Positions 1-59,110 of a stretch of DNA of 59,110 bases are shown piece by piece. Both the position numbers and the translations under genes were made by a program. The number at the start of each line of letters is the position of its first letter. Within the stretch, counting starts at the first letter, position 1. This DNA is from Macrostomum lignano (lineage: Eukaryota), in contig NIVC01002666.1 in NCBI GenBank assembly GCA_002269645.1, positions 1 to 59,110 on the forward strand, given 5' to 3'. The notes below the pieces were generated by a model that made no database searches, was not told the origin of the DNA, and worked only from the letters and a program-made list of their open reading frames with translations.

Positions 1-224
1 ATGCCGTCCGGCTTGGACCAAGTTGGCCAACAGACGTCAGACTCTTCATCATCGCTGGTGCAGCAGCTGCGGGATCAGCTGGCAGCTAGGGAGACTGAGC
101 TATCTCACCTGCGGCCGAGCTGGACACTGTGAGAAAGTCATCGCCTTCTCCGGCCGCCCAGGCTCCTCGGGTGGCTCCGTTGTCGAAGCCGCAAACCGCC
201 TATTTTCCCGACGACTACGATCAG
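1..224 (+). CDS. USO1: USO1/p115 vesicle-tethering factor, penultimate visible exon (5' truncated; one-base frameshift at ~113)
   Basis: Frame 1 gives ...VQQLRDQLAARETELSHLR and frame 3 continues AELDTVRKSS...PDDYDQ. One G is missing in CGG-GCC. Donor CAG|GTATGC at 224/225 is phase 0 and matches the next exon. Confidence 0.6.
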
Positions 225-334
225 GTATGCAGTATTGATTGGGGCATTGTGTACTTTGTGAGCCGGTCTTCAGCTAATGTTATCCTTTTTATCTCTTGCA
301 TGAGCCTTCCACCACTAGACCTAAACAGCCTCAA

Positions 335-811
335 CCTAGACCTGAGTCACTCCATCATCCTAGACCTGAGTCACTCCATCATCCTAGACCTGAGTCACTT
401 CATCATCCTAGACCTGAGTCACTCCATCATCCTAGACCTGAGTCACTCCATCATCCTAGACCTGAGTCACTTCATCATCCTAGACCTGAGTCACTCCATC
501 ATCCTAGACCTGAGTCACTCCATCATCCTAGACCTGAGTCACTCCATCATCCTAGACCTGAGTCACTCCATCATCCTAGACCTGAGTCACTCCATCATCC
601 TAGACCTGAGTCACTCCATCATCCTAGACCTGAGTCACTCCATCATCCTAGACCTGAGTCACTCCATCATCCTAGACCTGAGTCACTCCATCATCCTAGA
701 CCTGAGTCACTCCATCATCCTAGACCTGAGTCACTCCATCATCCTAGACCTGAGTCACTCCATCATCCTAGACCTGAGTCACTCCATCATCCTAGATCTG
801 AGTCACTTCAT
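335..811. repeat. 24-bp minisatellite (CTAGACCTGAGTCACTCCATCATC)n, ~20 copies, in the USO1 intron
   Basis: Near-perfect tandem copies read directly. Confidence 0.95.
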
Positions 812-864
812 GAAGCATGTCACCTGAAGCATGTCACGGCAGACCTGAATCACGCCTCGCCCAG

Positions 865-1265
865 GTGAAGCTGGAGAACGCCCAATACCGGGAGCGCATC
901 GCGGAGCTGGAAGAGCAGGTAGCTGAGGTGGCCAAGCTGTCGGCTCTACGCGACAGCCTTCAGCGGCGCATTGACGAGCTGCTGGTGATCGAGGCCGAGC
1001 GGGACCAGCTCCGAAGCGAGCTGGCACAACAGCAGCAGCCGGAGGATACTCAGGAGCTCAAGCAGCAGCTAGATGAGCTCACTAGCGAGCGCGACAATCT
1101 CAAATCTGAGAACGAAGACCTCTTAGTGTTGCTTAGCGACCAAGACTCCAAGCTGGAGGCTCTCGTGAACAGGTGAAAAGTCTGGGCGGCAAAGTTGACG
1201 AAGAGGACGACGAGCCCGTCGATCTTGAAGAGGGCAGCGATGGTGCAGAGTACGAGGATAATTGA
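865..1265 (+). CDS. USO1: USO1/p115 last exon: coiled coil plus acidic tail (one-base frameshift at ~1173)
   Basis: Acceptor CCAG|GTG at 864/865. ENEDLLVLLSDQDSKLEALVNR continues in another frame as VKSLGGKVDEEDDEPVDLEEGSDGAEYEDN*. This matches the p115 C-terminal motif (DLLVLLADQD..I..LK.KLKDLG.PVEEEDE). AATAAA at 1338. Confidence 0.8.
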
Positions 1266-1484
1266 GCTGCGGATAAGACGCCACTTTCCATTTCTATATA
1301 AGCTTACCAAATCTTGAGGGAATGCGGTGTGTCAGTTAATAAAGCCCTTTGTCTCTGTGTAAGTCATATATAGTCATTTAGCTATTCGTGTGTGCCTGCA
1401 TAGATTAATTATGCTAATTATGTATTGATTTGCTTTGCTCCGGGTTCTTGTATCTATTGTAGTCACAATTATTTTATTATTAAA

Positions 1485-1955
1485 TTGTTTAAGCGTCAAC
1501 TTGGGTGTTTAAGAATCAAAATGCGTGTTTAAGAATCAAAATTGTTGTTTAAGCATGAAATTTTGTGTTTAAGCATCAAATTGGGTGTTTAAGAATCAAA
1601 ATGGTTGTTTAAGCATCAAATTGAGTGTTTAAGAATCAAATTGAGTGTTTATGCATCAAATTGAGTGTTTAAGAATCAAAATGGGTGTTTAAAAGCATCA
1701 AATTGGGTGTTTAAGAATCAAATTGGGTGTTTAAAAGCATCAAATTGGGTGTTTAAGAATCAAATTGGGTGTTGAGGAATCAAATTGGGTGTTTAAGAAT
1801 CAAATCGGGTGTTTATGCATCAAACTGGGTGTTTAAGAATCAAAATGGGTGTTTAAGAATCAAATTGGGTGTTTAAGAATCAAATTGGGTGTTCAAGAAT
1901 CAAATAGGGTGTTTATGCATCAAATTGAGTGTTTACGCATCAAATTGAGTGTTGA
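1485..1955. repeat. ~20-bp degenerate minisatellite (TTGGGTGTTTAAGAATCAAA)n
   Basis: Tandem copies with AAGAAT/AAGCAT/ATGCAT variants. Confidence 0.9.
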
Positions 1956-2617
1956 AAAGCATTATATCGAACAGTACTGCAGATGCAGTGTTAATTACCC
2001 ATGGCTTAGTTCAATCGGTTCTCCTTACTCTCCTGTGGTATTAAACCTCTGCACCAATACTCTGCGGTGGCTGGCAATGACATTTGTTTTGCTTTTATTT
2101 ACTGATTGTCAATCCAATGATTGCACATCCATCTATATTCAGGGTCATACATGTTTAATGTACGGCTAATCTTGTCAAATATTACACTTACTCATTAATC
2201 ATTTACTTACCTGGTTGCCACCCAATACTCGAAAGCAGAATTTCAGACCAGCGGGTGTTTGGTTTGGCTCCAGTTGCTCTTGTGCATGCAGTGACTTACT
2301 GCTTTCGTTGCCTAAATATGTTTTTAATTCCTTCAATTTGAAATTGCTTTTGTTTGATCAGTGTACCTGTTCCTTTCTTGCGTGTTACTGTTGTTTAAAG
2401 TTGCTACAATATTTGTCAATTTTTCTGAGATTTCTGATCGAGGCGAAACATTTTCATTAGGTACCGTATGGTTGTATTGTCGATTATATATAGACTGTTA
2501 ATCTATGCAAATATATATTGTTTTTAATGCCAATGCGCGTTTGACGTGTTTGAACTGCTCCTCTTGTCGTTTTGGAACACCAAAAATAATAATCTCACTG
2601 TACTTTAAATTGCCCAC

Positions 2618-4307
2618 TATTCACCCATAGAATCGCCCTCTATTCACCCATAGAATCGCCCTCTATTCACCATAGAATCGCCGTTTATTTACCCAAAGAA
2701 TCGCCCTCTATTCGCCCATAGAATCGCCCTCTAATCAATCATAGAATCGCCCTCTACTCACCCATAGAATCGCCCTCTAATCAATCATAGAATCGCCCTC
2801 TACTCACACATAGAATCGCCCTCTAATCAATCATAGAATCGCCCTCTATTCGCCCATAGAATCGCCCTCTATTCGCCCATAGAATCGCCCTCTATTCGCC
2901 CATAGAATCGCCCTCTAATCATCCATAGAATCGCCCTCTATTCACCCATAGAATCGCCCTCTATTCGCCCATAGAATCGCCCTCTATTCGCCCATAGAAT
3001 CGCCCTCTATTCACCCATAGAATCGCCCTCTATTCACCCATAGAATCGCCCTCTATTCGCCCATAGAATCGCCCTCTATTCACCCATAGAATCGCCCTCT
3101 ATTCACCCATAGAATCGCCCTCTATTCGCCCATAGAATCGCCCTCTATTCACCCATAGAATCGCCCTCTATTCACCCATAGAATCGCCCTCTATTCACCC
3201 ATAGAATCGCCCTCTATTCACCCATAGAATCGCCCTCTAATCACCCATAGAATCGCCCTCTATTCACCCATAGAATCGCCCTCTATTCACCCATAGAATC
3301 GCCCTCTATTCACCCATAGAATCGCCCTCTATTCACCCATAGAATCGCCCTCTATTCACCCATAGAATCGCCCTCTATTCACCCATAGAATCGCCCTCTA
3401 TTCACCCATAGAATCGCCCTCTAATCAATCATAGAATCGCCCTCTACTCACACATAGAATCGCCCTCTAATCAATCATAGAATCGCCCTCTACTCACCCA
3501 TAGAATCGCCCTCTAATCAATCATAGAATCGCCCTCTACTCACACATAGAATCGCCCTCTAATCAATCATAGAATCGCCCTCTACTCACACATAGAATCG
3601 CCCTCTATTCACCCATAGAATCGCCCTCTATTCACCCATAGAATCGCCCTCTATTCACCCATAGAATCGCCCTCTAATCAATCATAGAATCGCCCTCTAC
3701 TCACACATAGAATCGCCCTCTAATCAATCATAGAATCGCCCTCTACTCACACATAGAATCGCCCTCTAATCAATCATAGAATCGCCCTCTATTCGCCCAT
3801 AGAATCGCCCTCTATTCGCCCATAGAATCGCCCTCTATTCACCCATAGAATCGCCCTCTAATCAATCATAGAATCGCCCTCTACTCACACATAGAATCGC
3901 CCTCTAATCAATCATAGAATCGCCCTCTACTCACCCATAGAATCGCCCTCTAATCAATCATAGAATCGCCCTCTACTCACACATAGAATCGCCCTCTAAT
4001 CAATCATAGAATCGCCCTCTACTCACCCATAGAATCGCCCTCTAATCAATCATAGAATCGCCCTCTACTCACCCATAGAATCGCCCTCTAATCAATCATA
4101 GAATCGCCCTCTACTCACACATAGAATCGCCCTCTAATCAATCATAGAATCGCCCTCTACTCACCCATAGAATCGCCCTCTAATCAATCATAGAATCGCC
4201 CTCTACTCACACATAGAATCGCCCTCTATTCGCCCATAGAATCGCCCTCTATTCACCCATAGAATCGCCCTCTATTCACCCATAGAATCGCCCTCTATTC
4301 ACCCATA
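2618..4307. repeat. 23-bp minisatellite (TATTCACCCATAGAATCGCCCTC)n with 46-bp dimer blocks
   Basis: Tandem copies; alternating TAATCAATC/TACTCACAC variants in places. Confidence 0.95.
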
Positions 4308-4356
4308 AAATCTGTGTGCACCCGCTGCTCAGCTAGCGGCAGGCAAACAGGTCATC

Positions 4357-4665
4357 ATGAAGTTCAACAAGAACGTCACCAGCTCGAAGCGCAAGAATCG
4401 GCAGCGCTATTTCAACGCCCCGTCGCACATTCGCCGCAAGCTGATGTCCGCCCCCCTGTCCAAGGAGCTGCGCTCCAAATACAATGTCCGCTCCATGCCG
4501 ATTCGCAAGGACGACGAAGTCCAGCTGGTCCGGGGTCACCACAAGGGCAGCCAGACTGGCAAGGTCGTGGCCGTCTACCGCTCCAAATACGTCATCCATG
4601 TGGAGCGAATCCAGCGGGAAAAAGCTAACGGCGCCACTGTCTACGTTAACCTGCACCCCAGCAAG
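4357..4665 (+). CDS. RPL26: 60S ribosomal protein L26 (uL24), coding exon 1
   Basis: [39 protein letters not shown]...HPSK; donor AAG|GTGAGC, phase 0. Confidence 0.97.
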
Positions 4666-5509
4666 GTGAGCTCGCCGCTCTGTTGGTGTATTTTTTATGT
4701 CTGTTCTCCCTTCTACTCTTGCGTGTCATCTCTACTCTCACTTGTCATCTCTACTCTTGCGTGTCATCTCTACTCACTTCTTCCTTCTACTCTTGCGTGT
4801 CATCTCTACTCTCACTTCTCATCCCTTCCTAATGTGATCGCGCCCATATCCATTTTCTCTCAAGGCGCCCCTCTGGTCTATCATTTTCTCTGTCAGTCAG
4901 GCTAGGGCATCAGTGCTAATTTCTAAATACATTGATCAGACTGACAAAGTAAGTACCTTCTCCTTGCCCTTCTCCCCCATCTCGTTCCTCATCTAGTCCC
5001 GCCTTACTACGCTTCAGCTGGGTCAAATTGATTGCCTAGAAATCGTATTAGCAGTATATTAATTGTACTAGTGTGTAAGAATATGTATATGCAGTACTAC
5101 AGTATGCACTTGACTTGTGTTTGTATATTGACTTTGGACTAGTGTGTAAATTCTATGTCTGCTGCGTTATCAGGCATAGGCGCAAAATTAATACATTACT
5201 TTCACACTGAATGCTGACCCTGCTGTAGTGCTTTTGTATATGTATGTGTGTTTTTCTTAAGCCCTCTGTTTGTCTCTTTCTGACACTCGACTGTGGCTCC
5301 GCTTGCCTACCTGCTGGAAGCTGGAGAGGTGGGGGCTGGTTGGATGATGGGCAAAAGCCTTCAAACAATTCCAGAAATTCGACAACACGGACCCACTTTG
5401 CCCAGTATGCTAGGAAACAGAATATATAGTGGCAAGTTCCGAAAAAATAATGCTATTCACCCTAAAACTGTGGAGGTTCTCTTTTTTGTGATGCTGTTGT
5501 GCACACACA

Positions 5510-5532
5510 GGCAGACAAACAGACAGACAAAC

Positions 5533-5621
<89 letters not shown>

Positions 5622-5640
5622 GGCAGACAGACAGACAGAC

Positions 5641-5699
<59 letters not shown>

Positions 5700-5896
5700 T
5701 AGACAGACAGAGAGACACTAAGACAGACACACAGACACTAAGACAGAGACAGAGAGACAGACAGACACTAAGACAGACACATAGACAGACAGACACTAAG
5801 ACAGATACACAGACAGACAGACGGACAGATAGATACAGACAGATAGACAGAGACAGACACACATACAGACAGACAGTCAGTCAGTCAGTCAGTCAG
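5510..5896. repeat. (ACAG)n microsatellite grading into (TCAG)n, in the RPL26 intron
   Basis: Direct reading. Confidence 0.95.
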
Positions 5897-5923
5897 CCGT
5901 CTGCCCCCCCCTCCCGCTGCCAG

Positions 5924-6046
5924 GTGGCCATCACCAAGCTGAAGCTGGACCGCAACCGCAAGGACCTGCTGGACCGGAAGGCCCGCGGCAGACTGCGCGG
6001 CGCCGAGAAGGGCAAGTACACCGAGGCTGACGCGGCGGAGAACTGA
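5924..6046 (+). CDS. RPL26: 60S ribosomal protein L26, coding exon 2
   Basis: Acceptor CCAG|GTG; VAITKLKLDRNRKDLLDRKARGRLRGAEKGKYTEADAAEN*. Total 143 aa. Confidence 0.95.
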   Translation: MAITKLKLDRNRKDLLDRKARGRLRGAEKGKYTEADAAEN

Positions 6047-6489
6047 GCTGTCCGGCCATGCTGAACATTTCTATTTGCCTGTTTCGTGTGCCCGCGATTG
6101 TCAAGCAAACTTTATTAGTTGTAATAACAAATACACACAGACAGCCTGTGAGCTTTGACACTGGATTGAAAAAAAAAATGAATTTTTGTCATTTGTGTCT
6201 AAATTAATTTCACTCCCAATGATGACTAAGGCAATTATACATAGTGCCGACCAATCAGTCGGGGAGTGACCTGATCTGGCCAGATCTGACCTGACTGCGG
6301 AACTCGCTGACATGCGTAATTTTGATAGATTGCTCTGTTGAGGCCTTGGCTCATTCGTGACTTTTCCCTGGCAAAACTTCGGATTGAATTGCAAATCAGT
6401 GGCCAAAACTGATTGATTTGATGTGATAATAAAGTTGACAGCCAACATTTTTGTCAGTTTGAGCGTACAGAATGATTAAGATGTGTCCT

Positions 6490-8121
6490 GCCCTGTTCTC
6501 TAAGTCCCAATCCTGCTCTCTGAGTCCCAGCCCTGCTCTCTGAGTCCCAATCCTGCTCTCTGAGTCCCAATCCTGCTCTCTGAGTCCCAATCCTGCTCTC
6601 TGAGTCCCAGCCCTGCTCTCTGAGTCCCAATCCTGCTCTCTGAGTCCCAGCCCTGCTCTCTGAGTCCCAATCCTGCTCTCTGAGTCCCAATCCTGCTCTC
6701 TGAGTCCCAGCCCTGCTCTCTGAGTCCCAATCCTGCTCTCTGAGTCCCAATCCTGCTCTCTGAGTCCCAATCCTGCTCTCTGAGTCCCAGCCCTGCTCTC
6801 TGAGTCCCAATCCTGCTCTCTGAGTCCCAATCCTGCTCTCTGAGTCCCAATCCTGCTCTCTGAGTCCCAATCCTGCTCTCTGAGTCCCAATCCTGCTCTC
6901 TGAGTCCCAATCCTGCTCTCTGAGTCCCAATCCTGCTCTCTGAGTCCCAGCCCTGCTCTCTGAGTCCCAGCCCTGCTCTCTGAGTCCCAATCCTGCTCTC
7001 TGAGTCCCAATCCTGCTCTCTGAGTCCCAATCCTGCTCTCTGAGTCCCAGCCCTGCTCTCTGAGTCCCAATCCTGCTCTCTAAGTCCCAATCCTGCTCTC
7101 TGAGTCCCAGCCCTGCTCTCTGAGTCCCAATCCTGCTCTCTGAGTCCCAATCCTGCTCTCTGAGTCCCAATCCTGCTCTCTGAGTCCCAATCCTGCTCTC
7201 TGAGTCCCAGCCCTGCTCTCTGAGTCCCAATCCTGCTCTCTGAGTCCCAATCCTGCTCTCTGAGTCCCAGCCCTGCTCTCTGAGTCCCAATCCTGCTCTC
7301 TGAGTCCCAATCCTGCTCTCTGAGTCCCAATCCTGCTCTCTGAGTCCCAGCCCTGCTCTCTGAGTCCCAATCCTGCTCTCTGAGTCCCAATCCTGCTCTC
7401 TGAGTCCCAATCCTGCTCTCTGAGTCCCAGCCCTGCTCTCTGAGTCCCAATCCTGCTCTCTGAGTCCCAATCCTGCTCTCTGAGTCCCAGCCCTGCTCTC
7501 TGAGTCCCAATCCTGCTCTCTGAGTCCCAATCCTGCTCTCTGAGTCCCAATCCTGCTCTCTGAGTCCCAGCCCTGCTCTCTGAGTCCCAATCCTGCTCTC
7601 TGAGTCCCAATCCTGCTCTCTGAGTCCCAGCCCTGCTCTCTGAGTCCCAATCCTGCTCTCTGAGTCCCAGCCCTGCTCTCTGAGTCCCAATCCTGCTCTC
7701 TGAGTCCCAATCCTGCTCTCTGAGTCCCAATCCTGCTCTCTGAGTCCCAATCCTGCTCTCTGAGTCCCAATCCTGCTCTCTGAGTCCCAGCCCTGCTCTC
7801 TGAGTCCCAGCCCTGCTCTCTGAGTCCCAATCCTGCTCTCTGAGTCCCAGCCCTGCTCTCTGAGTCCCAATCCTGCTCTCTGAGTCCCAATCCTGCTCTC
7901 TGAGTCCCAATCCTGCTCTCTGAGTCCCAGCCCTGCTCTCTGAGTCCCAATCCTGCTCTCTGAGTCCCAATCCTGCTCTCTGAGTCCCAGCCCTGCTCTC
8001 TGAGTCCCAATCCTGCTCTCTGAGTCCCAATCCTGCTCTCTGAGTCCCAATCCTGCTCTCTGAGTCCCAGCCCTGCTCTCTGAGTCCCAGCCCTGCTCTC
8101 TGAGTCCCAGCCCTGCTCTCT
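6490..8121. repeat. 20-bp minisatellite (TGAGTCCCA[AT/GC]CCTGCTCTC)n, ~80 copies of two variants
   Basis: Exact 20-bp period; explains the 588/516/316/224-aa repeat ORFs. Confidence 0.97.
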
Positions 8122-9778
8122 AAATGCGAGTCTCACCACCTGGAACCAAGCCAAAACCTGTGTGGCTGCACAGTTGCCAATCAATTTCCTGAGCAGTCCG
8201 TGAGCTAGCCCAGCAATCAATGCGGTTTGTCAGCTGTCAATTTTCATAGAATTACTGAACGGCTGGGCTCCTGAGAGGTTAAAGCTGCGATCTGTCTTGA
8301 AGTGCGCGGGCAGTTTAATGATTTTCGGATCAGTGTCGTCTATTCTGCACCTATTGGGCGACCTGAGTGCGAAAGTAGCAAGTACTACCTGCTGGCTTGA
8401 GTTACTTGAGTGTCACAGTAATGTGCCAAAGACTTACTGCTTCAAATATCAACTTTGAGGGTTGCCAGTGGTTGATGCAAAGAATCAACAGTTCCGAGAG
8501 AATTTACGTAGATAGAAGTACACTATTCTGAGACGGAGCAGTTTTTACTTTAGCTGGTCAAAATTCAATCATATTCGGACAAAAAAGACATGATTGCTTC
8601 ATTCGCAACCCGGCAACTTCAGAAGATAAGATGACATGCGTGAGTAGGAGCTCTTGTGCGTTGGCTTTATTCATGAGATCTTTTTACTGCACTTCAATTT
8701 TTAAAGTGAGCAGCAAAAATACTAGCATTGGTGTGCAAAAATCAACGCATACAAGTAGGGGGATTGGGGTAATCCTAGATCTGGCGCCAACTGCTGTGTG
8801 TGCAGTGCGCGGCCACATCTGGTCAACGCGCACAATGCGACCGCCCCAAGCACGCCTCGGTCGACTTTGAGATCTGGTGCTGGGTCAGGGGAACCTTTTA
8901 CAACAGAATCTGGAGTAGTCAAGGCCTCCTCTGAACAACACTCACTTTCGGACACTAAACAATTAGGGCTATTGTAGTACATGCATATTGTACGAGCTAT
9001 GTTCAGTCGGGGCATAGGGACACTGTCCTGGCATTTGAGATTATTGCTATAAGGGAACCATCTAGAGGTCAAATGAGGTCATGCTGTATCGATTTTTAAT
9101 TTACGGTGACAAGAAGTTACTGTATGAAGTTTGGAAATGAGGGGGTTTCCAGTCCAGATTCTATGTTGGAGGTGTCCTTGGCTAAGCCAGGGATCCCGCC
9201 TCTACACTTGGCAAAATCGATATCTCCCGTCTGGCTTCTACAGGCGGCAGAGTGTCGGGTTCAGCAAGTTGCTGCTACATAATAATCTAATCTATCCAGA
9301 CAGAGGGGTTTGACGCGATTAAATCTGCGCTTAGCGCTACCCAAAATGCGGCAGCGCAATACGAATAATTGTAGGGTTTATTTATAGCTCGCTCGCTAAG
9401 CGCGGACACGCCGCTGCTGGCCGGCGGATCTTATCAACAGCACATTATTTGTGCCTTGAGTCTGGGCTGTGTCGCTGGAGGCAATCGCTACACAAGGGAG
9501 GGGAGAGGGGCATGATGGGACAGAATGTGTGGACAGCTGCTCACGGGAGAGTGGCCATGGCCAGCACTTGCTCGGCTGCAGCAATCCGAGCTCTTCATCC
9601 GAGTGACAGTTCGAATTACCATCGGATTAATGTATAGCCTTTGGATTGGGAAAAATCGGCATCAAATCTGTTTGCAGCTGCCGAGTGCAAGCAAATATGG
9701 ACTATGGCGGGGTGACGGGACTGCTGCAGTAGCCTACCGGCCTACCGGTTAAATGCTATGTACGTAGTAACATCGCAT

Positions 9779-10384
9779 TCAGCTTAGCCAGAAATTCTGC
9801 AAAGTACGCAGGGTTCTTCTGTCAAGCAAGCCAAAGCTCTCAGTTTCTGAGCTACAAGCCGGGCGTCTCAGCCGGAGCGATAGGCGCGAGTTGAGCAGCT
9901 TCGTCCGGGTCGGAGTCGTCCGCGACAGTCGGCTGCTGCTGCTGTATGAGAAGCAGGACTGGCCGTTCCGCGCCCAGTGGCACCGTCGGAGCGATGCCGC
10001 TGCCGCTGTCGCTGTCGCTGTTGGCGCCGTCGCCGGACCTCCGCCTCGGCCACAGCAGAACCGACGCAACAGTAGGCGCCGAATCCGGCGCCGGCGCTTG
10101 GCGCGAGCGAGACGCCGGCTGAGCTTGCGGCGCCAAGCCACCCGACGCTCCGGCTCGCAGAAGTCGACGCGAGCGGCGTTGAGGTCGGACTGCAGGCTGC
10201 TGCCGGCAGACAGGCGGAGCAGCACGGCGTCGCACAGCATGGAGGACAGGCCGAACAGGGCCAGGCCGCTGCCCAGGTTCATCGACAGGCAGTAGAAGCT
10301 GAACTGGCCGCCTTCGCCGGACACTGTGACCGAGATCTTCACGCCGCGAGCCCGGATCAGCATGCGGCGCGGCTGGCCGTCCAC
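9779..10384 (-). CDS. P2X purinoceptor-like channel, exon 2 (TM2 and basic C-tail)
   Basis: Acceptor C-run-CAG|GTG; VDGQPRRMLIRARGVKISVTVSGEGGQFSFYCLSMNLGSGLALFGLSSMLCDAVLL is the P2X beta14-TM2 region. Confidence 0.85.
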   Translation of the reverse strand: MDGQPRRMLIRARGVKISVTVSGEGGQFSFYCLSMNLGSGLALFGLSSMLCDAVLLRLSAGSSLQSDLNAARVDFCEPERRVAWRRKLSRRLARAKRRRRIRRLLLRRFCCGRGGGPATAPTATATAAAASLRRCHWARNGQSCFSYSSSSRLSRTTPTRTKLLNSRLSLRLRRPACSSETESFGLLDRRTLRTLQNFWLS

Positions 10385-10726
10385 CTGGGGGGGGGGGACA
10401 GGGGGTGTCAGGATTTTTAGATAATGAGTCACAGATCAAGGCATTAGGGGTAGGCAAGCATCTGCCAGACGGGTATGTAACCCAATTTTGAACGTTATGA
10501 ACTCATGAACTCGCTCATGTCATGAACTCATGAACTGACAAAGTCATAGGCTCGCGAACTCATAAAGTACCTCAAGCACTCATTCACCCGGGGTGTACAG
10601 CGGCAATGGCCTGTTCTCCTATCAGGCAGAGCACTCAAGCCGATCGCACTAAAAGCCCTAATCAGATAAGCGAGCGCAGCCGCTGAGTGAGGTCAGTTCG
10701 TGAATGACGCCAGCATGAATTCACGA

Positions 10727-11039
10727 GTGACTTCATGAGTGACCTCATGACTGAGTTCATGACTGAGTTCATGACTGAGTTCATGACTGAGTTCATGACT
10801 GAGTTCATTAGTGAGTTCATTAGTGAGTTCATGAGTGAGTTCATTAGTGAGTTCATGACTGAGTTCATGACTGAGTTCATGACTGAGTTCATGACTGAGT
10901 TCATTAGTGAGTTCATTAGTGAGTTCATGAGTGAGTTCATGACTGAGTTCATGACTGAGTTCATTAGTGAGTTCATTAGTGAGTTCATGAGTGAGTTCAT
11001 TAGTGAGTTCATTAGTGAGTTCATTAGTGAGTTCATGAC
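10727..11039. repeat. 12-bp minisatellite (GAGTTCATGACT/GAGTTCATTAGT)n in the P2X intron
   Basis: Direct reading. Confidence 0.95.
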
Positions 11040-11056
11040 AGTTCCGCCCCGCTCAC

Positions 11057-12019
11057 CTGGTACTTGTGCGCGTACTCAACCACGTAGCCGTCGCCTTCGG
11101 CCACCTCGCGGAATCGGTACTCCGGCTGGCACAGCTCCTCGGCCAGGTCGAAGTTGCACCGCCAGCTGATGTCGATGGCAAAGGCGCCGCCCGACCGGAG
11201 CACGTCGCCATGGTCGCAGCCGGCCAAGGTGAGGATGTCGGCCAGGCGGAACACCGGACAGTAGCTCAGGTTGGCGTGGCCGGGCGTGTACCTGCAGCTG
11301 GCCAGGTAGTCCGCCGTCATCCACTCCAGGATGTTGCGCCGGCGCCGGCCCAGCTGACGGAAATCGACGCTGTTTTTCACTTGAATGGTGAACTGGCCGA
11401 CCCTGGTCAGGGTGTACCCGGCTGCGCCGGCCGCCACTGCGCCGTCCGTCCAGTCCGGACTCGGACACCAGCCGTAGCTCAGACAGCTGCCGGTGGCCGG
11501 GTCGCACTCTCCTGTCCGACGTCCTCGCGACCCGAGGCTCCCGGCCGGACAGTCCGAGTGTCGGCTGCAGTTACGGCCGCCGCCGCCGCTGCCCTCCGGA
11601 CAGACTGTCATGGCCTGGCGCCCGGCCACCGCGGCGCTCGTGGTGATGAACACCGCCCCGTTCATCACCGGCGGCGTGATGACGTCCGCGGCGTCCCAGA
11701 CGCGCGCTCCGTAGGCGGGGTCCGCGTCTGTCCGGTTGACAAAGTCCAAGCCCTTGACCTTGAACACCACCCCGCCGAACGGCGGCTCCTTGGCCTGGTA
11801 GCCCTTCTTGTGCCAGATGATGTAGAATAGAAAGTACACGATGACCGACAGCTGCACGCCGCGGTAGAACAGGCCGTAGCGGACGCTGCGCACCACCACC
11901 ACCTTCTGCAGTTTGTACTCGAAGAAGCCGCCAAGTAAACGTTTGGCCAGCGGCGGTGGCTGCGACGGCGGCGGCGTCGGTGGCGATTGGTCCACCTCCG
12001 AGGAGTCGATCGGCGTCAT
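11057..12019 (-). CDS. P2X purinoceptor-like channel, exon 1 (TM1 and Cys-rich ectodomain)
   Basis: ATG at 12019 (MTPIDSS); FFEY..QKVVVVRS, KGYQ, FKVKG, ten ectodomain Cys, GWCP, VKNSVDF, YCPVFRL; donor CAG|GTGAGC, phase 0. About 522 aa in total. Confidence 0.92.
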
Positions 12020-12238
12020 GCAGCTTCGGCAATTCGGGTCCTGAATCGAGTGGGTAGGCTGCAGAATTCCCTCTGTTTCTTTCTCCTCTTTCTTGTTCAC
12101 CAGTGTCGATTCCGTTCAATATACTTAACTGAGTTATACGGCTGCAATCTGATTGGTTGAGCTGCCGAGAGCCAATCAGATTTTTGGGAGGGAAGAGTTT
12201 CTTACTGCTTTCTGATGGAGTGTTGTAGTTAACTTGTA

Positions 12239-13007
12239 GTGAGTGAGTGAGTGAGTAAGGGAGTGAGTGAGTGAGTGAGTGAGTGAGTGAGTGAGTGAGT
12301 GAGTGAGTGAGTGAGTGAGTGAGTGAGTGAGTGAGTGAGTGAGTGAGTGAGTGAGTGAGTGGGTGAGTGAGTGAGTGAGTGAGTGAGTGAGTGAGTGAGT
12401 GAGTGGGTGAGTGAGTGAGTGAGTGAGTGAGTGAGTGAGTGAGTGAGTGGGTGAGTGAGTGAGTGAGTGAGTGAGTGAGTGGGTGAGTGAGTGAGTGAGT
12501 GGGTGAGTGAGTGAGTGAGTGAGTGAGTGAGTGAGTGAGTGAGTGGGTGAGTGAGTGAGTGAGTGAGTGAGTGAGTGAGTGGGTGAGTGAGTGAGTGAGT
12601 GAGTGAGTGAGTGAGTGAGTGGGTGAGTGAGTGAGTGAGTGAGTGAGTGAGTGGGTGAGTGAGTGAGTGAGTGGTGAGTGAGTGAGTGAGTGAGTGAGTG
12701 AGTGAGTGAGTGAGTGAGTGAGTGGGTGAGTGAGTGAGTGAGTGAGTGAGTGAGTGAGTGGGTGAGTGAGTGAGTGAGTGAGTGAGTGAGTGAGTGGGTG
12801 AGTGAGTGAGTGAGTGAGTGAGTGAGTGAGTGAGTGAGTGAGTGAGTGAGTGAGTGAGTGAGTGAGTGAGTGAGTGAGTGAGTGGGTGAGTGAGTGAGTG
12901 AGTGAGTGAGTGAGTGAGTGGGTGAGTGAGTGAGTGAGTGAGTGAGTGAGTGAGTGAGTGAGTGAGTGAGTGAGTGAGTGAGTGAGTGAGTGAGTGAGTG
13001 AGTGAGT
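12239..13007. repeat. (GAGT)n microsatellite
   Basis: Direct reading; source of the THSL repeat ORFs. Confidence 0.97.
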
Positions 13008-13575
13008 GCTAAATAACAATATGCAGGGCATCTATCCCCAAGTCTGTGCTGCATTCCTCAACCCAATACTAATGCTCAGGCAAAACCTGCTCCAGCAAAT
13101 AGCCACATGCCGCGGCAGTCTGACAACTTTCACCAAGAATTATCCCGCTGATGTCTATAATCCATCAACCTCGGCTGAGACTAATCCGGCGCTACAAAAA
13201 AAGCCGTCAGAATCCGAGTTAAAGAGATTCAAACATTGGCATAAAACCCACACGGCTGAGTCGACTAGGCTGAGCCAACTATGACAGACCGGCCAAGTGG
13301 AAGGTCTCCCAATCTCATCGCTCATTCGTCCTGCGCCATGCAAATGCGCTGTTTAATCAGGCTAAATTGATTCCGAAGTGCATCTTGGCTCTGCTGCCAC
13401 TCCCCTCATCCCCGTTGCCTACTTGCGCTGTGTTTGCGCCTGCCTTTTTAATGCAACATAAACACATCGGGCCAAGGGGGCTCACTGATGATGTCCGCTG
13501 GGAATTCCGCTGCGTTCTCCAACTGCTGGCGCTGAGTGAACCTGTTCGCTGCATCATTGCTGCCTTCCTACTCTT

Positions 13576-14180
13576 GCTCACACTCTCCCTCACAATCTCC
13601 CTCACAATCTCCCTCACAATCTCCCTCACACTCTCCCTCACAATCTCCCTCACAATCTCCCTCACACTCTCCCTCACAATCTCCCTCACAATCTCCCTCA
13701 CACTCTCCCTCACAATCTCCCTCACACTCTCCCTCACACTCTCCCTCACAATCTCCTTCACACTCTCCCTCACAATCTCCCTCACAATCTCCCTCACACT
13801 CTCCCTCACACTCTCCCTCACACTCTCCCTCACACTCTCCCTCACACTCTCCTTCACAATCTCCCTCACAAGCTCCCTCACAAGCTCCCTCACAATCTCC
13901 CTCACACTCACCCTCACACTCTCCCTCACACTCTCCCTCACACTCTCCCTCACACTCTCCCTCACACTCTCCCTCACACTCTCCCTCACACTCTCCCTCA
14001 CACTCTCCCTCACACTCTCCCTCACACTCTCCCTCACACTCTCCCTCACACTCTCCCTCACACTCTCCCTCACACTCTCCCTCACACTCTCCCTTACAAT
14101 TTCTCTCACACTCTCCCTCACTCCTTCACTCTCCCTCACAAGTTTCCTCACAATCTCCGTCACTCCTTCACTCTCCCTCA
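13576..14180. repeat. 12-bp minisatellite (CTCCCTCACA[C/A]T)n
   Basis: Direct reading. Confidence 0.95.
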
Positions 14181-15248
14181 CAATTATCCTTCACAATCTC
14201 CCTCAAAATCTCCCCCACTCTCTCTCTCACTCTCCCTCACACTCCCTCATAACCGTCCCCACTCTCTCCTTCTCTCTTCCTCACACTCTCCGTTTCAGTC
14301 TCCCTCCCATTCTTCCTCTCATACTCCATACCCTGCAGCCCTTTCTCCTTAATCTACCTGCATGTGAATACACTTTTAATTAGAAATGAGAAAAAATTTG
14401 TACAGATTCACAGAAAGGTGAGTTTATTGAAGAATATTTTCGGTTCATAAGTTTCATTAAATACGAGCATCAATGGGAAAGTTAAAAATGCGAGCGTAAA
14501 AGACAAACACGGGAAGCATTTTCAAGATATTATTTCCGCTCTATCTAAGACTCTAATTTAGTTGCTAGCTATTGTTGAACATTATATTTTTATAGGATGA
14601 AACATGCTCTTTTTGCATCAAACATGCAAAGTTTTTCAAGTAAATTTATTTGATCCCACAGCATGCACCTACGTATTAAATTTTTATCAAATTGGCTTTA
14701 TATAAATCTATAGAACATCCATCTAGAGACATTAATTTCATTTTTATCAAAAAAAATTTATTGCAATTACGTCGTTTGCTTAAAAATATTTATCCGATTC
14801 ACTAAGAACTTTTGTTTATCTACACTCACAAAATAGGATATTTATTTTAAATGTTCGTTAGTTTTCGTGCTTATTCGGTCTGGTCAGATATTCGATGTTT
14901 CAACTGTTTTATTTTTATTTTCAGAGACGCAGGTAATACATTTTCATTTTATTTACTTACCTAGATATTCTTGAAACCACTGTCTTGTTTTGTCAAAATG
15001 TTTTGAGAAAAAAATCTAACTTTTAGCGGACGTTTAAATTTATTGAATACAGTCAAAAACTTACCAAATACTTTGGGTAGCTAACAGTTAAAAAAACTCT
15101 AAAATAACAATTTAGTAGGAACTATTAAAACTGGCAAAAAATAATTTATTGCAAATCAAACAAACACTAAGGCATTATTAAAAATCTAATTAAAATATTA
15201 AATTTTATTATATATGACATTTTTCAGGCAAAAAGCAAACAACGAGCA

Positions 15249-15295
15249 ATGACTGAAGAGACCATTGTCTTCCACTTTTACGCGAAGAAGCTTCT
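15249..15295 (+). CDS. SMS: Spermine synthase coding exon 1, 5' part (interrupted by a transposon)
   Basis: Acceptor TTTTCAG at 15227; ATG at 15249 gives MTEETIVFHFYAKKL(L). It joins 17207-17211 in frame once the element and one TTCT copy are removed. Confidence 0.7.
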
Positions 15296-17202
15296 CACAG
15301 CTATCTTGAAGACCAGTTAAGTGACAAAAAAATTGCCCAAAAAACGGGTTGTGTTTTCAAAAACAATGCACCACTAGAAGTTTCTATATAAATTTTCAAA
15401 ATGATTTTGCGAGATATTTTTATTTTATTGCATGTTTTTACTTTTACAATGATTTCTGTGCTGAAATTATAGTATCTGTGGTCTGGTAGTTGAGGGTTAC
15501 TTGTATAATGTATTGCATACGTATAATTTTTGATCAAACATATCAATACATAAATTAGTAAACTTCATTAAATGAAGAATGGTGAATAATATTAGACTGG
15601 GAAGGATGCAGCAACAGAGATGAGACACGTTGTATACTGCAAGGACCCGGAGGGACTCATTGATAGCCTTCTGTACCACTGCTGCATTGAAGAAGGAAAC
15701 TTTGAAGTTAAAATTGGCATAGATGGAGGAGGCAACTTCTTGAAGGTCTGTCTCACTATTGTGCAAATTGGAGCAGAGCAACAACCTAAAACAAAAACAA
15801 GCTATTCTGTTGCCGCATGCAGTTCTCGTTTCTGTGATAGTGGAGTGAAAAAAACTGCTGATCCTTGCAATTGTCGAAGATGTTCGAGAGTCCTACTTCA
15901 ACATCAAGGCTGTCCTGGACCTTCTGAGACTGCAACAGGTACGCTTCAGTCTTGCTGTTGACATGAAGATGGCTAACACACTACTTGGCCTCCAGTGTGC
16001 CAGCAGCAGTCACCCCTGTCCATGGTGCGAGTTGAACTGCAAAGAATTCTGTAGCATGCATCATGAAGTTCCCTTGCGGTCATTTGGCAGCATAAGACAG
16101 AATGCTAATAGCTACCAAGAGCTGGTGCAGCAGACAAGTAGCACAAGGCACTCGGCTGCCAGGTTCAAGAATTGTGTTAGAATGCCGCTGCTTGATTTTC
16201 CAGACAAGACTTTGGTGATCAACGTTGTGCCTCCAATGGAGTTGCACTTGATGCTAGGTATTGTCAATCGGCTGTTCAAGGAGCTTGATTCTCAATTACA
16301 GTCAATCTCCAACTGTACAATACGAGCACAGGACTTTGCTAATCGTTTAAACATCTGGCAGGCACCATATCAAGGTGGGCAGTTTACTGGCAACCACTGC
16401 AGCAAGCTGCTAAACAGTGTCGACTCACTTGAGCAAATGCTGCAAGACTGCGGTGCCATAGCAGCCATGCCTATTGTACAAGCCCTTCGCACCTTTCGTG
16501 AAGTCTGTAGGACTTGTTTTGGACTGGTGCTTCTAGACGGCTACGATGCAGCAATAAAGGCATTTGCTGCGGCCTACAAGGATGTTGGCATTCCTGTCAG
16601 CCCTAAAGTCCATGCTGTCTTTGAGCATGTTGCTCCATTTCTTCGCAACCAGCCGCAAATGCCTGGATCAGCTCTGCATGGCCTTGGATTCTGGTCGGAG
16701 CAGGCAAGTGAGGCTGTGCATGCGGACTTCAGTCGCCTCTGGGACAGCAGCTACAAAGTGGCGAAAACGAGTGCACAGTACAGCAAGCAGCTGCTGAAAT
16801 GCACAATTGTGTACAACTCACGGCACCAGTAAACAAGTTGCTTTTAGTTGATAACTATTTTTAAAGGTAAAGGTGATTTTCTATCAAAATGTTATTGAAA
16901 GTCTAATATTATTCACCATTTTTCATTTAATGAAGTTTACTAATTTATGTATTGATATGTTTGATCAAAAATTATACGTATGCAATACATTATACAAGTA
17001 ACCCTCAACTACCAGACCACAGATACTATAATTTCAGCACAGAAATCATTGTAAAAGTAAAAACATGCAATAAAATAAAAATATCTCGCAAAATCATTTT
17101 GAAAATTTATATAGAAACTTCTAGTGGTGCATTGTTTTTGAAAACACAACCCGTTTTTTGGGCAATTTTTTTGTCACTTGACTGGTCTTCAAGATAGCTG
17201 TG
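15296..17202 (+). mobile_element. Chapaev-type (RAG1/Transib-related DDE) DNA transposon, 5'-deleted, with 303-bp inverted ends and a 4-bp TSD TTCT
   Basis: 15296-15598 is the reverse complement of 16900-17202 (two mismatches seen). Termini are CACAG...CTGTG, with TTCT at 15292-15295 and 17203-17206. Confidence 0.9.
15599..16832 (+). pseudogene. Chapaev-like transposase catalytic core (no N-terminus; +1 A at ~15850)
   Basis: KIGIDGGG (D1), SGVKK|LLILAIVEDVRE, AVDMKMANTLLG...HPCPWC (D2, C2), PPMELHLMLG, PKVHAVFEHV (H2), WSEQASEAVH (E). The order parallels the RAG1/Transib D-D-C2H2-E layout. A run of 7 A shifts the frame. Confidence 0.85.
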
Positions 17203-17206
17203 TTCT

Positions 17207-17211
17207 GTCCG
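17207..17211 (+). CDS. SMS: Spermine synthase coding exon 1, 3' remnant
   Basis: G TCC G|GTGAGA donor; phase 1 matches the next exon. Confidence 0.65.
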
Positions 17212-17299
17212 GTGAGAACTCCGACAAAAATTATTATTTTAGTAGCACATTTGTATGCTTCAAATGATTGCAGTTTCTATTGTTATTGCGTCTTTGCAG

Positions 17300-17423
17300 A
17301 CTCCGAGCTTCTCAACCTGGCTGCCATCGCAATGGAGTCGGACAGCTCTCAGGTGAAAAGTGCTCTGTCTGGCCCTGCTGGCGACGACCTGCAACTGGAT
17401 GTGTTCACAAACGGTGCCAACAA
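17300..17423 (+). CDS. SMS: Spermine synthase exon 2
   Basis: TTTGCAG|AC TCC...; DSELLNLAAIAMESDSSQVKSALSGPAGDDLQLDVFTNGAN; donor AA|GTAAGG. Confidence 0.7.
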
Positions 17424-17498
17424 GTAAGGCTAATTTTTGCGTTGGTGTACAAATACTGAAACATGTACTTTACGTGACTTGTTATTTTTCGTTTCCAG

Positions 17499-17586
17499 GG
17501 TGCTCAATATTCGCCGCTACGAGAGCCAGAATCTGTACGTATTTGACATCCTGGTGATGCGGAGCCGAGTCAAGATTGATCTTGTG
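17499..17586 (+). CDS. SMS: Spermine synthase exon 3
   Basis: TTTCCAG|G; KVLNIRRYESQNLYVFDILVMRSRVKIDLV resembles ANLRIYPHGLVLLDL; donor GTGAGC. Confidence 0.7.
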
Positions 17587-17671
17587 GTGAGCCTCCCGCT
17601 TGGAGTGGAAGTTTTCTAGTTGAACGGGCGTATTTTTTTAAGTTTTACATTACAAAACTTTCTCTTTCCAG

Positions 17672-17742
17672 CTCATTCGACATCTCGAAGAGCTGATTAA
17701 GAAATTCCTGACGGACATTGGTTCTCTGGACCGATTGTACTG
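17672..17742 (+). CDS. SMS: Spermine synthase exon 4
   Basis: CTTTCCAG|CTC; LIRHLEELIKKFLTDIGSLDRLY; donor TG|GTGAGT; phases consistent. Confidence 0.7.
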
Positions 17743-17759
17743 GTGAGTTCACTCTCGGT

Positions 17760-17858
17760 TGGTTAGTTAGTTAGTTAGTTAGTTAGTTAGTCAGTCAGTC
17801 AGTCAGTCAGTCAGTCAGTCAGTCAGTCAGTCAGTCAGTCAGTCAGTCAGTCAGTCAG
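17760..17858. repeat. (TTAG)n/(TCAG)n microsatellite in an SMS intron
   Basis: Direct reading. Confidence 0.9.
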
Positions 17859-17884
17859 CTATCTCTGAGCACTGTCACCCACAG

Positions 17885-18326
17885 CATGCTTGGTCCGATC
17901 CGCCGCGGCGAGGCCCTGTGGCGCTACTTTCCCATGTCTGACGGCCGGATAGTAGAGTTCAACCTCGGCCGCCTAGTGGAGGACAGGCAGACCAAGTATC
18001 AGAATGTGAAGATCTACTGGAGCGAGGTGCACGGTCATGCCATGTTCCTGGACGACGACATAATGCTGGCCGAGAAGGATCAGGAGCCCTACACCCGGGT
18101 TCTGCTGGGCTTGGAGACTGGCAAGCCCGCTAGGAACTGCTACGCCGACAAGGAGATCCTCATTCTCGGTGGCGGCGACGGCGGTGTCATCTGTGAGCTG
18201 CTGAAACAGCAGCCTCGCATGGTCACCATGGTGGAGATTGACAGCACAGTGGTGCAGCTCTGCGCCAAGTACATGCGGGGCGCCTGTGAGGATGCGCTGG
18301 ACACCCTGGAGGGGCCCAACAAGAAG
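17885..18326 (+). CDS. SMS: Spermine synthase exon 5 (aminopropyltransferase core)
   Basis: PIRRG...RYFPMSDGRIVEF, TKYQNVKI, ILILGGGDGGVICELLKQQPRMVTMVEID; donor AAG|GTGAGG. Confidence 0.93.
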
Positions 18327-18354
18327 GTGAGGACTGCATTGAGTCCGTTTCTGT

Positions 18355-19030
18355 TGTGTCCTTTCTCACCTGTCTCTCCGCACCTGTTTCTCCTCACCTG
18401 TCTCTCACCTGTCTCTTCTCACCTGTCTCTCCTCACCTGTCTCTCCTCACGTGTCTCTCCTCACCTGTCTCTCCTCACCTGTCTCTCCTCACCTGTCTCT
18501 CCTCACGTGTCTCTCCTCACGTGTCTCTCCTCACGTGTCTCTCCTCACCTGTCTCTCCTCACCTGTCTCGTCTCTCTCATCTGTCTCTTCTCACGTGTCT
18601 CTCCTCACCTGTCTCTCCTCACCTGTCCCTCCTCACCTGTCTCTCCTCACCTGTCCCTCCTCACCTGTCTCTCATTACCTGTCTCTCTTCATCTGTCTCT
18701 AATCACATGTCTCTCCTTACCTGTCTCTCCTCACCTGTCTCTCCTTACCTGTCTCTCTTCACCTGTCTCTTCTCACCTGTCTCTCCTCACGTGTCTCTCC
18801 TCTCTCATCTGTCTCTTCTCACGTGTCTCTTCTCACGTATCTCTCCTCACCTGTCTCTCCTTACCTGTCTCTCCTCATCTGTCTCTCCTCACCTGTCTCT
18901 CGTCACCTGTATCTCCTTACCTGTCTCTCTTCATCTGTCTCTCATCACCTGTCTCTCCTCACCTATCTCTGCTCACCTATCTCTCCTCACCTGTCTCTTC
19001 TCACCTGTCTTCTCTCCTGTCTCTCACTTA
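18355..19030. repeat. ~14-bp degenerate minisatellite (CACCTGTCTCTCCT)n in an SMS intron
   Basis: Direct reading. Confidence 0.9.
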
Positions 19031-19097
19031 TCCATCTCCATATGCACCCCTAGCTTTTGTCGTTAGTCTTTAGGTTTACATATTCAATAAATTTCAG

Positions 19098-19244
19098 ATA
19101 ATCATTGGAGACTGCCTGGACCACCTGCACGAGTGCATTCAATCCGGCAAGAAGTACGACTACATTATTAACGACCTGACTGAGTTCATGGTTAACAAGG
19201 AGGAGCGCGGATGGAACTACGACTTTGCCACGGATAATTGTCAG
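19098..19244 (+). CDS. SMS: Spermine synthase exon 6
   Basis: ATTTCAG|IIIGDCLDHLHECIQSGKKYDYIINDLTEF...; donor CAG|GTGACT. Confidence 0.88.
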
Positions 19245-20213
19245 GTGACTCCGCGGGGGTTTTAGCATCGCTGCTATTAAAGGGCTCAAGAGCTGCCCAT
19301 TTTGAATGGAATGGAGTCAACAGAAGAAGTAAGGAAGCTAGACGAGTAGTTAGATAATGTTACAAGAAATCTTTGACCCAGTTTAGAAAGCTCAACACTG
19401 TAACAACTGGATGTGAAAAACTGCCGATAAGAAAAACTCGCGCAACAAGTTGGCACGACATAACAACGTGTCAAGGTTCGAAAATGAAAGTTGACACTAA
19501 ATCTATTAGTGTATTTTATCTATTAAACTTATATATGTTCACCTATGCATGTAGACGCACTGCAAGCACAGACGTCACTAATTTAACAGAATTTGACTGT
19601 CCTGCTAAACTAGAAAGTGGGGCGATAAAAATTAATGCGATAACATAGTTCACGATCGGGTGACCGACTTGAAGCCTTGGGGAGGGCGGTTTGAATCGAT
19701 AGTTAAAGAAAAGAAGTACATTAAAAACCTAAGAATTTGACACAGGATAAGGTGCCCCCGGGCATTCACTTTTTGGCCATAGACAGCAGTCCGCCGGCAC
19801 AGGTCCGTGATTTTGGTGAAGAATATTAAAGTCTTGAACAATGAGCAACTCAAGAAGGGGACCAGTGAACATTCCATGCAGGCCCCTCCTGGGCCAGTTT
19901 GGTCCGCCATCCGGACTTTATTTATCTCCCAATAGTTTCTATGGTGTACGGTTCCTGTGTGGTAAAAAAATAACTATTGATTGCCCCTGCCTTATTTGGG
20001 CCAGATGTGCAACCGACAGCTCAGCCGCAGCTATTGCGCGGCGCATCTGAAGGCTGCGTACGGCTGTTCAGTCCAAGGACTGAGGGGTCGCCAAACACAC
20101 CCTCAATTACCCCAGCTAATGCTGGCACCCATTTTACACAGCTGAGTGAACTGAAGCAATGCAGAGTTAAGTCTGCAAGTCTGCAAAAACCCCGTTAATA
20201 TCCTCACTTCCAG

Positions 20214-20408
20214 ATGATGGAGATCGCACTGAAAGCCCTGAAGCCCGACGGCTGCTACATCCTGCGCGGCGGCTCGCTGTCCTACACCCACTTCTGGAGC
20301 TGCTTCGAGGACGACTGCCGCAAGCTCGGCCTGCGGTTCCGTGTCTACGACAGCTACGTGCCAGCTTTCTACGACAAGTACCGATTCTATGAGGTTCGCT
20401 TCGCCTAA
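20214..20408 (+). CDS. SMS: Spermine synthase last exon
   Basis: TTCCAG|MMEIALKALKPDG...YVPAFYDKYRFYEVRFA*. Reconstructed protein is 372 aa; AATAAA at 20436. Confidence 0.85.
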   Translation: MMEIALKALKPDGCYILRGGSLSYTHFWSCFEDDCRKLGLRFRVYDSYVPAFYDKYRFYEVRFA

Positions 20409-21379
20409 TTGTGGCCTGCTTGCTTGGTGGTGACTAATAAACAAAAAATGAGTAGGGACCTTGCTTCTAGTGTGTGTTTTTACTCGGTGAATAAGCACTA
20501 CCAGAATCGTTTTGTGTGATTCTGTTTTTACCGCGGTTTTTTGTGTGTGTTGATTTTTCTTCAATAATGATGGCTTGAGGTTTGGAAAATAAACGTAACA
20601 AAAGCAGAATTATAAAAAATTCAATCTCTTTCTTGTCTTGTGGATCAGTTTTACGAAAGGGTTGATCGCGACTTCGACTGGCTTGTTTTTTGCATCCTTG
20701 ATCTGCCACCAGACACCTTGATGGTTGGCACTGGCATGCTTCTGCTATGGTGGCAAACAACAATTATATAACTATATACTGTGAATCATAATAACAATTA
20801 TAAAAAAGGGGATAATATAGTAACTCTACTCTATGAGCTTAAGTTGACATAATATTCCCAATTACCCCCCCCCTGCTTGTTCTCCCTTATCCCAAGTCCA
20901 ACTCTCGTCACCTTTTTGCCGAACCCAGCCTCCTGGTGTCACTGTGAGCAGAATGACATCATTTGTGTACACAGGTTACTCGGGCTCCACTTTATGAGCT
21001 TCAGTTGACAGGCCCTTTGTCAGCAGACAAATTTTTTCATCACACTGATTCTTTATCGCACTCAGCTAATCTATCTGGCAGACCTGCATTTCATTGAATT
21101 ATCAGATAACTCATTGCATAAGTTGCATAACGTACACTGTATTTGTGTACTTTCCGAATCTGGGGCTCTAAACTGTCGTGACATTTACTACGCTTGTTTA
21201 TTTAATAATTAACTAAACTGTGGCATGATGGCTCCGCCAGGAATGGGCGACAATTATCGCACTGAGCAGGTGATAAGCTAATTAGGGGCACCTTGAGAGA
21301 CAGCCAGTATACAGGCTTCTCAGATCATTGCTAATTGATTTGCATAGCAGCAGGGGTCGGCAAAATTTTCTAGCTCAGG

Positions 21380-23728
21380 GGCCAGACAAGAATTCAGCTC
21401 ATGGCTGTGGGCCAGATAAAGAATTCAGCTCAGGGCTGTGGGCCAGATAAGAACTCAGCTCATGGCTGTGGGCCAGATAAAGAATTCAGCTCATGGCTGT
21501 GGGCCAGATAAGAACTCAGCTCATGGCTGTGGGCCAGATAAGAACTCAGCTCATGGCTGTGGGCCAGACAAGAATTCAGCTCATGGCTGTGGGCCAGATA
21601 AGAACTCAGCTCATGGCTGTGGGCCAGATAAGAACTCAGCTCATGGCTGTGGGCCAGACAAGAATTCAGCTCATGGCTGTGGGCCAGATAAAGAATTCAG
21701 CTCATGGCTGTGGGCCAGATAAAGAATTCAGCTCATGGCTGTGGGCCAGACAAGAATTCAGCTCATGGCTGTGGGCCAGATAAGAACTCAGCTCATGGCT
21801 GTGGGCCAGATAAGAACTCAGCTCATGGCTGTGGGCCAGACAAGAATTCAGCTCATGGCTGTGGGCCAGATAAAGAATTCAGCTCATGGCTGTGGGCCAG
21901 ATAAAGAATTCAGCTCATGACTGTGGGCCAGATAAGAACTCAGCTCATGGCTGTGGGCCAGACAAGAATTCAGCTCATGGCTGTGGGCCAGATAAGAACT
22001 CAGCTCATGGCTGTGGGCCAGATAAAGAATTCAGCTCATGGCTGTGGGCCAGATAAAGAATTCAGCTCATGGCTGTGGGCCAGATAAAGAATTCAGCTCA
22101 TGGCTGTGGGCCAGATAAAGAATTCAGCTCATGGCTGTGGGCCAGATAAGAACTCAGCTCATGGCTGTGGGCCAGATAAGAACTCAGCTCATGGCTGTGG
22201 GCCAGACAAGAATTCAGCTCATGGCTGTGGGCCAGATAAGAACTCAGCTCATGGCTGTGGGCCAGATAAGAACTCAACTCATGGCTGTGGGCCAGACAAG
22301 AATTCAGCTCATGGCTGTGGGCCAGATAAAGAATTCAGCTCATGGCTGTGGGCCAGATAAAGAATTCAGCTCATGGCTGTGGGCCAGACAAGAATTCAGC
22401 TCATGGCTGTGGGCCAGATAAGAACTCAGCTCATGGCTGTGGGCCAGATAAGAACTCAGCTCATGGCTGTGGGCCAGATAAGAACTCAGCTCATGGCTGT
22501 GGGCCAGATAAAGAATTCAGCTCATGGCTGTGGGCCAGACAAGAATTCAGCTCATGGCTGTGGGCCAGATAAAGAATTCAGCTCATGGCTGTGGGCCAGA
22601 CAAGAATTCAGCTCATGGCTGTGGGCCAGATAAAGAATTCAGCTCATGGCTGTGGGCCAGACAAGAATTCGCTCATGGCTGTGGGCCAGACAAGAATTCA
22701 GCTCATGGCTGTGGGCCAGACAAGAATTCAGCTCATGGCTGTGGGCCAGATAAAGAATTCAGCTCATGGCTGTGGGCCAGATAAGAATTCAGCACATGGC
22801 TGTGGGCCAGATAAGAACTCAGCTCATGGCTGTGGGCCAGATAAGAATTCAGCTCATGGCTGTGGGCCAGATAAAGAATTCAGCTCATGGCTGTGGGCCA
22901 GACAAGAATTCAGCTCATGGCTGTGGGCCAGATAAGAACTCAGCTCATGGCTGTGGGCCAGATAAGAACTCAGCTCATGGCTGTGGGCCAGATAAGAACT
23001 CAGCTCATGGCTGTGGGCCAGATAAAGAATTCAGCTCATGGCTGTGGGCCAGACAAGAATTCGGCTCATGGCTGTGGGCCAGACAAGAATTCAGCTCATG
23101 GCTGTGGGCCAGACAAGAATTCAGCTCATGGCTGTGGGCCAGATAAAGAATTCAGCTCATGGCTGTGGGCCAGATAAGAATTCAGCACATGGCTGTGGGC
23201 CAGATAAGAACTCAGCTCATGGCTGTGGGCCAGATAAGAACTCAGCTCATGGCTGTGGGCCAGATAAGAACTCAGCTCATGGCTGTGGGCCAGACAAGAA
23301 TTCGGCTCATGGCTGTGGGCCAGACAAGAATTCAGCTCATGGCTGTGGGCCAGACAAGAATTCAGCTCATGGCTGTGGGCCAGACAAGAATTCAGCTCAT
23401 GGCTGTGGGCCAGATAAAGAATTCAGCTCATGGCTGTGGGCCAGATAAAGAATTCAGCTCATGGCTGTGGGCCAGATAAAGAATTCAGCTCATGGCTGTG
23501 GGCCAGATAAAGAATTCAGCTCATGGCTGTGGGCCAGATAAAGAATTCAGCTCATGGCTGTGGGCCAGATAAAGAATTCAGCTCATGGCTGTGGGCCAGA
23601 TAAAGAATTCAGCTCATGGCTGTGGGCCAGATAAAGAATTCAGCTCATGGCTGTGGGCCAGATAAAGAATTCATCTCATGGCTGTGGGCCAGATAAAGAA
23701 TTCAGCTCATGGCTGTGGGCCAGATAAG
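21380..23728. repeat. 30/31-bp satellite (GAA[T/C]TCAGCTCATGGCTGTGGGCCAGA[T/C]AA[A])n
   Basis: About 75 tandem copies, no unique spacers. Confidence 0.97.
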
Positions 23729-23835
23729 AAAAGAACGGCGAAAGAGTAAAAGATTAGAGATAAGAGAGAGGAAAGGCGAGAGATGGGATCAGAGAAGAGA
23801 TAAGAGAAAAGAGGTGAGAGAAGGGAGAGGAAAGA

Positions 23836-24410
23836 AGAGAGGAGAGGAGAGGAGAGAGGAGAGGAGAGGAGAGGAGAGGAGAGGAGAGGAGAGGAGAGGA
23901 GAGGAGAGGAGAGGAGAGGAGAGGAGAGGAGAGGAGAGGAGAGGAGAGGAGAGGAGAGGAGAGGAGAGGAGAGGAGAGGAGAGGAGAGGAGAGGAGAGGA
24001 GAGGAGAGGAGAGGAGAGGAGAGGAGAGGAGAGGAGAGGAGAGGAGAGGAGAGGAGAGGAGAGGAGAGGAGAGGAGAGGAGAGGAGAGGAGAGGAGAGGA
24101 GAGGAGAGGAGAGGAGAGGAGAGGAGAGGAGAGGAGAGGAGAGGAGAGGAGAGGAGAGGAGAGGAGAGGAGAGGAGAGGAGAGGAGAGGAGAGGAGAGGA
24201 GAGGAGAGGAGAGGAGAGGAGAGGAGAGGAGAGGAGAGGAGAGGAGAGGAGAGGAGAGAGGAGAGGAGAGGAGAGGAGAGGAGAGGAGAGGAGAGGAGAG
24301 GAGAGGAGAGGAGAGGAGAGGAGAGGAGAGGAGAGGAGAGGAGAGGAGAGGAGAGGAGAGGAGAGGAGAGGAGAGGAGAGGAGAGGAGAGGAGAGGAGAG
24401 GAGAGGAGAG
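23836..24410. repeat. (GAGAG)n pentanucleotide microsatellite
   Basis: Direct reading. Confidence 0.97.
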
Positions 24411-25032
24411 GGAGAGAGAGAGAGAGGAGAGAGAGAAGATAAAGAGAGAAGAGGGAAGAGATCTGAGAGACACAAACCTTGAGCGGGTCGGGTAGAGAGG
24501 CTTTGCGGGCCGCATGTGGCCCTCGGGACGGAGTTCGCCGACTCCTGGCATAGCAGAACACACGTGCTGTATTTTAATAACTCTTTTTGGACTCATTTTC
24601 AACTCATTAGTTATAGAAATACGTAGATGATGTGTTACTTTGCAAAGATACTACTGAGCTGCTACTCAGTAGTATCATCACTACTCCCTGCCTGACGACA
24701 AGTTAATTTTCATCAATTAATTTTTATTTGAAACGTACTACTAGAACAATGAAAAATTGAGTATATTCGTAAACATACATGATTGACATTGTCCTTATAA
24801 ATGTCCAGCGGCATTAATCCGCAATAGGCATTAAAAATCAAACCTGCCCCATGGCCATGTAGCCCATGTACATTAACCTTCTGTATTTACCCTTTTTATA
24901 CTTTTCTGATATTAAAATAAACTTTCTATACATGTCGACACGAAGCGAGTAAGACTCAAACTCAAAACTTTGCCAACTTAACTTAATATCATTCATGATC
25001 ATGATCATGACGGATAATTGCAAAAAACAAAC

Positions 25033-25179
25033 AAAAAATTGGGGCCCAGCTCACTCACAGCTAGCTACCTTCCCGTTTCTCGACCGCCGTCTACTCACAC
25101 GGCCTTCGTCGAGTCGAGCAGCCTTCAGCCTCGCCTACTCTGTTCCATGGGATTGCGGCATGACCACTGAGCTGGGCCC
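25033..25179 (-). ncRNA. Candidate ~140-nt structured RNA polymerase III transcript (family unassigned)
   Basis: Perfect 12-bp terminal stem GGGCCCAGCTCA/TGAGCTGGGCCC, A-box-like CAGCTCAGTGG at the 5' end, inner hairpin CTCGAC-GCCGT/ACGGC-GTCGAG, and T6 two nt after the stem. Confidence 0.4.
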
Positions 25180-25915
25180 GCTGATGGACTGATGCCTTTT
25201 ATTTTAGCTATAAACTGATAGGCTGTTTTTCCTGTCTACCCTCCCCCCTCGCCACTAAATGTACATTCCACCCATCCAGCACCCCCTTAGACGTACGTCT
25301 TACCATCCGCTCTGCAATGTACAATGCCTATACCTTCTCTCGGCCACTAGGCCACTAACTTGCGATCAAATATTTAATTCACCTATTTCATAACAAGCAT
25401 TTATTGTTAAGCTCTTCGTAGCTTTTAGTAACCACCTTGAACATAAACTTACTTGATGTGCAGACAATTGCATAAAATATACGAATAACACTTGCGCTAC
25501 TCTACTCACTATTGTCAGTAGACGGATTTTTTTGGTGCCATGATTCATGCGCGCAAGCTCATGGAGGACTTGCCTTCACCTTTGCCTACCATAATTTGCC
25601 CTAAACTATTGTCTTTGTCTGTCTGTCTGCACTTTACAATACGTCTATTCATAAATTACATGTACCCATCGTGTACTCTATTTATTCATCTAAACAAGTC
25701 CTGTTCTCCTTAGGGATCCTTGGTCTCGCAGTCCTCATGTTTTTCAGGCCAGTTTATGGTTTGCTTATCTAATAAACTGTGACAGGGTTGAATTCTGGAT
25801 TGGAAATTTCTAGGACACTACTTTTCTGTTGAGTAGTATTGATACAATTTGAAGCTGCAGTGAAAAGGGCACAACTTTGTTGAGCTCTCTACTTTTTGTC
25901 TCCAGTACGCCTCTC

Positions 25916-26561
25916 CTGAAGAGTGAGTTTGGTCAATGAAATATACCCTGAAAAATACTGATTTCCCATGAATCTTTGACCTAACAGAAGTCCAAAAAAG
26001 CTATCCTTGAAATCATATCGCATTGTCTGCATAGCGTACAGGTGTGCTAATTAGTACAGTGATTTTTTGCACCAGGTGGGTACTACAAGAAGGACTAGAA
26101 GCTTAGGGAAGAACATGGCGACTATCCTGCACCTATGAAAAGACTAAAACTAGATAGGATTTATATTTCTCTTCTTTCTCAGTTACTTTTGGTTCATAAG
26201 TGCTTTTTTACCTGCCCATACCTGGCTAAAATAGCTGTACACCTGGAAATTGTGCTGAATTCACTCCAGGGCGCGTCTCTGCAACCCTAATCCTTGTAAC
26301 AGCGTATTTACCTGCTTGTGGCTCAAACTAAATTGAATTTAATATTTGCTTGCATATTGTTCTTTCGGTTTCCATAATCCATAGAAATAAAGACTTTCCG
26401 TGACAATATTTGCGTTCTCCGGGATTTTATTTGGTAATATTCAATAATATTCCGTAAAGTCTTTATGTCTATGGTTTATACGAGATTACACATGCCTTTT
26501 GAGGGAGTTATTTGTATAAATCACGAAAGCCTCAGGCCTCAGGCTCATGTTTAATCTGATA
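25916..26561. repeat. Left outer arm of a long inverted repeat (pairs with ~32184-32821)
   Basis: High identity to the reverse complement of the right arm by eye; differs by a ~35-bp insert and an altered hairpin. Confidence 0.9.
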
Positions 26562-29117
26562 CATAAGCTATTTGGCCCATAGACATATCTCCAGATAATT
26601 TGGCACTTATAGGACAAGGAGGGCAAGTTAATTCCTGTGTTATCTTCAGATAGAAAAGAAAAATAGATAGTGAGCAGTAGCTGCCATCTTTTAATCTGTA
26701 AACGTACAGAAATTAAACCATGCCAAACAATAAGCGCTCCCACGAAGAAAACCGATGTGTGTGCATCTTGTGCTTTCGGAAGGGGGACCGACCGCTGACC
26801 GCCACTCTAGAAGCGCTGGTTGAATGCCATGTGCTGCCAGGCTTCGCTGACCATCGAGGATTTCTGCCTTCCAGTATCTGCTATTCTTGCAGAATCAAGC
26901 TGATGTCGCAAAACAGCCCTGCACCAACACCTCTGCCACCAAGAATGCCCTACGAGCAAGTTATTGCAGATCTGCGCGATCTTCCACCACTCACTCGCAA
27001 ATTCCCCGAGTGCAACTGCTGGATGTGCCATGTGGGATCCAACAGGGCCAACAAGAATGTGGCAGTGTATCACCCCTTAATGCCAGATGAGTCTACAGCA
27101 GGAATCATGACGCCACTTGGTCGCCCTCCAAATAATGCAGCTGGGCCGATGGGAGACAGTGTTGTCAAACGCTGTGAGACGTGCTCATCGCCAGTGGCGT
27201 GTGGATTGAGGCACGAGTGTGGACAGGCGGCAAAGCTGCGCTATCTTGATGCCCTAAGCCCAAACTCAAGGGAGCACGTAGCCTGCGGTCTTCTGCGTGA
27301 GAAGCTGGGTGCAGCCACCTCTTCTGGCTCCTTAGCAACTGTAGCTTGACTTCTGGCACAGGTGGACGCCCACTCCAAGTTCGAGTGGCTGGTACATCAA
27401 CTACTGAGATTGCATCGCTGCAACATAGCACAATGCGGGCCATGAAGACTGCACTGAACCTCAGCACCAGCCAGACGCTACGTGCGGCTCAGGTGATCAG
27501 AGAAACGTCCGGAAGCAAAAAGGCCGTGCAGCCTGGGCTGAAGGAGTTTCTGTTTGCTGAAGATCAGACTGGTGCCAAGTTTTTTGCAACTGAGCGGCTG
27601 CAGTTTTTCTGCAAACAACCCAATGGGCAAGAGAGTGTGATCGAACGGTCTGTCGTGTTCTGCCGGGATGCAAATGCTTTTCTGGCGCACGTCAGTAACT
27701 CGAGAGGCACTGCTGAGATACACCAGAGAGTGAAACTTGCAACTCTTTAGAGGTGTGCGTCAGTGTTACCGTGGATGGCAGAGGATGCACTTCGTCTTCC
27801 CAATTCAACCGATTTATGGACTTCAGGAGTGAAAAAGATCCTCATCCTGGCCCTTGTTGAGGATGTCAGAGAATGCTACCAGAACGTTAGTGTACTAAGG
27901 TCAACCATCGACATTACCTCCATCAACTTCACGTTAGCCTGCGATTTTAAACTCGCCAACATTATTAGCGGGATCCAGAGCCACTCTTCATCGCATCCCT
28001 GCCGGTACTGTGAGGGCAGGCCGCCATGGGAAGTGCCAGCACAAAGGCGGACGCTCGGCTCAATTCGACGCCTTGCAGGTGAGTTTCAGGCAGCTGGTGG
28101 ACACCAGCCTCTAGCCAAAAACTTTGCCAACTGCGTCCAGCCCCCACTGCTACCTGGGAGCGACTCTGCTGAACTCCTGGACCTGGTACCACCGCCAGAG
28201 TTGCACATGATGCTTGGCATTGTAAACCGGCTGCTTGATGCTCTCAATGCAAGCTGGGGAGGCAATAAGGCCTACGAGTGGGCCTATGAAGCAGGCATCT
28301 GCCGGCAGCAGTACCACGGAGGTTGCCTGGAGGGCCTAGCATGCAAGAAGCTCCTCCTGAAGACGGGTGAGCTGTGGAGCGTGCTGCCTGCACACCTAAA
28401 GCTCTACGCAACTGCACTTCAGGACTTCAATGCTGTGCGCGAAGCTTGCTTTGGCCAAAGTCTGGCAGCTGACTTTAGTCTCTACATTGCTCGCTTCCAG
28501 ACAATATGCAGGTACATCGAGCTTCCAGTGACGCCAAAGATGCACGCGCTTTTTGACCATGTGCCAGCATTCTGCAGTAAGTTTGGCAAGGGGCTCGGCA
28601 GCTTCAGTGAACAGCCTGTTGAATCAGCCCACAGTGACTTCGAAGCCACCTGGCAGCGCTATAAGCGCCCCTTAATCATCCTCAATATAGCACGTGTCTA
28701 CTGCAAGCTATTGTCAACCACAATTCATTTCATATCTGAGCCAACTATGCCTTAACTTGTAACTTGCAACTTGCAAGTCACTACTACCCAAGATAACAAC
28801 GAGTAAACTGTTGACAACTTACTGTCAATTAAATTACCGGTTACATAGGATTTGTTAGTATTTTACTAGTTTTAACAAATATTCTAGTTATTTGACTCTA
28901 GTTATTTTACCTGTGTAGTCATTTGCAGCAAACAGGCCCAATGAGCTCTGTTCATTTTTTCTGTCTTTTGCGATAACTAACTCCCTTCTGTAATAGTTAC
29001 TGACTTGGTTTTGATTTTCAGTGCCAGCCAATTGCTGCACTGCTCCAAAAACCATTACAAGGAAAACCTATAAGTGCCAAATTATCTGGAGATATGTAAT
29101 GGGCCAAATAGCTTATG
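26562..29117 (+). mobile_element. Second Chapaev-type transposon, full length but decayed; ~51-bp TIRs
   Basis: TIR CATAAGCTATTTGGCCCAT...CACTTATAGG at 26562-26613 and its reverse complement at 29067-29117. No clean TSD (GATA vs GAAA). Confidence 0.8.
26720..28739 (+). pseudogene. Chapaev-like transposase pseudogene (at least 4 frameshifts)
   Basis: N-terminal Zn motif HEENRCVCILCFRK...LPSSICYSC...CNCWMC, then GRPL, RSVVFCRD, SGVKKILILALVEDV, ACDFKLANII...HPCRYC, PPELHMMLG, TPKMHALFDHV, FSEQPVESAH. Breaks near 27346, 27739, 27818 and 28670. Confidence 0.88.
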
Positions 29118-29145
29118 GAAACCGAAAGAACAGTATGCAAGCAAA

Positions 29146-29340
29146 TACACCATTTTACCTCCTATTTTGAACAAAGTCTTGTTCAAAAGAGAAAAGCAGA
29201 ACTTCAATTCAAACAAAGTCCCTTTCTATTGAAACAGACGAACTTCAATTCAGACTGTCTGTGGCCAAAACTGTCCCCGAATGACGCGCATGCGCAGATT
29301 TGAAATTCAAAAGAAACAAAGTCACATTCTATTTCGACAA
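29146..29340. repeat. Left inner arm of the inverted repeat (pairs with 31980-32179 and with 30015-30127)
   Basis: TACACCATTTTACCTCC...GACGCGCATGCGCAGATTTGAA seen in inverted form at two other sites. Confidence 0.88.
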
Positions 29341-29429
29341 AGGGATAAAACACAACATATCGACGAACATAAGAGTAAAATGAAAAACAGAAACAAGACA
29401 GTGTCAGTTGGCCAACTTGAGACACCTGA

Positions 29430-29900
29430 CCATCAATTGCCTATCCACCAACGCAGCGAGGGACGTATGTAAACACATGGTTGAACCACTCAGTGCACTT
29501 GCCCACAGAGATGCAGCCAATGGTTCTGTCCACCATGCTGTACAGAATGTCTCGCCGATAGGCCGCCATCGACTGATTGCCGTGCTACTCAGCTGTCGGA
29601 GCGATAAAATTTTGCTGGTCTGCTCTCTTCAGAGCGACCTTCCAACAGGAGATTAAGTTCTCCACAGGACTCAAAAATGGACTGTATAATGGAAGCCGCT
29701 TGACCTGAATGGAGTCCGGAATCTCGTAGGCTGCTTTTCCGCTCTCCCTGACCTCACAATCGTGTACGCTGTCGACCTCTTGACTCCAAGTTGGCGCGCC
29801 AGTTGTTCCATGATATCTTCATCGAATTCTGCTTCAAATTCACCGATTCCCCCTTCTTCCAGCAATTCATCGTCTTCTTCAATCTGATCTTCAGCATTCA
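29430..29900 (-). pseudogene. Internally deleted Tc1/IS630-superfamily transposase fragment
   Basis: HTH QLARQLGVKRSTAYTIVRSGRAEKQP is fused near 29725 to C-terminal EIPDSIQVKRLPLYSPFLSPVENLISCWK...CTEWFNHVFTYVPRC. The LPxYSPxLxPxE motif is typical of the superfamily; in-frame stops are present. Confidence 0.7.
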
Positions 29901-30451
29901 TATCGTTTCTTATTGCATTGCGCAACGATTGTACAGTTATGCAGTACAGGAAAAACAAAAAATTAGATTAATGTACTAAAAATGTACTCTCGTATCTAAA
30001 TGTATGTGCAAAAATCTCTGTCGGAATAGAATGTGACTTTGTTTCTTTTGAATTTCAAATCTGCGCATGCGCGTCATTCGGGACAGTTTTGGCCACAGAC
30101 AGTCTGAATTGAAGTTCTTCTGTTTCAAATAAAATCCGATTACTTATTTTATTGACATTTATTGGACTCATTCTGAGCCAGGAAAGCCTAGTCTATGGTT
30201 TAAAGTGCTATAATTCCAGGCACATCAAATGATTTGATGGCCCCAAAAGAAAGAAGTTTGAACCATAGACTAAACAGAGCTAGACAATGTACTTGGATGC
30301 AACAAAAAAACTGTTATTATATACTGTATAACGAAGCAACAAAAAGACAATTTTCTAGCCAAAGTATAGACAATTGGTAGGATTATATAGGAAACATATT
30401 ACGTTTTTTCAATAATAGGCACAAACGTTTGAAATTAAACGTTTCACAAAC

Positions 30452-31796
30452 TCACTTAAACTGAATTTCGATTTTAGCTCCATCAATGATGATAGACTTG
30501 ACACCGTGGTCAGTAATATCTCCAGAAGCGACAGGCTCACTTACATGCATGCCTGGATTAGATTCGGCTGCAGGAGACGCACCCTGTAAAACATTAGAAG
30601 CGAATCTAGCCACCTTTGCAGACGGAGCGATATAGCGTTCTATGGCAGCTGAACTGTGTCCAGTAATTTTCGCGATTTCGGGCCTGGACATGCCCTCGTC
30701 ACGCAGCGTTGTGGCGCAAGTCTTCCTGAGCGACTGATTGCTGTACTTCCCACTTGTTGGCTCCGGCAGACTCACCGTGACGCTGCGCACAACTGAATCG
30801 ATAGTGTGGCGTCCTAGTACCTGATTCTGATACCACTTCCCAGCTTGAATAGATGCAGGATTCCGGTACCAGGCCAAAAATAGTTGCGGCTTTGTGCATT
30901 CGGTCGGGCGGAGGCTGACGTAGCGCTTGTAAAAGCAAACAAGACAGCGATTGTGTCCTGGTGTATGATACACCGTGTTACGCTTGATAGGCCGATTGAA
31001 GGTCATAAGGCCACACGGTGGTGTTTTGGACACCGTGGTTTCGGCATACGTCAGAATCTCGTCTTCTCCCTCGGTCGCCAGTTGGATTTGTTTGTTATAC
31101 TCTAGGAGATAAAGTTCTCGTCCTCCACGAAGTCCAAACACTTTACCAATTAAAAATATCACTGTAAAAACGAGCGTCTTTGGTGTGCTGTCTCCAAGAA
31201 CTCCTCGCTCCCAGAGAGTGGCTTCCTCTGTGGCAGGAATCGGTGCTGCAGTTTGAGAGCCATTCAGGTTCCCGGCTTTAGCAGTCTCACGCATTGCCGC
31301 GTCCAAGGCCAGTCGCGAGCTAGCAAATTCTGCGTCCGTCCAGATAGGACATCTGGCGCTTCATTGTATACACGTAAAAGTGTTGGATCATCGATACCAA
31401 GTTTTTCAGAGTTCCCGGCGGATATTTTTCGCCATTCTCCTTCCTCACCTCAAAAACGAAGAATTGCAACAGTTCGTTGATCTCATTCTTTGTAAGCTCT
31501 TCGACAGGCTTAATCACCGCGAGTCCTGACAGACGGCCTTGCATTTGCAGTTGGACACGATTCTCCTTCCACGTCCGGAACACATTCATCGCCCACTTTT
31601 CTTTTGCTAGTGTAGACTCAGGTGAGCTCTGTAGCATTCTGCGCTCCAAAGCGGTCTCATCAAGCAGCTCACCGAAAGGAGAGCTAGGTTTGGTCGGCAG
31701 TGTTTTAGCGTTTCCGAGGGGCGGCGGAACTACATTTCCAGCAGGGGCCTGATCGAAAAAATTAAAAAAGTTGTCGCTATCAAATTCTTCTTCCAT
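30452..31796 (-). mobile_element. Crypton-type (CryptonA/DUF3504-like) tyrosine recombinase gene, +1 frameshift at ~31349
   Basis: STLAKEKWAMNVFRTW, FFVFEVRKENGEKYPPGTL, then FGLRGG (R), CLVCFYKRY, WYQNQVLG, NQSLRKTCATTL (HxxR site), ITGHSS, IERY (Y). Removing one base in ATGTCCTATC joins the two ORFs (~447 aa). Confidence 0.9.
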
Positions 31797-31979
31797 CGCG
31801 GTGTGGTTCAAGAGAAAGCTACGAAAGAAAGTAATTCGGATTTCGTCTAGCTAGTACTGTCTTAAATTTATGGAAAATTTGTCTCTGGTTGCTTCGCTCG
31901 CTTCGCTCGCCTCGAGACCATCAAATGCTGCCTCGGACTTTCTAACCCTAGAATGCGCATTAAACATCCATGATTATAT

Positions 31980-32821
31980 TTCAAATCTGCGCATGCGCGT
32001 CATTCGGGGACAATTTTGGCCAAAGACAGTCTGAATTGAAGTTCTTCTGTTTCAATAGAAAGGGACTTTGTTTGAATTGAATTTCCGCAAGGGTTGATAT
32101 TCGTTTAAATGTTTGAATTGAAGTTCTGCTTTTCTCTTTTGAACAAGACTTTGTTCAAAATAGGAGGTAAAATGGTGTATTAAGTATCAGATTAAACATG
32201 CCTTTTGAGGGAGTTATTTGTATAAATCAAGAGGGCCTGAGGCCCGAGGGATTTATGAAAATAACTCCCGAAAAAGGCATGTGTAATCTCGTATAAACCA
32301 TAGACATAAAGACTTTGCGGGATATTATTGAATATTACCAAATAAAATCCCGGAGAACGCAAATATTGTCACGGAAAGTCTTTATTTCTATGGATTATAT
32401 TCAATTTAGTTTGAGCCACAAGCTTGTAAATACGCTGCTACAAGGATTAGGATTGAAGAGACGCGCCCTGGAGTGAATTCAGCACAATTTCCAGGTGTAC
32501 AGCTATTTTAGCCAGGTATGGGCAGGTAAAAAAGCACTTATGAACCAAAAGTAACTGAGAAAGAAGAGAAATATAAATCCTATCTAGTTTTAGTCATTTC
32601 ATAGGTGCAGGATAGTCGCCATGTTCTTCCCTAAGCTTCAAGTCCTTCTTGTAGTACCCACCTGGTACAAAAAATCACTGTACTAATTAGCACACCTGTA
32701 CGCTATGCAGACAATGCGATAGGATTTCAAGGATAGCTTTTTTGGACTTCTGTTAGGTCAAAGATTCATGGGAAATCAGTATTTTTCAGGGTATATTTCA
32801 TTGACCAAACTCACTCTTCAG
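31980..32821. repeat. Right arm (~840 bp) of the long inverted repeat
   Basis: Reverse complement of 29146-29304 plus 25916-26561. Confidence 0.9.
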
Positions 32822-33311
32822 TGAGGCAGTGCAGCTCGTAAATTAAACTGTAAACTGGGTCCCTAACTAGTCTCGAGATGATGGAGTCTGGACGATTTTC
32901 TAGCGAGGCCAGGTACAAAATAATTCTTTTTTGGGTATTGTATATTAGATGAAATCCCAGGAATTTCCCCTCATGAACTCATTCAACTAGTTGGCCCGTA
33001 GTAACAGCCTGCATGCCTTCTCCCTTTTGGGGTTCGCGTCACAACTGAGCGACTTTGAATGCTGAATGTTTAACCTCAGTTTGTGACTAGCAATCTAGTG
33101 CCCCCCTTTGGGGGCGGCCAATAAGCAAAGAGCAAAAGTTATTTATGCGATTCCTTAAGAACAAATTCCGTCTTCAGTTTTATAAATCACCGTTTTCGAG
33201 TAAAATTGTCACACACAAAGGCATTTGATATTAATCTCTTTTTCTAAAAGTAACAAAAGGACACAACGAAATGAAGTCTTCACAAAGATAGGAGGCATTC
33301 CCCCTAAATAG

Positions 33312-33934
33312 AAAACATCCCCCAGACAGCAAGCATCCCCCAGATAGCTAGAATCCCCCCAGATAGCAAGCATCCCCCAGATAGCAAGAATCCCCCAAAT
33401 AGCTAGCATCCCTCAGATAGCAAGTATCCCCAGATAGCAAGCATCCCCCAGATAGCAAGAATCCCCAGATAGCAAGAATCCCCCAGATAGCAAGCATCCC
33501 CAGATAGCAAGAATCCCCCAGATAGCAAGAATCCCCCAGATAGCAAGCATCCCCCAGATAGCAAGCAACCCCCAGATAGCAAGAATCCCCAGATAGCAAG
33601 CATCCCCAGATAGCAAGTATCCCCAGATAGCAAGAATCCCCCAGATAGCAAGAATCCCCCAGATAGCAAGAATCCCCAGATAGCAAGAATCCCCCAGATA
33701 GCAAGAATCCCCCAGATAGCAAGAATCCCCCAGATAGCAAGAATCCCCCAGATAGCAAGAATCCCCCAGATAGCAAGAATCCCCAGATAGCAAGCATCCC
33801 CCAGATAGCAAGCATCCCCCAGATAGCAAGCATCCCCCAGATAGCAAGAATCCCCCAGATAGCAAGAATCCCCAGATAGCAAGCATCCCCAGATAGCAAG
33901 AATCCCCAGATAGCAAGAATCCCCCAGATAGCAA
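33312..33934. repeat. 17/18-bp minisatellite (CCCC[C]AGATAGCAAG[A/C]AT)n
   Basis: Direct reading. Confidence 0.95.
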
Positions 33935-34011
33935 GTTAGCTTTGGATTCTGACAATTCAGCTGCATTGTCAAGGCCTTTCTGTAGCTCTGCTAGTTGCTA
34001 GTTTGCTTTAA

Positions 34012-34338
34012 CTTTAAGCGACATAGGCACACAACCGGCGAGAGGCATTACTGCCCATTCCGCCGACTTCCCTGAGCACACAAGCGTGCGGATACGTACG
34101 CAGTCATACGCACAGGCACACACTCACACAGGAGTGTACAGCGGCCCTTGACTTTCTAATCGTTAGGCACGTACACTTCTGTGTGCCTTGGTGGTTGGCC
34201 CTCAAGGCCGTTAATTGCACGAGCAGAGCCAAGCCGAGATTCCAATTCAGCCCCAAATTAATACGACTGAACTTGGGAATCGAGCCTGGGCTGCTGGCTC
34301 ATAAGAGCGCCACGCCAGACCACTACGCTATTACCCCC
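34012..34338 (-). mobile_element. tRNA-derived SINE, copy 1 (~330 bp)
   Basis: Minus-strand head GGGGGTAATAGCGTAGTGG (A box)...GGCTCGATTCC (B box); body shared with 51274-51588. Confidence 0.75.
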
Positions 34339-35196
34339 TCCTGAGTCCCCTCACTAGGCAGCTTGTACTTCGTATATTAAACCCTAGCCGGGTGTCTCAT
34401 AGAATACTATACTATATTCTTCGAAGTATATTACATAACATGCTTCAGATTTGAAAGAAGAAAAATGAAGGGTTACAATAGATTCTTTTGCAAAGTACCT
34501 CGTGTAACAAACAGTCTTGTGTTACATTGGAATGCCCTTCTATGCAAATGTATTGTTTTATATTATTAAGCATAAACCTAAATTTAAATCACCCGAGGAT
34601 AATAATCTCAAGCATATAAAATTAAGTGCGCTATTAAACCAACTCAGACTTGGGCTCGCGGGAGCTCACGCGTAGAGACTTCCGATCAAAAAGAAGAAAA
34701 TAGCCGCTTTAAAAAATGTTTCTTTTGCACCGTTATACAAAGATACGGATCGCTACCTATGAACAAAGTTGCCAATAGTCACTAGCTACGCAGCAGATCT
34801 AGCAGAACACGAGGACGGGGGCACAGCCAAGAATCGAATACTGATAAAAACACCTGATTCACAACAACAAGACTAGATAGATTATTGAGAAAGCAGACAC
34901 AATAAAACTACTTTAAGCGTTCGCAAAGAAGCCTAATTTAAACAAAAAACAACTTGTTTTGGACATTAGACGGGTCTACACAACACTGCCACTGATACAA
35001 CTCCAGAGCAAGTTCCAAGATCAGGAATTCTTACTTACGAGCCTCCTGCACTCTAAATTAATGGTTCTTAAGATTTCAAAGCAGGTGTAGGGCATACGAT
35101 AAGCGAAAGCAGCGACTCAAATGTGCTCAAACAGAGAGGCAAGCAATGCGGGCTGGTCTGCAGAGGGGCAGGCCGGACCTCAGCTTCAAGCAGGCG

Positions 35197-35844
35197 CTAA
35201 ACCTCGTACTCCCATGGCTCTAAGTGTCGACTGGTGATGACCGTGAGGTTCGTCACTCCCTCACCTTGCTCGGGTTGATGAGCACCATTGGCAATGCCTC
35301 CTGCGCTGTGAGTTCTGCACAGTGTTCTCTTCTGAGCTGCCTCTGGACACGAGGAGGTCAAGGCGGTGGCCGGACGCTGCTGCTGCTGCCGCGCCCTCGG
35401 TTCTTCATCCGAATCAGACAGAATCTCGTCAAAATCCGCCTCGCCGAGGTCGACTCGGAGCCGGCGAAGTTCGCCAAGGATGCGGTTGAACTCCGCCTGC
35501 AGGCGACGTCGCGTGGCCGCCCAATCCTCCGTTGATGCCGCCGCGTCCGGGTCTTGAAGGCGCGCCTGAATCTCGCTGAGGCGATGCTGCAACTCGGACG
35601 CCTCATCAGAGACTTTCGCTGCCATCTTCTCCACCGTTGTTGTCTCCGCAACTGCGTCAGTGGCCACGTCATTGATGCGACCGGATGTAGAGGCCGCTCT
35701 TCCTTCCAGGTCGTCGTGGTCGTCGAAGTTTTGCGGAGTGGGACTGCACCTGCTGCGAGTCTGACGTCGAGCTCTGCTACCGCCGCCCTCCGAGCCCTCC
35801 GAGGGGATGCGGCGGTGCTCCATCAGTTTGCAGAGCTGCTGCAG
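35197..35844 (-). CDS. WS/DGAT-like acyltransferase, last exon (C-terminal extension with coiled coil)
   Basis: Acceptor TTTATAG|CTG CAG CAG; LQQLCKLMEHRR... open to TAG; phase 0 matches the previous exon; GC-rich codon usage. Confidence 0.65.
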   Translation of the reverse strand: MQQLCKLMEHRRIPSEGSEGGGSRARRQTRSRCSPTPQNFDDHDDLEGRAASTSGRINDVATDAVAETTTVEKMAAKVSDEASELQHRLSEIQARLQDPDAAASTEDWAATRRRLQAEFNRILGELRRLRVDLGEADFDEILSDSDEEPRARQQQQRPATALTSSCPEAAQKRTLCRTHSAGGIANGAHQPEQGEGVTNLTVITSRHLEPWEYEV

Positions 35845-36963
35845 CTATAAATTGATTGGTCAACGGATTCGTGGTCTTATCTATTGAGTCAAAACTGAGC
35901 CTGCTCTAGCTCATAATCCCAGCTAGGTGACTGCCTGCACTATAGATGATCAAGCTTTTACTAGATTAAAAAAATTGCAGTCTTTGACAACGTGTTTTAT
36001 TGATCTCGATTTATCGCATTAGTTGCTTAGACCGAGGCAAGCGAGAAATTATTTATGAAAAAGCAAGGGAACCGTAATCCCAGATCAACTTGTGAAATTT
36101 TTGCAGGACAACGACTTCCTTCTCGTCATAATCTTCTCTGCAGGCTTATCAACTAACCGGTGAGAAAATCGCTACAGGTGGTCGACAGGGACGAGTTTGG
36201 GGCAAGCCGCTGGAGCCTACAGGTAGGCATGCAGAAACATTACTGTAAAAGATTAGGGCTAAAAATGTATCCAAAAGGCTGCTGCTGCCGCACCTGCGGC
36301 TTCAAACCGCTAAAGAGAAAGGCTACATGATTGCGCGTTGCAAGAGGAAATAACAGTTCCCAAATCCCCTAGTTCCTGATTGAGACCCTCCCAACCGGCA
36401 AATAGCCGGGGCATCGAAAACTATTAGCTGAGAAAGCTCGAGGCGTGGCAGCGTTTGAGCTGTGCTTGTGCTCAGGTCGAGCTGCTCTATTTACGCTCAC
36501 AGGGCGGGGCCTGAAGCAAAAAGCCTCGCCGGGAAAAGAAACTAAAAAGAACCTGGCGCGGAATCAGCCTCCGGGTCATGTTTTGCGACTTCGGCCAATC
36601 GGGGCGAAAATGACTGACGCCTGACGATCCAAAATTGTCAGAGGCCGCTGTATCCGTGTGATGTGCGCGCCCAGGGGTCAGCAGGATGGGCATGGCAGCT
36701 TGCTTCCTCGCCCAAAATGCCGGTCCCACTGTCACCTTGACGATTTGCGGCACTGCAAAACTAACCACGAGCTAACTAGCTGAAAAAGCTACAGATCGAT
36801 GTAGTGATATGAAAATCACTAAATATCAATATTTATACCACTTCCCTGCCTCCTGTCAAACTAAATTTTATAGCTCTGTTTGAAAAAAACTTAACACATA
36901 TCTCCACAGTATATTTCTTTCCAGGAAATGTTTATCGAGATCCGGAAGGACTTCAATACTCAC

Positions 36964-37581
36964 CTCTCCCACCAGGCACTTCATTATGAAGTCCGCGTGC
37001 TGAACTGTGTCCTCAGCCGCCCACAGGCTGATGGACAGGCGTCCCGCCCAGGTGACGAACGCCACGGACAGCCCGACGGCCTGCGGTGGCGGCGGCAGCC
37101 AGCAGGCCACGCCGGTCAGTTGCGGTCCCCCGCCGGCCAGCCGGAGTGGCGCCGCCGGCCCTGGCAGACTGGCCGCCAGGCAGGTGGACCGGCTGGCCGT
37201 CACGCGGACTGCCCGGCCAGCTAAAGAGGCGGGCAGGCAGCCAGCCAAGGTTCGATTCACCAGGTCGATGGCCCGGCAGCGACCGCTGGCTTTGAACTTT
37301 TCAAGCCGCCGTCGGAGCTGCCAGAGGCGCGGAATGACGCCCTCGACGCTCACGGGCAGGTCGAGGCTGTCCAACACGTAGAGGCTGTCCAGGCCGCGGC
37401 GGGCGCGCCTCTGACCGCCGATGTCTATGGGGAAAACTGCGCGACAGTCGAACGGCCGGGCCACGCCCCGGATCTGCTGATAGGAGCGGAGAGCTCCGGA
37501 CAGCAGGGTGAGGAAAAGCTCGTGATAGGTGTTCTTCGTGATCTGCTTGACTCGCTCCAGGCCCGACAAAGGCACCGTCTC
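36964..37581 (-). CDS. WS/DGAT-like acyltransferase, exon 3 (WS_DGAT C-terminal domain)
   Basis: ETVPLSGLERVKQITKNTYHELFLTLLSGALRSY (cf. TVNDV...GALRRY), LPVSVEG...PRL, SLPGP, GLSVAFVTWAGRL; donor GAG|GTGAGT. The acceptor could alternatively be 24 nt upstream. Confidence 0.8.
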
Positions 37582-37603
37582 CTGCGGGTCGGGCAAGGTC
37601 ATG

Positions 37604-38308
37604 GACTGCTCACACTATGGATTAGAGACTGCTCACACTATGGATTAGAGACTGCTCACACTATGGATTAGAGACTGCTCACAGCATGGATTAGAGACTG
37701 CTCACAGCATGGACTAGAGACTGCTCACAGCATGGATTAAAGAATGCTCACAGCATGGATTAGAGACTGCTCACAGCAGAGATTAGAGACTGCTCACACT
37801 ATGGATTAGAGACAGCTCACAGTAGCGATTAGAGACTGCTCACACTATGGATTAGAGACTGCTCACAGCATGGATTAGAGACTGCTCACACTATGGATTA
37901 GAGACTGCTCACACTATGGATTAGAGACTGCTCACAGCATGGATTAGAGACTGCTCAAACTATGGATTAGAGACTGCTCACAGCATGGATTAGAGACTGC
38001 TCACACTATGGATTAGAGACAGCTCACAGTAGCGATTATAGACTGCTCACAGCATGGATTAGAGACTGCTCGAACTATGGATTAGAGACTGCTCACAGCA
38101 TGGATTAGAGACTGCTCACAGCATGGATTAGAGACTGCTCACAGCATGGATTAGAGACTGCTCACAGCATGGATTAGAGACTGCTCACAGCATGGATTAG
38201 AGACTGCTCACACTATGGATTAGAGACTGCTCACAGCATGGATTAGAGACTGCTCACACTATGGATTAGAGACAGCTCACAGTAGCGATTATAGACTGCT
38301 CACAGCAG
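37604..38308. repeat. 23-bp minisatellite (CTGCTCACA[CT/GC]ATGGATTAGAGA)n
   Basis: Direct reading; intronic. Confidence 0.95.
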
Positions 38309-38721
38309 ATATTGAGCATGTTTACTCTCGAGATCAGAGAAATTGCAGTTGAGAATGTATATGCTGAGTATGCTGAGCTCAAATTGCATTCCTACTCAAG
38401 CCAAAAGTGTTTATGCAACACTCGCTTCACTGGCTTCATTGATTAAAACAAAACATGATACAAATTGTAATCCGCCGCGTGAGTGTTAATCCGTACCGCT
38501 AGGCATAGCTAATGGAGAATGGCTTTAACTGCACGCTAGGGAGAGATAACCAAGTGATTCTGGGTGCCAGGGGTACTCTCAATCCTAGTGGGGGGCTCGT
38601 ATTTCCATGATTCTTGATATTGACTAGCAGCTTGCTAGTCAGCTTGCAGCAGCTTGTAGCTTTCAGAAACAACTCCTTTGTCCTTAATGGGATCGCGCGC
38701 GAATACAGGGAGTCGTACATG

Positions 38722-39606
38722 AAGGGAAGGAGGGTGAGGATCGGGAAGGAGGGTGAGGATCGGGAAGGAGGGTGAGGAGCGGGAAGGAGGGTGAGGATCG
38801 GGAAGGAGGGTGAGGATCGGGAAGGAGGGTGATGAGCGGGAAGGAGGGTGAGGATCGGGAAGGAGGGTGAGGAGCGGGAAGGAGGGTGAGGATCGGGAAG
38901 GAGGGTGAGGATCGGGAAGGAGGGTGAGGATCGGGAAGGAGGGTGAGGATCGGGAAGGAGGGTGATGAGCGGGAAGGAGGGTGATGAGCGGGAAGGAGGG
39001 TGATGAGCGGGAAGGAGGGTGAGAATCGGGAAGGAGGGTGATGAGCGGGAAGGAGGGTGATGAGCGGGAAGGAGGGTGATGAGCGGGAAGGAGGGTGAGA
39101 ATCGGGAAGGAGGGTGAGGAGCGGGAAGGAGGGTGAGGATTGGGAAGGAGGGTGAGGATTGGGAAGGAGGGTGAGGATTGGGAAGGAGGGTGAGGATCGG
39201 GAAGGAGGGTGAGGATTGGGAAGGAGGGTGAGGATCGGGAAGGAGGGTGAGGATTGGGAAGGAGGGTGAGGATCGGGAAGGAGGGTGAGGATTGGGAAGG
39301 AGGGTGAGGATCGGGAAGGAGGGTGATGAGCGGGAAGGAGGGTGAGGATCGGGAAGGAGGGTGAGGATCGGGAAGGAGGGTGAGGATTGGGAAGGAGGGT
39401 GAGGATTGGGAAGGAAGTGATGAGCGGGAAGGAGGGTGATGAGCGGGAAGGAGGGTGAAGATCAAGAAGGAGGGTGATGAGCGGGAAGGAGGGTGAGGAT
39501 CGGGAAGGAGGGTGAGGATTGGGAAGGAGAGTGAGGAGCGGGAAGGAGGGTGAGGAGCGGGAAGGAGGGTGAGGAGCGGGAAGGAGGGTGAGGAGCGGGA
39601 AGGAGG
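38722..39606. repeat. 19-bp purine-rich minisatellite (GGGAAGGAGGGTGAGGATC)n
   Basis: Direct reading; intronic. Confidence 0.95.
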
Positions 39607-39959
39607 ATGACAAGGAGGGTATCGGGGAGTGCGAAAGAAAAGAGAAAAAAGGCCGTTTAAGGAGAAGAGCAGAGTAGGAAACAGGTAGGTGCATGGAGGC
39701 CAGGGTGGTAAACACGGAAGTGCTGGCAAACGGCTTCTATTTTAAAAAATTAGAAGCCGTTATTTGAGGCCCACGCCCCCAGACTGTCAGGGCGGATGCC
39801 CCAGCTGGCGATCTCTTTGGCTCATATTTAATAAAAACCCTTAGCTTTGCTCAGGCCACGCAGGTGCGCCTCTAATGATAGTTACGTATCCTGAATGCTA
39901 CAAACTATTCATTCAATCAATATTCGTTGAAGAAGATTATTTTGAGAAAAAATATTCAC

Positions 39960-40113
39960 CTGTAAAAGCGTTCGGCGCCTTGCTCTTTTATTCGGTTCTT
40001 CTTGTACTTGCTGTTGTTGCTGTTGCTGTTGTTGTTGCTGTTGTTGTTGTTGTTGTTGTTGTTGCTGTTGTTGTTGTTGCTGTTGTTGTTGTTGTTGTTG
40101 TTGCTGTTGTTGC

Positions 40114-40153
<40 letters not shown>

Positions 40154-40976
40154 GCTGTTGCTGTTTTTTCGTCCGCCTGCGAGAGGCGCTGCAGTGCAGC
40201 ATGTTGTGGTCGCTGGCATTCAGCAGGAAGCTGCCCAGCAGCACGCCCGGGACGGTCAGCAGGCTGCGCAGGCTGTCCCTGCCGAATAGCCGGTTGGCGA
40301 AGGTCTCCCGCTGCGGCTGCGGCTGCTGCTGAGACTTCCGCCTAGCAACCGGCGACTCTGCTGCAGCAGGCTCGGCTTCCGGCTCCAGCAGGGTGCCGAC
40401 CAGCATGTCCAGCGTGCTTCGCCAGTCAGCCAAGCACGGGTGCTGCCTGTACACCACCAGCCCGCTGCCAAGGAACTCCGCCTGATGGTGCACTTCCCAG
40501 AGCGGCCTGTCGGGCTCGAACCCGCGACCTGCCTGGCTAGAGAGGAAATATTCGAGATCCTCCTCGGTCCGCAGCGGCGGCTCGATTTCCCGGAATTGCT
40601 CCTCCGGCCGGAACAGGCCGTCCAGCGGCGCCCAGGCGAGCCCAACGCCGGTGGCAACCGGGCGCTGCGACAACCGGGGAAACCGGGGCCGCCCGGTGTC
40701 CGGGTCCGCGGCCATCAGCAGCCGCTCGGTGAAGGCCCGACGCAACTCGGACAGGCTGAGACCGGCCGGCTGCAGCTCGAGCCGGACAAGAACAGCGGCA
40801 GGAGATGCCGATGGCGAGCGAGTCGAGGGCGGCGCCTGCGAGCCGCTGACGGAAGATGACGAAGAGGCTGCAGCCGAGGAGCTCCAGGCCGCCGGTTGGT
40901 CCGGGGGGGTGCCGGGACCGCGGCGCAGCCACAGGAGCTCGTTGCGGTTCAGGAAGGTCCGGCCAAGGTAGGCGGC
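39960..40976 (-). CDS. WS/DGAT-like acyltransferase, exon 2 (catalytic region and polyQ)
   Basis: Acceptor CACAG|GCC; LNRNELLWL, RFPRLSQR, DRPLWEVH, YRQHPCLAD (HHxxxDG-like); donor CAG|GTGAAT. Confidence 0.78.
40008..40163 (-). repeat. (CAA/CAG)n tract encoding ~52 consecutive Gln
   Basis: 156 nt of TTG/CTG on the plus strand, in frame with the acyltransferase exon. Confidence 0.9.
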
Positions 40977-40998
40977 CTGTGGTTCAGGGGTGGAGTAG

Positions 40999-42612
40999 AG
41001 TGGATTGCTAATCTACTCACTGGATTAAGGAATACAGTGGATTGCTAATCTATTCACTGGATTAAGGAATACAGTGGATTGCTAATCTACTCACTGGATT
41101 AAGGAATACAGTGGATTGCTAATCTACTCACTGGATTAAGGAATACAGTGGATTGCTAATCTACTCACTGGATTAAGGAATACAGTGGATTGCTAATCTA
41201 CTCACTGGATTAAGGAATACAGTGGATTGCTAATCTACTCACTGGATTAAGGAATACAGTGGATTGCTAATCTACTCACTGGATTAAGGAATACAGTGGA
41301 TTGCTAATCTACTCACTGGATTAAGGAATACAGTGGATTGCTAATCTATTCACCGGATTAAGAAATATAATGAATTGTTAATCTATTCACTGGATTAAGG
41401 AATACAATGGATTGCTAATCTATTCACTGGATTAAGGAATACAATGGATTGCTAATCTACTCACTGGATTAAGGAATACAACGGATTGCTAATCTATTCA
41501 TTGGATTAAGGAATACAGTGGATTGCTAATCTATTCACCGGATTAAGAAATATAATGGATTTCTAATCTATTCACTGGATTAAGAAATATAATGGATTGC
41601 TAATCTACTCACTGGATCAAGAAATACAGTGGATTGCTAATCTATTCACGGGATAAAGGAACACAATGGATTGCTAATCTATTCACGGGATAAAGGAACA
41701 CAATGGATTACTAATCTACTCACTGGATTAAGGAACACAATGGATTGCTAATCTACTCACTGGATTAAGGAATACAGTGGATTGCTAATTTATTCACTGG
41801 ATTAAGGAACACAATGGATTGCTAATCTACTCACTGGATTAAGGAATACAGTGGATTGCTAATTTATTCACTGGATTAAGGAACACAATGGATTGCTAAT
41901 CTACTCACTGGATTAAGGAATACAGTGGATTGCTAATCTATTCACCGGATTAAGAAATATAATGGATTTCTAATCTATTCACTGGATTAAGAAATATAAT
42001 GGATTGCTAATCTACTCACTGGATCAAGAAATACAGTGGATTGCTAATCTACTCACCGGATTAAGGAATAGAGTGGATTGCTAATCTACTCACCGGATTA
42101 AGGAATACAATGGATTGCTAATCTATTTTCCGGATTAAGGAGTACAATGGATTGCTAATCTATTCACTGGATTAAGGAAAACAAAGAATTGCCAATCTAT
42201 TCACCGGATTAAGAAATATAATGGATTGCTAATCTATTCACGGGATAAAGGAACACAATGGATTGCTAATCTATTCACGGGATAAAGGAACACAATGGAT
42301 TACTAATCTACTCACTGGATTAAGGAACACAATGGATTGCTAATCTACTCACTGGATTAAGGAATACAGTGGATTGCTAATTTATTCACTGGATTAAGGA
42401 ACACAATGGATTGCTAATCTACTCACTGGATTAAGGAATACAGTGGATTGCTAATTTATTCACTGGATTAAGGAACACAATGGATTGCTAATCTACTCAC
42501 TGGATTAAGGAATACAGTGGATTGCTAATCTACTCACTGGATTAAGGAATACAGTGGATTGCTAATTTATTCACTGGATTAAGGAACACAATGGATTGCT
42601 AATCTATTCACC
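40999..42612. repeat. 37-bp minisatellite (GTGGATTGCTAATCTACTCACTGGATTAAGGAATACA)n
   Basis: About 43 copies filling almost the whole intron 40977-42628. Confidence 0.95.
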
Positions 42613-42628
42613 GGACTGCCAGCCTCAC

Positions 42629-43087
42629 CTGCAGCAACCGCCGGATGCCACAGGCCAGAGCAGCCAGAAGGCCCAGCAACAGCAGCACAGGCAGAGACAG
42701 AACTGCTGACACGGCCACGTTGAAAGCGGTGGAGCAGTACTGGCCCAGCAGGTTGCTCTCCACCGGATGCTCCACTGTTTTCACCTTCGCCGAGGGAAAT
42801 CCCGCGACCGTGGTCACCTGGCTGAGCTGGTGCTCCAGACTGTCGCTGGTGACGTCATCATCGTCTTCGGGCGAGCCGGCCCGCCGGAGCAGGCGGCTGC
42901 TGCTGGGCCGGAAGTCCTCGGAGCCGCTGCTGCTCACGGATTTGAATGTCAGCTGCGGCGATTCGCACCCGCCCCGCTGCCGGAGTTCTTGCGCCGTCGC
43001 CGAAGAGGTGGAAGCCCCTGACGTCCAGCGGGCTGACATCCCGTCTGCTGCTGCTTCTCCGGCCGCGACGACGTGCACTTTTGGCAT
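42629..43087 (-). CDS. WS/DGAT-like acyltransferase, exon 1 (Ser-rich N-terminus and TM helix)
   Basis: ATG directly after an in-frame TGA; hydrophobic VAVSAVLSLPVLLLLGLLAALACGI; donor CAG|GTGAGG, phase 0. Confidence 0.65.
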
Positions 43088-44552
43088 TCAGTCGCCCTGA
43101 CTGTCCCCCCTCTGCTAACCGTCTTCACGGCAGTCTAGTCGGCTGTTGACTTAAAGCAGAACCTTGCCCCGGCATAGGAAGGAAGTGCGGACCGGTTGGT
43201 TACCTGCAGCTTCTGCCTCTCGCGTAGTCCGCAATGTTTTGAGGCGGTCTGGGGCTGACGCTTGCCGCGCGCTCGAATAGAGGGCAGGGGAGAGGGTGAG
43301 GGCGAGTCTGAGGCATAGCGGCAGCTACGAGGTGGCTGACAGCTTGCTCTGCCTGTAGACAGGGGAGACGACAGCCCAGCCAATGGGACTGGTGCCTAGT
43401 GAGGGATGGGCATTGGGTTGAATAGAGGTAAGGGCAGAAGAGCAGGGAGGCTGGAAGGGGAGCCGCGAAGACGATGACATCGCGATGAAGGACTAAGTAC
43501 TTACTTAGGGCGAATGCTCATAGCAATATTGATGAGCCTCAGCCATTACGAGGCAGTTTCGTGTTTCACCTGATTTCTCTTCATCTTAACTCTTTAACAG
43601 CCCAGGGGAAGAGCTCGCCTGGCGCGCGGTCCCCTGACGCCGGGGGACAATTGATGATTGATAATTGACTTTGACTTGCCGAGGGCACGGGCGGACAGAC
43701 AGAGACTGACATTGGGGACACTGAGATTCTCTTTCAGCCCCCCCCCCCTAGCTGTCTTCCCGGCTTCCTGTTTCCCATACGGACTAGCCCCGATTTATAA
43801 AGATCCCACGCAGGGTAGAATGCCAGGCCGCCGATTATTGCTTTCTTTGAATTCTCATCGTCCTTCCAGATGAGGCGTCAGGCAGTTCCTTCCTACTGCA
43901 GCTCACATCCCAGCCTGCGCACTGCTGCATCAGCCCCCCTGCTCTCTGAGGCTTTCATCCCCAGCCTCCGCCCAGATTTTCTCCTGATGAGGAGGTGCTA
44001 ATTGGTTTAAAATTGCAATGAAGATGGATAATTAAAAGCTGTCACAGCGAAGGGTGACGAAGCTGCTCTGTCTTGAGAACAAAGCGATGAAGGAAAAAAT
44101 GAAGAGCAAGTAATTGATACTGTGATTCGCCTGTTGTCAATAGTCGCACACAGGTGACTGACAGCAACTGCAGGTGGCCACACGAACAGGTGGCAAACTA
44201 ATTGTGCCGGTCTCCTTGACCAGTGATTGATAGCCCCAACTCACTGGAGAGGCCTCAGATTGGCAATTATCTGCAGTTATTGAAAATCTTCGCCTCAAAG
44301 GTGCCGATTGATTTCACTAATGACACCCGCGCAGACCACCTGCAGAGACCCGTCAACAACTCGGATAGATAATTATCAGCTTCAAGACTTTCACATCCTG
44401 CTTTGATGAGAAACTAACAACAAAGAATTTCGTCAAGGCAGACAGACGGCTTCCTCATCAGTTCTTACCTTCAAACGGTCTTCTCGCACTAAGATGCTTC
44501 ATGAATTTGATAAAGAAAATTGATTTATTGCACCACTTGTCTGGCAACCGGA

Positions 44553-45730
44553 GTGAGTATCTGGGAACCGAAGTGAGGAGTGTCAGGGAACCGAAGTGAG
44601 GAGTGTCTGGGAACCGAAGTGAGGAGTGTCTGGGAACCGAAGTGAGGAGTGTCTGGGAACCGAGATGAGGAGTATCTGGGAACCGAAGTGAGGAGTGTCA
44701 GGGAACCGAAGTGAGGAGTGTCTGGGAACCGAGATGAGGAGTGTCTGGGAACCGAAGTGAGGAGTGTCTGGGAACCGGGGTGAGGAGTGTCTGGGAACCG
44801 GGGTGAGGAGTGTCTGGGAACCGGTGAGGAGTATCTGGGAACCGAAGTGAGGAGTATCTGGGAACCGAAGTGAGGAGTGTCTGGGAACCGAAGTGAGGAG
44901 TATCTGGGAACCGAAGTGAGGAGTGTCAGGGAACCGAAGTGAGGAGTGTCTGGGAACCGAAGTGAGGAGTGTCTGGGAACCGGTGAGGAGTGTCTGGGAA
45001 CCGGTGAGGAGTGTCTGGGAACCGAAGTGAGGAGTGTCTGGGAACCGGTGAGGAGTGTCTGGGAACCGAAGTGAGGAGTGTCTGGGAACCGGTGAGGAGT
45101 GTCTGGGAACCGGGATGAGGAGTGTCTGGGAACCGAGATGAGGAGTGTCTGGGAACCGAAGTGAGGAGTGTCTGGGAACCGGGATGAGGAGTGTCTGGGA
45201 ACCGGGATGAGGAGTGTCTGGGAACCGGGATGAGGAGTGTCTGGGAACCGGGATGAGGAGTATCTGGGAACCGAAGTGAGGAGTGTCTGGGAACCGAAGT
45301 GAGGAGTGTCTGGGAACCGGCGTGAGGAGTGTCTGGGAACCGAAGTGAGGAGTGTCTGGGAACCGGGGTGAGGAGTGTCAGGGAACCGAAGTGAGGAGTG
45401 TCTGGGAACCGGGGTGAGGAGTGTCTGGGAACCGAAGTGAGGAGTGTCTGGGAACCGGTGAGGAGTGTCTGGGAACCGGGATGAGAAGTGTCTGGGAACC
45501 GGTGAGGTGTCTGGGAACCGGGATGAGGAGTGTCTGGGAACCGGGATGAGGAGTGTCTGGGAACCGGGGTGAGGAGTGTCTGGGAACCGGGATGAGAAGT
45601 GTCTGGGAACCGGTGAGGAGTGTCTGGGAACCGGGATGAGGAGTGTCTGGGAACCGGGAAGAGGAGTGTCTGGGAACCGGGGTGAGGAGTGTCTGGGAAC
45701 CGAAGTAACGATTGTCTGGGAACCGGGTTG
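44553..45730. repeat. 21-23-bp minisatellite (CTGGGAACCGAAGTGAGGAGTGT)n
   Basis: Direct reading. Confidence 0.95.
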
Positions 45731-46414
45731 AGGAGGTCCTGGAAATCGGGTTGAGGAAAATAAAGAAAGAAAAACTGCAGCCGAATCGTGACTTGTATGG
45801 TAATGAAAAATCGGAATATATAGGCTATAGGCACCATTTTAGCCTACTACAAGTAGGCAGATTCGGTTTTTCGTATCCAAACGTGACGTGTATTCAAAAC
45901 TATAAAAGAAATGATTTATAGATATAACTAAATAATGTATGTAGAATTGAAAAAGCTGTGGATCAAAACGGGAAGAAGATTTTCTAGGTGCAAAAAGCCT
46001 AACCTGGGAACAGATCCCCTAATTAGTGGGATAATAATAGCAGATTAAAGTAGGTCTGAATGCCGAATGGACACATGAATGTCAAATCACTGACAACAGA
46101 AAGCGCTGCTGAAAGAAATAATTTTTTTGTAAAAAAGAAATAAAACACTTTGTACATGGCAGCCGCATGCTCTGTGCCTGTTAACACAATTAAATATAGA
46201 TATCCAAAAAGCTGATAAGCACAACAAATTGGCAATCAGTGCAAAAAGGTTGCGGTAATGGTGTGAATAAATCAAGCAATCAAGCAAGTTGTAAGGTCCC
46301 AAAGCAAGTTCTGAACACTTGTTTGATAAAGTAAATTAATCTGAAAATATTATGATACATATTTAGTATTAAATAGTAAAAATCTCAATCAAAATCTTTA
46401 AAATCCCCTGTAAC

Positions 46415-47660
46415 TAGATGGGATGACCAAAATCTCAAGATGGGATGATCAAAATCTCAAGATCGGATGATCAAAATCTCAAGATGGGATGATCAAAATC
46501 TCAAGATGGGATGATCAAAATCTCAAGATCGGATGATCAAAATCTCAAGATGGGATGATCAAAATCTCAAGATGGGATGATCAAAATCTCACCCCTGCAA
46601 CTAAATGGGATGATCAAAATCTCAAGATGGGATGATCAAAATCTCACCCCTGCAACTAAATGGGATGATCAAAATCTCAAGATGGGATGATCAAAATATC
46701 AAGATGGGATGATCAAAATCTCAAGATCGGATGATCAAAATCTCAAGATCGGATGATCAAAATCTCAAGATGGGATGATCAAAATCTCACCCCTGCAACT
46801 AAATGGGATGATCAAAATCTCAAGATGGGATGATCAAAATATCAAGATGGGATGATCAAAATCTCAAGATGGGATGATCAAAATCTCAAGATGGGATGAT
46901 CAAAATATCAAGATGGGATGATCAAAATCTCAAGATGGGATGATCAAAATCTCAAGATGGGATGATCAAAATCTCAAGATGGGATGATCAAAATCTCAAG
47001 ATCGGATGATCAAAATCTCAAGATCGGATGATCAAAATCTCACCCCTGCAACTAAATGGGATGATCAAAATCTCAAGATGGGATGATCAAAATCTCACCC
47101 CTGCAACTAAATGGGATGATCAAAATCTCAAGATGGGATGATCAAAATCTCACCCCTGCAACTAAATGGGATGATCAAAATCTTAAGATGGGATGATCAA
47201 AATCTCAAGATGGGATGATCAAAATCTCAAGATCGGATGATCAAAATCTCACCCCTGTGACGAGATGGGATGATCAAAATCTCAAGATAGGATGACCAAA
47301 ATCTCAAGATGGGATGATCAAAATCTCAAGATGGGATGATCAAAATCTCAAGATGGGATGATCAAAATCTCAAGATGGGATGATAAAAATCTCACCCCTG
47401 TGACGAGATGGGATGATCAAAATCTCAAGATAGGATGACCAAAATCTCAAGATATGATTATCAAAATCTCAAGATGGGATGATCAAAATCTCAAGATGGG
47501 ATGATCAAAATCTCAAGATGGGATGATCAAAATCTCAAGATGGGATGATCAAAATCTCAAGATGGGATGATCAAAATCTCAAGATGGGATGATCAAAATC
47601 TCAAGATGGGATGATCAAAATCTCATCCATGTAACTAGATGGTATATTCAAAATCTCACC
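46415..47660. repeat. 22-bp minisatellite (GATGGGATGATCAAAATCTCAA)n with recurring CCCCTGCAACTAA inserts
   Basis: Direct reading. Confidence 0.95.
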
Positions 47661-48061
47661 CCTGTAACTGGATGAGATAATCAAAATCTTGTCTTGAATA
47701 AGAGTGCCGTAAAAATGACACCATCAAACACTTGGCCAGAAGAGGCCACCAGAGGTCGGCAAATACAAACAAGCAATACATAAGCAAATGCATTAATAAC
47801 AGTATATGGAAGCAGTTACAAAGACACGGCCTTAACAATGGCAGACAAAAGGTAGTCTAGTTAAGTACTCGTACTTTCAAACGAAATAAACAATTTAGCA
47901 CAGTATTGATTTAAAAGCAAAGCAAAGCAAAATTCGCAAATCATATTTCGATTTTAAAGTCAGCTGCGGTAATTTAAGTTTGTTTCATGAGACATTTTTA
48001 TTACTTGATCATTTGTTTAAAAAAGCTCAATGGGTTCTCTACACACTTAGTTCTCTACCCA

Positions 48062-48628
48062 GTGATGCGGTCCAGTTCTGTACCTACTCACAAACACAAT
48101 GATGCGGTCCAGTTCTGTACCTACTCACAAACACAATGATGCGGTCCAGTTCTGTACCTACTCACAAACACAATGATGCGGTCCAGTTCTGTACCTACTC
48201 ACAAACACAATGATGCGGTCCAGTTCTCTAAACACATACGAACACAATGATGCGGTCCAGTTCTCTAAACACATACGAACACAATGATGCGGTCCAGTTC
48301 TCTAAACACATACGAACACAATGATGCGGTCCAGTTCTCTAAACACATACGAACACAATGATGCGGTCCAGTTCTGTACCTACTCACAAACACAATGATG
48401 CGGTCCAGTTCTGTACCTACTCACAAACACAAAGACGCGGTCCAGTTCTGTACCTACTCACAAACACAATGATGCGGTCCAGTTCTCTACCAACACACAA
48501 ACACAACGATGCGGTCCAGTTCTCTACCACTCAAACACAACGATGCGGTCCAGTTCTCTACCCACTCAAACACAACGATGCGGTCCAGTTCTCTACCAAC
48601 ACACAAACACAACGATGCGGTCCAGTTC
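48062..48628. repeat. ~35-37-bp minisatellite (ATGATGCGGTCCAGTTCT...ACACA)n
   Basis: Direct reading; ends ~20 bp from the PLD stop codon. Confidence 0.92.
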
Positions 48629-48649
48629 CCAAAGCCGTAGCCCACCCAG

Positions 48650-49696
48650 TCAGTGCCAGGTGATATCGGGCACCACAGACAGCTGATCATCCAGATCCGC
48701 ATTGCCCAGGAACTGCAGCGGGAACAGCACCAGATTGCCGCCCGGAGCCTCCGTGGCCAGCCGCTGTGCGGCAGCGTCGCGGTCAACCTCGGCCAATGGC
48801 GGCTCCTTCAGCCAGGCGGCCAGAGACTCGTAGTCTGGAACGGAATCAGAAGGCAGGCAGCGGAACACGGACTCGAACAGCTTGGAGTTGGCTCGAGCTC
48901 GGCCCAGCCACAGCCGGTCGAACAGCTCCTCGGACAGCGGGTCGTCCAGAGCGGCAGCGTCGGCCCCGCCGTCCAGCAGGCCGAGGTGCTCCCGCATCAG
49001 GCACCGACGCAGGGAGCCGCAGAACGAGCCAACCCGGATGTCGACTTCGTCAGCGCCGGCGGCGGCTCTCCAGACGGCCCTGGCGGTGTCCGGCCCCGCG
49101 TCCTCATAGCGCATGGCCAGCTCGGAGTCGCGGCAGCCCAGCAGGGACCTGTCATTGATATTGGCCGAGCCAAGCACCAGGACTCGGTCGTCAGCTATGA
49201 GCAGCTTCGAGTGCACGTAGATTAGCTCGGTTGCTAAGCGACCGCTGGGCATGCGGCCCCAGGTGCGCAGGGAGCAGATAGCCAGGTAGCGGGTGTGATC
49301 CTCGATCCCGCCCTGTTGGAGCCGGCCCAGCAGGGAGTCCGGGCCTCGGCACAGGGACCGATAGGTCAGGTGCAAAATCTTCTTGGTCCGTTCCATGCTG
49401 CGCGGCTCGACCAGCTGCTCCTCGAACTGCGGCCGCAGTGGCAGCAGCAGGTAGGCGCGGAACGGCCGGCCGTCCCGGTGGGCGCGCAAAATCCGGTTGG
49501 CCAGGCGGGCCGCCACCTGGTTGCGCACCGGGGAGGCAGCGCAATCGCTGGTCGGATTGCTGATGAAGAATTGCGATTCGATGTACACGAAACACTCGGC
49601 GCTATCGATTGCCGCGCACATGGCCTCGTGGATTGACCGCTCGGGCTCGGCGGCCAGGCCGGCCGACCAGGGACCCACTGAGCGGAGGATGTTCAC
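48650..49696 (-). CDS. PLD: Phospholipase D (PLD1/2 class), last exon with HKD2
   Basis: VNILRSVGPWSAG, FVYIESQFFIS, TELIYVHSKLLIADD, GSANINDRSL...RDSELA, ends VVPDITWH*. Confidence 0.95.
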   Translation of the reverse strand: MNILRSVGPWSAGLAAEPERSIHEAMCAAIDSAECFVYIESQFFISNPTSDCAASPVRNQVAARLANRILRAHRDGRPFRAYLLLPLRPQFEEQLVEPRSMERTKKILHLTYRSLCRGPDSLLGRLQQGGIEDHTRYLAICSLRTWGRMPSGRLATELIYVHSKLLIADDRVLVLGSANINDRSLLGCRDSELAMRYEDAGPDTARAVWRAAAGADEVDIRVGSFCGSLRRCLMREHLGLLDGGADAAALDDPLSEELFDRLWLGRARANSKLFESVFRCLPSDSVPDYESLAAWLKEPPLAEVDRDAAAQRLATEAPGGNLVLFPLQFLGNADLDDQLSVVPDITWH

Positions 49697-49721
49697 CTGC
49701 GAGGCCGGGGACAGGCGAATG

Positions 49722-50085
49722 AATAGGTGAGTGAAAAAGTTAGAGAACTGGTGAGTGAACAGGTGAGGGAACAGGTGAGTGAACAGGTGAGAGAACAGGT
49801 GAGGGAACAGGTGAGTGAACAGGTGAGAGAACAGGTGAGAGAACAGGTGAGGGAACAGGTGAGGGAACAGGTGAGGGAACAGGTGAGTGAACAGGTGAGA
49901 GAACAGGTGAGCGAACAGATGAGTGAACAGAGGAGAGACCAGGTAAAATAACAGGTGAGTGAACAGGTGAGTGAACAGATAAGAAACAGGTGAGGGAACA
50001 GGTTAGTGAACAGATGAGTGAACAAATGAGGGAACAGGTGAGAAACAGGTGAGAAACAGGTGAGGGAACAGGTGAAGCAGCAGGT
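49722..50085. repeat. 12-bp minisatellite (GAACAGGTGAG[T/G/A])n in a PLD intron
   Basis: Direct reading. Confidence 0.93.
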
Positions 50086-50186
50086 GTCCGAAACGATAAA
50101 GAAACAGGCGTCAGAAATCAAGCGCCAACAATCCATACTTCAAGCAGTCCAAGCACTACTTAGCAAAAGTACAAACGGTCACCAAC

Positions 50187-50581
50187 CTGATTGTAGAACC
50201 TCGGCAGCAGGCGGCTCAGGCCGGAATTATCGGCCGGCGGCCTACCGCTGGTGTCCAGGCCGTCAAGCCGGTAGTCAGTTTGGCGCTTTCGCTGCTTCCG
50301 CCAACGCCGCTTTCCGCCGCCGGAAGCTGCCGCGGCGGCGGCCGCAGCGACTGCAGCGGCTTCAGCGGCCTCTTCAGCGGCTTCCTCAGCGGCTGCATCG
50401 ACAGCGGCGAAGGCCTTGGGGATGAGCATGGGATAGCGGACCGTCGACAGGTTCTTGTCGCGAACTGTGAAATTCCAGCGCTGGATGAAGTGCCGGGCCA
50501 AATCGCGGGCCGCGTTGTCGCCGACTGCGCAGGCCACGTCGTGCCACGGCATTCGCGGCACCTCGTTGCGGTCCACCAGAT
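50187..50581 (-). CDS. PLD: Phospholipase D exon 6
   Basis: [16 protein letters not shown]...[15 protein letters not shown] (PIP2-binding region); acceptor GCAG|AT, donor CAG|GTTGGT. Confidence 0.9.
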
Positions 50582-50617
50582 CTGCGGACGCGGGGATTGT
50601 AGAGTGAGGTAAGGTGG

Positions 50618-51205
50618 GTCGGTAGATAGGGTAGGCAGTCGGTAGATAGGGTAGGCAGTCGGTAAATAGGGTAGGCAGTCGGTAGATAGGGTAGGCAGTC
50701 GGTAGATAGGGTAGGCAATCGGTAGATAGGGTAGGCAGTCGGTAGATAGGGTAGGCAGTCGGTAGATAGGGTAGGCAGTCGGTAGATAGGGTAGGCAGTC
50801 GGTAGATAGGGTAGGCAGTCGGTAAATAGGGTAGGCAGTCGGTAGATAGGGTAGGCAGTCGGTAGATAGGGTAGGCAGTCGGTAGATAGAGTAGGCAGTC
50901 GGTAGATAGGGTAGGCAGTCGGTAGATAGGGTAGGCAGTCGGTAGATAGGGTAGGCAGTCGGTAGATAGGGTAGGCAGTCGGTAGATAGGGTAGGCAGTC
51001 GGTAGATAGGGTAGGCAGTCGGTAGATAGGGTAGGCAGTCGGTAGATAGGGTAGGTAGTCGGTAGATAGGGTAGGCAGTCGGTAGATAGGGTAGGCAGTC
51101 GTAGATAGGGTAGGCAGTCGGTAGATAGGGTAGGCAGTCGGTAGATAGGGTAGGTAGTCGGTAGATAGGGTAGGCAGTCGGTAGATAGGGTAGGCAGTCG
51201 GTAGT
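50618..51205. repeat. 20-bp minisatellite (GGTAGATAGGGTAGGCAGTC)n in a PLD intron
   Basis: Direct reading. Confidence 0.96.
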
Positions 51206-51273
51206 TAAATTGGTAGAGTTAGGTAGCCAGTCTTTTTACTTAGTAGAGGCAGGGGCTGTGTGCACCCTGGCGC

Positions 51274-51588
51274 ACTTTAAGCGACATAGGCACACAACCG
51301 GCGAGAGGCATTGCTGCCCATTCCACCGACTCCCCTGAGCAGGCATACAAGCGCGCGGATACGTACGCATACGCACAGGCACACACTCATACAAGAGTAT
51401 ACAGCGGCCCCAAATTTATTTATCGTTAGGCATGTACACTCAGGGGTTGGCCCTCAAAGGCGATAACTGCACGAGCAGAGCCAAGCCGAGATTCCAATTT
51501 AGCCACAAACTAATGTGACTGCACTTGAAATCGAGCCTGAGTCGCTGGCACATGAGAGCGCCGCGCTAAACCACTGGGCTACGGCCCC
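51274..51588 (-). mobile_element. tRNA-derived SINE, copy 2
   Basis: Head GGGGCCGTAGCCCAGTGG...GGCTCGATTTC; body and 3' end shared with 34012-34338. Confidence 0.75.
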
Positions 51589-51838
51589 GTAGGTAGCCAT
51601 GCAGTCAGTCGACAGATGGGTTTAGTAGGTAGATAGTCAGGTAGGTAGGTAGGTAGGTAGGCTAGTTGGTGGATTAGTAGGTGAGAATTTGCTTAATACA
51701 TTAATAGATAAAAGCGGGTAAATAGAAAGTAGCAGGTATAAATTTAGGCAGTGGTTAGAAAAACACGCAGGAGAGATAGGTAGAATCCTACTTCTTGCTT
51801 AGCGAAGCTAGCTCAATAACCTTAATCCCCAGACTCAC

Positions 51839-51945
51839 CTCTATTTGGCTGGTGCAAGTTGAACGGCTCTTTAATGACCCAATTGACATAGTCAAGGCCC
51901 TTCCACAGCTGAATGTTGCGCGCCTCAACCGCGAGCTCTGGGGGC
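51839..51945 (-). CDS. PLD: Phospholipase D exon 5
   Basis: LWKGLDYVNWVIKEPFNLHQPNR (cf. LWHGKDYCNF); splice phases 2/1 fit the neighbours. Confidence 0.88.
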
Positions 51946-52039
51946 CTGCGGTTAGAGGATAAAACAATTAAAGACAATTTACATGGAGGGTACTTTGAAT
52001 AGATTGTTACATTTAATTGTACACAGAGAGTACACTGAA

Positions 52040-52155
52040 TGCACACTGAATGTACATTGAATGTACACCAAATGAAACACCAAATGTACACCAAATGTAC
52101 ACCAAATGCACACCAAATGTACATCAAATGAGCACCAAATGTTCATCAAATGTAC
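52040..52155. repeat. Short ~12-bp degenerate repeat (AAATGTACACCA)n
   Basis: Direct reading. Confidence 0.8.
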
Positions 52156-52171
52156 ACAGAAGGTAACCTAC

Positions 52172-52508
52172 CGCGAATCCACAAAATCCTCGCTGTTTTC
52201 GAAGCCTCCCTGATCGCCGCCTGCGGCAGCCGACCGCCTGAGCTGGCCGCGGACGCCGCGAGCGATGCGCATCCGCTCGATTGCGCCGCGCCAAAGGTTG
52301 CTAACCCGGCGAGCCTCGAGTCGTCGGACTTGCAGCTGGCCGTCGTCCATCACGTGCCAGCGAGGCTGCCGGCCGGCCTGATACTCGACCGCCGAATCGT
52401 CGACGATGCCGGAAGCGGCGGCAGCGGCTTCGGCGGCGCCGCCAGCTGACCGGCTGCCGTTGCCGTGCGCTTCAATGGTGTGAAAGCGGCGTAATTTGTG
52501 CGGCTTTC
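52172..52508 (-). CDS. PLD: Phospholipase D exon 4 (loop region)
   Basis: Open GC-rich frame KPHKLRRFHT...DFVDSR; AG/GT sites with phases 1/2 matching the flanking exons. Confidence 0.7.
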
Positions 52509-52654
52509 CTGCGTAGCGGCGCCAGCCAGACGGTGAGAGAAACGGAGAGAGTGAGAGTGCGTTAGAGTGCGCGGGAGGCCAATGCGGGTCGTGCGCTGTG
52601 CAATGTGTTAGTCGCTTAGCGAGCAAAGAGGCTAATATGCTCAAGGTCGTTAAA

Positions 52655-53058
52655 GGACCAGCAGGGAGGGCACTGAAGGACTAGCAGGTAGGGCACTGAT
52701 GGACCAGCAGGTAGGGCACTGATGGACCAGCAGGGAGGGCACTGAAGGACTAGCAGGTAGGGCACTGATGGACCAGCAGGGAGGGCACTGAAGGACTAGC
52801 AGGTAGGGCACTGAAGGACTAGCAGGTAGGGCACTGATGGACCAGCAGGGAGGGCACTGATGGACCAACAGGTACGGCACTGATGGACCAGCAGGTAGGG
52901 CACTGATGGACCAGCAGGGAGGGCACTGATGGACCAGCAGGGAGGGCACTGATGGACCAGCAGGGAGGGCACTGAAGGACTAGCAGGTAGGGCACTGAAA
53001 AACTAGCAGGGAGGGCACTGATGGACCAGCAGGGAGGGCACTGACAGACCAGCAGGGA
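52655..53058. repeat. 23-bp minisatellite (GGACCAGCAGGGAGGGCACTGAT)n in a PLD intron
   Basis: Direct reading. Confidence 0.94.
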
Positions 53059-53169
53059 TGGGTCGGTGGATAAAACTAAGATCATGAAAGGCTTGTATTA
53101 AAACTGTTAGCTCAGATGTTAAGAATCAAACATGGAAAATGACAACCGCATGAAAGTCCAAAGGCGCAC

Positions 53170-53758
53170 CTTCACTAGCTGAAGATGCGGCCGCCATTGA
53201 CGCGGCCATCTGATGCTGCTGCTGCTGCAACAGAATTCCCAGATCCTGCCGCGGCCCAGCGGACAGAAATCGCATCAGTCCACGTCGCTTCGTCTTGCCG
53301 GCGCCAGAGGACGACGAATCGTCCAGCGATTCGACAACAATGGCCGAGTCCGGGGTGGCGTGCCACGCAGCGCCGGTGTCGTTGAAGTCCACCGTGTCTA
53401 GAGTCTCGCTGACGTCGGCGAAATCTTTCGACGTTTCTGCCGTCGTGAACGCCGCTCCTGCGGCAGCACCGGAACCAACTGCTCGGCCGGGGAAAGCGGC
53501 GTTGAAAGCGTCAACGTCGCCGATTGGCCGACAGTCGGATGGCCAATCAGCGTCGCCTTGGTCGGTCAGGGGTGTCGCTGAGTGTCCCAGCGGCCCCAGC
53601 ACAGGTCGATGCCGCCAAAGAAGGCCAGGCGCTGATCGACAATTAGCAGCTTCTCGTGGTGCGTCCACAATAGGTCGGCGTTGAACAGGTGGTTCGGGTG
53701 GCGCAGTATGTAGATGTTGCGCTTGGGACAGCGGGCTTTCAGCATCATCTTGGCGTAC
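53170..53758 (-). CDS. PLD: Phospholipase D exon 3 with HKD1 (one-base frameshift at ~53570)
   Basis: NIYILRHP...LWTHHEKLLIVDQRLAFFGGIDLCWGRWDT..HP continues as LTDQG... if one C is added to the C4 run. Confidence 0.88.
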
Positions 53759-53834
53759 CTGAGTTGCCAATTAATTTAATTAGTGATTGCAGACTCTGTG
53801 GCACTAAATCTGCGCGAGGGGAAATACTGGCCGT

Positions 53835-54255
53835 GGGGTCAGTTGACCTCCTGTCAGATTGGCTAGCAACTAAATTTGTCTGCTTTGTGACAAAAGGAGT
53901 CCCACGGTCTTAGCTGATGTCACTGAGGTCACTTGACCCCCCCCCCAAGATTACGTAGCATTAAAGCCAGCTTGTCAGTAACAATCCATTCAACAGTCTT
54001 TGCGGGAGTCACTTGACCCCTTAGGAATGGCAAGAATCAAAATTAGGCTGTTTTTTAAAAGGCGAGTCCCATGGTCTTAGCTGGGGTCATTTGACCTCCC
54101 TTTCGGATTGCTCAGCATTAAAGCCGGCTCGTCAGTGACTATACGTCCAAGAGTCTTGTCTGGGGTCACTTGACCCCCTCGGATTGTCTAACATCAAAAT
54201 TGGGCTGTTTTTGAAAAGGCAAGTCTTAAGGTCTTAGCTGGGGTCACTTGACCTC
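53835..54255. repeat. Diverged ~79-bp array, each unit with a palindromic GGTCANNTGACC core
   Basis: Cores at about 53835, 53925, 54004, 54083, 54162 and 54240. Confidence 0.75.
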
Positions 54256-54304
54256 TCCTGACCCCTTAAGATAGTCTAGCATGAAAGTCAGCTCAGCAAC
54301 CTAC

Positions 54305-54691
54305 CAGCTGTCAGTGTTGACAGCGAATCGCAGTTCCTTGTAAATGAGGATGAAAATCTTGACCCCAGCGTCTGCCCGCCTCTGCAGCACATTCATGAGC
54401 TGGTGCCGGTCCTCCGGGTCCGGCCGCTTCAAATGCAGCTCGGGGGTCAGCCACCAATCGCAGATGAAAATCTCCTGTCTGGCCGCTTCCAAAGCTTCGT
54501 AGACGTCGGCGAAATAAGCGGCGCCGTCGGCGTACCATTTGGCGCGGCAGGGTCGGCGCGATGGCGCCCAGGCGCACAGCTGCTTGGCTGTTGTGTCGGC
54601 AAGGCGCCTCTGGCGCTGTTCGGAGCAAAGACGGTCCAGGGCCTCAGCCAGGCGCTCGTAGTCGCAGTGGTTGCAGCTCAGGGACACCAGC
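54305..54691 (-). CDS. PLD: Phospholipase D exon 2
   Basis: AKWYADGAAYFADVYEALEAARQEIFICDWWLTPELHLKRP...GVKIFILIYKE. Confidence 0.92.
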
Positions 54692-54724
54692 CTTATTTGG
54701 GGTGGGTGCGGGGTGTCTGGGACA

Positions 54725-54915
54725 GTCAATGGGTCTCTGTGCTGTCTGAGGGGTGTCCGTGAGACATTGAAGGGGTGTCTGTGCTGTCTGAGGGTGTCCC
54801 TGAGACAATCAAGGGGTGTCTATGCTGTCTGAGGGGCGTCCGTGAGACAGTCAAGGTGTCCGTGAGACAGTCAAGGTGTCCGTGAGACAGTCAAGGTATC
54901 CGTGAGACAGTCAAT
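54725..54915. repeat. Short 20-bp-based repeat (GTGTCCGTGAGACAGTCAAG)n
   Basis: Direct reading. Confidence 0.8.
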
Positions 54916-55454
54916 GTGTTTGAGTTTAGTAACTCTGAACTGCTGCATAGGATTTTCATTTTCATTTACATTACAGTACAGGCTTGTAAAATTTTCAAAA
55001 ACAAGCAGTCTGGTCTACTATAAGTAGACTGTTTAATTATAGAGAATAAAAAAATTTACTCGTATTGTTGACAGTCCCAAGCAATGACAGAAAGATTGAA
55101 GCTAATATCTGAGAATTCCACTTTCTAAAAATAGAACTGACTGTAGCGAGAAGTGAGAATAGCTCGCAGGGCTCAGAGGAAACGAGCCTAGATAGATAAA
55201 AAAAGCATTGGCATAAATATGCAAGTACCGGAGAACGAGTGCGCACTCAGTAAGACAAATACAGCAAATTAATAAAACTTACAGGCTTGAGTTCTGCAAC
55301 ACGAAGCCGCAGGTGTAGCGCCTAACTGACGGATCCAAGCCTTTTATAACAGACATTGACGAGTCAATCATAAACACTTCCACAGCTCTGGATAGATTAT
55401 CTTGCAGAAATATTATGCACTGGCTCTTCACCACCATCCAGCTGGAATTGTGGG

Positions 55455-56270
55455 TGGGGCGATTCTTTATGGGGCTGGAGGGCGATTCTTTATGGGATTG
55501 GAGGGCGATTCTTTATGGGGTTGGATGGCGATTCTTTATGGGATTGGAGGGCGATTCTTTATGGGGTTGGATGGCGATTCTTTATGGGGTTGGAGGGCGA
55601 TTCTTTATGGGGTTGGAGGGCGATTCTCTATGGGATTGGAGGGCGATTCTCTTTGGGGTTGGAGGGCGATTCTTTGTGGGTTGGAGGGCGATTCTTTATG
55701 GGGTTGGAGGGCGATTCTTTATGGGGTTGGATGGCGATTCTTTATGGGGTTGGAGGGCGATTCTCTATGGGGTTGGAGGGCGATTCTCTATGGGGTTGGA
55801 GGGCGATTCTCTATGGGGTTGGAGGGCGATTCTCTATGGGGTTGGAGGGCGATTCTTTATGGGGTTGGAGGGCGATTCTCTATGGGGTTGGAGGGCGATT
55901 CTTTATGGGGTTGGAGGGCGATTCTCTATGGGGTTGGAGGGCGATTCTTTATGGGGTTGGAGGGCGATTCTCTATGGGGTTGGAGGGCGATTCTTTATGG
56001 GGTTGGAGGGCGATTCTCTATGGGGTTGGAGGGCGATTCTCTATGGGGTTGGAGGGCGATTCTTCATGGGATTGGAGGGCGATTCTGCATGGAGTTGGAG
56101 GGCGATTCTTTATGGGATTGGAGGGCGATTCTGTATGGGATTGGAGGGTGATTCTCTATGGGGTTGGAGGGCGATTCTTTATGGGATTGGAGGCGATTCT
56201 GTATGGGATTGGAGGGTGATTCTCTATGGGGTTGGAGGGCGATTCTTCATGGGATTGGAGGGTGATTCTC
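55455..56270. repeat. 23-bp minisatellite (GGGGTTGGAGGGCGATTCT[T/C]TAT)n in PLD intron 1
   Basis: Direct reading. Confidence 0.95.
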
Positions 56271-56337
56271 GGTGGAAAGACACAGACGAGGTTAAAAGCG
56301 GTTCTCCTGTTACCATGGCTACAGTGATGCAACTCAC

Positions 56338-57028
56338 AGTCGCTTAGACCTGCCGCAGTACAGGTGACAGTCGGCCGAGCAGCTGGTGTCGCCCAGGCTG
56401 TCACCGCGTACAAATCTTGCCCGAACCTCCGCCTCGACAATGTTGATGAACGAAACGCGAGGAGCCGCCGCCAGACAAGTTGTCCAGACCGCGCACAAAG
56501 CTCAGCCTGGAGACGCCAAGAAACCGCAACAGGTGCAAACTGTGCCGCAGAGAGTGCACCCGATCAAGCACCCAGCGCAGTTGCTCCTCGAACGATTGCA
56601 GCCGACTGTCGGGCTCCTGATGGCTGCTGTTCTGCCGATCTGCAGCCGCGATGTTGCGGGCGGAGTCGGCGGCGGCCCCGTCTGCTGAGGCTGCTGTTCG
56701 CCTTCGCAGAATTCGTGCTGATGCCGCAGCCGATCGGCAGGATGAGGGCAGCCCGCAGCAGCGGGTACACCCGGCGCCAATGGTTCAGATTGCGGGTCAC
56801 CAACCAGGAGTAGCAGCCGTGGGCCAGCTCCACCCGGTAGCGGGTGTCCAGGTCCAGCAGGCGGCGCAGCTGGCCGACTCGGCCGCCCAGGTGCCTGGCC
56901 ACGTGACTCTGGCCGTGCTCCTGAGCGCGCAGTGCCACAGGAGAGCCGGGCAGGAATGGGCCACCGTGGCCAGCGGCATCGTGCACGCTTAGGAATGGCA
57001 AGCAGCCGGCTGCTTCTGGAGACGACAT
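56338..57028 (-). CDS. PLD: Phospholipase D exon 1 (PX and partial PH; needs at least 2 frame changes)
   Basis: LPFLSVH, FLPGSPV, YRVELAHGCYSWLVTR (PX). Another frame gives FLGVSRLSFVRGL and a third gives VSFINIVEAE...GRSKR|, ending at a phase-2 GTGAGT donor. The start codon is uncertain. Confidence 0.65.
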
Positions 57029-57435
57029 GAGCAAGATAGCAAAGTTTTTGTCAATAAAGAAATCACTACACAAATTTGTCTGAACAAAATGCAGAAAGCA
57101 TGTAACGTGTAATATATAAATTTATAAAAATATGAAATATATCTAAATCACAAAACATCATCAAAAATTTATGAAGCCATGACTTTGGAAATACCTATTC
57201 TTAGATAGGCCCCACTGGCTTCAAGGTATAGGCTGGACTTAGTCTTGATTCTGATTGCAATACAAGCTTTGATTTTGATCTAGATATACCTGCCAACTCC
57301 AACTTGGATAAAGAAGTCAATTCTAGGCCTAAAAAGGATAAATTTTAATCCATGGCTGACTAGAAGAAATAGAGAATTCAACTACTACTCATATATAAAT
57401 TATCTTAGCAACTAGGTGTACAGTGTACACATTTA

Positions 57436-58420
57436 TATTTGGTGCACCAGAAATCTCTTGCAGTTTTTACAGATTCCTTTTTTTTAAATCAATGTATGCT
57501 GCTTGGACAAACAGCTGCGTTTAGAAACCAGACACTGTGCAACCTGATTGCGGCCAACCCAGCCACATCATGCGCCAACATCGCAGTTGAGCTTGGGTGC
57601 AGTGAATCAACTGTCTGCGATCACTTGCAAACCCCTGGCTTCACCAAAAAGCTGACCAAGTGGGTGCCACATCAGTTGTCACCAGAGAACAAGCAGAAGT
57701 GGGTGGAAATCTGCCAGCTGTTTTGGAACAAACATGATCCTTTCATTGACAGGATTGTCACCTGCTATGAAAAATGGGTGCTCCATGACAACACACATTG
57801 CTCTGCTGAGTGGTCACGCCTAGGTAAAGCGGTTGGACAGTCAGCAAAGCAGGAACTGCACCCGAAGAAGATCTTGATGACCATGTGGTGGACAACATGT
57901 GGCATGCTATATAAACTTCCTTCCACGCAAGCAAACCATCATAGCTGACCACTACAGCAGCTAGCTATGCACTGTACATGAGAAACTGCAGTAGAAGCAG
58001 TCATCTCTTGTCAACCACAAAGGTGTTCTACTCTTTCAAGATAATGCAAGGCCACATATGGCTATTTGCACATGTCAAATGCTAACAAATCTCAGCTGAG
58101 AGATTCTGCCGCATCCACCGTATAGTCTAGACATCTCCCCATGTGACTACCATCTATTTCTTCTATTGGCCAACTTTTTGGCCAAGAAGAAATTTGCTAG
58201 CGACAAAGAGCTAAAGCTGAATATCACGAACTTCTTTGACTCAAAGATTGCTGAATTCTACAAGAAGGGCATACATCTTCTTTTAGAAAGGTGGCAGAAG
58301 GTTGTGGATTCTGGTGGCGACTATTTCAATAAGTGAAAATATGCTGAGCTGCAGCTAAGCTGCTTTGCAAGATGTGTTAGTAAAACTGCAAGAACTGTCT
58401 AATGCACTGGATAGATGTAT
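57436..58420 (+). mobile_element. Degenerate, 5'-deleted mariner (DD34D) transposon
   Basis: KKLTKWVPHQL, RIVTCYEKW (D1 lost), LHPKKILMTMWW, FQDNARPH, HPPYSLDISPCDYHLF, ERWQKVVDSGGDYF. Decayed TIRs share TCTTGCAGTTTT; stops and frameshifts are present. Confidence 0.9.
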
Positions 58421-59110
58421 AATATATAGAATTTCAAAAGATATTAAGTTTATCTTTAAAATATACTTTCAATATAGCATAGACCTAAATCTAAATAAAT
58501 ATAGATATAGCCTTAATTAATAGTACAATAAAAATATAATGGCTAGGCTTATAGATTTATATATAAACGTTATTGGCTTAGAAAATTACAAATATGCTAA
58601 CCCCTATCTCTCTTATTCTAATACCCCAATGCCCCTAAGTATAAGCCTAGTCTATCCTAATCCAACCAGCTCCTTTTCTAGATATTTAGGCCTAACCTTA
58701 TGTATGCAATATGTATATCAATTTAGTTTGTCTTATCTAAGTGATTACATTATTAATAAATTAGTTTTACAAGTTTTAACATCTTTGGTTGGACACATGA
58801 TATTAAGTTCAGTAATTATCTTAAACTGATTGTTAAGACTTTATTATTTTATTAGCTTAATAGCAATAAATTAGCCTTGGTGAACTAAACTAAAAGGAGT
58901 TTTTAGGCTAATTCAAGTTAATTATATAATTATATTCTAAATTGTTTTTTAATTGTCAGAAATCATATAATTATATTTTAAACTTTTTTTAATTGTCAGA
59001 AATCATATACACATAACTAACTACTGAATTAACCGGCTTAGAAGTTAGATACTAACGCGCAGAACCAAAAATCTAGGCGCATCTCTAGTTTTACTTGCGC
59101 TATCGTTTAT

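What the first reader, a model, noticed from the sequence alone, without database searches (positions are those of the whole stretch)
15249..17211. Recent Chapaev insertion splits the first coding exon of spermine synthase
Removing 15296-17202 and one TTCT restores ATG...AAG CTT CTG TCC G|GT, in phase with all downstream exons, giving a 372-aa SMS. With the element present the frame stops at 15318-15320 after 23 codons. Near-identical ends and an exact TSD indicate a young insertion. This allele is either null, rescued from the Met at 17332, or compensated by a duplicate gene, and it implies an active RAG1-related transposase elsewhere in the genome.
Basis: seen in the sequence. Interest (0 to 1): 0.78.

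Follow-up and report, generated by a model that had tools for sequence, protein, structure and literature searches.

The report
Young Chapaev transposon disrupts one SMS copy
In the flatworm Macrostomum lignano, a recently inserted, non-autonomous Chapaev (RAG1-fold) DNA transposon interrupts the first coding exon of one of three near-identical spermine synthase gene copies; the other two copies are intact, so this is an ordinary loss of a redundant gene copy that the public annotation hides.

Summary
A 1,907-bp element (15296-17202) with 303-bp terminal inverted repeats (2 mismatches) and an exact 4-bp TTCT duplication sits in the first coding exon of a spermine synthase gene. Removing it restores a 372-aa protein. 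With it, translation stops after 23 codons.

The window is the whole contig NIVC01002666.1 of Macrostomum lignano DV1. Two other contigs of the same assembly carry the same gene with the empty site AAGAAGCTTCTGTCCG and encode a protein 100% identical to the restored one. This matches the three known DV1 subgenomes. A further paralogue cluster is 83% identical.

The GenBank model for this contig (PAA56078.1) skips the element through a non-canonical "intron", which produces a false Ser-to-Thr change.

The Chapaev assignment holds:
- 4-bp duplication and CAC...GTG termini.
- D, D, C(2)C, LH, H(4)H and E motifs.
- Full-length relatives fold like RAG1/Transib and carry N-terminal Chapa domains matching published Hydra and Aedes Chapaev sequences.

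The copy here lacks that N-terminal third and has a frameshift, so it needed a transposase supplied from elsewhere.

Verdict: real, young and copy-specific, but biologically ordinary. It is a new member of a known kind.

The parts
14837..14935 (+). Upstream non-coding (5'UTR) exon of the spermine synthase gene. The annotated gene range starts at 14888.
   Evidence: tblastn of the 5'-extended GenBank product P0001 residues 1-33. Record range 14888-20408 for Mlig020105g1.
15249..15295 (+). Left part of the first coding exon: ATG to codon 16 (MTEETIVFHFYAKKL L...). Its last 4 nt are the left TSD copy.
   Evidence: The N-terminus is conserved in orthologues and the paralogue.
15292..15295 (.). Target-site duplication, left copy (TTCT).
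   Evidence: The empty sites in L001 and L003 carry a single TTCT.
15296..17202 (+). Non-autonomous Chapaev DNA transposon, 1,907 bp, with termini 5'-CAC...GTG-3'. Its residual transposase ORF is in the same orientation as the gene.
15296..15598 (+). Left terminal inverted repeat, 303 nt.
   Evidence: 2 mismatches against the right arm, at TIR positions 23 and 282.
15318..15320 (+). Premature TAA stop in the SMS frame, 23 codons after the ATG, inside the left TIR.
15620..15853 (+). Residual transposase ORF, part 1. It aligns from about residue 301 of the 702-aa relative P0081 and contains the first catalytic Asp (GIDGGG, codon 15722-15724). The frame is lost in the A7 run at 15848-15854.
15849..16832 (+). 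Residual transposase ORF, part 2 (different frame). It contains the second Asp (15960-15962), C(2)C CPWC (16017-16028), LH (16239-16250), H(4)H HAVFEH (16611-16628), SEQASE with the catalytic Glu (16695-16712), and the stop at 16830-16832.
16900..17202 (-). Right terminal inverted repeat, 303 nt.
17203..17206 (.). Target-site duplication, right copy (TTCT).
17207..17211 (+). Last 5 nt (GTCCG) of the split first coding exon, followed by the donor GTGAGA.
17300..17423 (+). SMS coding exon 2. It contains the next in-frame Met, 17332-17334 (Met29).
17499..17586 (+). SMS coding exon 3.
17672..17742 (+). SMS coding exon 4.
17885..18326 (+). SMS coding exon 5 (start of the aminopropyltransferase domain).
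19098..19244 (+). SMS coding exon 6.
20214..20408 (+). SMS coding exon 7, including the TAA stop.

Best explanation
A cut-and-paste DNA transposon of the Chapaev group inserted at a TTCT target inside codons 16-17 of the first coding exon of one spermine synthase homeologue (Mlig020105g1) in Macrostomum lignano DV1. Chapaev belongs to the CMC/CMCT clade, and its transposase has a RAG1/Transib-type fold.

The element is an internal-deletion derivative. It keeps 303-bp TIRs and the catalytic-core part of the transposase ORF (D, D, C2C, LH, H4H, E). It has lost the N-terminal ~300 residues, including the Chapa zinc-finger DNA-binding region, and it carries a frameshift. A transposase supplied in trans therefore mobilised it (inferred).

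A staggered 4-bp cleavage of the target and gap repair produced the TTCT duplication. The duplication is shown; the mechanism is inferred from the family.

The insertion happened after the three DV1 subgenome copies diverged, because the other two copies have the intact site (shown).

In this copy the reading frame ends after 23 codons, so the copy is most likely a null allele (inferred; no expression data). The worm is not deprived of the enzyme. Two other copies encode a protein identical to the restored one, and a paralogue cluster at 83% identity exists (shown).

The GenBank gene model for this contig is a mapping artefact that conceals the disruption (inferred from its protein sequence).
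For: - Element anatomy: 303-nt TIRs at 99.3%, CAC...GTG termini, exact 4-bp TSD.
- Empty sites: present in NIVC01000568.1 (L001) and NIVC01003655.1 (L003). The BLAST alignments abut with a 4-nt overlap at TTCT.
- Restored product: 372 aa, 100% identical over its whole length to P0001 (g3). The premature stop is shown.
- Identity of the window: the whole contig NIVC01002666.1.
- GenBank model: the product P0134 reads ...AKKLLTDSELL. This can only arise by running into the element's first bases (CTC ACA G) and jumping to exon 2.
- Three copies fit the three DV1 subgenomes S/L1/L2, which are 1.4-2.4% divergent (PMC10733133). The assembly contains 180 Mb of duplicated blocks at >=95% identity (PMC5730564).
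- Transposase family: homologues of about 680-700 aa with invariant D338, D415, C434-x2-C437, L508-H509, H631-x4-H636 and E659/E663. The profile hits only RAG1L 6b40 (6e-4) and RAG1 3jbw (2e-3) in the PDB, with the motifs aligned.
- Fold: the AF2 model (pLDDT 79) matches RAG1, RAG1L and HzTransib in the top 45 Foldseek hits, E down to 4e-13.
- N-terminal domain: zf-AD Pfam hits in 3 of the 17 sequences of alignment A1, and matches to published Chapa domains of Chapaev-1_HM, -2_HM and -1_AA.
- Contrast with an older element: a second Chapaev-like element at about 26.3-29.2 kb is shared with L001 at 97.4%, so it predates the copy divergence.
Against: - No transcript or read data could be examined, so "null allele" is an inference.
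- One GT...AG pair inside the element (15315|15316 CCA|GTTAAG with 17193|17194) would restore the frame with an 11-aa insertion.
- No other copy of this exact family, and no autonomous partner, was seen. The exact-protein look-up found nothing, and the nearest M. lignano protein is only 47% identical with different TIRs.
- The ORF frameshift lies in an A7 homopolymer and could be a long-read assembly error.
- Placement within Chapaev rests on hallmarks and N-terminal domain matches, not on a phylogeny with Repbase reference cores.
- 36% of the assembly length is in chimeric scaffolds. Pooled worms were presumably sequenced (my assumption, not read in a paper), so the insertion could be a polymorphism within the culture.
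Confidence: 0.85

Rival explanations
1. The element-bearing copy still makes functional enzyme. Three routes are possible. The element could be removed from the pre-mRNA as the GenBank model implies. A cryptic intron 15316-17193 could be used, giving a 383-aa protein with an 11-residue insert after Leu16. Translation or SL trans-splicing could start the protein at Met29 (17332).
For: GenBank annotates a full-length product on this contig (P0134). Exactly one internal GT...AG pair restores the frame without stops. M. lignano trans-splices many mRNAs (PMC5730564). Met29 is conserved in the 83% paralogue.
Against: The annotated "intron" cannot have GT-AG ends in any register and introduces a Ser-to-Thr change. 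That is what results when a transcript from another copy is mapped by BLAT with a 0.8 identity threshold (methods). The cryptic donor GTTAAG is unlike all six donors of this gene (GTGAG/GTAAG/GTGAC). Starting at Met29 would remove the conserved N-terminal strand of the domain needed for dimerisation and activity in human SMS (PMC12803844). It would also require bypassing a 23-codon uORF and 1.9 kb of element.
Confidence: 0.1
2. The insertion is an assembly or consensus artefact, or a rare somatic or culture polymorphism captured in one contig, rather than a fixed feature of a subgenome.
For: The assembly is redundant and 36% of its length lies in chimeric scaffolds. The DNA presumably came from pooled animals (my assumption, not read in a paper).
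Against: A misjoin does not create an exact 4-bp duplication flanking perfect CAC...GTG inverted termini at a site that is contiguous in two other contigs. The contig also differs from both other copies at other positions: upstream flank 98.5% and 96.8% identical. So it is a distinct haplotype. Polymorphism within the culture is not excluded, but it would not change what the element is.
Confidence: 0.04
3. The element is ancestral at this site and was precisely excised from the other two copies.
For: Cut-and-paste elements do excise.
Against: Excision normally leaves a footprint. Here both empty sites are exact, in frame, and match the coding sequence conserved in the 83% paralogue and in other phyla. 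An element that knocks out the gene in all copies would have had to persist through the duplication.
Confidence: 0.01

Closest known systems
Chapaev DNA transposons of Repbase, canonical group (Chapaev-1_HM and Chapaev-2_HM of Hydra, Chapaev-1_AA of Aedes)
   Same: 3-4 bp TSD, 5'-CAC...GTG-3' termini, and a DDE core with C(2)C, LH and H(4)H motifs. Full-length relatives of this element begin with the same HEENRxxVCxxC...PxxxCxxC...CxCxxC Chapa zinc finger.
   Different: The copy in the window is an internal-deletion derivative lacking the Chapa domain. Its TIRs are unusually long (303 bp). The host is a flatworm, and I found no paper describing Chapaev elements in Macrostomum.
Transib transposons and RAG1/RAG1L (ProtoRAG)
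   Same: Same catalytic architecture and fold. The profile aligns the second Asp, C(2)C, H(4)H and Glu with RAG1 D708, C727/C730, H937/H942 and E962 (RAG1 residue numbers from my own knowledge). Foldseek finds RAG1, RAG1L and HzTransib as the only strong matches. The terminus CACAGC resembles the RSS heptamer CACAGTG (heptamer from my own knowledge).
   Different: The TSD is 4 bp, whereas Transib and ProtoRAG make 5 bp (from my own knowledge). Sequence similarity to RAG1 is only marginal (E about 1e-3). There is no RAG2-like gene. The family has the Chapa domain, which canonical Transib lacks (PMC4411706).
GarfieldN1_BM and ConanN_AC, non-autonomous Chapaev3 derivatives in silkworm and anole (PMC4079192)
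   Same: Non-autonomous derivatives mobilised in trans. Paralogous empty sites were used to define the TSD.
   Different: Those belong to Chapaev3 (3-bp TWA TSD). This element has a 4-bp non-TWA TSD and retains most of the catalytic core ORF.
Loss of redundant homeologues by TE insertion after whole-genome duplication
   Same: One of three homeologous copies is disrupted while the others stay intact, in a species with documented S/L1/L2 subgenomes.
   Different: Nothing unusual. The affected gene happens to be spermine synthase, which all other sequenced flatworms have lost (PMC12803844).

Membership tests
Chapaev (CMC/CMCT clade) DNA transposons | Target-site duplication of 3-4 bp | tested here: met
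   Exact 4-bp TTCT duplication. It is defined unambiguously by two empty sites. Hallmark as stated in PMC4079192.
Chapaev (CMC/CMCT clade) DNA transposons | Terminal inverted repeats with invariable 5'-CAC ... GTG-3' termini | tested here: met
   The element starts CACAGCTATC and ends GATAGCTGTG. TIRs are 303 nt at 99.3%.
Chapaev (CMC/CMCT clade) DNA transposons | [quoted passage not shown] | tested here: met
   All are invariant in a 17-sequence family alignment and present in the window's ORF: D 15722-24, D 15960-62, CPWC 16017-28, LH 16239-50, HAVFEH 16611-28, SEQASE 16695-712.
Chapaev (CMC/CMCT clade) DNA transposons | N-terminal Chapa zinc-finger domain | tested here: met
   Met for the protein family. 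N-termini of full-length relatives align end to end with the published Chapa domains of Chapaev-1_HM, -2_HM and -1_AA (E 1e-7 to 1e-10 in a 13-sequence database, reference sequences taken from a machine-read PDF). Three of the 17 sequences of alignment A1 hit Pfam zf-AD. The element in the window has lost this region by deletion.
Chapaev (CMC/CMCT clade) DNA transposons | Catalytic core distantly related to Transib/RAG1 | tested here: met
   The profile hits only RAG1L and RAG1 in the PDB. Foldseek top 45 hits are RAG1, RAG1L and HzTransib; the next hit is Hermes at E 0.026.
Chapaev (CMC/CMCT clade) DNA transposons | Phylogenetic placement of the transposase core inside the Chapaev clade with Repbase references | not testable with these tools
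Transib superfamily (sensu stricto) | 5-bp target-site duplication | tested here: not met
   The duplication is exactly 4 bp. The flanking 5-mers CTTCT and TTCTG do not match. The 5-bp rule is from my own knowledge of the family.
Transib superfamily (sensu stricto) | Transposase consisting of the core only, without a Chapa domain | tested here: not met
   Full-length relatives carry a Chapa-type N-terminal domain. Criterion from PMC4411706.
Animal spermine synthase (SMS type) | C-terminal aminopropyltransferase domain closest to human SMS rather than to spermidine synthases | tested here: met
   Pfam Spermine_synth 4e-26. Human SMS 3c6k scores 7e-55, against 6e-16 or weaker for spermidine synthases.
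Animal spermine synthase (SMS type) | Extended N-terminal AdoMetDC-like domain required for dimerisation | tested here: inconclusive
   The protein has about 125 residues upstream of the Spermine_synt_N match. It aligns to 3c6k from residue 50, and its first 12 residues resemble those of lophotrochozoan orthologues. Pfam PF17950 is recorded for several orthologues but not for this protein. No structure was predicted.
Animal spermine synthase (SMS type) | Product is spermine (not thermospermine or spermidine) | not testable with these tools
   Needs an enzyme assay.

The most novel reading that the evidence does not exclude
Macrostomum lignano harbours a currently active Chapaev system: a RAG1-fold transposase with a Chapa domain. 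This subgenome-specific exon insertion and the intact 702-aa, 99%-TIR element on NIVC01000691.1 would be recent products of that system. Because M. lignano is transgenic-tractable, it would offer a living Chapaev transposase for biochemical comparison with RAG1/Transib, and possibly a new transposon tool. I know of no experimentally active Chapaev element.
Probability: 0.35. Interest if true: 0.55.

Novelty: new member of a known kind. Interest (0 to 1): 0.3.

Why it matters
Three modest points.

(1) Annotation. The GenBank product PAA56078.1 presents a disrupted gene copy as intact and carries a false Ser-to-Thr substitution. Transcript-mapping annotation of redundant neopolyploid assemblies can hide such lesions.

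(2) Genome evolution. This is a datable example of a homeologue being inactivated by a transposon soon after the M. lignano genome duplication. The gene is one that every other sequenced flatworm has lost (PMC12803844).

(3) Transposon biology. The copy-specific insertion, near-identical TIRs, and a related full-length element with an intact ORF suggest that Chapaev elements have been mobile very recently in a laboratory model with working transgenesis. Chapaev transposases are distant relatives of RAG1 in both the core and the N-terminal zinc finger.

Tried and rejected
- Pfam scan of the two raw element ORFs gave nothing above noise. The family has no Pfam model apart from sporadic DUF1280 and zf-AD hits.
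- Exact-sequence look-up of the 289-aa element ORF found nothing on record. Copy number and an autonomous partner could therefore not be established.
- The DNA collections offered cover viral, metagenome, prokaryote, phage, plasmid and E. coli sequence. None contains the flatworm genome, so they were not used.
- The closest protein (P0077, 60% identity) lies on a 2.5-kb contig of the unnamed assembly GCA_013332775.1. That contig has no TIRs, so it says nothing about ends or TSD.
- The full-length M. lignano relative on L004 has 216-bp TIRs starting CAGCGCG. It sits in a GTCT-rich microsatellite, so its TSD is ambiguous (GTCT offset by 2 nt). It was not used as TSD evidence.
- I looked for the 83% paralogue inside the window and did not find it.
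- I considered Transib membership and rejected it on TSD length and the presence of the Chapa domain.
- I considered that the annotated gene model proves splicing-out of the element. I rejected this because no register gives GT-AG and the model changes a residue.
- No paper links Chapaev elements with Macrostomum.
Full report
**What is in the sequence**

The region contains a 303-nt inverted repeat, with arms at 15296-15598 and 16900-17202 and only two mismatches. The bounded element is 1,907 bp. It begins CACAGCTATC and ends GATAGCTGTG. It is flanked by TTCT at 15292-15295 and 17203-17206.

Upstream of the element lies ATG 15249 followed by 15 2/3 codons. Downstream lie 5 nt (GTCCG) and a GTGAGA donor.

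Removing the element and one TTCT, then joining six further GT-AG exons, gives a 1,119-nt CDS of 372 codons. The exons are 17300-17423, 17499-17586, 17672-17742, 17885-18326, 19098-19244 and 20214-20408.

With the element in place the frame reads MTEETIVFHFYAKKLLTAILKTS and stops at TAA 15318-15320. The next in-frame Met is at 17332.

**The gene**

The restored protein matches Pfam Spermine_synth (4e-26). Its best solved relative is human spermine synthase 3c6k (7e-55). Spermidine synthases score 6e-16 or weaker.

A database search identified the organism as Macrostomum lignano. The restored 372 aa are 100% identical over their full length to the GenBank product of BOX15_Mlig020105g3.

A paralogue cluster at 83% identity also starts MTEETILFHFYAKRALSD. 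Orthologues from Owenia and Lingula start MTAETISLY and MTANTIMMCF. So 15249 is the genuine start codon and the split exon is genuine coding sequence.

The 5'-extended GenBank products show there is also an upstream non-coding exon near 14837-14935. "First coding exon" is therefore the right description.

**Empty sites and the meaning of three copies**

The window is the entire 59,110-bp contig NIVC01002666.1 of assembly GCA_002269645.1, and its gene is Mlig020105g1. The same gene is present on NIVC01000568.1 (g3, locus L001) and NIVC01003655.1 (g2, locus L003).

In both, the sequence AAGAAGCTTCTGTCCGGTGAG is uninterrupted, and neither locus contains the TIR. BLAST of L001 against the window gives two blocks, ending at 15295 and starting at 17203. 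They overlap by exactly the 4 nt TTCT in L001.

Non-repetitive flanks are 96.8-100% identical among the three contigs. This includes 543 nt of 100% identity to L001 immediately downstream of the element (17203-17745).

This is the pattern expected from the three DV1 subgenomes (S, L1, L2; 1.4-2.4% SNP divergence) described for this line (PMC10733133). It also fits the 180 Mb of >=95%-identical duplicated blocks reported for the assembly (PMC5730564).

The insertion is therefore specific to one homeologous copy and postdates their divergence. A second, degraded Chapaev-like element at about 26.3-29.2 kb of the window is shared with L001 at 97.4%. Older insertions are common to the copies, which makes the contrast informative.

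**The public annotation hides the lesion**

The GenBank product for this contig (PAA56078.1, P0134) reads ...AKKLLTDSELL, where the other two copies read ...AKKLLSDSELL. A Thr at that position arises only if the model reads CTT CTC ACA G, running into the first five bases of the element, and then jumps to exon 2 at 17300.

No register of that "intron" has GT-AG ends (sequence). The annotation pipeline mapped de novo transcripts with BLAT at >=0.8 identity and accepted near-best multiple placements. The simplest reading is that a transcript from an intact copy was laid over this disrupted copy. The model is thus not evidence that this copy is expressed or spliced.

**What the element is**

Its internal 1.3 kb holds a transposase remnant in two frames, 15620-15853 and 15849-16832, joined across an A7 run. 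The frame-corrected 403 aa find a family of about 680-700-aa proteins with no family annotation. This family includes a 702-aa M. lignano protein, P0081, at 47% identity.

The window's ORF aligns only to the C-terminal ~400 residues, so the N-terminal third has been deleted.

In a 17-sequence alignment the invariant residues are D338, D415, C434-x2-C437, L508-H509, H631-x4-H636 and E659/E663 in P0081 numbering. All are retained in the window.

A profile of this alignment hits only four PDB sequences, all RAG1L or RAG1 (6b40 at 6e-4; 3jbw at 2e-3). The second Asp, the C(2)C, the H(4)H and the Glu align to their RAG1 counterparts.

An AlphaFold2 model of P0081 (mean pLDDT 79) has RAG1, amphioxus RAG1L and Helicoverpa Transib as its top 45 Foldseek matches (E 4e-13 to 1.5e-4). 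The next hit, Hermes, is at 0.026. "RAG1-related" is therefore supported by sequence and by predicted fold.

**Chapaev or Transib?**

The literature gives these Chapaev hallmarks:
- 3-4 bp TSDs, invariable 5'-CAC...GTG-3' termini, and C(2)C, LH and H(4)H motifs (PMC4079192).
- An N-terminal Chapa zinc finger, which canonical Transib lacks (PMC4411706; bioRxiv 10.64898/2026.01.24.700457).

The element meets the first three. The full-length relatives open with HEENRxKVCLVCF...LPxxxCxxC...CxCxxC. This aligns collinearly with the published Chapa domains of Chapaev-1_HM, Chapaev-2_HM and Chapaev-1_AA. It does not align with Chapaev3 or with RAG1 itself.

Those reference sequences were taken from a machine-read PDF and compared against a 13-sequence database, so the E-values of 1e-7 to 1e-10 are only indicative.

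Three of the 17 sequences in alignment A1 also hit Pfam zf-AD. This fits the reported ZAD-like nature of the first Chapa finger.

The 4-bp TSD excludes Transib proper. I could not build a tree with Repbase cores, so clade placement is untested.

**How it most likely works**

*Shown:* the element's structure, the duplication, the empty sites, the premature stop, and the intact sister copies.

*Inferred from the family:*
- A Chapaev transposase made elsewhere bound the TIRs, excised the element and integrated it at TTCT with a 4-bp stagger.
- The element cannot supply this transposase itself, because it lacks the Chapa and N-terminal region and is frameshifted. The frameshift sits in a homopolymer and could be an assembly error.

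*Inferred for the gene:* this copy is probably null. Translation would end after 23 codons, 1.9 kb before the next exon junction.

Only one internal GT...AG pair (15315|15316 with 17193|17194) would restore the frame, adding 11 residues. Its donor, GTTAAG, is unlike the gene's six donors.

Starting at Met29 would remove the conserved N-terminal strand of a domain whose role in dimerisation is essential for human spermine synthase activity (PMC12803844). I give rescue about 10%.

**Does an active transposase exist?**

I could not scan the flatworm genome. The exact-ORF look-up found nothing.

A related but different family is represented on NIVC01000691.1 by a 3,368-bp element. It has 216-bp TIRs at 99% and an intact 702-aa ORF (L004 4503-7870). 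This suggests recent Chapaev activity in this genome. Its termini (CAGCGCG...) differ, however, so it is not the obvious partner.

**Comparison with what is known, and verdict**

This is a typical young, non-autonomous insertion of a known transposon group into one redundant homeologue of a neopolyploid.

The new points are limited:
- The host. I found no paper linking Chapaev to Macrostomum.
- The hidden annotation error.
- The hint of recent activity of a RAG1-fold transposase in a tractable model.

The affected gene has some interest, because M. lignano is reported to be the only flatworm retaining spermine synthase. With two identical intact copies and further paralogues, no phenotype is expected.

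Novelty: new member of a known kind. Interest: about 0.3.

Noticed in passing
window 26343-29147 (ORFs 26720-27349, 27346-27750, 27763-28755, + strand): A second Chapaev-like element, more divergent. Its broken ORFs match P0081 over residues 1-678 at 27-32% identity, and it has a Chapa-type N-terminus (MPNNKRSHEENRCVCILCF...). It is bounded by patchy inverted repeats (26343-26382 / 29108-29147; 26583-26613 / 29067-29097). It is shared with the homeologous contig L001 at 97.4%, so it is older than the copy divergence.
   Followed up: partly
L004 4503-7870 (NIVC01000691.1, M. lignano): A full-length Chapaev-family element: 216-bp TIRs at 99% identity, an intact 702-aa ORF (Mlig010790g22, PAA78421.1), and termini CAGCGCG...CGCGCTG. 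It is inserted in a GTCT-rich microsatellite, so the TSD is ambiguous. It is a candidate recently active autonomous element of a different family.
   Followed up: partly
window 15296-15300 / 17300 (GenBank model PAA56078.1): The deposited gene model for this contig bridges the transposon with a non-canonical intron. It reports Thr where the real gene encodes Ser, so a disrupted copy is presented as intact.
   Followed up: yes
window 29229-30128: A MITE-like unit of about 900 bp. It has terminal inverted repeats of about 115 nt (29229-29342 / 30016-30128, 97-98% identical, one indel) and lies immediately downstream of the second Chapaev-like element.
   Followed up: no
window 21379-23730, 18365-19025, 12238-13008, 13577-14318, 23816-24439, 17757-17858: Large tandem arrays surround and lie within the gene: a 30-nt minisatellite x77 downstream of SMS; a 14-nt unit x47 filling SMS intron 5; (AGTG)x193; a 12-nt unit x63; (GAGAG)x124; and a (TTAG/TCAG)n run in intron 4. 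Array lengths differ among the three homeologous contigs.
   Followed up: no
protein P0135 (UniRef A0A1I8IFZ4, 895 aa): A gene model of this SMS known only from UniRef/MetaClust, with no contig on record. It is fused to unrelated upstream sequence and lacks the first coding exon, beginning the SMS part at ...SELLNLAAIAMESD. It may reflect the same or a similar problem at exon 1.
   Followed up: no
NIVC01000568.1 (contig of L001): The 83%-identical SMS paralogue Mlig028958g1 (PAA80753.1) lies on the same 500-kb contig as Mlig020105g3 (PAA80746.1), seven accession numbers apart. This suggests an older local duplication of SMS that preceded the genome duplication.
   Followed up: no
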